Shown here in pieces: positions 1 through 64,000 of a stretch of 64,000 bases of DNA. Position 1 is the stretch's first letter; each line of letters opens with the position of its first letter. Under the pieces are notes generated by a model. That model was not told the DNA's origin, searched no databases, and was given only the letters and a program-made list of their open reading frames with translations. The translations under genes and the position numbers were made by a program. This DNA comes from Candidatus Bathyarchaeota archaeon (GTDB taxonomy: Archaea; Thermoproteota; Bathyarchaeia; Bathyarchaeales; Bathycorpusculaceae), in contig CAVRFW010000005.1 of NCBI GenBank assembly GCA_963720565.1, positions 224,001-288,000 on the forward strand. Direction: 5' to 3'.

Positions 1-306
1 TGTTGTTCCGTCTCCTACCATGTCGTCTTGTGTTTTGGCAATCTCGACCATCATCTTTGCCGCAGGATGTTCAACGTCTATTTCATTGAGAATTGCTGCA
101 CCATCGTTTGTTATGGTTATGTCTCCCAGACTGTCAACCAGCATTTTATCCATACCGCGTGGTCCGAGTGTTGTCTTGAGGACTTCCCCCACCACTCTTG
201 CTGCCATTATGTTGTTTCTTTGCGCTTCTTTTCCTCTGCTTCTTGTTGTGCCTTCTTTCAGTATTAGAACTGGTTGTCCTGAACCTGTTGTTGTCAAATA
301 CGCCAT
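1..306 (-). CDS. ths: Thermosome (group II chaperonin) subunit, 5' part, runs off the window start
   Basis: Manual translation from ATG at 306: [36 protein letters not shown]...[29 protein letters not shown]...VGDGTT; not in the ORF track. Confidence 0.97.
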
Positions 307-558
307 TTTGTTAACCTCACTTTCCTCGGTAGAATTTGTTTTAATCGGAATTAAGCAAAAATCCAACGGAAATATAAATCTTTACCCTTACAGATCGACG
401 AAGTTGTGAGTATTGAGAGGTTAAACAGCCTCACTATATCTTGTTAGAAAAACCGATTGGTGAGCAGCCTCTGTTATTCCTGAAGCTAATGTCTACATTG
501 GCAACTTAAGAAAAAGCCGAAGCGGCGCGCGCTTGGACTTTGGATTTGGATTGGTATG

Positions 559-1659
559 TTACTTGACTGCAAAGTTAGCGCACAATTCTTCAACTGTTCG
601 GTTTTGTGTCAGTTCGGCCGCGTTTTGCGCGTAATCCAATATTCTTCTTGAGCTGTCAAGCATCAACCTTAGAATTGCAGAGATGTTTGGATCCAGTTTT
701 TTGCTCGACATCAGCCGGATTAAGTCGTTCTCAAGAGTGACCAAGGACCCGCGCTTGGTAATTATTCCCTCAGCATAATTGTAGTCTCTCTTGAATAGGG
801 CTTTTGTTGCATCCTCAAACAGTTGGTGTGCTGCAGAATTAAAGTTGAGTAACTGCGAAAACACTTCCTCGTCAACAGGCTCTTTTATGAACAATTGTTG
901 ATCATCGATGAGTTTTTGGAATGTGGCAAGATTATTAGCGATGTTAAACGCGTTCTCGGCGATATTCTTTATGTCGTTAACTATGATTCTGTACAAAAGG
1001 AACTCCTTGGGTGTCCTGAACTCCAGTTCCCTGTACATATTATGCTCAATGCCAAACTTCAATTGGCGAACAACATACAAACCCAAGCGGTTCGCGTCGT
1101 TTCGGGCATTAACAATGTTCTGGAACTGCTCGAGATTTCGAGTCTTCAAAGAGGAGATTGCGTCCTTGTTTGCTGAAAGCGCTATTATCGCCATTCTTCG
1201 CACAGCTCTTTCTATGGGAAATTCTGAGTGCTTGATAAGAATCTGAATAGTTACCTCATCCGAGGTTTCATCGATTACTTCGGCGCCAAGAAAAGTCTCT
1301 CTGACGAAGCTCTTTATCTCAACTTTGCATTTAGTCGCATGTTCCTCGCTTCTGAAATGTATTCGTATTACGTCCGCACTTATGACGTACAAAGCTTGTA
1401 TCATTCGAAGAGCGTACTGTAGAGGCTGTTTGGGATCAACATTTATGTAATACTCCTTGGACTTGGATTCCCCCTCATCGAGTCTTTCGCGTATCTTTCG
1501 TGGAATCAAGGTCAGGGATGTATCAGCCTGAACGTTGAAGGCGATTTCGCTTCCTTTCTTTAGTCCGATGTCTTGGACCCATTCTTTAGGCAAGCTGATG
1601 ATGAACGAGCCTCTGCCTGTGGATTGAACGCGTCTATATCCCAAGTCTTTCTTTGCCAT
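559..1659 (-). CDS. AbrB/PhoU-family transcriptional regulator
   Basis: N-terminal AbrB-like RRVQSTGRGSFIISLPKEW followed by two PhoU-like helical repeats; start probably MAKK at 1659 (ORF extends to 1683). Confidence 0.85.
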   Translation of the reverse strand: MAKKDLGYRRVQSTGRGSFIISLPKEWVQDIGLKKGSEIAFNVQADTSLTLIPRKIRERLDEGESKSKEYYINVDPKQPLQYALRMIQALYVISADVIRIHFRSEEHATKCKVEIKSFVRETFLGAEVIDETSDEVTIQILIKHSEFPIERAVRRMAIIALSANKDAISSLKTRNLEQFQNIVNARNDANRLGLYVVRQLKFGIEHNMYRELEFRTPKEFLLYRIIVNDIKNIAENAFNIANNLATFQKLIDDQQLFIKEPVDEEVFSQLLNFNSAAHQLFEDATKALFKRDYNYAEGIITKRGSLVTLENDLIRLMSSKKLDPNISAILRLMLDSSRRILDYAQNAAELTQNRTVEELCANFAVK

Positions 1660-1929
1660 GAATATCCCCTTCATATGTTTCATTTAGATGATATAATTCA
1701 TTAACTTACATATAAATGATTTTCAATATGGTTATATGGAATATGTGTAGCTAATATAAGTTGATTGCTGTGAAAAAAGGTGAATTACACGCCCGTAAAC
1801 ATGTGTAGAGGTCAAATAAAAAGCGCTGGACAGACCACCACTACCAAAGCCGTTTTTTCTACAAACGATATGGACCTCTACCTTTTCGTGCTCACCTGCA
1901 CGCGTTAACAGCACGGCAAGGGAACTGCA

Positions 1930-2373
1930 GTGAGAAGAATAATCGCCAAAGAAGAATTATGCATGGGTTGTGGTCTCTGCGAGGTATACTGCACTGTCCA
2001 GCACTCTAAGACAAAAGATGTAGTAAAGACTTACAATAAGGAAAAGCCCAGGCCTATCAGTAGGGTAAGGCTTGAAGTAAATAGACCTGTTAGCTTCGCC
2101 GCACAATGCCGCCACTGCGAAGATGCTTCCTGCGTTACTGCTTGCCTATCTGGAGCCATGACAAAAGACGAAAAAACTGGTATGATTATGCATGACCCAG
2201 AGAAGTGTATAGGTTGCTGGACCTGCGTTATGGTGTGCCCCTACGGTGCCATCAAAATGGACATTAACAAGAAAATCGTGGCGAAATGTGACTTATGCTC
2301 CGAACTAGAGGTTCCAGCATGCGTTGCCAACTGCCCCAACGGAGCATTAGTGATCAAAGAGGTGAAGCGCTAA
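1930..2373 (+). CDS. 4Fe-4S dicluster ferredoxin-like protein (CooF/HydN type)
   Basis: CMGCGLCEVYC, CRHCEDASCVTAC, CIGCWTCVMVCP and CDLC...CVANCP motifs. Confidence 0.9.
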   Translation: MRRIIAKEELCMGCGLCEVYCTVQHSKTKDVVKTYNKEKPRPISRVRLEVNRPVSFAAQCRHCEDASCVTACLSGAMTKDEKTGMIMHDPEKCIGCWTCVMVCPYGAIKMDINKKIVAKCDLCSELEVPACVANCPNGALVIKEVKR

Positions 2374-3647
2374 TGTCAAAATATGTGATTATCGGCGCCT
2401 CAGCAGCAGGTATCGGCGCAGTAGAAGCCATAAGAGAAGTAGATTCATCAGGCACTATAGTGGTTATTTCTGAAGAACAATACCCTCACTATTCTCGCCC
2501 TATGATTTCGGACTTCGTCAGCGGCAAAGCCAATATAGAGAAGATCAAATTTAGAAAGGACGACTTCTGGGAAAGCATTGGCGCCCAAATTTTGACATGC
2601 AGAACTGCAATAGCTCTAAACCTGACTGACAAGTCAGTTACGCTCGATAAAGGCGACAGAATTGGCTTCGAAAAGCTTCTAATCGCCACGGGCGGAAAAC
2701 CATTCGTGCCCAAAATAGAAGGTGCAGATAAAGCCGGCGTATTCACATTTACATCCATATCTGACGCGGAGCAGGTGGCAAAAAAGCTCGAAACAGCCAA
2801 AGCAGCGGTTGTCATCGGCGCAGGCCTCATTGGCATCAGCGTCACTGAAGCCTTGGTAAAACAAGGAGTCAAAGTAACCGTCGTAGAACTGCAAGACAAA
2901 ATTCTGAGTCTGCTGCTTGACCCAAAGGGTTCAGACATCGTTGAAAGCGTTATCAAAAGATCAGGTGTTACAATAATCACAAGCCAGTCTGTTCAACGAA
3001 TAGTAGGAAAGCCAGAAGATGACAAGACAGTAGGCGGAGTAATGCTGACAAAAGGCGATCAGATACCCTGCGACTTGGTGATTTTCGCCATAGGAGTCAC
3101 CCCACGCACCGAGATAGTCTCAAGAACCGATGTGAAAACAAACCGGGGCATAATAGTCGACAATCTCATGCAAACAAACGTTCCAGACGTTTACGCTGGA
3201 GGCGACGTTGCAGAAACATACGATTTCATCCTAAACCAAAACCGCCAGCTACCACTTTGGCCACTTGCTGTATTGGAAGGCCGAGCTGCAGGCTTCAACA
3301 TGGCCGGCAAAAAAACCAGCTACATGGGAGGCACCAGCATGAGCGCACTGAAGTACTTCGACATACCTGTCATCTCATGTGGTATCACCAACCCAAAAGA
3401 AAGCGGCACCTTTGAAATCTTAACCCTGGAAGACCCCGCAAGAAGCATTTACAAAAAACTCGTGCTCAAAGACAACATAATCGTGGGCATGATCCTCTTG
3501 AATGATATTGAAAGGGCGGGGATATTGTTCCAACTAATGAAAAAGCGTGAAAACGTTAAGAAAATCAAGCATGAGCTTCTCCAAGAAGACTTCGGACTTG
3601 CCACTCTACCCCTGTCCATGAGAAAGAAAGTCTACTCGGGGGAATGA
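2373..3647 (+). CDS. FAD/NAD(P)-dependent oxidoreductase (NirB/rubredoxin reductase-like)
   Basis: GASAAG and GAGLIG Rossmann motifs, LLIATG, TNVPDVYAGGD; ATG overlaps the upstream TAA (TAATG). Confidence 0.9.
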   Translation: MSKYVIIGASAAGIGAVEAIREVDSSGTIVVISEEQYPHYSRPMISDFVSGKANIEKIKFRKDDFWESIGAQILTCRTAIALNLTDKSVTLDKGDRIGFEKLLIATGGKPFVPKIEGADKAGVFTFTSISDAEQVAKKLETAKAAVVIGAGLIGISVTEALVKQGVKVTVVELQDKILSLLLDPKGSDIVESVIKRSGVTIITSQSVQRIVGKPEDDKTVGGVMLTKGDQIPCDLVIFAIGVTPRTEIVSRTDVKTNRGIIVDNLMQTNVPDVYAGGDVAETYDFILNQNRQLPLWPLAVLEGRAAGFNMAGKKTSYMGGTSMSALKYFDIPVISCGITNPKESGTFEILTLEDPARSIYKKLVLKDNIIVGMILLNDIERAGILFQLMKKRENVKKIKHELLQEDFGLATLPLSMRKKVYSGE

Positions 3648-4780
3648 AAATGCGAACCCCAACCAAAACAAACAACCTATACAACGACGACAAGGACTTC
3701 GATGGCTGCAGCATATTCGGCATGATGAACCTCGAAGGCAACCGTTTCTCATCACGCGACCCAGTCCGAGCGATAGCAAACATGCACGACAGGGGAAACG
3801 GGTTAGGCGGCGGTTTCGCAATCTACGGCGTCTACCCTGCTTTCAAGGACTACTATGCTTTCCACATACTGTACTTAAGCAGAGAAGCTAAGGACAGAAC
3901 TGACAGAACACTAGCTGCGGCTTTTAACATAATCTACGATGAAGAGATGCAAACCCAACCCGCCAACGTGAAGGACCCCCCTCTAGTGTGGAGATACTTT
4001 GTCCAACCCAAAAAACGACAACTGGGAAGTAATACAGAAGACGATTATGTAGCCAAAAAAGTTATGCGAATAAACACAGAAACGGGGAAAGCCTTTGTCT
4101 TTTCAAGCGGCAAAAACATGGGCGTCTTCAAAGGTGTTGGCTACCCCGAGGATATAGCAGACTTCTTCTGTCTGGAGGATTATCAGGGCTACCTGTGGAC
4201 TGTTCATGGAAGATTCCCAACAAACACCCCCGGCTGGTGGGGAGGCGCACATCCATTCAACATACTGGATTGGACAGTCGTTCACAACGGAGAACTATCT
4301 TCCTACGGTATCAACAAACGGTACTTGGAAATGTACGGCTACAAATGCACCATGCAAACAGACACCGAAGTCCTGGCTTATGCCGTAGATTTGCTTATGC
4401 GAAGGCAGCACTTGCCTATTGACTTAGTGGCAAACATTCTAGCTGCGCCGTTGTGGAGTGAGATAGACACAATGGCGCCTGAAAAGCAAACTCTTCACAA
4501 GGTTCTCCGTCAGACCTACGGCAGCCTGTTGATGAACGGTCCTTTCAGCATTATTTTGGCACATCATGGAGAGATGATTGGATTAACTGACAGAATTAAA
4601 CTGCGCCCCTTAGTTGCGGGAACTAGAGGCGACTTTCTATACTTATCCTCTGAGGAAGCAGCAATGCGGCTTGTTTCGCCAATTTTGGATAGGTTTTGGT
4701 ATCCTCGTGGCGGCGAACCGGTGGTCGGGAGACTCCACATCAAATCCAACTCTGTAGCTCCAGCAAACGCGGAGACGTGA
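3644..4780 (+). CDS. gltB1: Glutamate synthase amidotransferase subunit (class II GATase, GltB domain 1)
   Basis: DGCSIFG nucleophile Cys, HGRFPTN, WGGAHPF, HNGE, TDTE. Confidence 0.9.
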   Translation: MKMRTPTKTNNLYNDDKDFDGCSIFGMMNLEGNRFSSRDPVRAIANMHDRGNGLGGGFAIYGVYPAFKDYYAFHILYLSREAKDRTDRTLAAAFNIIYDEEMQTQPANVKDPPLVWRYFVQPKKRQLGSNTEDDYVAKKVMRINTETGKAFVFSSGKNMGVFKGVGYPEDIADFFCLEDYQGYLWTVHGRFPTNTPGWWGGAHPFNILDWTVVHNGELSSYGINKRYLEMYGYKCTMQTDTEVLAYAVDLLMRRQHLPIDLVANILAAPLWSEIDTMAPEKQTLHKVLRQTYGSLLMNGPFSIILAHHGEMIGLTDRIKLRPLVAGTRGDFLYLSSEEAAMRLVSPILDRFWYPRGGEPVVGRLHIKSNSVAPANAET

Positions 4781-4783
4781 TAG

Positions 4784-6295
4784 ATGAAGACGTATTTGAT
4801 GCCCGAATATCTTGTTGACCGGGACAAGGAAAGATGCATTCGCTGCAAAGTGTGTGTAAATCAATGCACGTATGAAACACACAGCTACGATAGAGAAGAG
4901 GATGTCATCTGCAGCAAAGATGAAAACTGCGTCAACTGTCAACGCTGCGTTACCCTGTGTCCAACACATGCTATTACCATACGGAAGAACCCGAATGTTA
5001 ACCGCGAGAATTCCAATTGGACATACGAAGTGATCCGTGACTTGAAGAGACAGGCGGAATCTGGTGGCGTCATATTGACAGGTATGGGGTGCGATAAACC
5101 CCACTTCACCTATTGGGATCGCCTTGTGTTAAATGCCAGTCAGGTTACGAACCCTTCGATTGACCCGTTGCGGGAGCCAATGGAGATTAGGACTTTCTTA
5201 GGCGCGAAACCGGATGAATTAATCATAGAGCAAGAGAATGGTGCAATGGTGCTGAAGACCGAACTTGCGCCGCAGTTGTGTTTGGATACTCCGATCATGT
5301 TTTCAGCGATGTCTTATGGGGCCGTTAGCTTGAACGTGCACGAAGCACTGGCGCGCGCCGCAACTGAATGCGGGACATACTTCAATAGCGGTGAGGGAGG
5401 CCTAGACAAGAGCCTATACAAGTACAGCGCTCACGCGATTGTTCAGGTAGCCTCAGGTAGATTCGGGGTTCACCCAAAATACCTAGATAACAGCGCTGCC
5501 ATCGAAATAAAAATTGGCCAAGGCGCAAAGCCGGGGATTGGCGGGCATCTGCCCGGCGAGAAAGTGACCGAGGATATTGCTCGCACACGTATGATTCCAA
5601 CTGGCACAGATGCACTCTCACCAGCACCCCAACACGACATTTATTCGATAGAAGATCTCAGACAATTGATTTATGCGTTAAAAGAAGCTACCAATTACTC
5701 AAAACCCGTGTCGGTAAAAATCGCCGCCGTCCATAACGTAGCTGCGATTGCTAGCGGAATGGTTCGCGCTGGCGCGGATATCATAGCAATAGACGGAATA
5801 CGAGGCGCAACCGGAGCAGCACCGAAGGTAATCCGAGATAACGTGGGGATACCAATTGAACTGGCTGTCGCACAGGTAGACCAGCGTTTGCGTGATGAAG
5901 GCATACGAAACAAAGCATCTCTCATTGCAGCCGGCGGCATAAGAGGCAGCTCGGACATCGTCAAAGCAATCGCGCTGGGCGCTGACGCAGTCTACATAGC
6001 TACTGCCGCCCTTGTAGCCATTGGCTGCACCGTTTGCCAGCGCTGCTATACAGGAAAATGTCCCTGGGGCATCGCCACTAGCGATCCATGGATTTCTAAG
6101 AGGATTAACCCTAACATCGCTGCAGAGCGACTGGTGAATTTGCTACGGGGCTGGAGCTTGGAAATCACGGACATAATGGGCGGTATGGGAATTAACGCTA
6201 TTGAGAGTCTACGCGGCAACCGCTTAGCATTACGCGGAGTAGGGCTAACTGATAATGAGCTTAAAATCTTAGGTGTAAAAGCAGCTGGAGAATAG
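4784..6295 (+). CDS. gltB2: Archaeal-type glutamate synthase FMN subunit with N-terminal 2x[4Fe-4S]
   Basis: SAMSYGA, NSGEGG, QVASGRFGV, EIKIGQGAKPGIGGHLPG, CTVCQRCYTGKCPWG. Confidence 0.95.
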   Translation: MKTYLMPEYLVDRDKERCIRCKVCVNQCTYETHSYDREEDVICSKDENCVNCQRCVTLCPTHAITIRKNPNVNRENSNWTYEVIRDLKRQAESGGVILTGMGCDKPHFTYWDRLVLNASQVTNPSIDPLREPMEIRTFLGAKPDELIIEQENGAMVLKTELAPQLCLDTPIMFSAMSYGAVSLNVHEALARAATECGTYFNSGEGGLDKSLYKYSAHAIVQVASGRFGVHPKYLDNSAAIEIKIGQGAKPGIGGHLPGEKVTEDIARTRMIPTGTDALSPAPQHDIYSIEDLRQLIYALKEATNYSKPVSVKIAAVHNVAAIASGMVRAGADIIAIDGIRGATGAAPKVIRDNVGIPIELAVAQVDQRLRDEGIRNKASLIAAGGIRGSSDIVKAIALGADAVYIATAALVAIGCTVCQRCYTGKCPWGIATSDPWISKRINPNIAAERLVNLLRGWSLEITDIMGGMGINAIESLRGNRLALRGVGLTDNELKILGVKAAGE

Positions 6296-6302
6296 AAAAG
6301 AC

Positions 6303-7109
6303 ATGATTGAACAAGAAAAGATTGATGCAGGAACATATTTGCAACTGCATTCACCCCATGCGAAAATGAAAAATCACGTGTGGAGAGTTGATGCAGACGG
6401 AATGCACTACAAAGACCTTAACAGTCTTCTAAGAACGATTGTCAGCAAAGGCGCTGAGCGAGTTGAGATCCGCAATGTCTGCGGGCAAAGATACATAGGA
6501 ACCGACTTGGAAACCGATAGTCAAATTGATATCTATGGGACTCCCGGAAACGACTTGGGCGCATTCATGAATGGTCCAAAATTGGTAGTTCATGGAAACG
6601 TACAGGAAGGCTGTGGCAACACGATGAATGAGGGACAAATCATAGTTCATGGTAATGCCGGAGACATCACTGGGCACTCGATGCGTGGAGGAAGCATCTT
6701 CATTCGTGATGATGTTGGGTATCGCGTCGGTATTCACATGAAGGAGTATCACCGCAAGAAACCGAAAATAGTGATTGGCGGTGCTGCACAGGACTTCTTG
6801 GCTGAGTATATGGCAGGGGGCATTGTTCTTGTGCTTGGTTTGACCTTATCCAAAGGCGAGCGATCCAAGGCACGATTTGTCGGCACCGGTATGCACGGCG
6901 GGGTCATTTACGAACGAGGCGACATTATGGAAACAAGCAAAGGCACCAAGTTAATGAAAATCGGAAAGCGCGATACCCGTGTAATTGAAAACCTCGTTGG
7001 GGAATACTGCAATCACTTCGGTCTTAAACGAGAAGAAATCATGAATTGCCAATTCTACAAGATAGTATCCGTTTCCAAGAGACCGTACGAAAACTTGTAC
7101 TCAAATTAG
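6303..7109 (+). CDS. gltB3: Glutamate synthase GXGXG subunit (GltB domain 3/FwdC-like)
   Basis: GQRYIG, GTPGNDLGAFMNG, GNTMNEG, AEYMAGG, GTGMHGG. Confidence 0.9.
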   Translation: MIEQEKIDAGTYLQLHSPHAKMKNHVWRVDADGMHYKDLNSLLRTIVSKGAERVEIRNVCGQRYIGTDLETDSQIDIYGTPGNDLGAFMNGPKLVVHGNVQEGCGNTMNEGQIIVHGNAGDITGHSMRGGSIFIRDDVGYRVGIHMKEYHRKKPKIVIGGAAQDFLAEYMAGGIVLVLGLTLSKGERSKARFVGTGMHGGVIYERGDIMETSKGTKLMKIGKRDTRVIENLVGEYCNHFGLKREEIMNCQFYKIVSVSKRPYENLYSN

Positions 7110-7132
7110 GCATGCTTATCCGGCTAACAAGA

Positions 7133-8206
7133 TTAATGCTTTTGTTCACGAAGTATTCGCGGAACGTAAGCGCACTGGGGATCAGAACCGAAAATATCAC
7201 CTGTATAAAAGAACGCTGAAGTTCGGCATCCGCCACAAATTTCCCGATACTCGCATACACCACATTTACCTTTAAGCTCACTCTTGTTTCGGATTTTCCC
7301 GAAAAACTCTGAAGACTGCATTTCATTCCAGATACTACTAACTGGTTTGACTTTGACGTTTCCAAGCCTGTAAACATCATTGAAACTACATGGGATAACG
7401 TCACCGTTTTCAGAAATACTCATGAACTTGCCAAAGAAACACCTGCCCAAGAAGAAGTGATTATACCAGTTGTCGAAATCCGGCATTCCTCTTTGCTTCG
7501 CCACACGTGCATAAGATGGATAGTAAACGTTGATGGCGGGTTTTTCCTTGTACACTGACTGTAAATCATAGAGCGCGTTCCATGCCCACTCGTTCTGTTG
7601 AGCTGAAGGAGCAGTTTTAAGACGATATTCATCTTTGCTGTGTGGAATAAAACCGTGATAAATCACCCATCTCGCGGAAAATTTCGCCGCCAAATCAAGC
7701 ACATGGGTGAAATCGCCGGTGTTAACATTCGTGATTGACTCGCTAAAGTTGGCAAAAGTGTAAACGAGACAGTTTAGTAATCCCTCGCGTGAAAGTCTCT
7801 CAATCGCTGAGACCGCGTAACTGTAAGTTCCCTTTCCCCGAATCAAGTCGTTTGTGGTTTCGGCGCCGTCAATACTGATGGAAACCCGAACCTCATTCTT
7901 GACAATATTCTCAAACGCGTCAGCATCTAACAGACGCCCATCAGTAATAATGCTGGTGTTTAAACCGATTTTCCGAGCATATGCTAAAATTTTGAAAAGA
8001 TCTTTTCTTAACAAGGCTTCTCCGCCAGTGACTCCGAAAAAACTCGCTCCAAAATCGTATGCCTGATCAACAATCCGCATGGCTTCTGCTGTATTCACTT
8101 CATCCGGGAAAGCAGGTTTCAACGCTGATGCACAATGTACACAGTTGCTGTCGCAGGCAAAGGTACACCGCCAAGGCATAATATACAAAGGCCCTTTTTC
8201 CTTCAA
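7133..8206 (-). CDS. Radical SAM/SPASM domain protein (AhbD/NirJ/PqqE-like)
   Basis: CDSNCVHC motif, TGGEALLR, C-terminal C...GDVIPC...CGVCEYREICGGCR...DPQC. Confidence 0.9.
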   Translation of the reverse strand: MKEKGPLYIMPWRCTFACDSNCVHCASALKPAFPDEVNTAEAMRIVDQAYDFGASFFGVTGGEALLRKDLFKILAYARKIGLNTSIITDGRLLDADAFENIVKNEVRVSISIDGAETTNDLIRGKGTYSYAVSAIERLSREGLLNCLVYTFANFSESITNVNTGDFTHVLDLAAKFSARWVIYHGFIPHSKDEYRLKTAPSAQQNEWAWNALYDLQSVYKEKPAINVYYPSYARVAKQRGMPDFDNWYNHFFLGRCFFGKFMSISENGDVIPCSFNDVYRLGNVKVKPVSSIWNEMQSSEFFGKIRNKSELKGKCGVCEYREICGGCRTSAFFYTGDIFGSDPQCAYVPRILREQKH

Positions 8207-8553
8207 GAAATCCTTCTCCGATAGCCTTGCAATGGTTTACTCAAGACACTTGTTTCCCTATTTAACCTTCACCTAACCCCGAAGAGCAGAAATGAAACAA
8301 TCGAGAGCGAACCCTCACACTCGAATCGATGAGGCAACACCAGCGGAAAAGTACGCGGGGCAGTTCTTTGAGCACGCTCGCGTCCACGGTTCGCTCGCAA
8401 ACAGCACTCTTGGTCGGATGAACTATATCCGTGGGAATTCTATCGCTGAAGACTTATTGAACATCATAAGAGACGCTGAACAGACAACAGGTGAACAGTA
8501 AGGCTTAAGCGCACAGGTTTTCAAATATTTCGTCTTGTCGCAGGAGCATTAGG

Positions 8554-9120
8554 TTGCTTAAGTACATTGAAGAAGATGGAAGATACGTAGAAATCACTGG
8601 TTTTAGAAACATCAGCATCGGAGACCCTGCAGGATTCGTAAAGTCACTTCTTGCGGAGAAGCAGCAGGACATTTGCGTTCAATTCTTCAACGCGAAACTA
8701 GTGGCTACTTGGGAACACCTGTACTTCGCAGCGATAAACGCGCTACTGGCTTACCGCAACAAACGCAACATCTCCAAAACCCTGGCAATGGAAACCATGA
8801 TTTACGCCTCTGGTCAGCGCCAAATCCGAAAAGCTATAGCGCTATTGGGTGTTAAATCAAGCTCTGCAAATATCGCAACAATAATAATTAGCGACAAACC
8901 AGACTCAGTCCAAAAGGCGCTGTCAGCAATTAGGAAGCATATCTGCGCTGAGCCAGATGAGACAGTTCTCGAGTTGACCGAAGACAAAATGCGCGGCATA
9001 TGCAAAAGCTTCAGCATAACTGAGAAAGAGCTGGAGGCAGTAACGAAGAAAAATGACAATAGGCAAGCCATGGTTGACCTCATCATAGAAAGGATGGCTT
9101 TGCTTCAGACCCAGACTTAA
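8554..9120 (+). CDS. cgi121: KEOPS complex subunit Cgi121
   Basis: HLYFAAINAL...NISKTLAMETMIYASGQRQIRKAI...IIERMAL. Confidence 0.9.
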   Translation: MLKYIEEDGRYVEITGFRNISIGDPAGFVKSLLAEKQQDICVQFFNAKLVATWEHLYFAAINALLAYRNKRNISKTLAMETMIYASGQRQIRKAIALLGVKSSSANIATIIISDKPDSVQKALSAIRKHICAEPDETVLELTEDKMRGICKSFSITEKELEAVTKKNDNRQAMVDLIIERMALLQTQT

Positions 9121-9123
9121 GTG

Positions 9124-9651
9124 CTAAAGCATTTTTTCTTTGAGAACAGATATGATGCTGCTCGGTTTTATGAGCGACATGCCCGTAATTCCCCCGAGCA
9201 CTTCAATTAGCAGAACCTTGTCGGGATTATCCAAGTCTGCCTTCCTCTCTATACTATTAGCTGCAGCTTCGATGAAGTCTCGCGAATGCAAACTGGTGAA
9301 CCGTTTTTCAATTGTTACTCTGAAGGTTTCGTTCTCGGCTATGTTTGCTGCAAGTTCAATCGCCACCTTTCTTACCTCATCCAAATTTGTGGCCAAAACC
9401 CTTTCAATCGGTATAATCCTGAGCGCATAGCGGAACTCGTAGGGACGATCCTGCAGAATGCCGCGGAATTTCTCTATGACCTCGCATGGGTCTAAGCTTG
9501 TTTTCGCTGCAACCAACCCTCTAATCCCAGTCTTGGCAACAACTGGTGCTGGATCACCAACCAGCTCTTTGAGTAAGTAGCTCAATTCTGAGCACATTTG
9601 TCTCTCATTTCCACGTGAGGTCGAAACTAGCAGGTTAAAATCCCTTATCAA
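9124..9651 (-). CDS. THUMP domain RNA-binding protein (Tan1-like)
   Basis: FNLLVSTSRGNE, LRIIPIE, ETFRVTIEKR, ADLDNPDKVLLIEVLG. Confidence 0.88.
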   Translation of the reverse strand: MIRDFNLLVSTSRGNERQMCSELSYLLKELVGDPAPVVAKTGIRGLVAAKTSLDPCEVIEKFRGILQDRPYEFRYALRIIPIERVLATNLDEVRKVAIELAANIAENETFRVTIEKRFTSLHSRDFIEAAANSIERKADLDNPDKVLLIEVLGGITGMSLIKPSSIISVLKEKML

Positions 9652-9681
9652 ATACTCAGCTCCTATGTCGGTTAGCTCTAA

Positions 9682-9748
9682 GGGTCAGTGTAGGTATATG
9701 GCTTTTCTCACAGCTCTTGGGCTCGAAGCCGTCGCCTCACATCATCCC
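9682..9748 (-). ncRNA. Candidate box C/D guide sRNA
   Basis: GGG-AUGAUG(U) box C ... CUGA box D-CCC terminal stem, 67 nt; degenerate internal D'/C'; both guides resemble the complement of archaeal 16S helix 34. Confidence 0.55.
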
Positions 9749-10129
9749 AGAAGAAGAATCGGTAACGGCTGATTTATCCATTTTGCTGTGCTCGCCTTGG
9801 TTTGCATTCAAAATGAACTACCCCTGTTTATTAATATCTGAAGGGCGAATTTAATTCTTCAACACCGTAAACAATTGATTGTTTTCCAAGAATCTGTTGC
9901 AACTTGACTGACAAAAGAAAAGACTATTCCAAACTGGAAAATACTAAGAGGCTGTCAAAACTGGTTTTAGCAAGCACAAAGCGGGCGAACGGTTGCCGGC
10001 AATGCAACCGAGGTTGTTTCATTACTAAGAACTGCGATTCCGAATTGTGTTTTGAGAAGAAGACAACAGAAAGACATCGAGTTTCCATGACTTTTTCTGC
10101 TGGACTTCGACATTTGACGAATAATAATG

Positions 10130-10181
10130 TTTAAACCATCGCAGACTAAGCTACACTAACACCGAGTTCTATGTGGAGGTG
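10130..10181 (+). promoter_or_regulatory. TATA-like box and Shine-Dalgarno of the acidic micropeptide gene
   Basis: TTTAAA at 10130-10135; GGAGGTG at 10175-10181, 8 nt before ATG 10190. Confidence 0.6.
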
Positions 10182-10189
10182 GAAAAAAA

Positions 10190-10255
10190 ATGGTGTTTGA
10201 AGAAGAAGAATGGGAAGAGAGTGAAGATGAAGAGTGGGAAGAAGAAGAATGGTAG
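10190..10255 (+). CDS. 21-aa acidic Trp-containing micropeptide MVFEEEEWEESEDEEWEEEEW
   Basis: Strong SD, ATG, 21 codons, TAG, downstream T-tract; too short for the ORF track. Confidence 0.7.
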   Translation: MVFEEEEWEESEDEEWEEEEW

Positions 10256-10261
10256 TTGACT

Positions 10262-10293
10262 TTGCGCAATAGCGTTTTTTTGCGTTTTTCTTT
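10262..10293 (+). terminator. Oligo-T archaeal terminator after the micropeptide
   Basis: T7 run at 10275-10281 plus further T runs, preceded by TTGCGCAA. Confidence 0.5.
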
Positions 10294-10390
10294 ATCAAGT
10301 ATTTGCTGCTTGTTTTAGCGTCATTTTTGGGTTGTTTTCAGCGTCCATGTTTATAACCAAGCTATTTTCATTATTGAGGTTGAGTTTGTC

Positions 10391-12178
10391 ATGACCCGTA
10401 TTGCTGTATTGGATGCCGACAGGTGCAAAGTGAAGAAGTGTGACCACCCTTGCGTCAGTTTCTGCCCGATGGTTCGAAGCCGAGTGGAAGCAATACGAGT
10501 TGAAGGAGGCAAAGCTGTTATCTCGGAAATGCTTTGCAGCGGTTGTGGCATCTGTGTCAAAAAATGTCCTTTCAAGGCCATCAGCATCGTGAACTTACCT
10601 GATGAATTGGAAAAGGATTGCAGTCACCGTTTTGGACAGAACGCTTTCAAGCTTTTCAGGTTGCCCACGCCTTCACCAGGAACAGTCTTAGGCTTGCTGG
10701 GGCAGAATGGCATAGGCAAAACTACCACCCTCAAAATTCTTTCAGGCGAATACAAGCCCAACTTGGGAGAACATGACAACCCCCCTCAATGGGACGAGAT
10801 AGTCCAGTACTTCAGAGGCTCATCGCTTCAAGACTATTTCCTCAAAATGAGTCAGAACAACCTCAAAATCGCCCATAAACCCCAATATGTCGACAAAATT
10901 CCAAAAGCAGTTTCAGGCAAAGTGGGTGATCTCCTCGAAAAAGTGGATGAGAGACACCTAGCAGACAAACTCATTCTCGATCTTGAACTCTCAACGGTCC
11001 TAGACCGCACCTTAGACGTGCTTAGCGGAGGAGAGCTACAGCGCGTGGCGGTCGCCGCTGCCCTGTGCCGAGAGGCAGACGTATACCTTTTCGACGAACC
11101 GTCCAGCTACTTAGATGTGAAGCAACGACTACAAGTTGCAAAAGCTATTCGAAGCTTGAAGGATTACCAAAAAACAATAATCGTTGCAGAACACGACCTG
11201 GCCATAATCGATTACATGTCAGATCAAATATGTGTCTTCTACGGAGAACCAGCCGTATACGGGGTCGTTAGTCATGTCCACGGCGTTCGAACAGGCATAA
11301 ACATTTACCTTCAAGGATACATTCCCGACGAAAACATAATGTTCCGAAAAGAACCCATTGTTTTCCACGAAAAGCCTCCAGTTGTAACAGCAAGCACAGG
11401 CGAAACCCTGCTAAAATGGAGCCAGATGGAAAAAACGTTCAAAGGCTTCAAGCTCGCCGTCAAACAAGGAGAGATAAAACGTAGCGAAATAATTGGGATT
11501 TTGGGTCCCAACGGGATTGGAAAAACCACTTTCGTAAAGATACTTGCAGGAATCGAAAAATCCGACGAGGAGCAGCAAATTGGAGAGTTATCTGTAAGTT
11601 ACAAACCCCAATACATAGCAGCAGATTACGACGGTACCGTCCAGGAACTGCTCATGAGCGTTGCCAAAGAGAACTATGCATCAAGCTGGTACAAAACCGA
11701 AATTCTCAATCCGCTGAAGGTCAACACTCTTCTAGACAGAAATGTGATGGAGCTCAGCGGCGGAGAACTGCAAAAAATTGCGATAGCAGCGTGCCTAAGC
11801 CGCAAAGCAGACTTGTTCCTGCTTGATGAACCAAGCGCTTACTTAGATGTTGAGGAAAGACTGAACATGGCGAAAACAATTCGACGCGTGGTTGAAGCAC
11901 ATGGTGTAACCGCCTTCGTAGTTGAACATGACGTTGTAACTCAGGACTTCATCGCTGACAGCCTCATGGTTTTCAGCGGAGAACCAGGAATAAAAGGCGA
12001 AGCGAATCCTCCTGTGAGTCTGAGGAAAGGCATGAACTTTTTCCTTAAGGAAATGAATGTTACTTTCCGAAGAGATACAGCTACCAGACGCCCCAGAGTT
12101 AACAAAGAAAACTCAAAAATGGACATTTTTCAAAAAGAGATTGGCGAATACTACTACACACGCCTCAGCCAAAAATAA
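10391..12178 (+). CDS. rli: Ribosome recycling ATPase ABCE1/RLI
   Basis: N-terminal Fe-S domain (CSGCGICVKKCPF), two ABC cassettes (GQNGIGKTT, GPNGIGKTT, LSGGELQ). Confidence 0.98.
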   Translation: MTRIAVLDADRCKVKKCDHPCVSFCPMVRSRVEAIRVEGGKAVISEMLCSGCGICVKKCPFKAISIVNLPDELEKDCSHRFGQNAFKLFRLPTPSPGTVLGLLGQNGIGKTTTLKILSGEYKPNLGEHDNPPQWDEIVQYFRGSSLQDYFLKMSQNNLKIAHKPQYVDKIPKAVSGKVGDLLEKVDERHLADKLILDLELSTVLDRTLDVLSGGELQRVAVAAALCREADVYLFDEPSSYLDVKQRLQVAKAIRSLKDYQKTIIVAEHDLAIIDYMSDQICVFYGEPAVYGVVSHVHGVRTGINIYLQGYIPDENIMFRKEPIVFHEKPPVVTASTGETLLKWSQMEKTFKGFKLAVKQGEIKRSEIIGILGPNGIGKTTFVKILAGIEKSDEEQQIGELSVSYKPQYIAADYDGTVQELLMSVAKENYASSWYKTEILNPLKVNTLLDRNVMELSGGELQKIAIAACLSRKADLFLLDEPSAYLDVEERLNMAKTIRRVVEAHGVTAFVVEHDVVTQDFIADSLMVFSGEPGIKGEANPPVSLRKGMNFFLKEMNVTFRRDTATRRPRVNKENSKMDIFQKEIGEYYYTRLSQK

Positions 12179-12299
12179 AAATTTGCCATTTCTACAGTCG
12201 CAGCCATCTTCTAGAAGTGCAGTTAACTATAAGAAATAGGCACTAATATATCGTAGGCGAACCAAAGATGAGAAAGGACTAAACTGGTGGAAGCTATAA

Positions 12300-13826
12300 G
12301 TGGCACAAGCAACCTTCGAGGAAATAAGCGCATCCGACTTCTTCTACCGAAACCGCGACATCGCCGGCTTCACCAATCCATCAAGAGCCATATTCGCCGC
12401 TATACGCGAGCTAGTAGAGAATTCTCTAGACGCAGCAGAAAGCCAAAGAATTCCGCCAGATATCTACGTGCGCCTATCTTTTGAGGGTGAAGCAACCAAA
12501 GACACTCAAATTTACAAACTCCGAGTTGAAGATAATGGTTCAGGAATCCAGCCCAGATTCATTCCGTCAGCTTTCGGACAGGTTCTTTACGGTTCCAAGT
12601 ACAAACTGAAGCAGATGCGGGGAACCTTCGGCTTAGGCGGAAAAATGGCCGTCTTATACGGGCAGATAACGACGCATCAGGCTGCATTTGTTACATCCAG
12701 CACAGGTCAAGCCAAGGTTTACACGTTCAAATTAATGATTGACATTCAACGTAACCGTCCCATAATCCTCGACAGGAAGGTACTCATAAACAAGGAGCAA
12801 TGGCGCGGAACCATAGTGGAATTCACGCTTGAAGGCGACTATCTGCGCGCCATGCCAAAGATTTTGGAGTATTTCAAGCAGACCGCCATGGTGAACCCTT
12901 ACGCGAATCTCACATTTGTAGACCCAAAAGGTAGACTCTACAAGTTTGTTAGAGCAACAACAGAAATGCCTGCACCACCTAAGGAAACACTGCCACACCC
13001 CTACGGTGTGGACGTTGAACTCCTTCAACGACTCATCCAGATAACTCCTTACAAGACTATGGCTGAATTCTTGAAGCACCATTTTCACAGAGTAGGCGAG
13101 ATAACAGCGCAGAAATTCCTAGCGTTCAGCGAGTTAAGTCCATCAAAAAATCCAAAGAAACTTGCTCACGAAGAAATCGTCAGACTAATGCAAAACCTGA
13201 AAAAGTATAAAGAGTTTTTGCCCCCTGACGCAAGTTGCCTCTCTCCTCTTGGCGAAGACCTACTCCGGGCAGGAATAACGAAGGAGTTGAACCCCGAGTA
13301 CTTGGTTGTTCATCAACGCAAACCCTCAACCTACGCTGGTCATCCCTTCATAATAGAGGTAGGCATAGCCTACGGGGGAGAAATTCCAAAGAGAGGCAGC
13401 TTTGTCATTTATCGCTTTGCCAACAGAATCCCTCTGCTTTACGATGAGGCAAGCGATGTTTCCTTTAGAGTAATAACTGCAATGAACTGGAGAAGGTACA
13501 AGGTTTCCCCTGACATGCCCATCGCCATTGTTGTTCACATTTGCAGCACAAAAGTCCCATACAAGACCGTGGGCAAAGAGTTTATCGCTGACAGACCGGA
13601 AGTCAGGCGTGAAATAGCCAACGAGTTGCGCGAAGTCGCCCGTCAGCTTCAACACTTTCTATCCAAGCGTGAACACGTTGACAAGGAAAGGAAACGACTC
13701 AGCATTTTTGCCAAGTACTTGCCTAAAATCGCGCAATTTTCATCCATGCTTGCCGGGAAAGATCGCCTTCCCGATGTTGACAAATTAATCAAGAGCGTGC
13801 AAAAATATGGAGCAGAAGAAAAGTAA
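12300..13826 (+). CDS. top6B: DNA topoisomerase VI subunit B
   Basis: ELVENSLDA, VEDNGSG, RGTFGLGGK, RFANRIPLLYD. Confidence 0.97.
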   Translation: MAQATFEEISASDFFYRNRDIAGFTNPSRAIFAAIRELVENSLDAAESQRIPPDIYVRLSFEGEATKDTQIYKLRVEDNGSGIQPRFIPSAFGQVLYGSKYKLKQMRGTFGLGGKMAVLYGQITTHQAAFVTSSTGQAKVYTFKLMIDIQRNRPIILDRKVLINKEQWRGTIVEFTLEGDYLRAMPKILEYFKQTAMVNPYANLTFVDPKGRLYKFVRATTEMPAPPKETLPHPYGVDVELLQRLIQITPYKTMAEFLKHHFHRVGEITAQKFLAFSELSPSKNPKKLAHEEIVRLMQNLKKYKEFLPPDASCLSPLGEDLLRAGITKELNPEYLVVHQRKPSTYAGHPFIIEVGIAYGGEIPKRGSFVIYRFANRIPLLYDEASDVSFRVITAMNWRRYKVSPDMPIAIVVHICSTKVPYKTVGKEFIADRPEVRREIANELREVARQLQHFLSKREHVDKERKRLSIFAKYLPKIAQFSSMLAGKDRLPDVDKLIKSVQKYGAEEK

Positions 13827-14901
13827 GTCTCGCGTAGCCGAAAAGAAGAGCGAAGTTGCTAGTGGCTTAAAGGATTTCGGCACAAAAATCTACAACCAAC
13901 TGGAAAGTGGTATCTTCCCCACGATCAACATGCCGAGCCGTTCAACGGAAAACATAAACTATGATTCGCACCTTCGCCAATACATCCTCGGCGAAAGAAG
14001 CGTCAGCAGAAGCGCACGCAACATTCGCCATGTAAAGCCCTTTACGCAGTTAGTTTGGGCAGCTATGTTCTCAAACGAGCTTACAACTCAAAGAAAAACC
14101 TCAACCCTCAGGGATGTTTACTATTCGGCACAAGCGTACGAGATGACATTCAAAGACCAGCAAGAATCCAACAACATAATCACCGATTTGGAAACCGCAA
14201 CTGGCTACTCTCGGGAAGACTTCAACATATTTCCCGAAGAGCGTTCAGCAGTGTTTGGCGATCTCACAATAGAATACACAGTTCCAGGTTACGAGGGCAA
14301 AACACTCAATTTAACATCGCACCCTGACGGTGTGCTAATCGGTCCAGCCCTGACTTCATCCGAGTTCGCAAACACTACAGCCGACAAGGTTATAGCCATA
14401 GAGAAAGGTGGTCTGTTCACAAGATTCATCGAAGAAAATGTTCATACTAAGCACAATTCTCTTATGGTTTTGACGGGTGGTCAAGCTCCAAGACAAACAA
14501 GACACTTCATTAGGCGATTGCATGACGAGCTAAATCTGCCAGTGTATATCTTCACAGACGGCGATCCATGGGGTATGCACATAGCCCAAGTCATAATAGC
14601 TGGTTCCGCTAATGCTGCGCACCTGCGGGAATTGAATACGCCCGACGCAGTCTGGAGCGGAGTATGGGCAACAGACATTGTCAACTACAAATTGCCGACT
14701 GATCCACTGGACGAAGTAGACATAAAGCGCCTTTACGAGTTACAGAGAGATCCTCGATACAAAGAAGACCCGTTATGGCAAAGGGAGATAAAGACGTTTT
14801 TGAAGATTAAGCGCAAGGCAGAACAAGAGGCTTTCAGCCGCTACGGTTTAACCTACATAGTCGACGAATACCTGCCAACAAAACTGAAAGAAACTAGTTA
14901 G
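13807..14901 (+). CDS. top6A: DNA topoisomerase VI subunit A
   Basis: TLRDVYY catalytic Tyr, AIEK, FTDGDPWG, KAEQEA. Confidence 0.97.
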   Translation: MEQKKSKSRVAEKKSEVASGLKDFGTKIYNQLESGIFPTINMPSRSTENINYDSHLRQYILGERSVSRSARNIRHVKPFTQLVWAAMFSNELTTQRKTSTLRDVYYSAQAYEMTFKDQQESNNIITDLETATGYSREDFNIFPEERSAVFGDLTIEYTVPGYEGKTLNLTSHPDGVLIGPALTSSEFANTTADKVIAIEKGGLFTRFIEENVHTKHNSLMVLTGGQAPRQTRHFIRRLHDELNLPVYIFTDGDPWGMHIAQVIIAGSANAAHLRELNTPDAVWSGVWATDIVNYKLPTDPLDEVDIKRLYELQRDPRYKEDPLWQREIKTFLKIKRKAEQEAFSRYGLTYIVDEYLPTKLKETS

Positions 14902-14973
14902 ATAGCGAAATCTAAAATAACTCTGTGTGTCTTAAGTAGGAACCACGACTGAAAAAATACTGAAGGAATAATT

Positions 14974-15174
14974 ATGAGCGAAGGAGATACATTCTGGATT
15001 TCATTGTCAGAGAAGTCCTTCGGACTTCTACTTACTATTATCGGCGCGTTATTACTCTATTTTACAATCTCAAGCACAACTGCCTTGGCAGGGTTCACTG
15101 TGCTGTTTGGCTTCCTGAGTATCGTACTTTTGGCAATCGGCTTATTCCTGTTGCTTGTCAAACCACCAGAATAG
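14974..15174 (+). CDS. Small two-helix membrane protein
   Basis: Two hydrophobic stretches; upstream GAAGG; normal gene spacing. Confidence 0.7.
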   Translation: MSEGDTFWISLSEKSFGLLLTIIGALLLYFTISSTTALAGFTVLFGFLSIVLLAIGLFLLLVKPPE

Positions 15175-15193
15175 CCATTTACCCTTTTACGGC

Positions 15194-15467
15194 TTACTCC
15201 CTTCTCTCGACCATTACACTACAGTTGGTGGCAAGTGCGGCAACAACGCCGACAGAAGCTGGGATTTCAAGAAGCACCTTTCCGGCGTCATCTTTGACTA
15301 TAACCCTGGTCGCACTACCCTCGTGTAGCGGTTCCTTAACGCGGTTGACCAAGTTGTTGGTCGAGACTGCATATTCTTCTATAGTTATTTTGAGACTTTT
15401 GCGCCACACACAGGGCCAAAAATCTCCTTCTTTTAGCGAAGTTCCAGCATTTAGTGCAGTAAGGCGT
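15194..15467 (-). pseudogene. Decayed zinc-ribbon + DUF4342 gene
   Basis: ACG instead of ATG; PYCTKC, GTSLKEGD and PVCGAKV lie in different frames; DUF4342-like LVNRVKE..HEG...LEIPASVGVV...CSVMVERRE with a shortened hydrophobic segment. Confidence 0.6.
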
Positions 15468-15601
15468 GTTTTCCGCCTAAAATTTGAAATAAATAGTCGA
15501 GCACTTGCGAACCCTCGCTTAATCTTGCTGAGTGTTTATTAAGTGAGTCGCACTTACTTTTTGGACAGAGTCACGCTTGTTAAACTGCCAAAAATGGAGA
15601 T

Positions 15602-17395
15602 ATGCTTCACATGCCCATTCGCCAGCCCATAGTATGTGTACTCGGTCACGTGGATACTGGCAAGACTCTACTTCTTGATAAAATTCGCAAAACAAGCGTT
15701 CAAGCTCGAGAAGCAGGCGGCATGACACAGCATATAGGTGCCAGTTTCTTCCCAGTCGAAACCCTTAAGCAGCTTATCGGTCCGTTGCTTTCCTCACTTA
15801 AAGGCGACATCGAGATTCCGGGCTTGCTAATCGTGGATACACCAGGACATGAGGCGTTCACGAATCTGCGAAGAAGAGGAGGAAGCGTCGCAGACATAGC
15901 CATTCTCGTAGTCGACCTGTTGAAGGGCATCGAAGCCCAGACATACGAGTGTATAGAGATCCTGAAAACTCGCAAGACACCCTTCATCGTAGCGGTAAAC
16001 AAGATCGACCGCATTCCCGGCTGGAACCCCCACTCCTCAACGCCTTTCATGGCTTCTTATGCCATGCAGGATCCAAACGTCCGAGAGAGTTTGGACAATA
16101 AACTGTATGAAATCATGGGTATCTTTAGTCGCTCTGGTTTTAGGACTGACCGCTTCGACCACATAAAAGACTTCACTTCAACTGTTGCATTGGTTCCGAC
16201 CAGCGCAAAAACAGGGGAAGGATTGGCTGAACTTTTGATGGTTCTGGTTGGATTGACGCAGCAGTACCTTAGGAAGCAGTTGCAGACAACTGAGGGTGCG
16301 GCTAAAGGTTCAGTTCTCGAAGTTAAGGAAGAACCGGGTTTAGGTTTGACTTTGAACACCATAATTTACGATGGCACTTTGCAGAAGGATGACTTAATTG
16401 TGGTGGGCGGTAGGGAAAAACCAATTGTCACAAGCATACGAGCGATTTTGGTTCCAAAACCCCTAGATGAGATTAGAGATCCACGGGACAGGTTCAGTTC
16501 CGTTGATTCTGTTTTTGCAGCTGCAGGTGTAAAGATTGTTGCTTCCGGCTTAGAGGGAGCCCTTGCAGGTGCTCCGTTATACGCTGTTGAACCAGGAAGT
16601 ACACCTGAGAAGTATGCAAAACTCGTTACTGATGAGATTAAGAAGATCAGAATTGCCACCGAGCTTGAGGGTGTGGTATTGAAAGCTGATACGTTAGGGT
16701 CTTTGGAGGCAATTGCTGAGATACTGCGAAAGAACAATGTGCAAGTTAGACTTGCGGATGTGGGCGACGTTTCCAAACGCGACATAATTGAAGCGTCTGT
16801 GGTAAAATCACGTGAACCACTAGTGGGCGTTGTTTTGGCTTTCGGAGTTAGAATTTTGCCTGATGCGGAAGAAGAAGCGGCAGCCAGCGACGTCAAGATT
16901 TTCAAGGAACCTATTATCTACAATCTAATCGATAAATATCTAGAATGGCAAAGATCGAAACGGGAAGCAAGCCTAGAGCAGGAATTTGAAAAGCTCGTCA
17001 AGCCCGGGAAAGTTCTCGTTATGGCCGGTTTTGTCTTCCGAAGAGGAAAACCCGCAATTTTCGGTGTGGAAATCTTGGGAGGACAGCTTAGACCAAAACT
17101 CAGTCTGGTCAGAGCAGATGGAGGCGAGGACATTGGTGAGGTACAGCAAATTCAGGATAAAGGCAAAGCAGTGTCTGAAGCCAAGTTGGGTATGCAAGTC
17201 GCAGTGTCAATGGAGAAACCTATCGTTGGGAGACACGTTTTTGAGAAGGACACACTGTACGTGAAGGTGCCAGAATCTGATGTACGGATCTTAATGTCAA
17301 CTCATTTAGAAAAATTGACCGAGGATGAGCAGGAAGTTCTAAAAGAGTATATTGCGATTATGCGTAAGAAGGTTCCTTTCTGGGGCGCATTCTAG
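15602..17395 (+). CDS. infB: Translation initiation factor aIF5B (IF-2)
   Basis: GHVDTGKT, REAGGMTQHIGA, DTPGHEAF, NKID, KADTLGSLEA. Confidence 0.98.
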   Translation: MLHMPIRQPIVCVLGHVDTGKTLLLDKIRKTSVQAREAGGMTQHIGASFFPVETLKQLIGPLLSSLKGDIEIPGLLIVDTPGHEAFTNLRRRGGSVADIAILVVDLLKGIEAQTYECIEILKTRKTPFIVAVNKIDRIPGWNPHSSTPFMASYAMQDPNVRESLDNKLYEIMGIFSRSGFRTDRFDHIKDFTSTVALVPTSAKTGEGLAELLMVLVGLTQQYLRKQLQTTEGAAKGSVLEVKEEPGLGLTLNTIIYDGTLQKDDLIVVGGREKPIVTSIRAILVPKPLDEIRDPRDRFSSVDSVFAAAGVKIVASGLEGALAGAPLYAVEPGSTPEKYAKLVTDEIKKIRIATELEGVVLKADTLGSLEAIAEILRKNNVQVRLADVGDVSKRDIIEASVVKSREPLVGVVLAFGVRILPDAEEEAAASDVKIFKEPIIYNLIDKYLEWQRSKREASLEQEFEKLVKPGKVLVMAGFVFRRGKPAIFGVEILGGQLRPKLSLVRADGGEDIGEVQQIQDKGKAVSEAKLGMQVAVSMEKPIVGRHVFEKDTLYVKVPESDVRILMSTHLEKLTEDEQEVLKEYIAIMRKKVPFWGAF

Positions 17396-17432
17396 AAGAA
17401 TTAAAACTGGAAAAAAGATGTTGGATTGAGGT

Positions 17433-18365
17433 CTATTCAAATTCTATTGTTGAGGGCGGTTTGTCGGTTATGTCATACAGACATCTGACAACTGTGGGAA
17501 TTTCCTGAGTAATTCTCGCCGCAATTTTCATTAGTGTTTCATAAGGCACTTGAGCAGCTTTGGCGGTTACAGCAGCTTCCGATTCAACGATTCTGACTGT
17601 GATTATGTTTCCGTAGAGCCTCTTATCATCTTTAATTCCTGTTGCTCTGTCATTGTGGAGAACAGCGAAGTTTTGGAAAGTTCCTAGTTGTCTGGTTTCT
17701 TCTTCAACGATTTGTGTGGCTTTGCGTACAATAGCGATTTTTTCAGGGGTGACTTCGCCCAGAACTCTCAGCGAAAGAGCTGGCCCAGGGAAAGGCATTC
17801 TTTCCGAGATTTCCGGCGGTAATCCTAGCTGGCGACCTACTTTTCTAACATCTGGCTTGAATAACTCTCTTAGAGGTTCAAGGATTTTGTAGCCATAATT
17901 TTCGGGATTGATGCCGATTTGTGAAAGCACATTGTGTTGGGATTTTATCCCCTTAACCGTTTCAATTACATCGGCTTTTATTGTTCCTTGGACAATGCAG
18001 GTGATTTTTTCTTCTTCAGCTGCTCTCCCTAAGGTACTATAAAATTGTTCTCGAAAAGCCTTCCTTTTTTCTTCAGCATCTGTCTTCCCTTTGAAGACAG
18101 CGAAGAATCCCTCCTTAGCATCAATTAACCTGGCTTTTACGCCGAAACTCTTTAACACCCTCATTACAAATTCAGGCTCACCTTCTCTTCTGAGTCCGTC
18201 ATCTATGAAGACAGCAACGAGTTTTTCGCCTACCGCCTTGTGGACAAGGTAGGTTGCGACTGTGCTGTCTACCCCGCCTGAACAAGCAGAGATAACCCTG
18301 CTTTCACCGACGGTCTTTCTAATTTCTTCAAGCGAATTTTCAATAAACATCTCAGCGTCAAACAA
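17433..18365 (-). CDS. guaAB: GMP synthase ATP-pyrophosphatase subunit B
   Basis: SGGVDS, QGTI..D, IKSQHNV, PFPGPAL, YDITDKPPSTIEFE. Confidence 0.95.
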   Translation of the reverse strand: MFDAEMFIENSLEEIRKTVGESRVISACSGGVDSTVATYLVHKAVGEKLVAVFIDDGLRREGEPEFVMRVLKSFGVKARLIDAKEGFFAVFKGKTDAEEKRKAFREQFYSTLGRAAEEEKITCIVQGTIKADVIETVKGIKSQHNVLSQIGINPENYGYKILEPLRELFKPDVRKVGRQLGLPPEISERMPFPGPALSLRVLGEVTPEKIAIVRKATQIVEEETRQLGTFQNFAVLHNDRATGIKDDKRLYGNIITVRIVESEAAVTAKAAQVPYETLMKIAARITQEIPTVVRCLYDITDKPPSTIEFE

Positions 18366-18477
18366 TGTTTTGTTTCCTCCGTGACTTCCATTCTTAGATA
18401 ATACTCACTATTCTCAGTCTCTAGCTTTTTTTACCTTTCCGTTTCAAATCATTTCTGAAAAACAGGATGAGAGATCC

Positions 18478-18777
18478 TTAACCTCCACCAACCGGAGGAA
18501 GAATTGCCAAAACATCACCCTCTTCTAATATAGTCTCTAACCCATTCTCCGTTGAAGCACTTTTGCCGTTAACAAGAAACTGCAGAAAACTCCTGACTTG
18601 CCCTGTCTCACCGTCATAAACATACTCGTGAAAGTCTCTGCCGTACTTCTTATTGAGTGTTCTAAGGACTACGTCTATGGTTACCTTTTTATCTTCAGGG
18701 AACTCGATGTTTTCCTCTCTCGTGCCTGTTATTTCCCTAAGGCTGGTGAAGAACCGAACAACAATCTGCAACTTCAC
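18478..18777 (-). CDS. MoaD/SAMP ubiquitin-like protein
   Basis: Beta-grasp pattern, FLVNG, EGDVLAILPPVGGG with C-terminal GG. Confidence 0.92.
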   Translation of the reverse strand: MKLQIVVRFFTSLREITGTREENIEFPEDKKVTIDVVLRTLNKKYGRDFHEYVYDGETGQVRSFLQFLVNGKSASTENGLETILEEGDVLAILPPVGGG

Positions 18778-19069
18778 ACACCATTGGTTACCAGATTATG
18801 AATGTGAGATTAAATCGTTGCGCATTTTTCTCCTGTTTGTTTATCTGTCATTGTAATTTCCTCAATGAACGCGCTTCTAACTACAGGACAATCTAAAATA
18901 GATCCTGTTTTGTAATTTGTTAACATAGGCTGTTTTTTCGAAAATTTGGGTGCTCCCATTCATACAAAATGTTTATTCTCCCAAGATTACTGCGAATAAA
19001 TCCGAATTTTGTCTTTCCGGAGAGGAAAATCTAAATGTGAGAGCGCAATTGCATATAGCCCGTTGAGAG

Positions 19070-19459
19070 TTGACCGACATGACTGAAAAAGTTAGAGAAG
19101 ATCCAGTGAAGATGCATAAAGACGCGAACAACCTTATGGATTCAGGAAAATACTCAGAGGCGCAAGATCTTTTTCTGCGAACTGCAGAACTGTATCGGAA
19201 AGCCCAAAACTATTTCGACTCAGCAACAATGCTATACAAGGCGGGCGAATGCAGCTTCGCACTGAAAGAGTACGAGAAAGCAATAGAGCACTTCACGAAG
19301 TCAGCCGAGCTTTGTTTGGCAAAAGGATTTGACAGATTCGGTTTAAGTGCTCTGGATTACGCAAGAGACTGTCAGAAGGCTTTGGGAAACACAGCGGAAA
19401 TCGCGGAACTAGACAAGAAAATAAAAGAACTTAAAGCCAAGATAGACAGCGCTTTCTAA
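19070..19459 (+). CDS. TPR/alpha-SNAP-like helical repeat protein
   Basis: Repeats such as YSEAQDLFLRTAELY, YKAGEC...YEKAIEHFTKSAEL. Confidence 0.75.
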   Translation: MTDMTEKVREDPVKMHKDANNLMDSGKYSEAQDLFLRTAELYRKAQNYFDSATMLYKAGECSFALKEYEKAIEHFTKSAELCLAKGFDRFGLSALDYARDCQKALGNTAEIAELDKKIKELKAKIDSAF

Positions 19460-19567
19460 ACAACCTGCCCTGCAATCGGTTTCATCTTTTTTCCACTTCA
19501 CATCAGCGCAGGAACTGTTTAATAAACAACCAGACTATCATTTGCCTAGAAGTCTCTGGAGCAGATA

Positions 19568-21263
19568 ATGACTGCATTCTTCAAATCCCTGTCTGAACTT
19601 CTAGAAAAAATAGAGAAAACCAGAAAACGACTGGAAATAGTAAACCTGACAGCCGATTTCCTAAGATCTCTTGATGCCGAAGAAGTTGAGCCAGCAGTTT
19701 CTATGATTCTAGGTAAACCTATCCCAAAATGGAGCGCAAAAAACCTAGATGTAAGCTGGTCAACCTTAACCGGAATTCTGCAACGAGTAACTGACGTTGA
19801 TTGGAACACGTTCAATGAAACCTTCCGCGAAACAGGCGACATCGGTTCCGCCACCAAAACAGTTTTCGAAAAAACCAAACTAAAAAGACAATCACGCCTA
19901 CTAGAGGAACCGTTAACATTGAGTGAAGTTAGACACACTCTCAAAACCATTGCGGAAACTACAGGTTCAGGCTCAAGAGAAAAGAAAGAGCGCATCATAA
20001 CGGCGTTGCTTGGTCAAGCTTCACCTGTGGAAGCCAAATATTTAATCAAGATTTTCACTGGAGAAATGCGCACAGGGTTGCATGAAGGCTTAATGGAACA
20101 GGCTATTGCCAAACGCCTACGAAATTCCGCTGAAAACAGTTCAAGAGGCAAGCATGGCTTTAGGCGATGCAAGCGAAGTGGCTAAAACGGCAAAAGCAGG
20201 AGGCAAAGAAGCCCTGCAAATGGTGGATTTCAAGATTTTTAGACCCGTAAGACTAATGCTTGCTCAAACAGTAGCAGGTGTCGATGAAGCCTTACTGATG
20301 CATGGTGGCAAAACCGCATTCGAATACAAATATGACGGTGCAAGAGTCCAAATCCACAAGCAAGACAGCGAAGTGCGGGTTTTCAGCCGGAGACTAACAG
20401 ACGTAACCCAAAGCCTTCCGGAAATAACTGAAACCGTGAGAAAAAATGTCAAAGTGTCTAAAGCTATCTTGGAAGGGGAAGTCGTGGCTGTAGACAATTC
20501 TGGTACTCCTATTCCCTTTCAACACTTAATGCGAAGGTTTAAGCGAGTCCACAGAGTGCACGATATGGCCACGAAGATTCCTGTAAAACTTTACTTATTT
20601 GACATTCTATATCATGAAGGCAAAAGCTTAATCGCAACACCTTACCTGAAACGCAGAATGGTTCTCGGTGAGAGCTCTGGAGATATACCGATAACAAGTC
20701 TCTTGGTTGCTGATAAGAAAGAGGAAGCTGCCAAGTTTCTCCAGGCAGCGATTGATGCTGGACATGAAGGTTTAATCGCGAAAAAACTTGACAGCTCTTA
20801 CGCCCCTGGAACACGTGGAAAGCACTGGCTCAAAATAAAGCCTGTTTTGGATCCGCTGGACTTAGTTATCGTTGCAGCTGAATACGGTTACGGGCGAAGG
20901 CACCGATGGCTGTCAGACTACTACTTAGCAGCACGTGACGCCGATGCTGGAGAATTCTCGGTTGTGGGTAAGACATTTAAGGGCTTGACTGACGCGGAAT
21001 TTGCTGAGATAACCAAACGGTTGAAGGCTCTCACAGTAAGCCAGCAACAAAATCGGGTCGTTGTTCTTCCAAACGTGGTGGTTGAGGTAACATATAACGA
21101 GATTCAGCAAAGTCCGAAATACCAGAGTGGAATGGCATTGCGGTTTGCTCGGATCAGCCGCATACGTGATGACAAAAACGTGGAAGACGTAGACACGATA
21201 GAACGAGTTCGAGAGATTTATGAGAGACAATTTGCTAAAAAAGGCAGATATACGAACAACTGA
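19568..21263 (+). CDS. lig: ATP-dependent DNA ligase, split by a +1 frameshift at about 20114
   Basis: N-terminal DNA-binding domain in 19568..20185; EYKYDGARVQIH, EGLIAK, WLKIK, ALRFARI in the second frame; removing C20114 joins them. Confidence 0.9.
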
Positions 21264-21276
21264 CAACAATAAGTTA

Positions 21277-22323
21277 ATGGTGAATCCATTGGATAGAGAG
21301 GCATTCGCTCAAGAGTTCTACAGTCGCCAAGTTGTAATGAAAGAGCTGGGATGGAAAGGCCAGCGGAAACTCGGCAAAGCCAAAGTTGCTATAGTCGGCA
21401 TTGGAGGTTTGGGCACCACTTCCGCCATGTATTTGGCTCTAGCAGGCGTCGGACAAATTCGCCTCATTGACCAGGACATGGTCGAAATGGCAAATCTTCA
21501 TAGGCAAATTCTCTACACAACTGATGATTTGCATTATCCAAAAGTTGAAGCTGCTGCCCGGCGATTGGCGAAACTGAATCCGCTTTTGACAGTTGATCCA
21601 GTCTCAGAAAACATCAATGCTGGCAACGTTGAGCGACTGCTTTCTGGAGTTGACTGTGTGGTGGATGGTTTGGATAACATGTCAACTCGCTATCTGGTTA
21701 ATCGCGCATGCATAAAGCTAGGTGTCACGTACATTTTTGGTGCAGCCATCGGATTGGAGGGCAATATTTCGGTTTTTTCTCCGCCTGAGACTGGTTGTTT
21801 AGAGTGCTTGCTCCCCAATATTTCCGATTCCGAATTGATGAAGTGTGACACCCGCGGAGTTGTGGGCGCTACACCTGGAATCATCGGTGCAATGCAGGCG
21901 TTGGAAGCAGTGAAGGTGCTCACAGGCGTGGGTGTTCCTTTGAAGGGCAAGTTGTTAGTCTGCGATTTCAGCGACATGAGCTTTGCAGCAATCGATATCC
22001 ACAAAGCTGCTAACTGCAAAGCATGCAAAGGCGTTTCAGCGTCCACCGTTGGCGGCGAAAAGCTTGTTTGGCTATGTGGAAGAGAAACAGCAAACATTAA
22101 TCCTGAGAAACAATTGAAGTTGAACCTTGACAAGATTCAAAGAGCAATTACAACACGTTTCAATGTCCGTGTTAAATCACATCTGGCAATAATGTTTGAC
22201 TATGAAGGCTTGGAAGTTAGCCTCTTCACTAGCGGCCGAATGATTATCAAGAACGTTAAAGATGAGGATTCAGCGATGAGAGCTTACAGAGAAATCCTTA
22301 GTTTACTGAAAATAAAAAGTTGA
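21277..22323 (+). CDS. MoeB/ThiF/UbaA E1-like adenylyltransferase
   Basis: YSRQ, GIGGLG, NLHRQ, DGLDN, CLEC and CKAC Zn motifs. Confidence 0.93.
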   Translation: MVNPLDREAFAQEFYSRQVVMKELGWKGQRKLGKAKVAIVGIGGLGTTSAMYLALAGVGQIRLIDQDMVEMANLHRQILYTTDDLHYPKVEAAARRLAKLNPLLTVDPVSENINAGNVERLLSGVDCVVDGLDNMSTRYLVNRACIKLGVTYIFGAAIGLEGNISVFSPPETGCLECLLPNISDSELMKCDTRGVVGATPGIIGAMQALEAVKVLTGVGVPLKGKLLVCDFSDMSFAAIDIHKAANCKACKGVSASTVGGEKLVWLCGRETANINPEKQLKLNLDKIQRAITTRFNVRVKSHLAIMFDYEGLEVSLFTSGRMIIKNVKDEDSAMRAYREILSLLKIKS

Positions 22324-22389
22324 CCCGTCAAGGAACAAGCTGGAAAAAAAGGCTGGCGTTTCGAGTAAAGCCAAGCTAAGAGCTACTTG

Positions 22390-23667
22390 TTATTTGTCTG
22401 TGGTTCTGCCTATTTCGTTAATGATTTCTTTGGCTCGGTCCATGCGGATTTTCCGTTCTTTCACCATTATTTCTGCCACTGAATCCACCAGTTCTTCTGG
22501 AGCGCCAGCAGCTACAGCAATATTTCTGGCGTGAAGGGACATGTGACCACGTTGTATGCCCTCATGAGCTAGAGCACGGAGTGCTGCCAGGTTTTGCGCT
22601 AAACCGACGGCTGCTAGGACCTCTGCGAACTCGTTGGCTGTCTTTACGCTTAGGATTTTGACTGCGATTTTGGCTATGGGGTGCGTTCGTACTGCTCCGC
22701 CTATTAACCCAACTGCCATTGGCAACTCAATCGATCCCTTAAGGTCGCCCTTTTCAGTCTTTTCCCAGGTGGAAAGCGAGGTGTATCTCCCCTTGAGAGC
22801 TGCATAGGCATGGGCTCCTGCCTCAATGGCGCGGTGATCATTGCCCGTGGCTAGAATAACCGCAATAATGCCATTCATGGCACCCTTGTTGTGTGTAGCT
22901 GCGCGGTAAGGATCTGCAGCTGCGAAGGCTGAAGCGTTGACGATTCCATCTACAACTTCTTGACCGCCAATTGACTCTTTTGGGATGACGCACCAAGCCC
23001 GAGCTAAGCGTTTGGTGGCTAAATTGCTGATTATGCGCAAATAAACGCGCCCTTCTGTGAGGTCCTCTATTATTGGAGCAATCGCTTCGGCCATCGTGTT
23101 GACAGCATTCGCCCCCATAGCGTCGCGGCAATCCACGTACAGTTCTGTGATAAGCATTGGTCCCTCTGTGGTGTGGATAACTTTTGCATCCAAGTCTTTT
23201 GCCCCGCCGCCAGCAGCCACCAAAACTGGATCCTGCTCATTCGCTTTCTTCAGAATTGCTTCTTTAGCTTCTAATACACGTTGTCTGGCTGTTTCTGGGT
23301 CTTTAATTCCGACAGCTTGAATTTGGCCTATCATAATTGGCGGCGTACTACTGGTGCGAAATCCACCACCATCACGAACGATTTTGGCAGCGTAGCTGGC
23401 TGCAGCAACCACAGACGGCTCCTCAATAGCCATTGGAACTAAATAATCAACGTCATTAACGAGAAAATTAACGGCAACACCCAATGGAATGGGAAATGCT
23501 CCTACCACATTTTCTATCATGCGATCAGCCATGCTTAGGGGCAAAGAACCAGTGTTCTGTAGCAAATCACATTCTTCATCAGACAAATTAGCAAATTCCT
23601 TGACAAGATGCAAACGTTCTTTTGGGCTGAGCTTATAGAAACCAGATACTAAAGATGATTTTTTCAT
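22390..23667 (-). CDS. mvaA: HMG-CoA reductase, class II
   Basis: ENVVG, EEPSVVAAAS, DAMGAN, THNKG, GIQRGHMSLH; start MKKSS at 23667. Confidence 0.95.
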   Translation of the reverse strand: MKKSSLVSGFYKLSPKERLHLVKEFANLSDEECDLLQNTGSLPLSMADRMIENVVGAFPIPLGVAVNFLVNDVDYLVPMAIEEPSVVAAASYAAKIVRDGGGFRTSSTPPIMIGQIQAVGIKDPETARQRVLEAKEAILKKANEQDPVLVAAGGGAKDLDAKVIHTTEGPMLITELYVDCRDAMGANAVNTMAEAIAPIIEDLTEGRVYLRIISNLATKRLARAWCVIPKESIGGQEVVDGIVNASAFAAADPYRAATHNKGAMNGIIAVILATGNDHRAIEAGAHAYAALKGRYTSLSTWEKTEKGDLKGSIELPMAVGLIGGAVRTHPIAKIAVKILSVKTANEFAEVLAAVGLAQNLAALRALAHEGIQRGHMSLHARNIAVAAGAPEELVDSVAEIMVKERKIRMDRAKEIINEIGRTTDK

Positions 23668-23833
23668 GATTAGCACTTTCTTGATGATGGCATGAAATAG
23701 ATTTTGTTTTGAACTTTTAAGCTTTGACCAAAATGAACAAAAGACTAGAATGAAAAGAACGTCTAATTCGTGGTATGTTCGGGGCAAATTGTATTTTATG
23801 CCAATTAACCCAAGTCTTTAGGCTATTGATGTG

Positions 23834-24859
23834 CTAGGCAGAGCATTTCTTAGGCATTGCAATCGCGGGTATTCCCAAACGCTTGCGAATCTCACGTGCT
23901 AGAGTTACGCCATGGCTAACTCGGAAATTGTCTGTCACAACACTCCGTGGCTTGCAGCGCTTGACATATTCGATAAGACCGTCAAAATCCGAATGATCAC
24001 TTAAGGCGACCAAATGTTCGTGCTCGCCAATTTGCCTGCATGCAGAACGGAACTCCCAACCACTAACACAAATCCGCGAACCGCGTAGACCTACGCTGCC
24101 GCGAGCGTTCATATGATAAAACGCAACACATGGCAAATCACAATTTAAAAGTTCCTGACCATCAGTTTCAGTCGAGAGTGTCAAACCGCCCAATCGCATG
24201 CCATGTTGCTCGCAAACTTTGGAAACATGAAAAACCCGCTCAGGCATAACGAAAGGAACACTCACATCCGCACAACGCAAAATCTGCATAACTTCCTGCA
24301 ACTTACCATGATAACCAAAAACGTAGACTACACCACGTCTAAGCCGTTGCTCGACCATCTCCACCAACAGACTCTCAACATTCAATCCAAATGATCTCCT
24401 GCACAACGGGCTCCCATAAGTCGCCTCCACCACCAACACATCACAATCCGTAATAGGCTCGGTACCTTCGAGTCTGAAGTCACCCGTGTAGGCAACCCTT
24501 ACTCCTTCCGAGTCCTCAACAATAACCTGCGCTGCACCCAAAATATGGTCTGCTCTGGTGAGGGTAACTCGTTCACCATCAAACTCGAGATTTTCTCCAT
24601 ATTCAATAGTTTCTACGTGACCATTCCCGAGCATGTTTGGTCCGTTCATCACTCCCACGAGATCCCGAGTAGCTGCGGTCATCAGAACTTTCTCGCAACT
24701 TCGAAGACTGCTCCGGAGTCCGCACAGATGGTCTGCGTGAGCATGAGTGACAATCCGCAAAGGTCTCGTGGCGTCAAAGGCATCGCACGCTACAGAATCT
24801 CCCAGCAAAATCGCCCCGCGTGGACTCACTTGGGCCTTCGAAGGCAACCAAGACCCCAA
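23834..24859 (-). CDS. MBL-fold/beta-CASP-like nuclease
   Basis: THAHADH, HILGAAQ, YTGDF, EATYG, LSDHSDF; start probably TTG at 24859. Confidence 0.85.
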   Translation of the reverse strand: MGSWLPSKAQVSPRGAILLGDSVACDAFDATRPLRIVTHAHADHLCGLRSSLRSCEKVLMTAATRDLVGVMNGPNMLGNGHVETIEYGENLEFDGERVTLTRADHILGAAQVIVEDSEGVRVAYTGDFRLEGTEPITDCDVLVVEATYGSPLCRRSFGLNVESLLVEMVEQRLRRGVVYVFGYHGKLQEVMQILRCADVSVPFVMPERVFHVSKVCEQHGMRLGGLTLSTETDGQELLNCDLPCVAFYHMNARGSVGLRGSRICVSGWEFRSACRQIGEHEHLVALSDHSDFDGLIEYVKRCKPRSVVTDNFRVSHGVTLAREIRKRLGIPAIAMPKKCSA

Positions 24860-24860
24860 C

Positions 24861-25262
24861 TTATGCTGTTCGTGGCGCAAGCCAATCCACCAGTTTTCTC
24901 GGATCATCACATTTGATTGTAACTTTTATTGGTCCCAATGGCGACTCAGCTATCTCTTCGGAAAAGGAAATGTGCCCGGCAAACGCCACCTGCTTGTTTA
25001 AACAAAAAACAACAGCGCCATTTTTTGTGCTTTTGAGAAGTGCTCTTCGGGCTGCGTCTCGAATCCGATCATTTCGTAGCAAGTTGCGAAATTTAATGAG
25101 TGCCTCCTGTCCTTTCACCTTTGCCTCAAGAACGCTTCCATTATGACTGGAGTTAACAACTATTGGCAATCCGGCAAAAAGATTCGCGACGGCTGTCCTA
25201 ACCTTCTCCTCACTCTCCGTGAGATTCACAGCAGTCTCCACTTGAACTATAATCTCATCATT
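24861..25262 (-). CDS. UPF0201/DUF54 putative RNA-binding protein; start uncertain
   Basis: TESEEKV..AV.NLF, IRDAAR, LNKQVAFAG, SPLGPI, WLAPRT. Confidence 0.8.
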   Translation of the reverse strand, partial: NDEIIVQVETAVNLTESEEKVRTAVANLFAGLPIVVNSSHNGSVLEAKVKGQEALIKFRNLLRNDRIRDAARRALLKSTKNGAVVFCLNKQVAFAGHISFSEEIAESPLGPIKVTIKCDDPRKLVDWLAPRTA

Positions 25263-25407
25263 TATTCTGCATCAACCCTTGCAGAGTGTATCTGTCAATC
25301 CAGCTTTCAGAGTCTATGCTACACTCTTATGGTTATCTTACAATAGCAGAATCTAGACTTAATATAAACATTTATGAGGGGAAATTGTAAAAAATAGGGG
25401 GGCCCAG

Positions 25408-25977
25408 ATGTCCGAATCGATAAGAAGTTTCTTGGCTTTCGACATTGAAAGCGAATTGGTTACTAAAAGGTTAGTGATTGCGCAGAGACTTTTGGTCCAA
25501 ACAGGCGCCGATTTGAAAATCATTGAGCCCGAGAATATCCATCTTACAGTCCGCTTCTTGGGTGATGTTTCACCACCACTAGTTGAGAAGATTTATGAAA
25601 TAATGAAGAACGTTCAATTTTCTGCCTTTGAAGTTCACATTAACGGCATAGGCGCATTCCCAGATTTGCGCTACCCCCGAGTTGTCTGGGCAGGAATAGC
25701 CCGCGGCGCAGACCAACTCAAAAACATTTTTAGCCAACTCGAACCACAACTTCAAAGTGCAGGCTTCACCCCCGACCCAAAAGGCTTCAACCCGCATCTG
25801 ACAATCGCCCGCGTGCGCTCAGGAAAAAACAGGCAACAACTAGGCGTCTCACTCAGCAACAACGCGAATTATGACTTTGGAATCGTTAAGGCACGGTGTC
25901 TCCGCCTCAAGAGAAGTATTCTTACCCCTAAGGGGCCAATCTATTCAACGCTGAAGGAATTTTGCCCTCTGCTATAA
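25408..25977 (+). CDS. thpR: RNA 2',3'-cyclic phosphodiesterase (2'-5' RNA ligase)
   Basis: Two HxT motifs (HLTVRFLG, PHLTIAR), LTPKGPIY. Confidence 0.93.
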   Translation: MSESIRSFLAFDIESELVTKRLVIAQRLLVQTGADLKIIEPENIHLTVRFLGDVSPPLVEKIYEIMKNVQFSAFEVHINGIGAFPDLRYPRVVWAGIARGADQLKNIFSQLEPQLQSAGFTPDPKGFNPHLTIARVRSGKNRQQLGVSLSNNANYDFGIVKARCLRLKRSILTPKGPIYSTLKEFCPLL

Positions 25978-25998
25978 CAGGTAAAGGACTTTGAAACC

Positions 25999-27432
25999 AT
26001 GCGAGAATCAATCCGCGCAGTAAACGGGGAAATAATGGAGAAGATTACGCCCACACCGGAGGATAGAGCGAGAATAGAAGCCTTAGCTAAGCAACTCGAA
26101 CAGAATGTAGCATCCGCCTGCGCAGCCCAAAACATCAAAGCTATAGTACGAGTTGAAGGTTCTGTAGCAAAAGACACGTGGATACGAGGAGAGCCAGACA
26201 TCGATGTTTTTATGCGCTTGCCACCCTCGATTCCACGCAAGGCTCTCGGTGAAATCAGCCTAAGAATAGCTCGAGAAGCAACCCGGGGCTCAAGGCAGAC
26301 TGAACGTTTCGCTGAGCATCCCTACTTGGAAGCTTTCATAGATGGAATTAGAGTGAATATAGTTCCATGCTACAATGTGAAACCAGGAGAATGGCAAAGC
26401 GCCACCGATCGGACACCACTGCACACAGACTATGTGAGAAAACATCTTGACAAAATCCTGCGAGGTGAGGTACGTCTTCTCAAAAAATTCCTCAAGGGCA
26501 TCGCATCCTACGGGGCAGAAATAAAAACTGGAGGCTTCAGTGGATATCTCTGTGAACTACTGATTCTACATTACAAATCGTTCTTTGCAACCCTGGAAGG
26601 ATTCGCTCATTACGCGTCACGTCTAAGCTTGGACATGGAAGATTATTACAAAGGAAGAGAAAGAGAACTTCAGCTCCTTTTCCCAGAACCCCTTGTAGTC
26701 GTGGATCCAGTTGACAAAGGAAGAAATGTGGCTTCTGCAGTGCAACAACATAAGCTCCATATGTTCATAGCTGCAGCCAGAGCTTACCTCCAGAATCCGA
26801 GGGTGGATTTCTTTTATCCACCAAAAACCAAAGTGTTGTCGGCTGAGGTATTGAGGATAAAAATGGAGAATCATGGTTCTGCTGTCATTTTCCTAATTCT
26901 CAACCATATTGATGTCGTCGCGGATGTTCTCTGGGGGCAGCTGTACAGAACAGAGCGGGCTTTGCGGAAACAAGTCGAACTCGGGAATTTTAACGTTCTA
27001 CGAAGCGCTGTCTGGAGTGACGAGAAGACTATGGACGTCTTTGTCCTGGAACTAGAACAGCATACGCTACCCAGCGCAAAGAAACATGTAGGGCCGCCTC
27101 TTGAGCGTGAAAAAGAATGTGAAGACTTCCTATCCAAACACACAGACAATCACAGCGTGGTTTCTGGACCTTACATTGAAAATGGACGATGGGTAGTTGA
27201 ATTGAAGCGGAAACACACAGGTATCGCAGAATTTCTATTTGAAAAACTAAAAAACGGCGGTAAAGACTCAGGAGTTGCAGAACTGGTCTCCAAGGCTTTT
27301 CAAGAAAAGCTTGAGATTCTAGTTAATGCTGAGGCGATTGACGTTTATCAGAGTAACAACGAGTTCCTCGAGTTTCTCACTGACTTTCTTTCGGGCAAGC
27401 CGTTTTGGCTCGAAAGAACTCAAACTGGGTGA
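25999..27432 (+). CDS. cca: Archaeal class I CCA-adding enzyme
   Basis: GSVAKDTW, DIDVF, EHPY, DRTPLH, GFSGYLCELL, DPVDKGRNVA. Confidence 0.96.
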   Translation: MRESIRAVNGEIMEKITPTPEDRARIEALAKQLEQNVASACAAQNIKAIVRVEGSVAKDTWIRGEPDIDVFMRLPPSIPRKALGEISLRIAREATRGSRQTERFAEHPYLEAFIDGIRVNIVPCYNVKPGEWQSATDRTPLHTDYVRKHLDKILRGEVRLLKKFLKGIASYGAEIKTGGFSGYLCELLILHYKSFFATLEGFAHYASRLSLDMEDYYKGRERELQLLFPEPLVVVDPVDKGRNVASAVQQHKLHMFIAAARAYLQNPRVDFFYPPKTKVLSAEVLRIKMENHGSAVIFLILNHIDVVADVLWGQLYRTERALRKQVELGNFNVLRSAVWSDEKTMDVFVLELEQHTLPSAKKHVGPPLEREKECEDFLSKHTDNHSVVSGPYIENGRWVVELKRKHTGIAEFLFEKLKNGGKDSGVAELVSKAFQEKLEILVNAEAIDVYQSNNEFLEFLTDFLSGKPFWLERTQTG

Positions 27433-27443
27433 TCAAAACGCTT

Positions 27444-28598
27444 CTATTGAGTTACCGAATGGTACCAGCTTATTATGTACTCTGGCAGTCGCAGTCCCCT
27501 TTGAGCAAGCCTTTCCGCCAGCTTGACGGGCAAGGGACTGAGCACGTAGGCAGCACGCGTGTAGAATCGGCGTGGCGTACCAGGTTTTACTTCTTCCTCC
27601 AAGATTATTTTTAAATCGGCTTTGTTAGCTAGAGTTGAATCCTTATTGCCGGTGATCGCAAGAACATTTCCCTTGAACTGTTTCATTACGTCACACCAGA
27701 TAATGACAGGTTTAGTTTCGCCGGAAAAAGACAGAAGAATCTCTAGGTCGCCAGCTCTCGGGTGAGGTGTATTTACGCCTCTCGTGATGAAGACGTTATC
27801 TCCAAGGAAACTCTTAATATGGAAAAGCCTGACTCCAGTCATCTTGGCGATTTCACTAGCGGTACCTTTTCCGCCTAAGAACACGTTAGTTCTCTTTTCG
27901 AGCAAATCCACGAGATGCGTGTAAGTTTCCGACTCTAAGTTAGCATCTATTATAGCCCCTATTTTTTCGAACTCTTCTTTGCAAAGTCGGAACACGTCTT
28001 CAACCTCCAGGTTTCTGAAGATGGCTTCAATCATCATACAAAGCAATTGGAGCGTGCCTAGCTCGAATATGTCTCCCATCATGCCTGTCTCGCTGTACTC
28101 AAAAGAGGGTTTGGATTTTCCTCTTCCTTTGATCTGAACCACGTGCCCATGCTGTTTTGTTATTTGGGCTAGCGGTGATTCCAAGCTTGAGGTCATTAAC
28201 CCCATCGTAAACTTGTTTGTCTTCTTCTCTTCGATGTATCGGGCCAAATCCTGCGCCATTACTAAAGGATCATCTGAATAGCCACTTCCCGAATTCATCA
28301 ACAGAAGCGTCTTCTTATAGCGCCTCTCAAGGTCTGCCGCAGCATCATACATGTTCTTGCCTGGAAAGCCGGGGTCATCCGGCGTCAAAACTACCTTGTT
28401 TCTCCAGCCTATTTGACTAAGGGCTATTTGGCTCATCGCCGCGTTTAATGAATAGAGTGATCTGCCTGATCCTCCACAGACTACACAGTCAGCCGATTTT
28501 AGGGCCTCGTACAAGGGTAATAGGTCTTTTCGCCTGATGCTGAGAATGTTGTCTCGGATTTTGTTGACGTATCCGATTTTGCTGATTCTGCTCTTCAT
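27444..28598 (-). CDS. Tandem SIS-domain protein (6-phospho-3-hexuloisomerase-like)
   Basis: GSGRS...NSGSG in the first half; GKG..S...SFSGET...ITGNKDSTLA in the second. Confidence 0.75.
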   Translation of the reverse strand: MKSRISKIGYVNKIRDNILSIRRKDLLPLYEALKSADCVVCGGSGRSLYSLNAAMSQIALSQIGWRNKVVLTPDDPGFPGKNMYDAAADLERRYKKTLLLMNSGSGYSDDPLVMAQDLARYIEEKKTNKFTMGLMTSSLESPLAQITKQHGHVVQIKGRGKSKPSFEYSETGMMGDIFELGTLQLLCMMIEAIFRNLEVEDVFRLCKEEFEKIGAIIDANLESETYTHLVDLLEKRTNVFLGGKGTASEIAKMTGVRLFHIKSFLGDNVFITRGVNTPHPRAGDLEILLSFSGETKPVIIWCDVMKQFKGNVLAITGNKDSTLANKADLKIILEEEVKPGTPRRFYTRAAYVLSPLPVKLAERLAQRGLRLPEYIISWYHSVTQ

Positions 28599-28834
28599 GC
28601 GGACAGCGCCTCAATCCCACAATTGATTCTAGACACTGTATATTATTCTTGCGCTTCAGGAACCAAAGGGACCTTGTTCTTGGAGTCAGAAAATTCTAAT
28701 TCGACTTGTTTGTGGATTAATTAAGTCCTTTTGATCTTTTGGCTAGTGCGCAAAGTGTCTACTTGAAAGCAAGCATGTTTTCACCAAATCCTTATATCGA
28801 ATGAAACAGTCAGGCATCGCGATAGTGAAAACCA

Positions 28835-29470
28835 ATGCTACCTCAGAATGGAGTAGACGACTTCGATTTTCTCAGACAACTAGCTTTAAATCTTGGCGCT
28901 GCAGACGCGAAGATAATTTCCTCAGACAAAATAGTAATTGAGGATCGAATTGTACTCAAATGCAAAATAGGATGTACCAACTACGGAAAAACACTGATGT
29001 GCCCCCCGTACACGCCCACGGCTGAGGAATTCAGAAAAATCGCAAGAGAATACGGGTACGCATTGTTTATGAAGTTTAAGTCTAAGGCAGAAGCGGACGC
29101 CGAAGTCGCAAAATATCTTTCAAAGGCTGAAACCGACCCCACACTTTCACCTGAAATAAGAGAAAAGGTAAACATGTTTTGGGCCGCTTGGAAAGAAGAC
29201 AAGAGGCAAATGCTCTCCGTGATTGTTGACCTTGAAAAAGCGGCCATGCACAAAGGCTACCCTTTGGCGATAGGCTTTGTTTCCGGCTCCTGCTATTTGT
29301 GTGAAAAGTGTAATCTTGACACGAGAGTTTGTTCGCATCCGACAATAGCGCGGTATTCAGAAGATGCTGTCGGTGTAAACGTTAGGAAGACTGCTCAGAA
29401 TGCAGGAATTTCAGTTACGTTTCCCTTCGAGAAAAATCCGGAATCTTTTGCTTTGTTACTTATCGACTAA
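28835..29470 (+). CDS. DUF2284 metal-binding protein
   Basis: LKCKIGCTNYGKTLMCPP, GSCYLCEKC, GVNVRKT. Confidence 0.8.
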   Translation: MLPQNGVDDFDFLRQLALNLGAADAKIISSDKIVIEDRIVLKCKIGCTNYGKTLMCPPYTPTAEEFRKIAREYGYALFMKFKSKAEADAEVAKYLSKAETDPTLSPEIREKVNMFWAAWKEDKRQMLSVIVDLEKAAMHKGYPLAIGFVSGSCYLCEKCNLDTRVCSHPTIARYSEDAVGVNVRKTAQNAGISVTFPFEKNPESFALLLID

Positions 29471-29585
29471 TTAGCGCGTTAGGTTACTGTTCTTCATGAA
29501 ATCCTTCGGAAAAAGAATTGCAAAGTCAAGAACAAGCTTTTAAAATCCAAGTAGGTGTTCTCTCAAAGGATATAGTCAGAGCAAG

Positions 29586-29870
29586 GTGTTAGAATTGAAA
29601 CTTTTACTTGATGAAATGTATGCGGGATTGAAAGAATACTTTGAAGCTTTAGGCTACGAGGTGTTGACAGCGCAGGAAGCAGGACTAAGAAGTGCCAAAG
29701 ATAGGGATGTCGTTGAATACGCAGGCAAGAACGATTTGCTCCTAATAACCCAGGATCAGAAATCAGCTGAACTATCGGAACTCATGGACGTCAAATGTAT
29801 ATTAGTTTCTAACGCGCTGATTGCTAAAATCGCAGATTCGAAGATAAAAGAAAAGTTTCCTCAAGCATAA
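29586..29870 (+). CDS. PIN-like (DUF5615/Mut7-C N-terminal) protein
   Basis: KLLLDEM, LGYEV, DRDVVEYA, LLITQD. Confidence 0.78.
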   Translation: MLELKLLLDEMYAGLKEYFEALGYEVLTAQEAGLRSAKDRDVVEYAGKNDLLLITQDQKSAELSELMDVKCILVSNALIAKIADSKIKEKFPQA

Positions 29871-29894
29871 TCTTGGAGCGCTCTTTGTATTTAA

Positions 29895-30458
29895 CTACTT
29901 GATTTGCTCCGAAAGTTTAGGTTTAATTTTTGTATTGGGCTGTAGGGCAATGTTGATGTTTCTCAGATACTTATTCCACAAATATGCTGCCGCATAACCT
30001 GCGCTTATGCCGCTGCCTGTTGCCACAAAAAGCACTAGTCCGGAAAGAAAAGGCGTCGTTTCGACAATTCCGATATAGACGCTAGTTACGTAATAGCTCA
30101 AGAAACCGATGATGGCGGTGCTAAATGTCATAGTTAAGATTACCCTGTTTCGATTTACTCTATCGTCCTTTGTTGATACTTTGAAGGCAAAAGAGAAAAT
30201 ATCCACCAAAAACCCGAACAGAAATGTGAAAATAAAAGTGAAAGGCCCGAATGCTGGTTGCGACAGAGCCGACAATAAGCCTCCAACGATGCCGACGTGT
30301 GTGGCCCCTGCCATTCTCACGAAAAGAGAGGCCAAAGCCAAAATTACAGCTTCAACTACTATGAGAAGGTAGTTTATTGGAAGGGGGACAAAGAAATTAA
30401 TCACAAATATGATTGAGCTGAAGAGCGCAATCAAAAGCCATCGTACCGCCTTCTGCAT
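29895..30458 (-). CDS. Membrane protein, possible ECF S-component
   Basis: About 187 aa with 5-6 hydrophobic helices; GATHVGIVGGLL, FGFLVD. Confidence 0.6.
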   Translation of the reverse strand: MQKAVRWLLIALFSSIIFVINFFVPLPINYLLIVVEAVILALASLFVRMAGATHVGIVGGLLSALSQPAFGPFTFIFTFLFGFLVDIFSFAFKVSTKDDRVNRNRVILTMTFSTAIIGFLSYYVTSVYIGIVETTPFLSGLVLFVATGSGISAGYAAAYLWNKYLRNINIALQPNTKIKPKLSEQIK

Positions 30459-30658
30459 TGAAACGACTGAACTCCTTATGAAATAGAAGTTGCATTTCAA
30501 TTTTAAAAAGCTTGACTCAGAAACATGTGATCCAATCAAAATTCCCAAAGCTCAGTAAAGACAATACTGCCTTTTTTAACGGAAATTATAAATTGGGTAG
30601 CGTCATTAAGGATTAAACGTTTTATATTTGAGTCATATGTGTTAAAGGGGGATTAAGG

Positions 30659-31402
30659 ATGAGCACTCATGCAGAAGATCTGAAACTCCGCTTGATGACT
30701 ATCGAGCTTTTGAGAACTGCCAAGTACAAACGAAATATTACGTACCGAGAGTTGGCCTCTAAGACAGGTTTGCCTGTAACCGTCTTAAGCAGGTACGCCA
30801 AAGGCCATGTTCTTCCAAACACAACAAGGGCTAAGCAATTGTGGCGGGTTCTAACCAAACTCGTTGGACTGGAAACCGAACTACGGAGCAGGATAAAATT
30901 TGACGAGACGGGATACTTCGACAACACGGAAATCGTTGGTGACTACAACATCCTACAACAAGCCGCAAACCACGCCCTCGCAAATTTTGCTGGAAAAAGA
31001 GTAACAAAAATATTGACTGCCGCGGTAGATGGCATACCACTAGCTACGATGGTGGGCAACGCTTTGGGCGTAAACCTAATTGTGGCAAAAAGAAACAAGG
31101 AAGTCGGAGTGAAGTCTTTCCTAGATGAAACCTACATTCTGGGAAAAGATTCAGGTGTGACAGTCACGCTTTTCATTCCCAAAGAAGCGATAAAAAAACG
31201 AGATAGCGTTCTGGTAGTAGATGACATGATTAAGAGCGGAGAAACTCAGGAAGCGCTCGTTAACCTCGTTAAGAAGTCAAAAGCCGAAGTCTCAGGAATC
31301 TTCTCATTAATCGCCGTTGGAGAGGAATGGAAGAAAAGGCTAAAATTCGGTGGCGATTCCCCAGTTGAAGTTGTAACCTACCTGAAATCACCATTCGAAT
31401 AA
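30659..31402 (+). CDS. HTH + phosphoribosyltransferase-domain regulator (PurR-like)
   Basis: TYRELASKTGLPVTVLSRY HTH; VLVVDDMIKSGET PRPP loop. Confidence 0.88.
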   Translation: MSTHAEDLKLRLMTIELLRTAKYKRNITYRELASKTGLPVTVLSRYAKGHVLPNTTRAKQLWRVLTKLVGLETELRSRIKFDETGYFDNTEIVGDYNILQQAANHALANFAGKRVTKILTAAVDGIPLATMVGNALGVNLIVAKRNKEVGVKSFLDETYILGKDSGVTVTLFIPKEAIKKRDSVLVVDDMIKSGETQEALVNLVKKSKAEVSGIFSLIAVGEEWKKRLKFGGDSPVEVVTYLKSPFE

Positions 31403-31480
31403 GAAAGAAAAATAGCCCAAGCTGCACATGTTTTCTCTCGTTTAAGATCTTGAATCAAACTACTAGAATATGAATCCGAG

Positions 31481-32530
31481 TTGTTGAGGCAATCGATAAT
31501 GCGAACCATAGAATGGCAAGACGGAACTGTCATTACTATTGATCAAACAAGACTACCCCATGAAACGGTGACCCTGAGAATAAAAACAGTCAGTGATATG
31601 GCGGAAGCTATAAGAAGCCTAAGAGTGCGGGGCGCTCCTTTGCTCGGTGCCGCCGCAGCCTTTGGGATGTCCATAGCAGCTTACCATTCGAAAGCCGATT
31701 GCGCGTCCGAATTGCTGGCTGAATTAGAAGACACAGCGGTAATTCTGAAAAGCACGAGGCCGACAGCAGTGAACCTTTTCTGGGCAATAGACAAAGTCCT
31801 GAACAAGGCAAGAGCTTACTCGGGAAACGTTGAAGGACTGAAGGCACAAGTAATCAACGAAGCTCAGAAAATTGCAGATGACGATGCAGAGGCAAACCAA
31901 GCCATTGGCAAATATGGCGCAGAACTCATCAGTGACGGAGATGTTATTCTGACCCACTGCAACGCAGGAGAACTTGCTACTGTTGAGTATGGCACTGCAC
32001 TAAGTGTTGTGCGCACCGCTTGGAAACAGGGCAAAAAAATAAAGGTGATCGCGACAGAAACTCGCCCGTTGCTGCAAGGTGCAAGACTGACTGCATACGA
32101 ACTGAAACGTGACGGGATACCAGTCACCCTGATCACAGACAGTATGGTTGGATACGTCATGTACAAACGCTTAGTCAACAAAGTCGTGGTGGGCGCTGAC
32201 CGTATTGTTCAAAACGCAGTCGTAAACAAGATCGGCACATTCACTGTTGCGGTTCTAGCCCACGAGCATAACGTACCATTCTACGTGGCAGCACCAAAAT
32301 CCACGTTTGACTTAACTCACACATCAACCGATGTTGTCATTGAAGAGAGGAAACCCACAGAAGTCACCCATATAGGGGTTCAACACATAGCTACTCCAGG
32401 CGTGGGCGTACTTAATCCATCCTTTGACATTACACCGTTGAAATACGTTACCGCAATCATTTTCGAAAATGGCATTTACTCCCAACAAGACTTTCCCAAA
32501 TTTAGAAAAATGTCCGCTAAGAACATTTGA
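31481..32530 (+). CDS. mtnA: Methylthioribose-1-phosphate isomerase (eIF-2B alpha family)
   Basis: IDQTRLP, VRGAP, TRPTAVNL, THCNAG.LAT, ETRPLLQGARLT, GADR, NKIGT. Confidence 0.9.
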   Translation: MLRQSIMRTIEWQDGTVITIDQTRLPHETVTLRIKTVSDMAEAIRSLRVRGAPLLGAAAAFGMSIAAYHSKADCASELLAELEDTAVILKSTRPTAVNLFWAIDKVLNKARAYSGNVEGLKAQVINEAQKIADDDAEANQAIGKYGAELISDGDVILTHCNAGELATVEYGTALSVVRTAWKQGKKIKVIATETRPLLQGARLTAYELKRDGIPVTLITDSMVGYVMYKRLVNKVVVGADRIVQNAVVNKIGTFTVAVLAHEHNVPFYVAAPKSTFDLTHTSTDVVIEERKPTEVTHIGVQHIATPGVGVLNPSFDITPLKYVTAIIFENGIYSQQDFPKFRKMSAKNI

Positions 32531-32688
32531 AAAATTGAGAGCGGAAACCCCCGACACATTTGGAAAAAAAGACTCACTATGAAATGTAAAAGTCGAAAGC
32601 TACTTCACGAGTTTATTGCTGCTTGCGGAATGCACTGTGTAACTTGGGCAAAACAACGAACTTGAAAGATGACAATCACGTACATGTT

Positions 32689-33232
32689 CTATCTGCCTAG
32701 ATTAAATGGTTTTCTAAATATCTCTTTTCGCCATTTTCCTTCCCAGCTTGCCCAGCCAGTTTTTACTAGGGTCTCTCTCAAGTGAGGCATCTCAGCAACC
32801 CATTCCAGCAGTGCCCAGAAGCGGCGTTTTTCTTTCACCAAGTCTTCCGGCACTCCAACTTCGACGCACCATCTGACATAGCTTCTTTCGACCATTTCTT
32901 GCAATTCTCCGGTGGTCTCCACTTTCTCAACCTTGAAACCTCTATTTTGCAGGTGTTTAATTACGCTGGAAAGAACGTAACTGGAACAAACCTTGAAGTG
33001 AGTTTTCTCATCGGGCTGCATTACTTCGACTATTTCGTCGGCAATTCTCACGGCATCTTCCAAGTACTTCTTAGTCTTGAAGTTGGGAGGTTGAAATGAG
33101 GCTGTGGCTATTCTTCGCTCCATGTACCTTCGGTCTGGTGGTTTTAGAGCTCCGATCACTACTCCGAGCAAGAGGTCACCCCACCCTGAAGAGTCTATCG
33201 ATGATTTCTTTCGGTAGAATGAAGTGATCCAA
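32689..33232 (-). CDS. Hypothetical protein with an RNase H-like N-terminal strand; probable +1 frameshift at about 33199
   Basis: IDSSGWGDLLLGVVIG lies in frame upstream of the track start (33171); a TTG at 33232 joins it if one base is removed. Confidence 0.55.
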
Positions 33233-33380
33233 AGTCAAGGCAAATCATCCACAAACGTTTTAGAGACGTCCAATCTATAGTTGAATTAAGCCTATGCAAT
33301 TCTTAAGTATTGTGAGATTTGGGCAAACAGTTTGCAATTATGTTAACTGAAATCTATAAATCCTCGAAGACTAAATCGTT

Positions 33381-34460
33381 TTGAGGTGCACTGACATCAG
33401 AAAAGCAATTGCTAACTGGTCAAAGAAAGGCGGTCTTCAACCGGGAACCATAACCCATGTTGGTGAACAAAGATCCGAACGGGTTAGAATGTCTGTAATA
33501 AGATATGACGAAAAAGACTTTATGGAGAAGAAGATAAGCACCGTTGAAGACAGCCTGCCTTTAAGAGACAAGCCCTCTGTAACTTGGCTGGACATAGACG
33601 GTGTCCATCAACCAGAAATTATAGAACAGGTTGGAAAACATTTTAACGTGCATCCCTTGGTGCTAGAAGACATAGCAAACACTGGACAACGACCGAAGAT
33701 TGAGGATTATGAAGACTACATTTTTATCGTGTTGAGGATGCTCAGGTTTGACGAAGAAGAAAACGAGACGAAATCCGAGCAGGTTAGCGTAATTCTCGGA
33801 ACCAACTTTGTGATTTCTTTTCAAGAAAAGGAAAGAGACGTATTTGACTCCATAAGAGAACGCCTCAGAAACAGCAAAGGACGCATTAGGAAAATGGGTG
33901 CTGATTTTCTCGCCTATTCGTTGATAGACGCAATAATTGACAATTACTTCATGGTTCTCGAGAGACTGGGCGAAACCATCGAAGAAATTGAAGACAGCCT
34001 CGTTGCCCATCCAACGGCAGTAATGCTTCAGAAGATTCATGATTTGAGAAGAGAGATGATTTTCCTGCGAAAGTCTGTCTGGCCTTTGCGAGAGGTCATA
34101 AGTCGTTTAGAACGATCGGAATCGCCGCTGATTAACGAAGCAACATGCGCGTATTTTAGAGATGTTTACGATCATGCAATTCAGGTGATGGATGCCGTGG
34201 AGACATTTCGCGACATGCTCTCGGGGATGCTTGACATTTACCTTTCAAGTGTAAGCAACCGCATGAATGAAATCATGAAGGTACTGACTATCATTACAAC
34301 AATCTTCATACCTCTTACTTACATCGCAGGCATTTACGGAATGAACTTTAGGTATATGCCTGAGCTTAATCAAACATGGACCTATCCTGCAATCTTGGCT
34401 CTAATGTTTATACTTGCCATGTTTATGGTGTTTTTCTTTAGGCGAAGGAAGTGGATTTAA
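33381..34460 (+). CDS. corA: CorA Mg/Co transporter
   Basis: HPLVLEDI, QRPK, GIYGMNF, MPEL. Confidence 0.96.
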   Translation: MRCTDIRKAIANWSKKGGLQPGTITHVGEQRSERVRMSVIRYDEKDFMEKKISTVEDSLPLRDKPSVTWLDIDGVHQPEIIEQVGKHFNVHPLVLEDIANTGQRPKIEDYEDYIFIVLRMLRFDEEENETKSEQVSVILGTNFVISFQEKERDVFDSIRERLRNSKGRIRKMGADFLAYSLIDAIIDNYFMVLERLGETIEEIEDSLVAHPTAVMLQKIHDLRREMIFLRKSVWPLREVISRLERSESPLINEATCAYFRDVYDHAIQVMDAVETFRDMLSGMLDIYLSSVSNRMNEIMKVLTIITTIFIPLTYIAGIYGMNFRYMPELNQTWTYPAILALMFILAMFMVFFFRRRKWI

Positions 34461-34727
34461 CCAAAATTCCACAACATGGAGGCACCTATAGCAGTAGGCT
34501 CCAGAGATGCAGCTGGATGAGGGCTCAATAAGAACGTGCCTTTCTCATCTGCCGCTTCTCCCAGCTGCCAAGGCCCAGTTGTCAAGCTATTTCCAAGCGA
34601 TTAAACTGAAATAATCTGCAGGCTGCTAATTTTGAGTGCGACAGATAGAATCAAGCACCAATTAATGCGCTCCACTTTTATAGAGAAGGAAGGTATATCG
34701 TTAAAGAGACAATTACCTTAACCACGG

Positions 34728-35291
34728 TTGGCAGCAATGAGTGAAAACAAAACAAGCTCAAACTCTTTCGAACTCAAGACTACCGGAGTCCTAGCGAAAA
34801 AAACCGTTGAGATATCTGAACAGAGCAGCCTTGACGCGCTTTCCCAGCGCGGATACGGTACTGTTGAAAACGGAATACTAGGGCTTGCTTTCTATGAGGC
34901 ACTGTACTTGTTGGACAAAGGGATGCTTGAGGTTAAAGGCGAAGAAGGAGAAAGCACGAGTTTCCAAACTCTTCTACAGCTCTATGAGAAACTAAACGAG
35001 AATGCATGGGTTAACTTTTTGGTTTATCGAGATCTCCGAAGCAGGGGCTACGTAGTCAGAGAAGGCTTCGGTGCAGGAATAGACTTTCGCATTTATGAAA
35101 GAGGTGCTTATGGAAAAGATACTGCTACATATTTGATTCTCAGTACCCAAGAGGGCAAACCCGTACCCATAGAAGACTTGACAAGTGCTTTGCAGCGGAG
35201 TCAAAGCCAGAAGAAGGAGCTGATACTCGCGGTTATGAACCGCAGAGGAGAAATAGTTTACTACTCAGTCTCCCAACTAACGTTCAAATAG
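34728..35291 (+). CDS. endA: tRNA splicing endonuclease subunit, probably structural
   Basis: EALYL, VYRDLRSRGY, DFRIY, IVYY; catalytic His apparently absent. Confidence 0.85.
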   Translation: MAAMSENKTSSNSFELKTTGVLAKKTVEISEQSSLDALSQRGYGTVENGILGLAFYEALYLLDKGMLEVKGEEGESTSFQTLLQLYEKLNENAWVNFLVYRDLRSRGYVVREGFGAGIDFRIYERGAYGKDTATYLILSTQEGKPVPIEDLTSALQRSQSQKKELILAVMNRRGEIVYYSVSQLTFK

Positions 35292-35295
35292 CGAA

Positions 35296-36624
35296 GTGAA
35301 GGCAGATATGGATGACTTTCAACCTGTCCGGGGAATGCGGGATCTTCTACCTGAAGAAGCAGAAAACTTGGTAAGCATTATAGATAAAGCCAAAAAAACA
35401 GCTGCTCTCTATGGTTACCGAGAAGTAATAACCCCCGTTGTCGAATCATTCGAACTCCTAAACGTTAAGTCTGGTGAAGAAATTCGTTCACGAATGTTCG
35501 TATTCGAAGACTTGGGACGACGAAAAATAGTGCTGCGCCCAGAATTTACTGCGTCGATAGCACGCCTAATAACTACCACGCTAAGAAACGAACCCAAACC
35601 CTTGAGAATTTTCAGTGTAGGCAGCGTGTACAGATATGATGAACCTCAACGCGGTCGATACAGAGAGTTCTGGCAATCAAACTTCGAACTAGCAGGTTCA
35701 AGCATGCCCGAATCTGACGCAGAAATACTTCTCCTCACCAATAGACTGATGAAAGAAATAGGTTTGGTCAACTACGAATTTAAACTAGGTCACGTTGGTA
35801 TCTTGAGGGCAATTCTCAATCAAGAAGGAATAGATGAGCAAACCCAAAATGCTATACTGCAGAAAATGGACAAAAAAGAATTTGACGCAGCACTTGAACT
35901 TGTTCCGGACAAAAAAAGTAGGAAAACGCTTGAAAGTTTGATTAATCTAAGAGAACTTGACCCTGTCCCACCCAATCCATCCACAACAGTAGAAAAGATT
36001 AAGCAACTTGTGGAAGGTTACGAAGACGCTGCAAAAGCAGTAAGGAATCTATCCGATATACTGGAGCTAGTCCATAAGAGCGGGTGTCAAATTAAGACAG
36101 TGGATCCAGCCTTTGCCAGAGGCTTAGAGTACTATACAGGAATGATTTTTGAAATCTACATCCCAGAATTGGAAATCGCGATTGGTGGCGGCGGACGTTA
36201 TGACAGATTAATCGAGGTATTCCGGGGAGAGCCGACACCAGCCGTAGGCGTTGCACATGGATTAGATAGAATTGCACTTGCCAAGCAAATTCAGAGCCAA
36301 ATACGAAAGACAGTTACGACGAAAAGTCGAGGAAGAAAGAACCGCAGAGTTATTGTAATTCCCGTTAATGAGGCAATGAAAGACGAAGCATTAAAGATAT
36401 CCGAATTGCTCAGAAAAGCCGGCGTAGGCACCGAGTTAGAGGTTATGGGTCGAAAGATGGCTAGAGCCTTGGAAGATGCTGACAGGAGAAAGGTGGACTA
36501 CACCGTTTTAGTAGGTGAAAGAGAGATGAAAGAAGGAAAAGTAGTCATTCGAAATTTGGCTGAGCGGGAGCAAAAAACAGTCGATATTGACAACCTTGCG
36601 AAAATACTTAGGAGCCAAAAATAA
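35296..36624 (+). CDS. hisS: Histidyl-tRNA synthetase
   Basis: RGMRD, LRPEFT, RYDEPQRGRYREF, RGLEYYTG, GGGRYD. Confidence 0.98.
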   Translation: MKADMDDFQPVRGMRDLLPEEAENLVSIIDKAKKTAALYGYREVITPVVESFELLNVKSGEEIRSRMFVFEDLGRRKIVLRPEFTASIARLITTTLRNEPKPLRIFSVGSVYRYDEPQRGRYREFWQSNFELAGSSMPESDAEILLLTNRLMKEIGLVNYEFKLGHVGILRAILNQEGIDEQTQNAILQKMDKKEFDAALELVPDKKSRKTLESLINLRELDPVPPNPSTTVEKIKQLVEGYEDAAKAVRNLSDILELVHKSGCQIKTVDPAFARGLEYYTGMIFEIYIPELEIAIGGGGRYDRLIEVFRGEPTPAVGVAHGLDRIALAKQIQSQIRKTVTTKSRGRKNRRVIVIPVNEAMKDEALKISELLRKAGVGTELEVMGRKMARALEDADRRKVDYTVLVGEREMKEGKVVIRNLAEREQKTVDIDNLAKILRSQK

Positions 36625-36667
36625 AAAGAAAAAAATTTTGAGCCTCAAAAAAAAGGCCGTTGCAGAT

Positions 36668-38038
36668 TTACAACCGCTTGATGTATCTGTTAACTTCCCA
36701 CTCTGTTACCTGCATTCGATATAGATCCCATTCTTTTCTTTTTTCAGTTAGGAAGTTTTCGAAGGCCGTTTCACCCAACGTGTCTCGCATCAAGTCGCTG
36801 CTTTCCAGTTCATCTAAAGCTTCCTTTAATGATTCTGGGAGCGAAACTATTCCTTTTGCTTTGCGTTCCTCGTAGCTCATATGGTAGACGTTTAGCTCCA
36901 CTGGGTCGCCTGGGTCAGTTTTGTTTTTGATACCGTCTAAGCCTGTGGAGAGCAGAACAGCAAACTGCAAGTACGGGTTTCCCGCGCCGTCAGGACAGCG
37001 TATTTCACATCTGGCAGCATTCTTTCTACCGCCAAAGTTTGGAACGCGAATAAGCGGAGAGCGGTTCTTATGCGCCCAAGCAAGGTAAACTGGCGCTTCA
37101 TATCCTGGCACTAGTCTTTTGAAGCTGTTTGGCCACGAATTCAGCACTGCACACATTTTTCGACCGTGAGCTAGTTGTCCTCCGATGAAGTGTCTTGCGA
37201 TGTCTGAGAGGTAACCGCTCTTTGCGTTTTCGCTGTAGAAGAAGTTCTGCTTAATTTCTTTGTCCCACAGGCTCTGATGCGTGTGCATTCCTGAACCGTT
37301 TATGCCTGCGAATGGTTTAGGCATATACGTGACTACATACCCGTTTCTCGCGGCGACTACCTTCCCGCACATCTTCATGGTTATTGCTCTGTCAGCTGTC
37401 TTTAGTGCCTCGTCATACTTGAAGTCAATTTCGTTTTGTCCCAGCGCAACTTCGTGGTGAGATATTTCAATTTCTATGCCAAAGGCTTCGGCGGTGTCCG
37501 CTATTTCTCGTCTAATGTCGTCGGTTAAGTCGCCAGGGTGAAAATCGAAGTAACCTGCCATGTCGATTGGTGTAGGCAAGCCTCCGTTTTCACTTTCTTT
37601 GACTATGAAGAATTCTAGTTCAGGCGCGCAAATATACGTGAAGCCTGCTTTGGCTGCTTTGTCTACTGCTCTTTCTAGAATGTATCGTGGGTCTCCATCG
37701 AAGCGTTTGTTTTGCGGCGTGTAAATGTCGCAAATTAATCTGCAGGATGATTTTTCTTTTGGTCGCCATGGCAAGACTGCATAGGTGGTTGGGTCGGGAA
37801 ATAATACCATGTCTGATTCTTCGATGGGTCTGTAACCCGTTATGGATGAGCCGTCGAAAGGCTGGCCGTTTTCGAAGATGCTTTCGATGTTTTTTGAAGC
37901 TACGGCAAGGTTTTTTATTATACCGTTTATGTCGGTGAATTGGAGTCTGACGAATTTTATGTCTTGTTCCTGTATTTCTTTGACGACTTTGGTTACGTTT
38001 TCCTTCCAGATGGCGTCTTTGAAGTTTTTCATTTCCAA
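36668..38038 (-). CDS. glnA: Glutamine synthetase type I
   Basis: FDGSSI, ESDM, HHEVA, PKPFAGINGSGMHTH, RLVPGYEAP, NRSPLIR. Confidence 0.98.
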   Translation of the reverse strand: MEMKNFKDAIWKENVTKVVKEIQEQDIKFVRLQFTDINGIIKNLAVASKNIESIFENGQPFDGSSITGYRPIEESDMVLFPDPTTYAVLPWRPKEKSSCRLICDIYTPQNKRFDGDPRYILERAVDKAAKAGFTYICAPELEFFIVKESENGGLPTPIDMAGYFDFHPGDLTDDIRREIADTAEAFGIEIEISHHEVALGQNEIDFKYDEALKTADRAITMKMCGKVVAARNGYVVTYMPKPFAGINGSGMHTHQSLWDKEIKQNFFYSENAKSGYLSDIARHFIGGQLAHGRKMCAVLNSWPNSFKRLVPGYEAPVYLAWAHKNRSPLIRVPNFGGRKNAARCEIRCPDGAGNPYLQFAVLLSTGLDGIKNKTDPGDPVELNVYHMSYEERKAKGIVSLPESLKEALDELESSDLMRDTLGETAFENFLTEKRKEWDLYRMQVTEWEVNRYIKRL

Positions 38039-38223
38039 ACATCCTCATTGGTTTAACTAATGTGTTTTTTCACGTGTTATGCAATTCACAGTTTGATTAA
38101 ACATATATAAATATATCGTTTAACATAATGGATGAATGTTTAACAAGAAAACGTATATTTGAAAAGTAGTGCAGCAGCGCATTAGACGAGGAAGGGGAAA
38201 GTGACGCACTTCAGGCAAATAGC

Positions 38224-38709
38224 TTAATGTGAAGGCCTATTTACTGATTCTCTTCGCAAGAAGTCTCCGACATCCGAAATGTTTCTGACTGCAATATCAG
38301 TATCCTTTCCCGCAGAATCCAAACTGCAGACTATTTTGCCGAAGCCTAGACATTCGCCATGTTCATTCATTACTAGTGTATAGTCGTTTTTGCCTCGTAA
38401 TCCCTGCACTGCCACTATTCCTTTTCGGAATATGTCTCGCCCGCAAATGAACAGCCATGAAGCCTTCCGGTCAATCACAACTTTGTTGGCTCTGCTTTTC
38501 GCTATCAGGGATAATAGGTTAAAACTCGGGAAGAATTTCCCATTTTTTGCTTTTCCCAAATATATGCCTGCGTAATAGAAATCTTCTTGAACAAACCTGC
38601 GCAAGGTCTTGCTTAAAAAAAAGTAACGACCGTTTTTTTCCGCTATGAACTCAGTGTTTAGAACGAGTTTTCCACCGAATTTGGCTGAGAAGGCAATAAT
38701 TTGTTTCAT
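38224..38709 (-). CDS. Nip7/PUA-domain ribosome biogenesis protein
   Basis: AGIYLGK, WLFICGRD, CLGFG, DVGDFLRRE; overlaps the NOP2 gene. Confidence 0.8.
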   Translation of the reverse strand: MKQIIAFSAKFGGKLVLNTEFIAEKNGRYFFLSKTLRRFVQEDFYYAGIYLGKAKNGKFFPSFNLLSLIAKSRANKVVIDRKASWLFICGRDIFRKGIVAVQGLRGKNDYTLVMNEHGECLGFGKIVCSLDSAGKDTDIAVRNISDVGDFLRRESVNRPSH

Positions 38710-39596
38710 AATCTACCCGTCTTCTTTCCGAGTTTGGCGACGAAAAACCCCTGAGTTTCTCCAGGCCAAATTCGTCTGCATTTTTCAATTGAACTATCTA
38801 ATTGGACTCCGAAAACGTTGGTTAAGCCTTTTTGTCCGTAGCAATTAATATCTTGGATTTTCAGGCTCAAGTTTCTTATAGCCCAATCCATGTTGAGCTC
38901 GTTTTCCTCTGGCTCCATTGAGCAGGTTGAGTAGACAATCTCTCCGTCATCAGACAGGCAGGAAGCGGCATGGGTCAGAATTTCTCTTTGCAAGATTGCA
39001 TTTCGCTCCACATCATCCATTGTTCTTCGCGTGAACCAGTTGCTATCCGTTACGAAGTTTCCTGAACAGGGCGCGTCTATGAGGATTCTGTCAAATTTCA
39101 ATCGCAACTGCGAAGCATGCCTCGCATCAAGAAGATAAACAACCGTGTTTGTAACATGGCAACGTTCCAGATGATTCGACAATGCGGATAGTCGCTTTCT
39201 TTTAACGTCCAAGGCTATGATTGCACCGGTGTTGTTCATAAAGTTGGCTAACTGCACGGTCTTTCCGCCGGGTGCTGCGCAGGAATCAAGTACTATCTTG
39301 CCTCTTAATGCAGTGAACAGCGCAGCCGGGATTTGCGCTGCAGCCTCTTGAATCGAATACAATCCTAACAAGTATTCGGCTGTAGCTCCAACTGAAACTT
39401 TGGAGCTGTACACCCAGTAGCCTGTTTCCAGAAAAGGAACTCTCTCAAGTTGAACACCTGTGGATTCGAGTCTCTGCTCAAGGTTTTTCCCCCCATCGTT
39501 TAAGATGTTTGTTCTGATAGCTTGTCTTAGTTGGGTTTCCTTAAATTCCCAACCTAGTTGAGCATAGCGACTTATGAAAAAACCCTTGCTAGACAT
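38706..39596 (-). CDS. RsmB/NOP2-family RNA m5C methyltransferase
   Basis: IQEAA, DSCAAPGGKT, DAPCSG, YSTCS; start probably MSSK at 39596. Confidence 0.93.
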   Translation of the reverse strand: MSSKGFFISRYAQLGWEFKETQLRQAIRTNILNDGGKNLEQRLESTGVQLERVPFLETGYWVYSSKVSVGATAEYLLGLYSIQEAAAQIPAALFTALRGKIVLDSCAAPGGKTVQLANFMNNTGAIIALDVKRKRLSALSNHLERCHVTNTVVYLLDARHASQLRLKFDRILIDAPCSGNFVTDSNWFTRRTMDDVERNAILQREILTHAASCLSDDGEIVYSTCSMEPEENELNMDWAIRNLSLKIQDINCYGQKGLTNVFGVQLDSSIEKCRRIWPGETQGFFVAKLGKKTGRL

Positions 39597-39824
39597 CAAC
39601 GGTAGATGACGGAATCGTGGATAAAAACTTTTCAACAATCTGACACTTGTCGGGCTTCCCCCAACGTCACAATTGTCAATCGAGCATCTGTCAAAAAATT
39701 TCGCCACAAATCAAAACTCGACTGGTCACCTGAAAATGAAAAACTTAGAAAGTGCCTAAAATTGCATAGTTTTTAAGCTTTGAACGATATAGAATAGCAT
39801 GTTCAGAAGGGACGACTGGATTTG

Positions 39825-40994
39825 ATGGGCAAGCCTCTTGTTTCGATAGTAAGTGCAGGACTCTCGAAGTTCGGAAAACACGAGGGTCTATACGCAAGGG
39901 AGATTTTTGCAACTGCCGCAAAGGAGGCATTCGATCGTTGCCCCAAGCTAAACCCCAAAAGCGACATAAAAGCAATGTTTATTGGTCATATGGGTGAAGC
40001 TTATGAGCATCAGGGACACACTGGTGCGACAGCTGCAGACTGGGCTGGGCTCTTGCATGTACCTACTACACGCACTGAAGCCGCTTGTGCCTCCTCGGGA
40101 GTCGCCTTGAGGTCAGGTATTTATGCAGTGCTTTCAGGTTTGGCTGATGTTGTTCTAGTCGGTGGTGTTGAAAAGATGACTCACAGGAGCACAGCGGAAG
40201 TCACAGAGTATTTGGCTATGGCCTCAGACTATCCTTTTGAACAGTGGAACGGCATCACCTTTCCCGGTTTGTTCGCATTAATCGCGACAGCTCACATGCA
40301 TGAGTATGGTACCACAGAAAGACAGATGGCTTCAGTCGCCGTAAAGAACCATTTTCACGGTAGCTTGAACCCTAAAGCCCACATGCAAAAGGAAATAACT
40401 ATCGAAGACGCATTAACCTCACGAATTGTCGCTTGGCCTCTCAAACTTTATGACTGTTCACTCATAACAGATGGCGCAAGCTGTGTAATCTTAACAAAGC
40501 CCGAACTCGCACGAAAGTATACCGACCAACCCGTTCACATAGTCGGCACTGGACAGGCTGGTGACACCATCGGTCTATACGAACGGAAAAGCTTAACATC
40601 GCTTATGTCAGCGCGACTCGCAGCAAAGACAGCCTATGATATGGCAAAGGTTAAACCAAGCGATGTTGATGTAGCGGAACTCCATGACTGCTTCACCATT
40701 TCTGAAGTGGTTGCTTGCGAGGATTTGGGTTTTTGCGGTTTAGGCGATGGAGGCAAACTAAGTGAAAGTGGCGAGACAAAACTGGGTGGGCGGATCCCAA
40801 TCAATACTAGCGGTGGCCTAAAATCTAAAGGGCATCCTGTCGGCGCCACGGGTGTAGCTCAAGCCTATGAAATATATTTACAACTAACTGAACAAGCCGA
40901 AAGACGCCAAGTAAAAGATGCCAAAATAGGCTTAACTCATAATTTGGGCGGCTCAGGCGCTACCGCCGCAGTACATATCTATAGGAGAGAATAG
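39825..40994 (+). CDS. Archaeal thiolase (acetyl-CoA acetyltransferase)
   Basis: EAACASS, VKNH, ELHDCFT, KGHPVGATG. Confidence 0.93.
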   Translation: MGKPLVSIVSAGLSKFGKHEGLYAREIFATAAKEAFDRCPKLNPKSDIKAMFIGHMGEAYEHQGHTGATAADWAGLLHVPTTRTEAACASSGVALRSGIYAVLSGLADVVLVGGVEKMTHRSTAEVTEYLAMASDYPFEQWNGITFPGLFALIATAHMHEYGTTERQMASVAVKNHFHGSLNPKAHMQKEITIEDALTSRIVAWPLKLYDCSLITDGASCVILTKPELARKYTDQPVHIVGTGQAGDTIGLYERKSLTSLMSARLAAKTAYDMAKVKPSDVDVAELHDCFTISEVVACEDLGFCGLGDGGKLSESGETKLGGRIPINTSGGLKSKGHPVGATGVAQAYEIYLQLTEQAERRQVKDAKIGLTHNLGGSGATAAVHIYRRE

Positions 40995-40995
40995 A

Positions 40996-41397
40996 ATGCC
41001 CTCGACAGAGCCTTTTACAATTGACCAGTTCTACAAGAATTTGGCACTGGGAAAACTAACGGCTGGAAAATGCCTAAAATGCGGAAGCATTCACCTTCCT
41101 CCTCGACCAATGTGCAGCAACTGTTTCTCGCAGGAATTAGAGTGGGTTGAAATTCATGGAAAAGGTAAACTGGTAACTTACACAGTCATCCACATAGCGC
41201 CCCAGCAATTCCAAAATATCGCGCCCTACCCCGTTGGCATCGTAGAACTCGAGTACGGATTAAGAATACCGGGAATGATCCAAGGAACAACTCAGGAGAA
41301 GCTGCAAATAGGCATGGAGCTGATAATTGACTTCGGCACATGTAGCACAACCCAGACGTGGCCGGAATGGCCAAGGTACTGCTTCAAACCAACATAA
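40996..41397 (+). CDS. DUF35 Zn-ribbon/OB-fold thiolase partner
   Basis: CLKCG..HLPPRPMCSNC, GKLVTYTVIH, PY.VGIVEL. Confidence 0.9.
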   Translation: MPSTEPFTIDQFYKNLALGKLTAGKCLKCGSIHLPPRPMCSNCFSQELEWVEIHGKGKLVTYTVIHIAPQQFQNIAPYPVGIVELEYGLRIPGMIQGTTQEKLQIGMELIIDFGTCSTTQTWPEWPRYCFKPT

Positions 41398-41410
41398 AAC
41401 ATTATTTGGT

Positions 41411-42094
41411 TCACTGATTTCTGCTTATCTTCTCCACCAAAACCGGCAAATCGGTTATTGAAGTCACAATGTAGTTTGCTCCCGTGCTCTTCAACTGCTC
41501 TATGGTAGAAACGCCTGTGGACAGCCCAACTGCAATTGCTTTCAATTCCCTGGCACATAGCATGTCTGTGCCGCTATCCCCCACAAGCACACTCTCTTCA
41601 GGAACTACATTTAGAGCTTTCAAAGCAACCTCAAGGTGCTCAGGATTTGGCTTAACCTGTTTCACACTGTTCCTCGTGACGACCACGTCGAAAAACTCCG
41701 AAATTCTAAAACGATTCAAAATGTACTTAACGGACTTTTCGCTGTTGGTTGTGCATATTCCCATTTTCAAACCCATTTGCTTCAAAGTCTTCAATGTTTC
41801 AATTGCCCCTGACGATAGTTCCGTGCTAACCGCTGCTTCCAACTCGTACCTTTCAGCTATAGCAAAAGCCTCATGGTGCACATCCTCTATTCCCTCAGTC
41901 GATTTCCCCGTATTCTTCAAGAAAATCTCTGTCTTGCGGAGCATTTCAAAAATATTCTCTTTCAGAGATAAGACTGAGGACGGTACTCCCAACTTCATGA
42001 GGAAACTCCTAACCTCTGCCCGCAACGCTTGGTAGTCAAGACAAAAATCGACCAAGGTCCCGTCTAAATCGAATACAATTGCACTTACACCCAT
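41411..42094 (-). CDS. HAD-family hydrolase (phosphoglycolate phosphatase-like)
   Basis: FDLDGTL, CTTNS, KPNP, VGDSGTD. Confidence 0.9.
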   Translation of the reverse strand: MGVSAIVFDLDGTLVDFCLDYQALRAEVRSFLMKLGVPSSVLSLKENIFEMLRKTEIFLKNTGKSTEGIEDVHHEAFAIAERYELEAAVSTELSSGAIETLKTLKQMGLKMGICTTNSEKSVKYILNRFRISEFFDVVVTRNSVKQVKPNPEHLEVALKALNVVPEESVLVGDSGTDMLCARELKAIAVGLSTGVSTIEQLKSTGANYIVTSITDLPVLVEKISRNQ

Positions 42095-42215
42095 AATTCC
42101 AGTTCACACTCATGTTTTCCGCCAAAGCGAAGCGCGGGGAAAACACATCTCCAAAGGATAATATACTTTACGGTAAAATATGTCGTAACAGCGATCGGTT
42201 GGATTTCGATTCGTT

Positions 42216-42293
42216 TGGCGGGCCCGACGGGAATTGAACCCGCGACCTACGGATTAAGAGTCCGCCGCTCTAGCCTGACTGAGCTACGGGCCC
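42216..42293 (-). tRNA. tRNA-Lys(CTT), intronless, CCA encoded
   Basis: GGGCCCGTAGCTCAG...GCGGA CT CTT AA TCCGT...GGTTCAATTCCC...CGGGCCCGCCA cloverleaf. Confidence 0.97.
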
Positions 42294-42518
42294 GCGCTTT
42301 ATCTTTTTGAAAGAGGTTCCGTTGAGAAATATAGAGCTTACGGTAATGCTTATCGAATAGGATGTCACGTTTGTCTTTGGCGAATCCTTAAGCCTTTTTC
42401 GCCGGTTAGCTTGGCTCTTTATTTAGGGGGGTCTCGTCCGGATTATTATTTCTCTTTTAGTTTTCATAGCTTTCTGGACGAAAACTTTGAAAATTCCCAG
42501 CGAAACTAATGGAGGGCT

Positions 42519-43430
42519 CTAACTTTTCACCAAGAACATCTTTTCTAAAGTAGTTCTGGCGTTCTTGGCTATTTTTTCTGGAACTTTAATGACGTGTTTT
42601 TCCTCTTTTAGTGCAGTGTAAACCCTATCAAGTGTGGTTAATTTCATGTTAGGACATACAGCACCTTCATAAGCGATTACGAACCGTTTTTCAGGATTTT
42701 CTTTACGTAGGCGGTGAAGTATGCCTTCTTCGGTGGCAACGATGATGGTTTTAGCACTGCATTCTTTTGCATAGTGGCACATTCTAGAAGTGCTGCCTAC
42801 GAAGTCTGATACTCTACGGATTTCGCCGCTGCATTCTGGGTGGGACATAACGGTAGCATCAGGATACTGTTGCCGGAGCACTGTTATGTCTTCGGGTTGA
42901 AAAAGCAAATGCGTAGGGCAGAAACCCCATTCTGGTATCGGAATTAGAGTCTTTCCTGTTTTCTCTGCGACGTATTCGGCTAGGTTGCGGTCTGGACCAA
43001 ACAATACTGTGTCAGCATTTAGAGAGTTTATAACATCCACTGCATTGGCGCTGGTACAGCAGATGTCACAGTATGCCTTTGATGTGGCTAGAGTGTTTAC
43101 ATAGAGGACTACGGGCGCGTCAGGGTAGTGAGATTTGGCTCGCTTTATCTCGTCAACCGTAAGCATCTGAGCCATTGGACAGCGTGCTCCAAGCGTGGGT
43201 AGGAGTACTTTTTTCTCAGGGTTAAGAATTGCAGCTGATTCTGCCATGAAATCCACGGCAGCAAAGACTAGGATCTCCGCGTCTTTTTCAAGCATAGCTT
43301 TGCGGCTGAGTTCGATGCTGTCACCAACGTAATCAGCTATGTCCTGAATTTCTGGGCGCTGATAATTATGTGCTAGAATAATTGCCTTCTTTTCTTTCTT
43401 GAGTTTGCTTATTTTCTCTTCAAGGTTCAT
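42519..43430 (-). CDS. nadA: Quinolinate synthase
   Basis: ILAHNYQ, GDS, FMAES, CPMA, YVN, CTSAN, HPEC, CPNM. Confidence 0.97.
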   Translation of the reverse strand: MNLEEKISKLKKEKKAIILAHNYQRPEIQDIADYVGDSIELSRKAMLEKDAEILVFAAVDFMAESAAILNPEKKVLLPTLGARCPMAQMLTVDEIKRAKSHYPDAPVVLYVNTLATSKAYCDICCTSANAVDVINSLNADTVLFGPDRNLAEYVAEKTGKTLIPIPEWGFCPTHLLFQPEDITVLRQQYPDATVMSHPECSGEIRRVSDFVGSTSRMCHYAKECSAKTIIVATEEGILHRLRKENPEKRFVIAYEGAVCPNMKLTTLDRVYTALKEEKHVIKVPEKIAKNARTTLEKMFLVKS

Positions 43431-43871
43431 GGTTTGTGTCCTAACTTGTAAGCGCTTAGAAGGACAAACAAGGAGATATATGCTTTATCCTCCGGACTAG
43501 GCGTTATCTCATTATTTCTTCTGTTAATGTGCTTCAACAAAATTCCTCAACTCCCCTTCATACCTTGACTGGATTAAGTAGGGCTTTTATGGCTTTCATT
43601 CCAAGGTACAGAAAGCGGTTTTGAATCTCGAACACAGAGTTTTTCTTTCACGGAGATTGACGCGCGAAAAGAAGAACACGAGTTCACTCCTTAATGATGC
43701 CATCGCCTTTGAGAGATTGAATTGCATGGCCTTTGTCAGTTGTTGTGAAGAAGTGACCTGATGGAAATTGTAGACCTTCAGCATAATGTATTAGTCTATG
43801 CTATGGGGAAACTGTAGATTCTGGAGCAAGTCTGGCATAAATTTTTATGCGGAGAAAGAAATTTAGAAGAG

Positions 43872-44528
43872 TTGGTGAATTTAGAATTGACTCAGGAGAA
43901 CAGTGGTAGGAAAGTCGTTAGTAGAACCATAGTGATTGCGCTAGGCGTAATCTGTATAATGCTTGTTGCTGGATTAGTTGGTGTAATCGCTACTTACACG
44001 CCCATGATATCTGATTTGCAGTCGCAAGTGGCAAATAAGGACAGCACGATTACCTCTCTAAACAGCACAGTTACGTCGTTAAGCAGCACGGTTACTTCCT
44101 TAAGTTCACAAGTTTCTTCTCTGAACTCGCAGGTAGCTTCACTAAAAAGCAGCCTCAACGAAAGCCAATCCTACTATGAGGAAATAGTGTCAGATTACTA
44201 TGAAAAGCTTAGTTTAAGCCAGTACGGCTATCTGGTAAACAACATGAATTTTACCCAAGATGCAGGTGCTGTCACTGCGGTATGGACGGGTTACGTGGAA
44301 TATGCTGGCTACGTCGTCATTAATGTAGAATCGACTTCTAACACAACACTCGCAAGTGTGTCCTACTCTTTGTCCTCACGTGGCGTAAACTTCGACTACA
44401 ACGCAACTATGGGAACAAGCGGAACAAAAGTTTTTCCAGTATTGCCAGGGGAGTTGATCGTTGGAATAAGCAATACAGAGATCGCTAATGCCGTAAATGG
44501 GATCGTAACTGTTGTTTATTACTACTAA
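43872..44528 (+). CDS. Membrane-anchored coiled-coil surface protein
   Basis: N-terminal TM helix, Ser/Thr heptad stalk, beta-rich C-terminal domain. Confidence 0.8.
   Translation: MVNLELTQENSGRKVVSRTIVIALGVICIMLVAGLVGVIATYTPMISDLQSQVANKDSTITSLNSTVTSLSSTVTSLSSQVSSLNSQVASLKSSLNESQSYYEEIVSDYYEKLSLSQYGYLVNNMNFTQDAGAVTAVWTGYVEYAGYVVINVESTSNTTLASVSYSLSSRGVNFDYNATMGTSGTKVFPVLPGELIVGISNTEIANAVNGIVTVVYYY
44043..44147 (+). repeat. Five degenerate 21-nt tandem repeats encoding S(T/Q)(I/V)xSL(N/S/K)
   Basis: agcacgattacctctctaaac / agcacagttacgtcgttaagc / agcacggttacttccttaagt / tcacaagtttcttctctgaac / tcgcaggtagcttcactaaaa. Confidence 0.75.
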
Positions 44529-44659
44529 CCTCTCCATTTTCCGTTGTAAAGTAGTATTCAGGATTTTAGTTGGTTGGTTCATTCTGAGTGCGGTTTAGCC
44601 GAGTTAATGATTTAATCGACTTCTAGTCTTCATTGCACATGTATGGAAAGAAACGCGCA

Positions 44660-45542
44660 TTAGCGCAATAATGAGGGTTGCTTTTCCTGTGTGTTTCTGA
44701 AGATGTCTCGCATTTTCAAGGCATCGACGTCTAGAATAGGTGTTTCACATATTAGTACGGGCCGTATTTTGAACTCAAGAAGTACTTCGGCAAGCATTTG
44801 GAAGTCTGGACCGTATCTCGCTTCATCCAAAACATGGTGCCGTCTTTCGCCTTTGTCTGTGTATTCAATTTTGCTGAAGTGGCAGTGTACATTTCGGGTA
44901 GTCTCTGTTCCGAGTCTTCTTTCAACTTCTTCGATGACTCCACGAAAGTCTTCAGTTTTCCTAAATTTTCCTTGATACCTAGCATGCAGATGTGACCAGT
45001 CGATTACAATTTGTGTCTGCTCAACTTCCTCGCAAATGCTTAGAATCTCGTCCAGAGTACCCACTTGAGACACCTTGCCCATCGTTTCAGGACCCAGTTT
45101 CACGTTTTGGATTCCTAGTGTTTTCATGGTTTCTACTGTGTCTTTCAAGGCTGCGATACAAGTCTTAAGTGCGTAGGTTTTCTCAAAGCAGCCGTAGAAT
45201 CCCGTATGGAAAACGACGACATATGCCCCCATCCATTGTGCTGCTGTTGCACATGCGATTAAGTCGTCTTTTGCTTGCTTCCACAACTTCTTTTTTTCCG
45301 CTGAGATTTAGGTAGTAAGAACCATGCATGCTTAGTAGAACATCATTCTTTTTTGCTTCGATTCCGAGGATTTCAGCGTTTTGTTGTTTTATCTGGGGTT
45401 TCTGGCCCCATTGAACTGCTTCGTATTCAAAAGCGTCAAGTCCTTCTTCGCGCAAGAGTCTAGGTACGTCTGGCAACTGTGCTCCGAGAATTCTGAAGAG
45501 TGGAGGTACTCCTGCAGGACCAAAACGAGGACGATCTGCCAT
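44660..45542 (-). CDS. nfo: Endonuclease IV (AP endonuclease), frameshifted at about 45260
   Basis: FGPAG, SMHGSYYLNL in one frame; FHTG, ETMGK, DWSH, HCHFS, ICETP in the next. Confidence 0.88.
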
Positions 45543-45761
45543 CTGCTTCCTTTTTCCTTGATTCTGGATACGGTCTGATGAAGGGTTTGAGATTTAAGAG
45601 TTTGGCTTTGCATCTAAAACTCGAATTATCCCGTCTGAATCCTTCTTGTATCAAGTTTTTGCGTTCAATTATGCGAATCTCTCCGAATGGTAATTCATTG
45701 CAGGATTGTTGCTCTTGAAGCAAGTACGCAAAGATGCAGAGACGTGATTCGAAACGGTCTT

Positions 45762-46544
45762 TTAGAAAAACTGGCTCAAGTTCGGTACAACAACATAGAG
45801 GCGAACGTAAATCGAAAATGCCAAAATGCAAATTGTTATCGCCAGCAATGCAAGATCTCCCCGACCGAGTTTCAATGCGTATAGGTTTGTGCGTTTCTTG
45901 GAGGCTCCCCATGCGCGGGATTCCATTGCTTCAGCCAATTCGAGGCTTCGACGAATAGCGCTTACAATTAAGGGGATAAGGACTGGAACGTAATTCCTAA
46001 TCCTCTTTAGAAAGTTTCCTTTCTCCATTTCCAGCCCTCTTGCTTTTTGCGCATCCATTATTGTCTGGGCTTCTTCCGCCAAAACTGGGACAAAGCGTAC
46101 CGCAGTTGTAAAGGCGAAAGCAAACTCATATGGTATTCGTGTTTGTTCCAAAGCCAGACCCAGATGATCAGGAGATGTCGTCAAGAAGAAAACTGAAAAT
46201 GATTCAACAAGAACCACAAACCGCAAGGTCATCGCAGCTGAGAACTCAACATCAGTTGCCGTTAACATGTACCCCGCAGTGAAAAATTTGGTCGCGATGT
46301 TGACTGCGAAAATGAAGGAAGCCAAAAAAGCTGCTCCGCGAAGCGAGCGAAGCCACTGTTTCTGGACACGGGCTAGCAACACGAATGGGATTTGCAGTAG
46401 GAAGAGAGCAATTAATGGCAGAATCTCGCTGAATAGTATTGCTGCCACGAAGATGACAATTACGTAAAGGAATTTGACTCTGGGGTCTAGATTGTGTATG
46501 GGCGAGTAAACCCTGCGAAACTTTAAACCGTCAAAAACGCTCAT
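45762..46544 (-). CDS. ecfT: ECF transporter T component
   Basis: LDPRVK, RFVP, AQKARG, AMESR. Confidence 0.93.
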   Translation of the reverse strand: MSVFDGLKFRRVYSPIHNLDPRVKFLYVIVIFVAAILFSEILPLIALFLLQIPFVLLARVQKQWLRSLRGAAFLASFIFAVNIATKFFTAGYMLTATDVEFSAAMTLRFVVLVESFSVFFLTTSPDHLGLALEQTRIPYEFAFAFTTAVRFVPVLAEEAQTIMDAQKARGLEMEKGNFLKRIRNYVPVLIPLIVSAIRRSLELAEAMESRAWGASKKRTNLYALKLGRGDLALLAITICILAFSIYVRLYVVVPNLSQFF

Positions 46545-47365
46545 TCTCGCCTCTTCTCCAAAGCTTCAAGGATTATCGCCTTAGCCTCGTACACATCGAT
46601 GACGTCCTTTGGAAGACCTAAAGACGATAAACGTGCAAAGATCTGAGCAATCTGTGGTAAGACAATCGATGATTGAGCTAAAACCTCTGGGTCGGTGAGA
46701 ATCTCTCTGCTCTCGCCATCTGCTATTATTCTTCCTTCCTTCATCAACAGTACTCTTGAATTGCACTCAGCTACGAATTCCACATCATGAGTGACGATGA
46801 CTATTGTTTTTCCCTGTGTCTGCATTTGAACAATGAACTGGCGTAACTTCTCTTTTTGCTGATAATCCTGACCTATGGTTGGTTCGTCTAGTATCAATGC
46901 CTTCGGATCCCAAGCAAGGACAGAAGCCAATGCAACGCGTTTTCGCTCGCCACCGCTAAGTAGAAAAGGCGAGGTTTTCCTGTATTGTGTCAACCCCAGG
47001 AGATTCAAAGCCCAATCTATCCGCTTCTCTATTACCTCTGTTTCAAATCCGAAATTCTTAAGCGCAAAAGCAATTTCCTCTTCAACAGTTTCGCTGAAAA
47101 GCTGATGATCAGGATTCTGAAAGACAAAACCTATGTTTCTCGCTAAAGTTGCAATACTCGTTTTTCTCGTGTCAACCCCATCTATGCGAACAATGCCTTG
47201 CGAAGGCTTTAGCAGCCCATTAAAATGCTTGATTAATGTTGTCTTACCTGCGCCGTTTTGACCCATTACGGATACGAACTCGCCATCTTTAATGGTTAAT
47301 GAAACGCCTTTCAATGCTTCCACTCGGTTGGAATAAGAGAAATGTGCGTCTTCAACTTCTATCAT
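46541..47365 (-). CDS. ecfA2: ECF transporter ATPase
   Basis: GQNGAGKT, FQNPDHQLF, LSGGE, DEPT. Confidence 0.93.
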   Translation of the reverse strand: MIEVEDAHFSYSNRVEALKGVSLTIKDGEFVSVMGQNGAGKTTLIKHFNGLLKPSQGIVRIDGVDTRKTSIATLARNIGFVFQNPDHQLFSETVEEEIAFALKNFGFETEVIEKRIDWALNLLGLTQYRKTSPFLLSGGERKRVALASVLAWDPKALILDEPTIGQDYQQKEKLRQFIVQMQTQGKTIVIVTHDVEFVAECNSRVLLMKEGRIIADGESREILTDPEVLAQSSIVLPQIAQIFARLSSLGLPKDVIDVYEAKAIILEALEKRRE

Positions 47366-48214
47366 TCAGATTTCAGTGACTCCTTGTAGTAGTGTAACTA
47401 GTTCCTCTGATGACAGTGGCGTAACGTTGCTGAGGTTAACGCCTTCTTTCTTGAGTAGTTGGAAAAGAAGTGTTGCCTTTGGAATTCCAACTCCAAGTAG
47501 GCGCGTCTCTTCGGTGCTTAAGACTGTTCGCGGGTCTCCATCGAAACAGACTTTTCCTTCATCCATAATAACTATGTGATCTGCGTATTTCGCGGTTAAA
47601 TCAAGCCTGTGCTCTACGAGCACGACAGTTACTCCGAGCTTCTGCTTAAGATCATAAATAACATCAAATATTTTCGCGGCGCTCAGAGGGTCAAGAAATG
47701 ATGTAGGTTCATCCAGAACTATTATTTCGGGTTGCATGGCGAGGACAGACGCAATTGCAACACGTTGCTGCTGGCCTCCTGAAACCTCGTGGGGCGACCT
47801 CTCTCGGAGATTGTAGATGTCCGTTAGTTCAAGTGCCCAATTTACTCTTCGTCGCATCTCTTCTCTGTCAATGCCAAGGTTCTCCAATCCAAAGGCAACG
47901 TCTTTTTCAATTGACAGAGCGAAAAGTTGATTTTCTGGGTTTTGAAAAACCAAGCCTACATGCTTTGCCATTTCATGTGTTTGGTGCGTGGTCACATCCA
48001 TATTGGCGACAGTTATTTCGCCCTTCAGCTCGCCCTGGTAGAAATGAGGTATTAATCCGTTGAAGCATCGGCACAATGTTGTCTTTCCACAGCCACTCGG
48101 GCCCGTAATGAGGACGAATTCTCCTTTCTCTACTCTTATTGATACGTCGCTAATTGACGGTTTCGAAGCGCCTGGATAAGTGTAAGAGAGTCTTTTCGTT
48201 TCTATTATCGTCAT
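47366..48214 (-). CDS. ecfA1: ECF transporter ATPase
   Basis: GPSGCGKT, FQNPENQ, SGGQQQR, DEPT. Confidence 0.93.
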   Translation of the reverse strand: MTIIETKRLSYTYPGASKPSISDVSIRVEKGEFVLITGPSGCGKTTLCRCFNGLIPHFYQGELKGEITVANMDVTTHQTHEMAKHVGLVFQNPENQLFALSIEKDVAFGLENLGIDREEMRRRVNWALELTDIYNLRERSPHEVSGGQQQRVAIASVLAMQPEIIVLDEPTSFLDPLSAAKIFDVIYDLKQKLGVTVVLVEHRLDLTAKYADHIVIMDEGKVCFDGDPRTVLSTEETRLLGVGIPKATLLFQLLKKEGVNLSNVTPLSSEELVTLLQGVTEI

Positions 48215-48265
48215 ACGTATTGTGCCTGCCTAGGTTAAGCGCGTAACATCCCCATTTAAGAGTAA

Positions 48266-49264
48266 CTACTCATGAATGATTGGAATCTTGTGATTGATTA
48301 GCTGCAAACAAAGCTTTAGTCCCGTTTCCACATTGCCGATTCCGTTGACTCCTGCAGCTGTAGCGTGACCTCCACCCATTCCAAGAAGGCTTTCGCCTAA
48401 GGGTTTGGCGATGTCCCTTCCCAAATGGATGTTTGTTACCTCGTTGAATTCACGTGTTGAGCGCATGCTAATTTCGATGCCTCCGTTTTTTTGTCCAGCT
48501 ACCACTGCCAGGTGAGCACCTAAGTCGACCAGTGCTCTTGCTGCAGAGGCTTGAAATGCACTGACGCGTGATAAAGCGATAACCCAATCGCCCATTTTCA
48601 ACAGTTTCGCCCTTTGACAGGCTTTGATTCTGGCAACTCGCTCAGATGACTCCATGGGTAACGAGAGTATGGGCAAGATTTCCTGAGTGTTCACCCCTAA
48701 GTTACCTAGTTCGGCAACGGTTTGGAACGTTGAAGAATTCGCCAGCAGGAAATGTCGCGTGTCAAAGGCTATTCCTAAGAAAAGGGCTTTAGCCACGTTT
48801 AAGTCTGGCTTTGTGTCGACTTCTTTGTAGAAGTTGTACACCATTTCACACGTAGACGCAGCTTTCTCTTGTGTTATGACGAGTCTCGCTATGTGTTCTG
48901 TTTCAGGATGAGGCGCATGATGGTCAACCACTATGATGGGCGCAGAAGTTTTTTTCACCTTCTCAGCCACGGTGCCCAACTGTTGAATTGTATTGGTATC
49001 CAACAAAATTAGCGCGTCAGCCTCTTCTGCGCTCGGATTTACGTTTACGGTTATTGGTATATACTTCATTATTTGTTTTGAAAGCTTGCTTATTCCTGAA
49101 CCTGCTCCAATTTCAACAAGAACATTTGGCCTCAGCTTTCTTATTAGAAATTGCAAAGCATAAGCTGAGCATATTGCGTCAGGGTCGGAGTTGTGGTGGC
49201 ATAACAGAAGCACATGACTTGCCTGGGTTTCAACTAAAATTTTGACTATGTCTGTTATGCTCAT
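48266..49264 (-). CDS. DHH/DHHA1 phosphoesterase
   Basis: HHNSDPDA, LLD, VDHH, GGGHATAAG. Confidence 0.92.
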   Translation of the reverse strand: MSITDIVKILVETQASHVLLLCHHNSDPDAICSAYALQFLIRKLRPNVLVEIGAGSGISKLSKQIMKYIPITVNVNPSAEEADALILLDTNTIQQLGTVAEKVKKTSAPIIVVDHHAPHPETEHIARLVITQEKAASTCEMVYNFYKEVDTKPDLNVAKALFLGIAFDTRHFLLANSSTFQTVAELGNLGVNTQEILPILSLPMESSERVARIKACQRAKLLKMGDWVIALSRVSAFQASAARALVDLGAHLAVVAGQKNGGIEISMRSTREFNEVTNIHLGRDIAKPLGESLLGMGGGHATAAGVNGIGNVETGLKLCLQLINHKIPIIHE

Positions 49265-49557
49265 TTTAGTTTTCTCAGGTATTTCTCGCCAGCTTTCAAA
49301 GCTTCTTCAACCGCTTCAGCTGACAGAGTCTGGGGATTGGAACCGCTTGTCTGCGAGGATAGAGCCAAGTCTACTTCAACAATCAGGTTGATGGGTTTTG
49401 CGCCTTCGGCTTCCACGCTTATGTTCATTCTCTCAACCATCTTGGGTAACACTTTTGAAAGGATGTACTGTCTTGCCGCGTTCTCAGCCGTAGAGCATAA
49501 AATCTCGATTTGTTCTGTGGTCAGCTCGGGAATCCCCAGCTCTTCCACGAATGTCAC
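49261..49557 (-). CDS. DUF3194-like conserved archaeal protein
   Basis: IPELTTEQIE.L...AE..AR.YI pattern; sits between pfdB and the DHH gene. Confidence 0.65.
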   Translation of the reverse strand: MTFVEELGIPELTTEQIEILCSTAENAARQYILSKVLPKMVERMNISVEAEGAKPINLIVEVDLALSSQTSGSNPQTLSAEAVEEALKAGEKYLRKLK

Positions 49558-49565
49558 CTAATGAT

Positions 49566-49937
49566 TTATGGCGATGATTGTGAGATTGGACTCAAATCTT
49601 CCTGTAGTTTAGTTTGTGCCTCTTTTACTTGGCTGCGAATTCGTTCTTCTTGCTTTGCTAGTACGGTACTGCGCGTGGTTAGCAGTTCTTTTCGTTCAAC
49701 TAGCTCCTCGTTTATCTTTGCTTTTTCAGCCTTAACCATGAGCGAGCCTATTGCCTTGTAGATTACTGAGTCATCTGCTGTTTTCTGGAGCTCAGCAACT
49801 GTCTGTTCAACCTCGGTCTTCTCCATTTCGACCTGTTGCTTCTGGGCTAAGATAGACTGCAAAGTCTGTTGTAACTGTTGAAGTCTCAATAAGCGTTCTT
49901 GAACTTGAGGGGGCAATCTCGAGATTTCGTCACTCAT
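49566..49937 (-). CDS. pfdB: Prefoldin beta subunit
   Basis: LPPQVQ, Gln-rich coiled coil, IYKAIGSLMVK. Confidence 0.95.
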   Translation of the reverse strand: MSDEISRLPPQVQERLLRLQQLQQTLQSILAQKQQVEMEKTEVEQTVAELQKTADDSVIYKAIGSLMVKAEKAKINEELVERKELLTTRSTVLAKQEERIRSQVKEAQTKLQEDLSPISQSSP

Positions 49938-50237
49938 TTTTTATCCATCCGTCTGCACAGCAATAAGCAAGGCTATTAATTAAGTATTTTCCAAACTAAA
50001 AGACAAGTTCTCGCTCATTCTAAGCACAAATCAAATGGTAAACTAACACGGTTGTGAAGGAGTTGGTACTTCTCCTTGTATCTCAGCTAAAGCAGATCCA
50101 AATGTTTAAACCCAAGAATCATATCTGACAGAATAAAACGCTTCTGAGCTAAAAGCTTGTTTAAATAGGAAAGGTTTTTAGTTAAGATGTGATATGAAAC
50201 TGTGCAAAAGTGAAAAGGGTATTTAGAGGTTAACATT

Positions 50238-50966
50238 ATGTCCGTGTTTGCAGCACCTGGTGCATACGACCGCGCTATAACTGTTTTCTCGCCAGATGGG
50301 CGGCTTTTTCAAGTTGAATACGCCATGGAATTAGTGAATCGTGGCGCAACAATTCTGGGGATCCAATCTACAGAAGGAGTAGTTCTGGCTTCAGAAGAAA
50401 ATGTTGAAGTCCTTGAAGAGGCCGGATATTCCTGGAAAATCTTCAGGATTGACGAGCATGTAGGAGCCGCAATAGTGGGATTAAGTTCCGACGCAAGAAT
50501 ACTCACTGATCAAGCTCGAATATACGCTCAAAGTAACAAGCTAACTTACGACGAACCCATGGATGTCGAAGTTGTGACCAAACGAATTTGCGACATACAG
50601 CAGATGTACACTCAGCATGCAGGCGTCCGACCGTTCGGAGTAAGCATAATCTTCGGAGGCGTAGACAAAACAGGTCCGCGGGTTTTTGGAACACACCCTA
50701 GCGGAACATACAGAGGATACAAAGCCACAGCCCTAGGCGCCGGAAGAGAAACAGTTTTGGCATTATTGAAAGAGGAATATCGCGAAGAAATGGGCCTAGA
50801 AGATAGTACAAAACTCGCAGTGAAATGTCTAGTAAAAGCCTTGGACGCCAGACAACTGCCGCCCAGAATAAAAGTAGCCCTAATCCCAGCTGCAACGAAA
50901 AAACTAGAAATGTTACCCGACAAAACGGTTGAAGGTTATATCAAAGAGCTGGGTTCGAGCAAGTGA
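50238..50966 (+). CDS. psmA: Proteasome alpha subunit
   Basis: YDRAITVFSPDGRLFQVEYA, GVRPFG. Confidence 0.98.
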   Translation: MSVFAAPGAYDRAITVFSPDGRLFQVEYAMELVNRGATILGIQSTEGVVLASEENVEVLEEAGYSWKIFRIDEHVGAAIVGLSSDARILTDQARIYAQSNKLTYDEPMDVEVVTKRICDIQQMYTQHAGVRPFGVSIIFGGVDKTGPRVFGTHPSGTYRGYKATALGAGRETVLALLKEEYREEMGLEDSTKLAVKCLVKALDARQLPPRIKVALIPAATKKLEMLPDKTVEGYIKELGSSK

Positions 50967-50973
50967 AAACCGG

Positions 50974-51663
50974 ATGAGTGAGAAGTATACCGTTGCACGC
51001 TTTACCAAAGACAACGAACATTTTGAAATTCTAGTAAAACCACAGAAAGCATTAGATTACCGCAACGGAAAAATCTCTGGGATAACCGAGGTTTTGGCAG
51101 CAGAGACTATTTTTGTCGATGCAAACAAAGGCACGAAAGTCTCAGAAGAGCAAATGCACAAAGCCTTTCAAACAACGGACACTCTTAAAATCGCAGACAC
51201 CATACTCAAAAAGGGAACACTTCAGCTCACGACAGAGCAAAGGCGAAAGATGATAGAAGACAAGAGAAAACAAATAATCGACTTCATTTCACGACAGGCT
51301 GTTGACCCTAAGACAAATCTGCCGCATCCACCCTTACGTATTGAAAACGCGATGGAACAGATCCGTTATCCAATAGATCCCTACAAACCCGTAGAGGAAC
51401 AAGCCAGAGAGATAGTGAAACTCTTACGACCCATTTTGCCCTTGAAAATAGAACAGATTTCCGTGGGCGTCCGCATCCCTGTGGAGTACGCGTCAAGGGC
51501 TTACGGTGCAGTGAAGCCTTTTGGCGCCATAAAACGCGAAGAGTGGCGTGCAGACGGTTCATGGTACGGCATATTAGAAATGCCGGTTGGATCATACGCT
51601 TCGTTTCTTAACAAGCTTGGAGACGTAACAAAAGGAACCGGAGAGGCTAAAATAGTAACATAA
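50974..51663 (+). CDS. sdo1: Ribosome maturation factor SBDS/Sdo1
   Basis: HFEILV, QLTTEQRR, DPKTNLPHPPLRIENAM. Confidence 0.95.
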   Translation: MSEKYTVARFTKDNEHFEILVKPQKALDYRNGKISGITEVLAAETIFVDANKGTKVSEEQMHKAFQTTDTLKIADTILKKGTLQLTTEQRRKMIEDKRKQIIDFISRQAVDPKTNLPHPPLRIENAMEQIRYPIDPYKPVEEQAREIVKLLRPILPLKIEQISVGVRIPVEYASRAYGAVKPFGAIKREEWRADGSWYGILEMPVGSYASFLNKLGDVTKGTGEAKIVT

Positions 51664-51682
51664 AAACTTAAATGGAGGTTAA

Positions 51683-52402
51683 ATGAAAGTTATGCCAACA
51701 TTTTTCGAAAAAAAGCAGCTTGTAACGCCTGGAGAATTATTAGCCGAAGGCGATTACGTGGCTGGTGAAAACACCTACTTAGAAGAGAAGAAGGTCTACG
51801 CTGCAAGAGTAGGTCTTGCAGACGTTGACAACAAAAAAGTGAATGTCGTCGCTTTAAGAGCGTTCTACATACCGAAAATGGGTGATATTGTAATAGGCAC
51901 AATCACGGAAGTCGGGTTCAACGGTTGGTCAGTGGACATTAAGGCTCCATACACGGCACTTCTGAGGGCTTCAGATGTTCTGAGTAGACCATTCAAACCA
52001 CAGAATGACGAGCTGTCGCAGGTCCTTAACGCTGGGGATTTGATTGTTGCCAAAATCGCGTCTTATGACCGAGCCCATGACCCTCAGCTCACGGTCGGTG
52101 AACCAGGTTTGGGAAAAATAACACGCGGACAGATAATGAGAGTCACACCCACCAAGATTCCCCGAGTGATCGGCAGGAAAGGCTCCATGATTTCGATGAT
52201 AAAACAAGAAACAAGCTGCCAAATAATCTTGGGACTCAACGGGGTCATTTTGGTCACTGGAAAAACTCCAGAGGATGAAGAACTCGCCATGACGGCGATT
52301 CGAAAGATAGAAGAAGAATCCCACACGAGCGGACTAACAGACCGCATTACACAATTGCTGAAGGAAGAAAAAACAAAACGGGAGGAAAACAAGGTTGAAT
52401 GA
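51683..52402 (+). CDS. rrp4: Exosome RNA-binding subunit Rrp4
   Basis: [30 protein letters not shown]. Confidence 0.95.
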
Positions 52403-53135
52403 AAAACCTGAAAAACTGATAGATAAAAAAGGCATTAGACTAGATGGTAGAAAAGCAGATGAATTAAGACCTGTAAAACTTGAAGTAGGCGTCCTAGCAA
52501 ACGCTGACGGTTCAGCCTACATTGAACATGGAAAGAACAAGATCCTTGCCGGAGTATTCGGTCCCAGAGAGATGCATCCTAAACATTTGTCGCTTCCAGA
52601 TCGCATGGTGATACGCTGTCGCTACCACATGGCACCATTCTCTGTGCAAGAGCGAAAATCACCAGCACCATCACGACGAGAGGTTGAACTCTCAAAAGTA
52701 ATAAGGGAATCATTGGAGCCCTCAGTGTTCTTAGAATTGTACCCGCGAACGGGTATAGACGTGTTCATAGAGGTCTTGCAGGCTGACGGAGGAACAAGGT
52801 GTGCAAGCATAACTGCTGCATCACTCGCCATAGCAGATGCAGGAATCCCAATGCGCGACTTAGTGGTCGCATGCGCAGCCGGAAAAATAGATGACACTGT
52901 AGTCTTGGATCTATTCGACGCCGAAGACAAACTTGGCGCAGCCGACGTTCCCTTGGCCATAATGCCCAACTTGAACGCAGTGACACTTTTGCAGATGGAT
53001 GGCATACTCACACCGGAAGAGTTTGAGACTGCTGTAAACATGGCTACAGAAGGTTGCAAGAAGATTTATACCTTGCAAAAAGAAGCCTTGAAAACCAAGT
53101 ACATGATAACTAAAGAGGAGGCTGAAGAAGAATAA
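52395..53135 (+). CDS. rrp41: Exosome core subunit Rrp41
   Basis: RLDGR..DELR, ADGSAY, YHMAPFS, QADGGTR. Confidence 0.96.
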
Positions 53136-53926
53136 TGTCATCATTAGTAACACGTGTTAGATTCAAACAGATAGAACAGATGATAGAAAAAGGAAAGCGT
53201 CTCGATGGAAGAGGCTTAACTGACTATAGAGAAATCAAAGTTGAACAGGGTCTCATAGAACGAGCCGAAGGTTCTGCTAGAGTTTTGCTAGGAAAAACCG
53301 AGGTCTTGGTTGGAATAAAAGTTGAAACTGGCACACCTTTTCCTGACACCCCGAATGAAGGGGTTCAAACCGTAAACGCTGAGCTTGTTCCACTAGCCTC
53401 GCCAAATTTCGAGCCTGGCCCACCGGATGAGAACTCGATAGAACTCGCAAGGATAGTTGACAGAGGAATCAGAGAATCGAAGGCTATAGACACTGGGAAG
53501 CTTTGCATCGAACCTGGAAAGAAGGTGTTCGTAGTTTTCGTTGACGTTTACGTACTCAATCATGACGGAAACTTGATAGATGCATCAGCTATTGCAGCGG
53601 TTTCCGCTTTGATGAATACGAAAATGCCCAACTATGAAATCGAAGATGGCGAAGTGAAGATCAAAACCGGTTACACCCCGCTTCCACTGAAAAATCATCC
53701 CATAACCGTGACTATTGGAAAGATAGGGAGCAACTTGATTGTTGACCCCTGGCTTGAAGAGGAGCAGGTTATGGATTCAAGGATTTCAATGGCAATCAAT
53801 GATGACGGCAATATTTGCGCTATGCAAAAGGGAGGTTCCGGTTACTTCACACCACAACAGGTCTTGGAAGCAAGCAAACTCGTGCAAGAAAAAGCTGCAG
53901 AATTGCGTAAAAAACTTGGCTGGTGA
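53135..53926 (+). CDS. rrp42: Exosome core subunit Rrp42
   Basis: RLDGR..DYR, FEPGPPDE, DGNLIDA, QKGG. Confidence 0.96.
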   Translation: MSSLVTRVRFKQIEQMIEKGKRLDGRGLTDYREIKVEQGLIERAEGSARVLLGKTEVLVGIKVETGTPFPDTPNEGVQTVNAELVPLASPNFEPGPPDENSIELARIVDRGIRESKAIDTGKLCIEPGKKVFVVFVDVYVLNHDGNLIDASAIAAVSALMNTKMPNYEIEDGEVKIKTGYTPLPLKNHPITVTIGKIGSNLIVDPWLEEEQVMDSRISMAINDDGNICAMQKGGSGYFTPQQVLEASKLVQEKAAELRKKLGW

Positions 53927-54243
53927 AAACGCTGCCGAAAACAAAGAAAGTGGGTCCAACCCGGGGCTTGGGTACACGATATGGCGCTACGGTCAGGAAA
54001 CGTTACATCAAGGTAATCACAGAGCTAAAGAAACCCCACAAATGCCCTCAATGCGGCTTTGTGAGGGTTAAACGCGAGAGCGTGGGTGTCTGGAAATGTA
54101 AAAAGTGCGCCTTCACTTTTGCAGGTGGAGCCTACACGCCAGTTACAAAGCTCGGGGTTATTGCAAAACGTGCAGCTAAAGGCGCGCCAGTAGAAGAAGC
54201 ATCCAAGGCAGCCATGGAAGACCAAGTAGAAGACCAAAACTAA
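53923..54243 (+). CDS. rpl37ae: 50S ribosomal protein L37Ae (eL43)
   Basis: RYGATVRKR, CPQC, GVWKCKKC, FAGGAY. Confidence 0.96.
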   Translation: MKTLPKTKKVGPTRGLGTRYGATVRKRYIKVITELKKPHKCPQCGFVRVKRESVGVWKCKKCAFTFAGGAYTPVTKLGVIAKRAAKGAPVEEASKAAMEDQVEDQN

Positions 54244-54333
54244 TCCCTTTTTTTCATTGTCCTTTTCTTGACTTTATTAGTGCTGTAAAGGTTTTTATCA
54301 AATGTTAGTTTATTCAGCTGTGCTGAGAGTAAA

Positions 54334-54591
54334 ATGACGAAAGCAAAGGCAAAAATCCGCTTGCAGCTTTCATCAGATAAACACCTCACAACACTTTTGG
54401 ATGCTCTGGCGCCGGAAGCTAACTCCCCCGTCGCCAAACGTGCAAGAGTAGTCCTCTGCAAAGAAGAATCTGGGTTGGTTCTTGCAGTTGAAGCGAGAGA
54501 CACTGCTGCCTTACGCGCCACTTTGAACGCCTATCTGAGATGGATATGTTCTGCAATGAATGTCATAGAAGCCCTAGAAAACTATCTATAG
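54334..54591 (+). CDS. pcc1: KEOPS complex subunit Pcc1
   Basis: ALAPE, VEARDTAALRATLNAYLRW. Confidence 0.9.
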   Translation: MTKAKAKIRLQLSSDKHLTTLLDALAPEANSPVAKRARVVLCKEESGLVLAVEARDTAALRATLNAYLRWICSAMNVIEALENYL

Positions 54592-54679
54592 GTTCCAGAT
54601 GCAATAGTGGGTTAAATATCAAGACGCTAGCATTACAGTCGAGAAAAGAATAATCAGTTCGATTTCATTTGTAATGGAC

Positions 54680-56038
54680 TTATTCTTCAAGTTTGGTCCT
54701 TGCTCGGTTTATCAGGTTAAGTGTCTGCTTCTGCCATCCGCCGAATTTCTCTGGAGTGCTTGGGTAGGCGTCATAATGTTCCCTTAGCTGTCGCATCATA
54801 TCTACCGTCAATTTCAGCTTTTTCAAGAAGCCCATGCGTTTCATGCCTCTGAACACTCTCTTGGCTGTTTCTGTGATGTTCAAAGGAAACTCGTCACCCA
54901 TAGCTGCCCGCAGCACATCATTCTCGGTGACGAGCTTGTAGTGCATGCCATAGTTCAAGTCTGCATCACTGCTGTTAAGCAGTAGCATTCGGAAAATGTC
55001 TAAGCTAGCCTGCTTCTTTCCATACGTATCCATATACTTCCTGTTGTAATTCCACAAGGCTGCCTGGTTAGGATTACCCTTCTCTAGTGCTTCCACTATT
55101 GTCTGGCCTGCAAAAAACCCGCTAAGCATAGATGGCCCAATGCCGCCGCCGTGAATCGGGTTAACTAAACTAGCTGCATCACCAGTAATTACGACGCCGT
55201 TGCCGACCATGTTATCTAGTGGCCTGCGTGTCGGATCCCACCATGCGCCTCCACTCAGGAGTAGAGAACCTTCAAACAGTGGTTGAGACAGAACATGATC
55301 GTAAAGCTGTTTCTTTGGATTTGGAAAATTTCCTCGCATGCAGATGCCTAGGCCAACGTTGACTTTGGCTCCGCCCTTTGGAAAGATCCATGTGTATCCT
55401 CCAGGCGTCACCTCTCCTCCGAGGTAAATCTCGCAGTAGTTAGTGTTCTTGTTTTCTTGCTTCAGCTGTCTGATTTCCCTATAGCACGCCTCAACATCCT
55501 CATTTTCAATTTCCCGTTCTATCTGCATACTCTCGGGAAGCTTGTGCCTAACCACGCCCATGAAACCGCTTGCGTCAACAACGGTTTTAGCTTTCAACTG
55601 GATATTCTTACCCGAAGCGTCTTTAGCTATCACTCCAGCCACAAAATCTCCTTCTACAATTGGCTCTAAGAACTGAGTCGAGTGCATGAACTCGGCACCT
55701 GCGTCAATCGCCTTCTTAAGTAACCATTGTCCAAAAAGCCGACGGTTCAGGATGTACCCGATGAAATCTTTGTCGGCAATAGTGAAAACCGCGCTCTTGT
55801 CCGGGGAGTAAATCTGAACACCCTCAATGCGTTTCTCAAGTTCGCCTCCCTGTGGCTTTTCTAAACCCAAAAACTTCAAATGATGCTCGCCAAGAGCATC
55901 ACCGCATATCTTTTCTCCTATCTCTGCCCTTTTTTTCCTATCGGTCAAGCAAACCTTCAAACCTGCTTCCGCCATGGTTTTTGCAGCTAAACATCCTGCA
56001 GTACCAGCACCTACAACGATGGCGTCATACTTGTTCAA
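54680..56038 (-). CDS. Geranylgeranyl reductase-family flavoprotein
   Basis: GAGTAG, KICGD, PGGYTWIFPK, GDAA, NPIHGGG. Confidence 0.9.
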   Translation of the reverse strand: MNKYDAIVVGAGTAGCLAAKTMAEAGLKVCLTDRKKRAEIGEKICGDALGEHHLKFLGLEKPQGGELEKRIEGVQIYSPDKSAVFTIADKDFIGYILNRRLFGQWLLKKAIDAGAEFMHSTQFLEPIVEGDFVAGVIAKDASGKNIQLKAKTVVDASGFMGVVRHKLPESMQIEREIENEDVEACYREIRQLKQENKNTNYCEIYLGGEVTPGGYTWIFPKGGAKVNVGLGICMRGNFPNPKKQLYDHVLSQPLFEGSLLLSGGAWWDPTRRPLDNMVGNGVVITGDAASLVNPIHGGGIGPSMLSGFFAGQTIVEALEKGNPNQAALWNYNRKYMDTYGKKQASLDIFRMLLLNSSDADLNYGMHYKLVTENDVLRAAMGDEFPLNITETAKRVFRGMKRMGFLKKLKLTVDMMRQLREHYDAYPSTPEKFGGWQKQTLNLINRARTKLEE

Positions 56039-56140
56039 CGATTTAATCCCTCGTTAATGTTGATATATTTTCTATACTTTGTTGTATAAGTAAACCCTTA
56101 TAAACTATTAAGTGAGCCTTTTCACACCAAGTGTAAATGA

Positions 56141-56570
56141 TTGGACAACCAACTTACGCTCAGCGATGAACTTCGGAAACTCGTCGAAGCAAGATTGGAG
56201 CAAACGCTGAAAGGAATAAACGATACACTGAACCAAATACTGGAAAAACAAGAAATAACCCCTGAAGAACTCAAAGAGGAGCTGAAAAGCCTCGAAGAAA
56301 ACTGCAACCTCTTATTCCAAAAATGGAGCTTGGAAATTCTCTACACTCTCTTCCTGAAAAAGACCATAGGTTTTGGCGAACTAAAAAAGATACTCGGTGT
56401 TAACTCACGTACGCTATCTGACAAACTCAAAACGCTCACGAAATACAGCTACGTTAACAGAAATGTGAAGCATTGGGCCGCCGTTGAGAGTTGAATATGC
56501 TCTAACGAGAAAAGGAAACAACACCATACTTCTTGCGTTACCATTACTATACTACTCAAGCTCCACGTAG
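56141..56570 (+). CDS. HxlR-family winged-helix regulator, frameshifted at about 56468
   Basis: KWSLEIL, FGELKK, TLSDKLK; GPPLRVEYALT.KG continues in the +1 frame to TAG 56570. Confidence 0.85.
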
Positions 56571-56715
56571 AAGCGAGTAGAATAGAACTATTGTTTTTTG
56601 GTTGCTCTCTTTAGTAGGTTTTCGAACGGTTTTATTAGAGTCTAGGAGTACATCATAAACCGCCTCGATTGTTTGTCCAGAAGTCATTGCTGAGTCAAGG
56701 CTAAATCAGTTTGAA

Positions 56716-57213
56716 CTAGCTCGGTCTCTTAACGGGCAATGTTATCTTTGTGGTGTCTTTCAAAGTCTCAAAAACCATGCAGGTGAGTGTCTTTTCGAGA
56801 CCGTTGATGAGCCGCAGTTTGTCAACCACAAACTTCCCGATTGCATCTACACTTAGGGTTCTCAGTTTTATAAGCAAATCCCAGTCACCAGTGATAATGT
56901 GGACTTCCTGGACTTCTGGGAATTTGGAGATTTCTTCTGCGACGACCCTTTGTGAGACAGGCGAGTTGTCACCTTTTGTTCTGTAGGAGACTGATGCCAG
57001 AATGAACGCGGCCGTGGTTGAACCTATCTTTTCGGGGGCGAGAATAGCCCTGTACTCTTTTATTATGCCCAGTTCTTCCATGCGTTTGATCTTGGCGAAA
57101 ACCGTGGTTATGGGTGAGTTGACTTTCTTGGCTATCTGCTTGGCGGTAAGTTTGCTGTTCTCCTGCAATAGTGCAAGTATGGCTATGTCCTTATCATCGA
57201 GCTTGGCTGACAT
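56716..57213 (-). CDS. Lrp/AsnC-family regulator
   Basis: LDDKDIAILALLQEN HTH; PEVQEVHIITGDWD RAM domain. Confidence 0.94.
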   Translation of the reverse strand: MSAKLDDKDIAILALLQENSKLTAKQIAKKVNSPITTVFAKIKRMEELGIIKEYRAILAPEKIGSTTAAFILASVSYRTKGDNSPVSQRVVAEEISKFPEVQEVHIITGDWDLLIKLRTLSVDAIGKFVVDKLRLINGLEKTLTCMVFETLKDTTKITLPVKRPS

Positions 57214-57215
57214 GT

Positions 57216-57294
57216 TTGTAATTATTACAAGAATATGGTATTAAAACTTGTTGTTTTTGTAAAAACTATGTGATTTATTATAATAAATTTATTA
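57216..57294. promoter_or_regulatory. AT-rich palindrome cluster between lrp and asnA
   Basis: TTGTAAT-T-ATTACAA (57216-57230), GTTTTT-GT-AAAAAC (57253-57266), TTTATTATAATAAA (57274-57287), TAATAAATTTATTA (57281-57294). Confidence 0.55.
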
Positions 57295-57347
57295 AACACG
57301 GTGCTTATCTGTTACTATGAAAATCGTTAAAATAGAAGTGGTCCTCC

Positions 57348-58337
57348 TTGCAAAGCAAACAGACAACTATTGTGGAATCCTCAACGCTGATTGAGGCGCC
57401 AAAGACCCTAGAGCAGCTTACAGAAGCTGAAATCGAAAGAAAAACTGCCATTGGCAAAGTGATGACGCATACTCTGAGGAACTTGACCGACCAATTTGTC
57501 GAAAAGGGCTTCCAATGGTTACTTCCAGTAGCCCTATCACAATGTACCGATCCGCTTTGGCCAGACCCTGGCGCTTCCATAGAAAAGAGAATTGAAGTAG
57601 ACATTTACGGCAAGAAAGTCCGCACCACATCAAGCATGATAATTCACAAGTTGATTGCTTCTTCTACGGCTTATCCGAAGTTGTTCATACTGTCACCCAA
57701 CATTCGAATAGAAAAAGCTGAACGTGCGACTACAGGAAAACATGTGTACGAGTTTACACAGCTGGATTTTGAAGCTAGAAACGCTACATCAAAAGACATA
57801 ATCAACCTCGTCGAAGACGCGTTTTGTAGCTTGGTGCCCAGTGTGAAAAGAATTGCAAAAGATGAATTAACTTGCCTTTCTAGATATGAAACCCTAAAGG
57901 CTCCAAAAAAACCGTTCCATAGTTACGACAGAGAAGAACTTGAAGAAGAATACGGCGCAGATTGGGAAACCGCCCTTGCCAATGAAATCGAAGATCCGGT
58001 GTGGGTTACCAACATACCTCGAGAATTCTACGACTTCGAAGATCCTGCAACAGGTAAATGGGACAACTACGACCTATTTCTACCTGAATTTGGAGAAGCT
58101 TTGTCAGGCGCCAGAAGGGAATGGGAATACGACAAGATTCTCAGAAAAATGGAACGAGATAACATACGCAAAGACAACTATGCACTACTATTGAAGCTGG
58201 CAAAACAAGGGAAAATAAAGCCCTGTGCAGGTGCGGGAATTGGAATTGAACGAACGGTCAGATGGTTAACCGGTGTCAGACACATAGCCGAAACACAAGC
58301 GTTCCCCAGAATCCCTGGAACGGTGCATGAACTTTAG
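57348..58337 (+). CDS. asnA: Archaeal asparagine synthetase A (AsnRS/AspRS catalytic-core paralog)
   Basis: TDPLWPDP, SMIIHK, SPNIRIE, EFTQLDFE, SGARRE, GAGIGIER; no anticodon-binding domain. Confidence 0.92.
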   Translation: MQSKQTTIVESSTLIEAPKTLEQLTEAEIERKTAIGKVMTHTLRNLTDQFVEKGFQWLLPVALSQCTDPLWPDPGASIEKRIEVDIYGKKVRTTSSMIIHKLIASSTAYPKLFILSPNIRIEKAERATTGKHVYEFTQLDFEARNATSKDIINLVEDAFCSLVPSVKRIAKDELTCLSRYETLKAPKKPFHSYDREELEEEYGADWETALANEIEDPVWVTNIPREFYDFEDPATGKWDNYDLFLPEFGEALSGARREWEYDKILRKMERDNIRKDNYALLLKLAKQGKIKPCAGAGIGIERTVRWLTGVRHIAETQAFPRIPGTVHEL

Positions 58338-58359
58338 TCTCAAAACATATAGAACATGA

Positions 58360-60252
58360 GTGACAAAAATGAATGCGTATCTTGAAGCTTTACAACCAAA
58401 GTTAAGTAACAGTGATTTTCGAGAACTCTGTGCGATAGATAACCCCAACGTTCACGAATTCATAGCTAAGGCAAGTGACTTGTGTCATGCCGAACGAATT
58501 TTCATCTGTAGCGATTCCGCTGAAGACATTGCTTATGTCCGAAGGCAAGCAGTCTCCGTTGGTGAAGAAAAGGCAATTCTAACGTTACCGGGACACACGG
58601 TCCATTTTGATGGTGAACACGATCAGGGGCGAGATAGGCAAGCCACCAAGTACCTCGTGCCACGAGGAATTTCTCTCAGCAGGGCACTTAACCAAATTGA
58701 TCGGCAAGAGGGCTTGGCAGAGGTTAAGGGTTTACTTCGAGACTCAATGAAAGACCGCACAATGATTGTTCGATTCATCTCCTTGGGGCCGCCAAATTCC
58801 ATATTTACTATACTAGGACTTCAGTGCACCGACTCTTGGTATGTAGCTCACACTGAAGACCTGCTCTACAGGCCAGGCTATGCAGAGTTCGTGAAGGCAG
58901 GTCCAAAAAGCGATTTTCTACGCGTACTACACTCAGCAGGAAAATTGAATGAGGACGCTGTTAGCGTGGAATACGATAAAAAGTGCATTTACATCGACAA
59001 CATGGACAACACGATTTATAGTGTCAACACACAGTACGCGGGCAATTCAGTCGGCTTCAAGAAACTTGCCTTTCGTCTAGCCATCCGCAAAGCTCACTAT
59101 GAAGGATGGCTAGCTGAACATATGTTGCTCATGGGCGTGCACGGTCCAGAAGGTCGCAAAACCTACTTTGCAGGAGCTTTCCCAAGTGCATGCGGTAAGA
59201 CCTCTACAGCAATGCTTCCGGGAGAAAGCATACTGGGTGATGATATAGCATACATTCGTAGCATTGACTCAATTGCTCGCGCGGTAAACGTTGAATCGGG
59301 AATCTTTGGCATTATTCAGGACGTAAACCCGACTGATGATGCACTAATCTACAAAGTGCTCGCTAATCCCGGAGAAATAATCTTTTCCAATGTATTGGTT
59401 AAAGATGGCAAACCATACTGGTTGGGAATGGGAAGCGAAATTCCCAAGGAGGGCATCAACTTTTCAGGAGCATGGTACGAGGGCAAGAAAGACGAGTCGG
59501 GCAATGAGGTTCAACCAGCTCACAAGAATGCTCGATACGCTGTCGCTCTTAGGGCACTTGAAAATTGTGATCCCGAATTGGACAATCCTCTCGGAGTAGA
59601 AATAGGCGGAATAATGTATGGTGGAAGAGACACGAAGGCTTATGTGCCCGTCCAGCAGAGCTTCGATTGGTGCCATGGAATTATCGCGTATGGCGCTTCC
59701 CTAGAGACAGAAACAACCTTCGCCACTGTCGGTCAGGAAGGCATACCTGAGATAAATATGATGAGCATACAAGATTTTATCTCCATCCCTCTAGGGCAGA
59801 ACATCTGCAACAACCTGGAATTCGGAAAGAAACTCAACAAAGCACCTACAGTATTTGGAGTCAACTACTTCCTACGAGACAGAGAAAACGGGAAATTCCT
59901 CAATGCAATTCAAGACAAACACGTTTGGATAAAGTGGATGGAGCTCCGCGTACATAACGAAGTAGAGGCAATAAAAACCCCCACGGGTTATCTCCCTAAA
60001 TACAAGGATTTGCGAAGACTGTTCAGCCAGGTGTTAGGCAAAGTCTACGAAAAAGACGAATACGTAAAACAATTCACAATACGCGTTCCAGAAAATTTGG
60101 CCAAAATCGAACGCGTGCAACGGTTCTACCAGGAAAATGTCTCGGATACTCCATTAGAGCTGTTCGGAATATTGTATCTGCAACGCGAACGTCTATTCAA
60201 AGCGCAAGCCAATTTCGGGGATTACATATCGCCTGAGGCTTTTGAAATCTGA
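58360..60252 (+). CDS. pckG: GTP-dependent phosphoenolpyruvate carboxykinase
   Basis: YAGNSVGFKK, WLAEHM, AFPSACGKT, GDD, HKNARY. Confidence 0.95.
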   Translation: MTKMNAYLEALQPKLSNSDFRELCAIDNPNVHEFIAKASDLCHAERIFICSDSAEDIAYVRRQAVSVGEEKAILTLPGHTVHFDGEHDQGRDRQATKYLVPRGISLSRALNQIDRQEGLAEVKGLLRDSMKDRTMIVRFISLGPPNSIFTILGLQCTDSWYVAHTEDLLYRPGYAEFVKAGPKSDFLRVLHSAGKLNEDAVSVEYDKKCIYIDNMDNTIYSVNTQYAGNSVGFKKLAFRLAIRKAHYEGWLAEHMLLMGVHGPEGRKTYFAGAFPSACGKTSTAMLPGESILGDDIAYIRSIDSIARAVNVESGIFGIIQDVNPTDDALIYKVLANPGEIIFSNVLVKDGKPYWLGMGSEIPKEGINFSGAWYEGKKDESGNEVQPAHKNARYAVALRALENCDPELDNPLGVEIGGIMYGGRDTKAYVPVQQSFDWCHGIIAYGASLETETTFATVGQEGIPEINMMSIQDFISIPLGQNICNNLEFGKKLNKAPTVFGVNYFLRDRENGKFLNAIQDKHVWIKWMELRVHNEVEAIKTPTGYLPKYKDLRRLFSQVLGKVYEKDEYVKQFTIRVPENLAKIERVQRFYQENVSDTPLELFGILYLQRERLFKAQANFGDYISPEAFEI

Positions 60253-60426
60253 AAATAAACTGTCAACACAAATGGATGAAAGCTGGACAGGAAAACCTTG
60301 CTGTGACCAACGTTCCCGCTTCCGAAGTTCGGAACAGTGCATTTGCAGCGGTAAGGAATTTACTGATTGGGAATTCATAATGGTTAATTATTAACAAATC
60401 ATCCATGAAGTTCAAGAAATCAAGAT

Positions 60427-60696
60427 GTGAAAAATATGATGAAAAAAAGCACGACCAAGAGTGTTGCAGCCCACACGATTGATTTGTCTAAGATTGAGGG
60501 GGACGGTTCGTTTCCATGCCCCAAGTGTGGCACAGTGATATCTCCTGAGGACGAATCCGAGGAAGTCTACAAGATTGTTGACACGAAAGTAATTAACGAT
60601 GAACTCGTGGAACTTGTTATCGTCTGCAACAACTGTGAGAGTAGCATTAGACTCACTGGTTTTCAACCCGCGATCGACGGATTAGCGAACGAGTAA
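60427..60696 (+). CDS. Small CPxCG-type zinc-finger protein
   Basis: FPCPKCG...CNNC with an acidic loop. Confidence 0.75.
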   Translation: MKNMMKKSTTKSVAAHTIDLSKIEGDGSFPCPKCGTVISPEDESEEVYKIVDTKVINDELVELVIVCNNCESSIRLTGFQPAIDGLANE

Positions 60697-61041
60697 GCTA
60701 TTACTCTTCCAGCTGGTCTAAATGCTTGGAAACTTGCCACTAGTTCTGTCACAGGAAGTCATAATAACAGACTGTGGTTTTGTGTGCTCCCGTGTTTTTG
60801 TTGGAGTAAATTGTTGCCGAACAATTGTGTTGTCTATCTGGGGCATGGCGGGTATTTCAGAAATTGACGATGGAAGACGCGCTGGTTTTTGTGGAGGCTG
60901 TGAGTGTTGTTCCATCTCAATTGTTGTGGCTACGATTGGAGATTGAATATGTATTTGTGTTAAACAGTGTCTGCAATATTGTCTATTGAGACGCAATATT
61001 TAATAGACCGTGCTTCACACCATACATAACGGAGAACTAAT

Positions 61042-62686
61042 ATGCCCAAGCTACGCCTTAAGCAGTCCTTCTCAGGGTTAAAAAGCATAGGAAAAAGCAA
61101 AACTGATGTAGACTCTAAGAAGAAACAAGAGCAGCAACTCCAAGCTCCTGCAGCAGCAGCCAACCCAATCCCGAGAGGGCTAAAAGTCATCACCAAATAC
61201 CCCTTATACGAACCATTTTCACACGTTGTAATCGTTCAAAACCCCAAAACGGGCGAACACAAGTACATTCTAGATGAGCTCCAGCTTGATCCACTCGAGA
61301 GAGGCGTATACAACCGAATCCTAGAAATACTTACTAGCCGAAATTGAATCGCCAAAAGAGGAAATTCTCGATCCTCGAAAGTTTTTTGCAGAAGAAGCCA
61401 AGAAAATTGTAGACAAATACCGCATCAGTTTAGGATGGCTGCCCGATGTTTCATGGTACAAGATTCTCTATCACGCAGAAAGGGACCTGGTTGGTTTCGG
61501 GAAAATCGACCCTCTTATGCGAGACCCAAACATCGAAGACATTTCATGCGACGGTGTTAAAAAGTCAGTCTACATATGGCACCGTAACTTTGAAAGCATC
61601 CAAACAAACCTCGAGTTCGAAAACGACGAAACTCTTGACAACACAATTGTTAAACTAGTCCACATGGCTGGAAAACACGTCAGCACCGCTTTCCCAATAG
61701 TCGATGCATCCCTCCCAGGTAAACACAGACTCGCAGTATGTTACAGACGAGAAATCACCCCGTTCGGAACGGCTTTTACGATCAGAAAATTCAGAGAAGA
61801 TCCATACTCTATCATAGACTTAATCAACATAGGGACATTCTCGGAGGAAATGGCTGCCTACTTCTGGGTAAGCCTTGAAAGCAGATCATCCATAATGGTT
61901 TTAGGCGGTACAGCAGCAGGCAAAACAACAGCCCTGAACGCTATGGCTTGCTTGATTAAGCCCGGAAGCAAAATCATTACAATTGAAGAAACTGCAGAAC
62001 TTAACCTACCTCATGAAAACTGGGTTTCCCTAATTGCCCGACAAAGCTACGGCTTAGGTGGAAGCAATGTAGGCGAAGTAGCTCTCTTTGACTTGGTTAA
62101 GACTTCAATGCGCCACCGCCCCGACATGCTGGTGGTGGGCGAGGTCAGAGGTCAAGAGGCATATGTTCTTTTCCAGGCTTTAGCCACAGGCCACGGTGGT
62201 ATGTGCACTATGCACGCTGAAAACTTGGATTCAGCCGTAAAGCGTTTAACTCAGAAACCCATGGAAATCTCGCCTGCATACATTCCGTTAATGAACATTG
62301 TCCTATCTATACAGAGGGTTCATCTTGTCAAGGACAATGAAAAGAGGGCGTATAGACGAGTCATCACTGTCAACGAGATTGCGGACTACGAAAACTATAG
62401 GATGCCCTTCAAGTGGCAACCGGCAAAAGACGAGTACGTGATCGATTTCGAGGATAGCGTTTTGCTGTCATCCATAGCCGAGCGTCAAGGCATAACCAAA
62501 GAAGACTTGATTGCTGAAATCGGAAGGCGCAAGGACGTTTTACATTGGATGCGAGAACGCAACATTAGAAGTTACAAAGATGTTGCTGCCATAGTTGCAG
62601 AATATTATGCGCGACCAAAACTCATCTACGAGAAAGTTCTTGCAGGGGAGGAGGTAAAGGTAGTTGCCACTTCTAAAGACGCTTGA
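61042..62686 (+). CDS. Type II/IV secretion (type IV pilus-like) ATPase, frameshifted at about 61332
   Basis: DPNIEDISCDG, TIRKF, GGTAAGKTT, IEETAEL, RHRPD..VVGEVRG; removing one T fuses 61042.. with 61517.. Confidence 0.9.
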
Positions 62687-64000
62687 GACTCTGTCCTTTC
62701 GTCTTTTTGGAGGCATAGCTCCTTCCTTCATTAAACATGGTTTCAATGTCAAGGACAAGTTAGAAAAGGCATGCATCAAAATCTACCCGGTAACTTACAT
62801 TTCACTAATGCTTTTCATTGCTGTACTGACCATTCCGGTATCAGTAGTATCCATAGCGATTTTCTTCCTGTTCGGCTTCATGCCCATCCTTTTCCTGGCT
62901 CCGCTTCCACTTTACATTATGATGGGGTTTCTATTTGCCCCGTCGTCCAAAGCCAGCGACAGATCAAGTGGCTTAGAACGAGAGATGCCGTTCGCCGCAG
63001 CTTACATTAGTGTCATGGCTTCCGGCGGAATCGCACCTTATACCAGCTTCAAACGGTTGTCAGATGTTGAGCTCATGCCTTCCATGCGTGGAGAAGCTAG
63101 GGAAATAATTAAAGACGTAGAAATATTCGGCGTAGACCCTCTAACAGCTCTGGAAGTCGCTGCCAAGAAAAACCCATTAGACATATTTAGGGACTTTCTA
63201 TCAGGCTACGCATCCACCGTTATTATCGGCGGAGATATAGGACACTTTCTGGAGCGTAAAGCTGAGGAAATATTCAAGACACGTGCGCTGCGTGTCAAGG
63301 CCGCTGCAGAACGCCTAGGCATGTTACTGGAAACTTTCATCATAGTAATGGTCATGATGTCTCTGTGCTTCTACATACTATTCAGTGTAGATTCGATATA
63401 CAGCGTCGGTACATCCATGTACTCGGGAATAATACTCTACACCTACCTGTTCACGCCCCTGTTGTCACTGATGTTCATTTACTTAGCGCACAGCATGCAG
63501 CCAAAGGCGCCATTCTCAGACATGAGACCCTACAAAGTATTCGGTGTGTGTGCCATTATTGGTGTCGTACTCTTCCTCTTGCTGACGAATTTCATGGGGT
63601 ATGTACAGCTTCCACTATTTAGTTCCCTTCAGAGCATAATCGACTTGCCTACTGCAATAGCTATAGCTCTGGTTGTTGTAACTGCGCCGGCTGCTTTCTT
63701 GTACGGCAAGCTCTCTAAACAGAAAAACGGCATGGAAGCTGGCATTAGCAGTTTCCTTAGAGATTTAACTGAAGTCAGAAAGACGGGACTATCACCGGAA
63801 AAATGCATTGAAAGCTTGTCAACTCGAGACTATGGGGTGTTCACTAAAGAACTGCGGAAGATAAGTTCAGAGATCTCCTGGGGTATACCCCTTAAAAAGG
63901 TGATTATGGATTTCCTGAAGAGAACGAAAAGCTGGATGACCCAACTCGTTATGTTCCTCCTCGTTGAAACCATCGACGTCGGCGGAGGCACAATTGAGAT
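62664..64000 (+). CDS. TadC/FlaJ-like (T2SS F family) membrane platform protein, 3' truncated
   Basis: Manual translation from TTG 62664: LEREMPFAAAYISVMASGG..., FLRDLTEVRKTGLSPEKCI..., ETIDVGGG; no stop seen before the window end. Confidence 0.88.
   Translation, partial: MPLLKTLETLSFRLFGGIAPSFIKHGFNVKDKLEKACIKIYPVTYISLMLFIAVLTIPVSVVSIAIFFLFGFMPILFLAPLPLYIMMGFLFAPSSKASDRSSGLEREMPFAAAYISVMASGGIAPYTSFKRLSDVELMPSMRGEAREIIKDVEIFGVDPLTALEVAAKKNPLDIFRDFLSGYASTVIIGGDIGHFLERKAEEIFKTRALRVKAAAERLGMLLETFIIVMVMMSLCFYILFSVDSIYSVGTSMYSGIILYTYLFTPLLSLMFIYLAHSMQPKAPFSDMRPYKVFGVCAIIGVVLFLLLTNFMGYVQLPLFSSLQSIIDLPTAIAIALVVVTAPAAFLYGKLSKQKNGMEAGISSFLRDLTEVRKTGLSPEKCIESLSTRDYGVFTKELRKISSEISWGIPLKKVIMDFLKRTKSWMTQLVMFLLVETIDVGGGTIE

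Follow-up and report, generated by a model that had tools for sequence, protein, structure and literature searches.

The locus analysed here raises the question of whether a Glu/Trp-rich frame of only 21 codons, lying just upstream of the gene for the ribosome-splitting ATPase ABCE1 (RLI), is a gene at all and, if it is, what its product might do. In the window, by which we mean the whole 64,000-nucleotide stretch of DNA that was analysed, the micropeptide gene runs on the forward strand from an ATG at 10190 to a TAG stop codon at 10253 to 10255. A TATA box, TTTAAA (10130 to 10135, +), and a full Shine-Dalgarno (SD) sequence, GGAGGTG (10175 to 10181, +), precede it, the latter with an 8-nt spacer to the ATG, and a T-tract (10275 to 10293, +), by its sequence a probable archaeal terminator, follows. 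The original prediction had described these elements as a complete tiny unit, and all of them were located; a recount also agreed with its description of the peptide, in which 14 of the 21 residues are acidic (13 E and 1 D) and EEW occurs three times, the last time at the C terminus. ABCE1, the candidate partner of the micropeptide, follows at 10391 to 12178 (+; NCBIfam NF009945, 891.7 bits against a cut-off of 469), with its own TATA box, TTTATAA, at 10350 to 10356 (+). To the left, the wider neighbourhood contains Cgi121 and a gene that we take from its sequence to be THUMP-like (NCBIfam gave no match); to the right, ABCE1 is accompanied by the genes for topo VI B and A and for IF-2.

The SD sequence pairs over 7 bases with the 3' end of the 16S rRNA of the same genome (GGATCACCTCC, C9:262178), and its full form stands before only 11 of 1934 long ORFs there; from this signal, the micropeptide would be expected to be strongly translated. 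When the genome was scanned for ORFs of 10 to 80 amino acids with at least 40% D/E, 44 rows were obtained (nested starts counted), among which, by eye, at least two Trp residues and an SD sequence were present only in the window frame and in a paralogue, C2:76614 (-). The latter (L059 3552-3614, -) is a stand-alone acidic-Trp ORF of 20 amino acids with a GAGGTG SD sequence, situated downstream of a MarC-family gene and far from ABCE1. Its homologue, found in one of five relatives searched, begins with CTG and no longer ends in Trp; C2:76614 is possibly a decaying paralogue. An element resembling a C/D-box sRNA was also observed nearby, upstream of the THUMP-like gene (9685-9745, -; C box ATGATGT, terminal CTGA). 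Its pattern occurs in 82 loci (duplicates counted), the 16S rRNA of the same genome contains a complement to its conserved guide GGCGACGGC (C9:261716), and the element is overlapped by a contig of one RNA run at depth 3. Rfam gave no match to this element and none at E<=5 over 9500-10500.

The coding status of the frame was judged from 184 distinct peptide genes, called by a script from the collected loci and including at least one bacterial false call. The encoded peptides are 18 to 50 amino acids long (median, 24) and consist of 65% E, 15% W and 6% D; they carry 2 to 7 Trp residues, most commonly at a spacing of 5, and from this composition the peptide is predicted to be intrinsically disordered. 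The final residue is Trp in 164 of the 184 peptides and the ending is EEW in 158; Lys and Arg are absent after residue 8 in 178. Among the 46 homologues in the register of the window copy, base differences numbered 42, 4 and 208 at codon positions 1, 2 and 3, respectively, which shows selection acting on the peptide and not on a purine run. The SD sequence, which precedes most homologues, is conserved throughout the phylum together with start, stop and frame. A T-run is present within 70 nt past the stop codon in 32 of 38 homologous loci, a count made in AT-rich DNA with no shuffle control.

These data bear on the alternative that the frame is a purine-rich repeat or an RNA element that arose by slippage. 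The length of the E-runs does differ among homologues, and when four RNA runs were assembled (11 runs matched, with small shares), the contigs, at depths of 2 to 8, covered 9629-9952 (one run) or the 5' part of ABCE1 (three runs) and left the peptide frame uncovered, a result from which we draw no conclusion. However, the codon-position differences, the use of two Glu codons, and the retention of SD sequence, start, stop and frame across the phylum make a noncoding origin scarcely credible. It had been argued beforehand that the use of both Glu codons speaks against simple slippage; this argument is borne out, since both are used in the window copy (11 GAA and 2 GAG) and family-wide (2067 GAA and 1076 GAG), with changes falling mostly in the third position. 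Frame and SD sequence are conserved in relatives, as the original prediction had required, and of the Trp positions the C-terminal one is nearly fixed. On these comparisons, the frame is a real, conserved, unannotated small-protein gene.

How far does this gene extend? A search upstream of ABCE1, as had been proposed, detected an acidic-Trp ORF on the same strand within 1500 nt at 38 of 58 ABCE1 loci (the window's own locus plus 57 from 60 relatives); 4 of the 20 negative loci had less than 600 nt of flanking sequence. A strict whole-genome pattern, consisting of the last seven codons and the stop codon, matched 49 of 61 genomes (own plus relatives), and its reversed control matched 1 of 61. 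In an even sample of the phylum, the corresponding figures were 127 and 5 of 401 genomes, and 34 of 40 matches from outside the nearest families proved to be stand-alone peptides, the rest being mostly the tails of longer proteins. The strict pattern under-counts, as a copy was present beside ABCE1 in 7 of 30 pattern-negative genomes, and a looser pattern yielded further stand-alone copies in families f29, f30, f32, f34, f38, f41, f6, f7 and f11. In total, the families of this one archaeal phylum in which a stand-alone copy was found number at least 39. No copy was detected in f21 (strict pattern, 0 of 56 genomes; ABCE1 flanks, seven; looser pattern, two) or, among the genomes searched, in f31, f45, f65, f5 and f12. 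In family f36, it was present in all 10 genomes examined, five of which were chosen as prior matches and three of which had no prior match, and in nine it lies approximately 45 to 55 nt before ABCE1. Among solved structures, the f36 ABCE1 protein is closest to that of an archaeal ABCE1 (6TMF chain, E 1.6e-250), which we take to be that of Saccharolobus solfataricus.

A scan of 185,579 species returned at least 120 matches, with 80 flanked loci and a stand-alone peptide in 59 once one bacterial false call had been dropped. The sources among the matches listed include Bathyarchaeia, Pyrodictium, Hyperthermus, Ignisphaera, Thermogladius, Thermofilum, Caldarchaeales and Nanopusillaceae, and close homologues come from Bathyarchaeia records; many of the samples are Bathyarchaeia, and the copy counts are not independent. 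Matches were rare outside the phylum: 4 of 71 genomes in the phylum of a Thermoplasmata record, 3 of 71 in that of Haloquadratum and 2 of 71 in that of Nanopusillaceae, and the checked matches in the first two all lay within long ORFs. Two Nanopusillaceae records (L184 2369-2590 and L216 940-1131) carry a longer stand-alone acidic-Trp ORF between the NMD3 and aIF1A genes. In the phylum of G446, 8 of 151 genomes matched, five of them with longer stand-alone acidic-Trp ORFs.

Several side observations were made in these searches. The five ORFs of the G446 phylum (L337-L341; 40 to 80 amino acids) lie directly upstream of an Lhr-type helicase gene and are divergent from a membrane gene, which is followed by a TmcA-like gene. 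Two contigs with a bacterial (L186) and a Nanoarchaeia (L226) title have Bathyarchaeia-like neighbours and may be misbinned. Viral contigs gave 29 matches, among which no clear SD-led stand-alone copy was seen. A broken second copy in G017 (L070) was rejected as an assembly artefact, as it adjoins an N gap and is near-identical to the intact copy. In four loci (L071, L116 2941-3216 (-), L117 and L190, the last a Methanomethylicia record), a LysW-like zinc ribbon is fused to an E/W tail that ends in Trp and not in EDWGE, the usual LysW ending; the ribbon scores below the cut-offs (Pfam, 26.8 bits against 27; NCBIfam, 37.2 against 75).

Library searches, in which low-complexity filters are a limitation, gave no Pfam family for three of three peptides, no NCBIfam match for the window peptide, and no PDB chain at E<=10 for one homologue. 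An exact look-up of 20 peptides in a collection of 15 billion proteins, which depends on the choice of start codon and on the inclusion of such short proteins, returned none of them. A homologue search with one 47-amino-acid member produced 205 candidates, none of which scored. A profile built from the peptide alignment detected the family in none of five genomes, two of which were known positives; therefore, profile searches are blind to this peptide family. No description of the gene was found in the literature searched, and small-ORF tables from transcriptome or ribosome-profiling work on Sulfolobales might list it.

Gene order ties the peptide gene to ABCE1. Among the matches listed, 59 copies were found by the peptide alone, and ABCE1 lies within 2.5 kb of 44 of them (42 in tandem upstream of ABCE1 and 2 divergent); it is absent from that distance in 13, and in 2 the flank is too short. 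In the same 59 copies, the other neighbours were THUMP (19), Cgi121 (14) and topo VI B (10), and ABCE1 occurred without THUMP in 27 copies, whereas THUMP occurred without ABCE1 in 2, one of them at a contig end. ABCE1 is therefore the most constant neighbour of the peptide gene among the genes tested, and topo VI, which the original prediction had suggested as another possible partner, was not supported, since topo VI B lies further out and accompanies only 10 of the 59 copies listed. Because kin are not independent, families were also tallied by hand: in 28 of 39 families, ABCE1 and a copy are no further apart than approximately 1.6 kb, and in 11 the copies are solely unlinked. Linkage to ABCE1 has been kept despite inversion in L138, L139, L140, L146 and L270. 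However, the locus belongs to a translation gene cluster (THUMP, Cgi121, TFS-like and IF-2 genes), and therefore the linkage may reflect hitch-hiking. Furthermore, ABCE1 is found in lineages in which the peptide was not detected (f21, f31, f45, f65 and f5), so the peptide is not an obligatory cofactor.

The TFS-like gene lies between the peptide gene and ABCE1 in several distant families, and near both in L118 (2665-2940), L121, L122, L132 and L137-L141; its product has a single zinc ribbon at the N terminus, is acidic at the C-terminal end and scores under the TFS cut-off. Unlinked copies have diverse, unrelated neighbours, and in two separate lineages genes for AbrB/PhoU-type regulators lie beside them (L126, L127, L133, L134, L169 and L175).

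The flanking genes also speak to the proposal, made in the original prediction, that the peptide is the precursor of a modified product, which we took to mean one whose Trp residues are cross-linked by a radical SAM enzyme. A radical SAM/SPASM gene does lie 2 kb away in the window (7133-8206), but none of 93 peptide loci contains a homologue of it at 40% identity or above, and no maturase, protease, exporter or other modifying enzyme recurs among 99 flanking proteins. The peptide also lacks a division into leader and core. We consider this origin highly improbable, and the proposal was not supported.

Does the gene act through its product, or in cis on ABCE1? The original prediction had not recognised two elements of the locus, an operator-like palindrome and the TATA box of ABCE1 itself, of which the latter bears on this question. 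The palindrome, a 16-bp element with the core CGACA-NN-TGWCG (10106-10121), lies 8 nt upstream of the TATA box of the peptide gene, a distance that is constant except for one locus in which it is 9 nt, and the TATA box thus stands at the same offset from it in relatives. With at most one mismatch, the palindrome was present in 25 of 28 own-family loci and in 1 of 9 loci of other families, and the window copy is the top match to the derived matrix in its own genome (22.5 bits; next, 18.2), a rank to which the site itself contributed as part of the matrix. Its position suggests an activator site, and its presence points to regulated expression of the peptide gene. The second-ranked palindrome (C2:9698) is placed where two genes converge, between their ends; 1.2 kb from it, a short ORF rich in Asp, Glu and Cys, C2:10885 (-), was noted. 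In 31 of 34 own-family loci, among them some in which the peptide gene is not directly upstream, a TATA-like match stands 25 to 45 nt ahead of the start of ABCE1.

A cis-acting leader can be envisioned in which the acidic nascent chain destabilises the ribosome or makes it stall. Whether transcription then passes the U-tract and enters ABCE1 would depend on ribosome occupancy at the stop codon, a feedback on recycling capacity. Salmonella mgtQ offers a precedent, in that acidic small ORFs control downstream genes through ribosome destabilisation (PMC8092293), and in 9 of the 10 f36 genomes the arrangement would suit such a mechanism, with the stop codon approximately 45 to 55 nt before ABCE1, a T-run between the two and an SD sequence before ABCE1. 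As described there, however, mgtQ-type ORFs share with the micropeptide gene a short acidic frame upstream of another gene, but they act in cis via alternative stem-loops (PMC8092293), whereas the micropeptide gene varies in orientation and distance and has no conserved structure: intact copies are divergent from ABCE1 (L138, L139, L140, L146, L195, L201 and L270) or unlinked, tandem gaps range from 11 to 1450 nt among the matches listed and are not short and fixed, and no conserved RNA structure was found either within the 5' leader or downstream of the stop codon (mean z, -0.26 and -0.31; 25 loci, against shuffles). A hairpin that would sequester the SD sequence in the window (z, -2.9) was rejected, since it is not conserved. 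With ABCE1 having its own TATA box in nearly all own-family loci, we regard a cis-acting leader as unlikely. The divergent and unlinked copies and the separate ABCE1 promoter imply that the product probably acts in trans, which is the most likely mode from the arrangement of the sequences. In f36, a secondary cis effect may exist, with both genes on one transcript and the U-tract between them.

For a product that acts in trans, the explanation that we favour, if only tentatively, is that a disordered ligand with acidic-Trp motifs tunes either ABCE1 itself or the step of recycling. The peptide would be an intrinsically disordered polyanion with Trp at about every fifth residue and a free C-terminal EEW, acting as a ligand at the ribosome-recycling step of ABCE1. 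The terminal aromatic residue would dock in a hydrophobic cavity whose rim is basic, for which the NBD1 cavity that binds the tail of the aP1 stalk is a candidate, while the acidic runs would cover basic RNA-binding surfaces; as a result, ABCE1 ATPase activity or residence on the small subunit would be tuned. ABCE1 as the physical partner, the docking site and the sign of the effect are conjecture.

This model draws on two factors known to contact ABCE1. The aP1 stalk tail uses L103, L106 and F107 to bind the NBD1 cavity, and it stimulates the ATPase (PMC6125642). In the window ABCE1, 10 of the 13 cavity residues named in that text are identical at the same numbers, and the genome retains a normal aP1-type tail; therefore, competition for this cavity by a free acidic peptide that ends in an aromatic residue is conceivable. 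The likeness to the aP1 tail, whose documented receptor is ABCE1 NBD1, is that both are acidic and have an aromatic residue at the end; in contrast, aP1 is a ribosome-anchored protein whose tail docks in helical form via L-x-x-L-F (PMC6125642), whereas the micropeptide is free-standing and Trp-repeating. The L-x-x-L-F pattern occurs in 0 of 184 peptides, and as stand-alone ORFs of 18 to 50 amino acids they lack the N-terminal dimer domain of the stalk protein.

The second factor is eIF3j/Hcr1, whose N-terminal acidic domain resembles the peptide in its acidic stretch and key Trp and which accompanies ABCE1 on the small subunit (PMC2824034, PMC7780240). Its N-terminal region occupies a comparable place at ABCE1, the part located there being near K118 of the yeast protein, and may restrain ADP release (PMC7780240). 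However, eIF3j has a helical dimer domain (PMC2824034, PMC7780240), and its acidic-Trp motif binds the RRM of eIF3b and not ABCE1 (PMC2824034). In composition, the micropeptide has what characterises this motif, which is resemblance only and not demonstrated homology; 18 to 50 amino acids leave no room for the helical dimer domain and C-terminal tail of eIF3j, and no Pfam match to them was obtained. The original prediction had also likened the acidic-Trp motifs to the acidic tails of Arp2/3 activators and to the W-acidic motifs of kinesin light-chain ligands, a possible analogy in which the receptors would be Arp2/3 and the KLC TPR domain.

In favour of ABCE1 as the partner we count the linkage (44 of 59 copies among the matches listed; 28 of 39 families), its resistance to inversion, the EEW ending (158 of 184) and the location of the two Nanopusillaceae stand-alone copies between NMD3 and aIF1A genes. 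Against it we count the 11 of 39 families in which the examined copies are away from ABCE1, and the conservation of the aP1 cavity from Pyrococcus to yeast, which hence indicates nothing specific to the micropeptide. Prediction of a complex between a natural 35-amino-acid homologue and its own ABCE1 (L112 pair) scored 0.00, which weighs neither way, and a comparison of ABCE1 cavity-rim residues with peptide presence gave no clean pattern, the script having missed or mis-picked many rows. The suggestion of the original prediction that the peptide is a regulator or ligand, possibly of ABCE1 or the ribosome, was partly upheld: a real conserved small-protein gene with ABCE1 as its most constant neighbour stands, whereas direct action on ABCE1 follows from gene order by inference.

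The unlinked copies lead to a competing explanation, in which the peptide is a multi-client polyanion like Sem1/DSS1. It would serve as a free mimic of RNA or as an assembly chaperone, shielding basic proteins that bind nucleic acids (ribosomal proteins, transcription factors, and tRNA enzymes such as THUMP), and its adjacency to ABCE1 would reflect co-expression only. Sem1/DSS1 is likewise a small, very acidic, aromatic-studded and presumably disordered stand-alone protein. It has approximately 70 to 90 amino acids, a C-terminal helix and a Pfam model; the micropeptide differs in having approximately 24 amino acids and in matching no Pfam family. The free variation in length and Trp number, reminiscent of a repeat polymer, the copies at unrelated sites in 11 families, and the related longer peptide that 5 of 151 genomes of the G446 phylum encode between the genes for an Lhr-type helicase and a TmcA-like protein all agree with a multi-client role, as does the precedent of ObgE-YbiB, where an acidic tail competes with DNA for a basic groove (PMC10123104). 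The near-fixed terminal EEW, however, indicates one defined pocket, and in distant families the peptide gene adjoins ABCE1 more closely than it does the other genes tested. We therefore rate a general polyanion as possible but somewhat less probable than a ligand of the recycling step.

ABCE1 is also an Fe-S protein, and Yae1-Lto1 reportedly serve Rli1. The peptide might accordingly be an Fe-S targeting adaptor for ABCE1, comparable to Lto1, whose C-terminal Trp recruits the CIA targeting complex; the likeness lies in a free C-terminal Trp that follows an acidic residue and in the link to ABCE1/Rli1 (PMC10245660). That tripeptide, however, needs L, I or M at position -3, where the micropeptide has E, and the motif [LIM]-[DES]-[WF]-COO- (PMC10245660) is present in 0 of 184 peptides. 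The window's own genome (89% complete) may also lack the Cia2-type receptor domain, as PF01883 was unmatched there and matched in 13 of 14 control genomes. A targeting role is very unlikely. The probability that remains is assigned to partners outside the explanations discussed here.

Since the micropeptide fails a defining feature of every family considered, we conclude that it represents a new family, which may work like acidic-aromatic docking tails. A broader proposal is that it is an ancient ribosome-recycling regulator of Thermoproteota, a free E/W peptide with its own operator that would compete with the stalk tail for ABCE1 and would be the archaeal forerunner of the acidic-Trp modules found in eukaryotic factors such as eIF3j or Sem1; as a whole, we consider this more doubtful than either a recycling ligand or a general polyanion.

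In conclusion, the product of the gene is probably a helper of translation that has so far escaped recognition. ABCE1 belongs to the core translation factors and has a documented patch for peptides, and no trans-acting small regulator of archaeal ABCE1 was found in the literature searched. That a gene kept in at least 39 families has no library match reveals a blind spot of annotation for frames that are too short and of low complexity; the peptides are nearly devoid of Lys and Arg, and therefore tryptic proteomics would miss them. The copies in Sulfolobales-type genomes (f36) make genetic and synthetic-peptide tests feasible in a model lineage. These results define a phylum-wide, unannotated microprotein gene that is tied to ABCE1 by gene order and whose function is directly testable.
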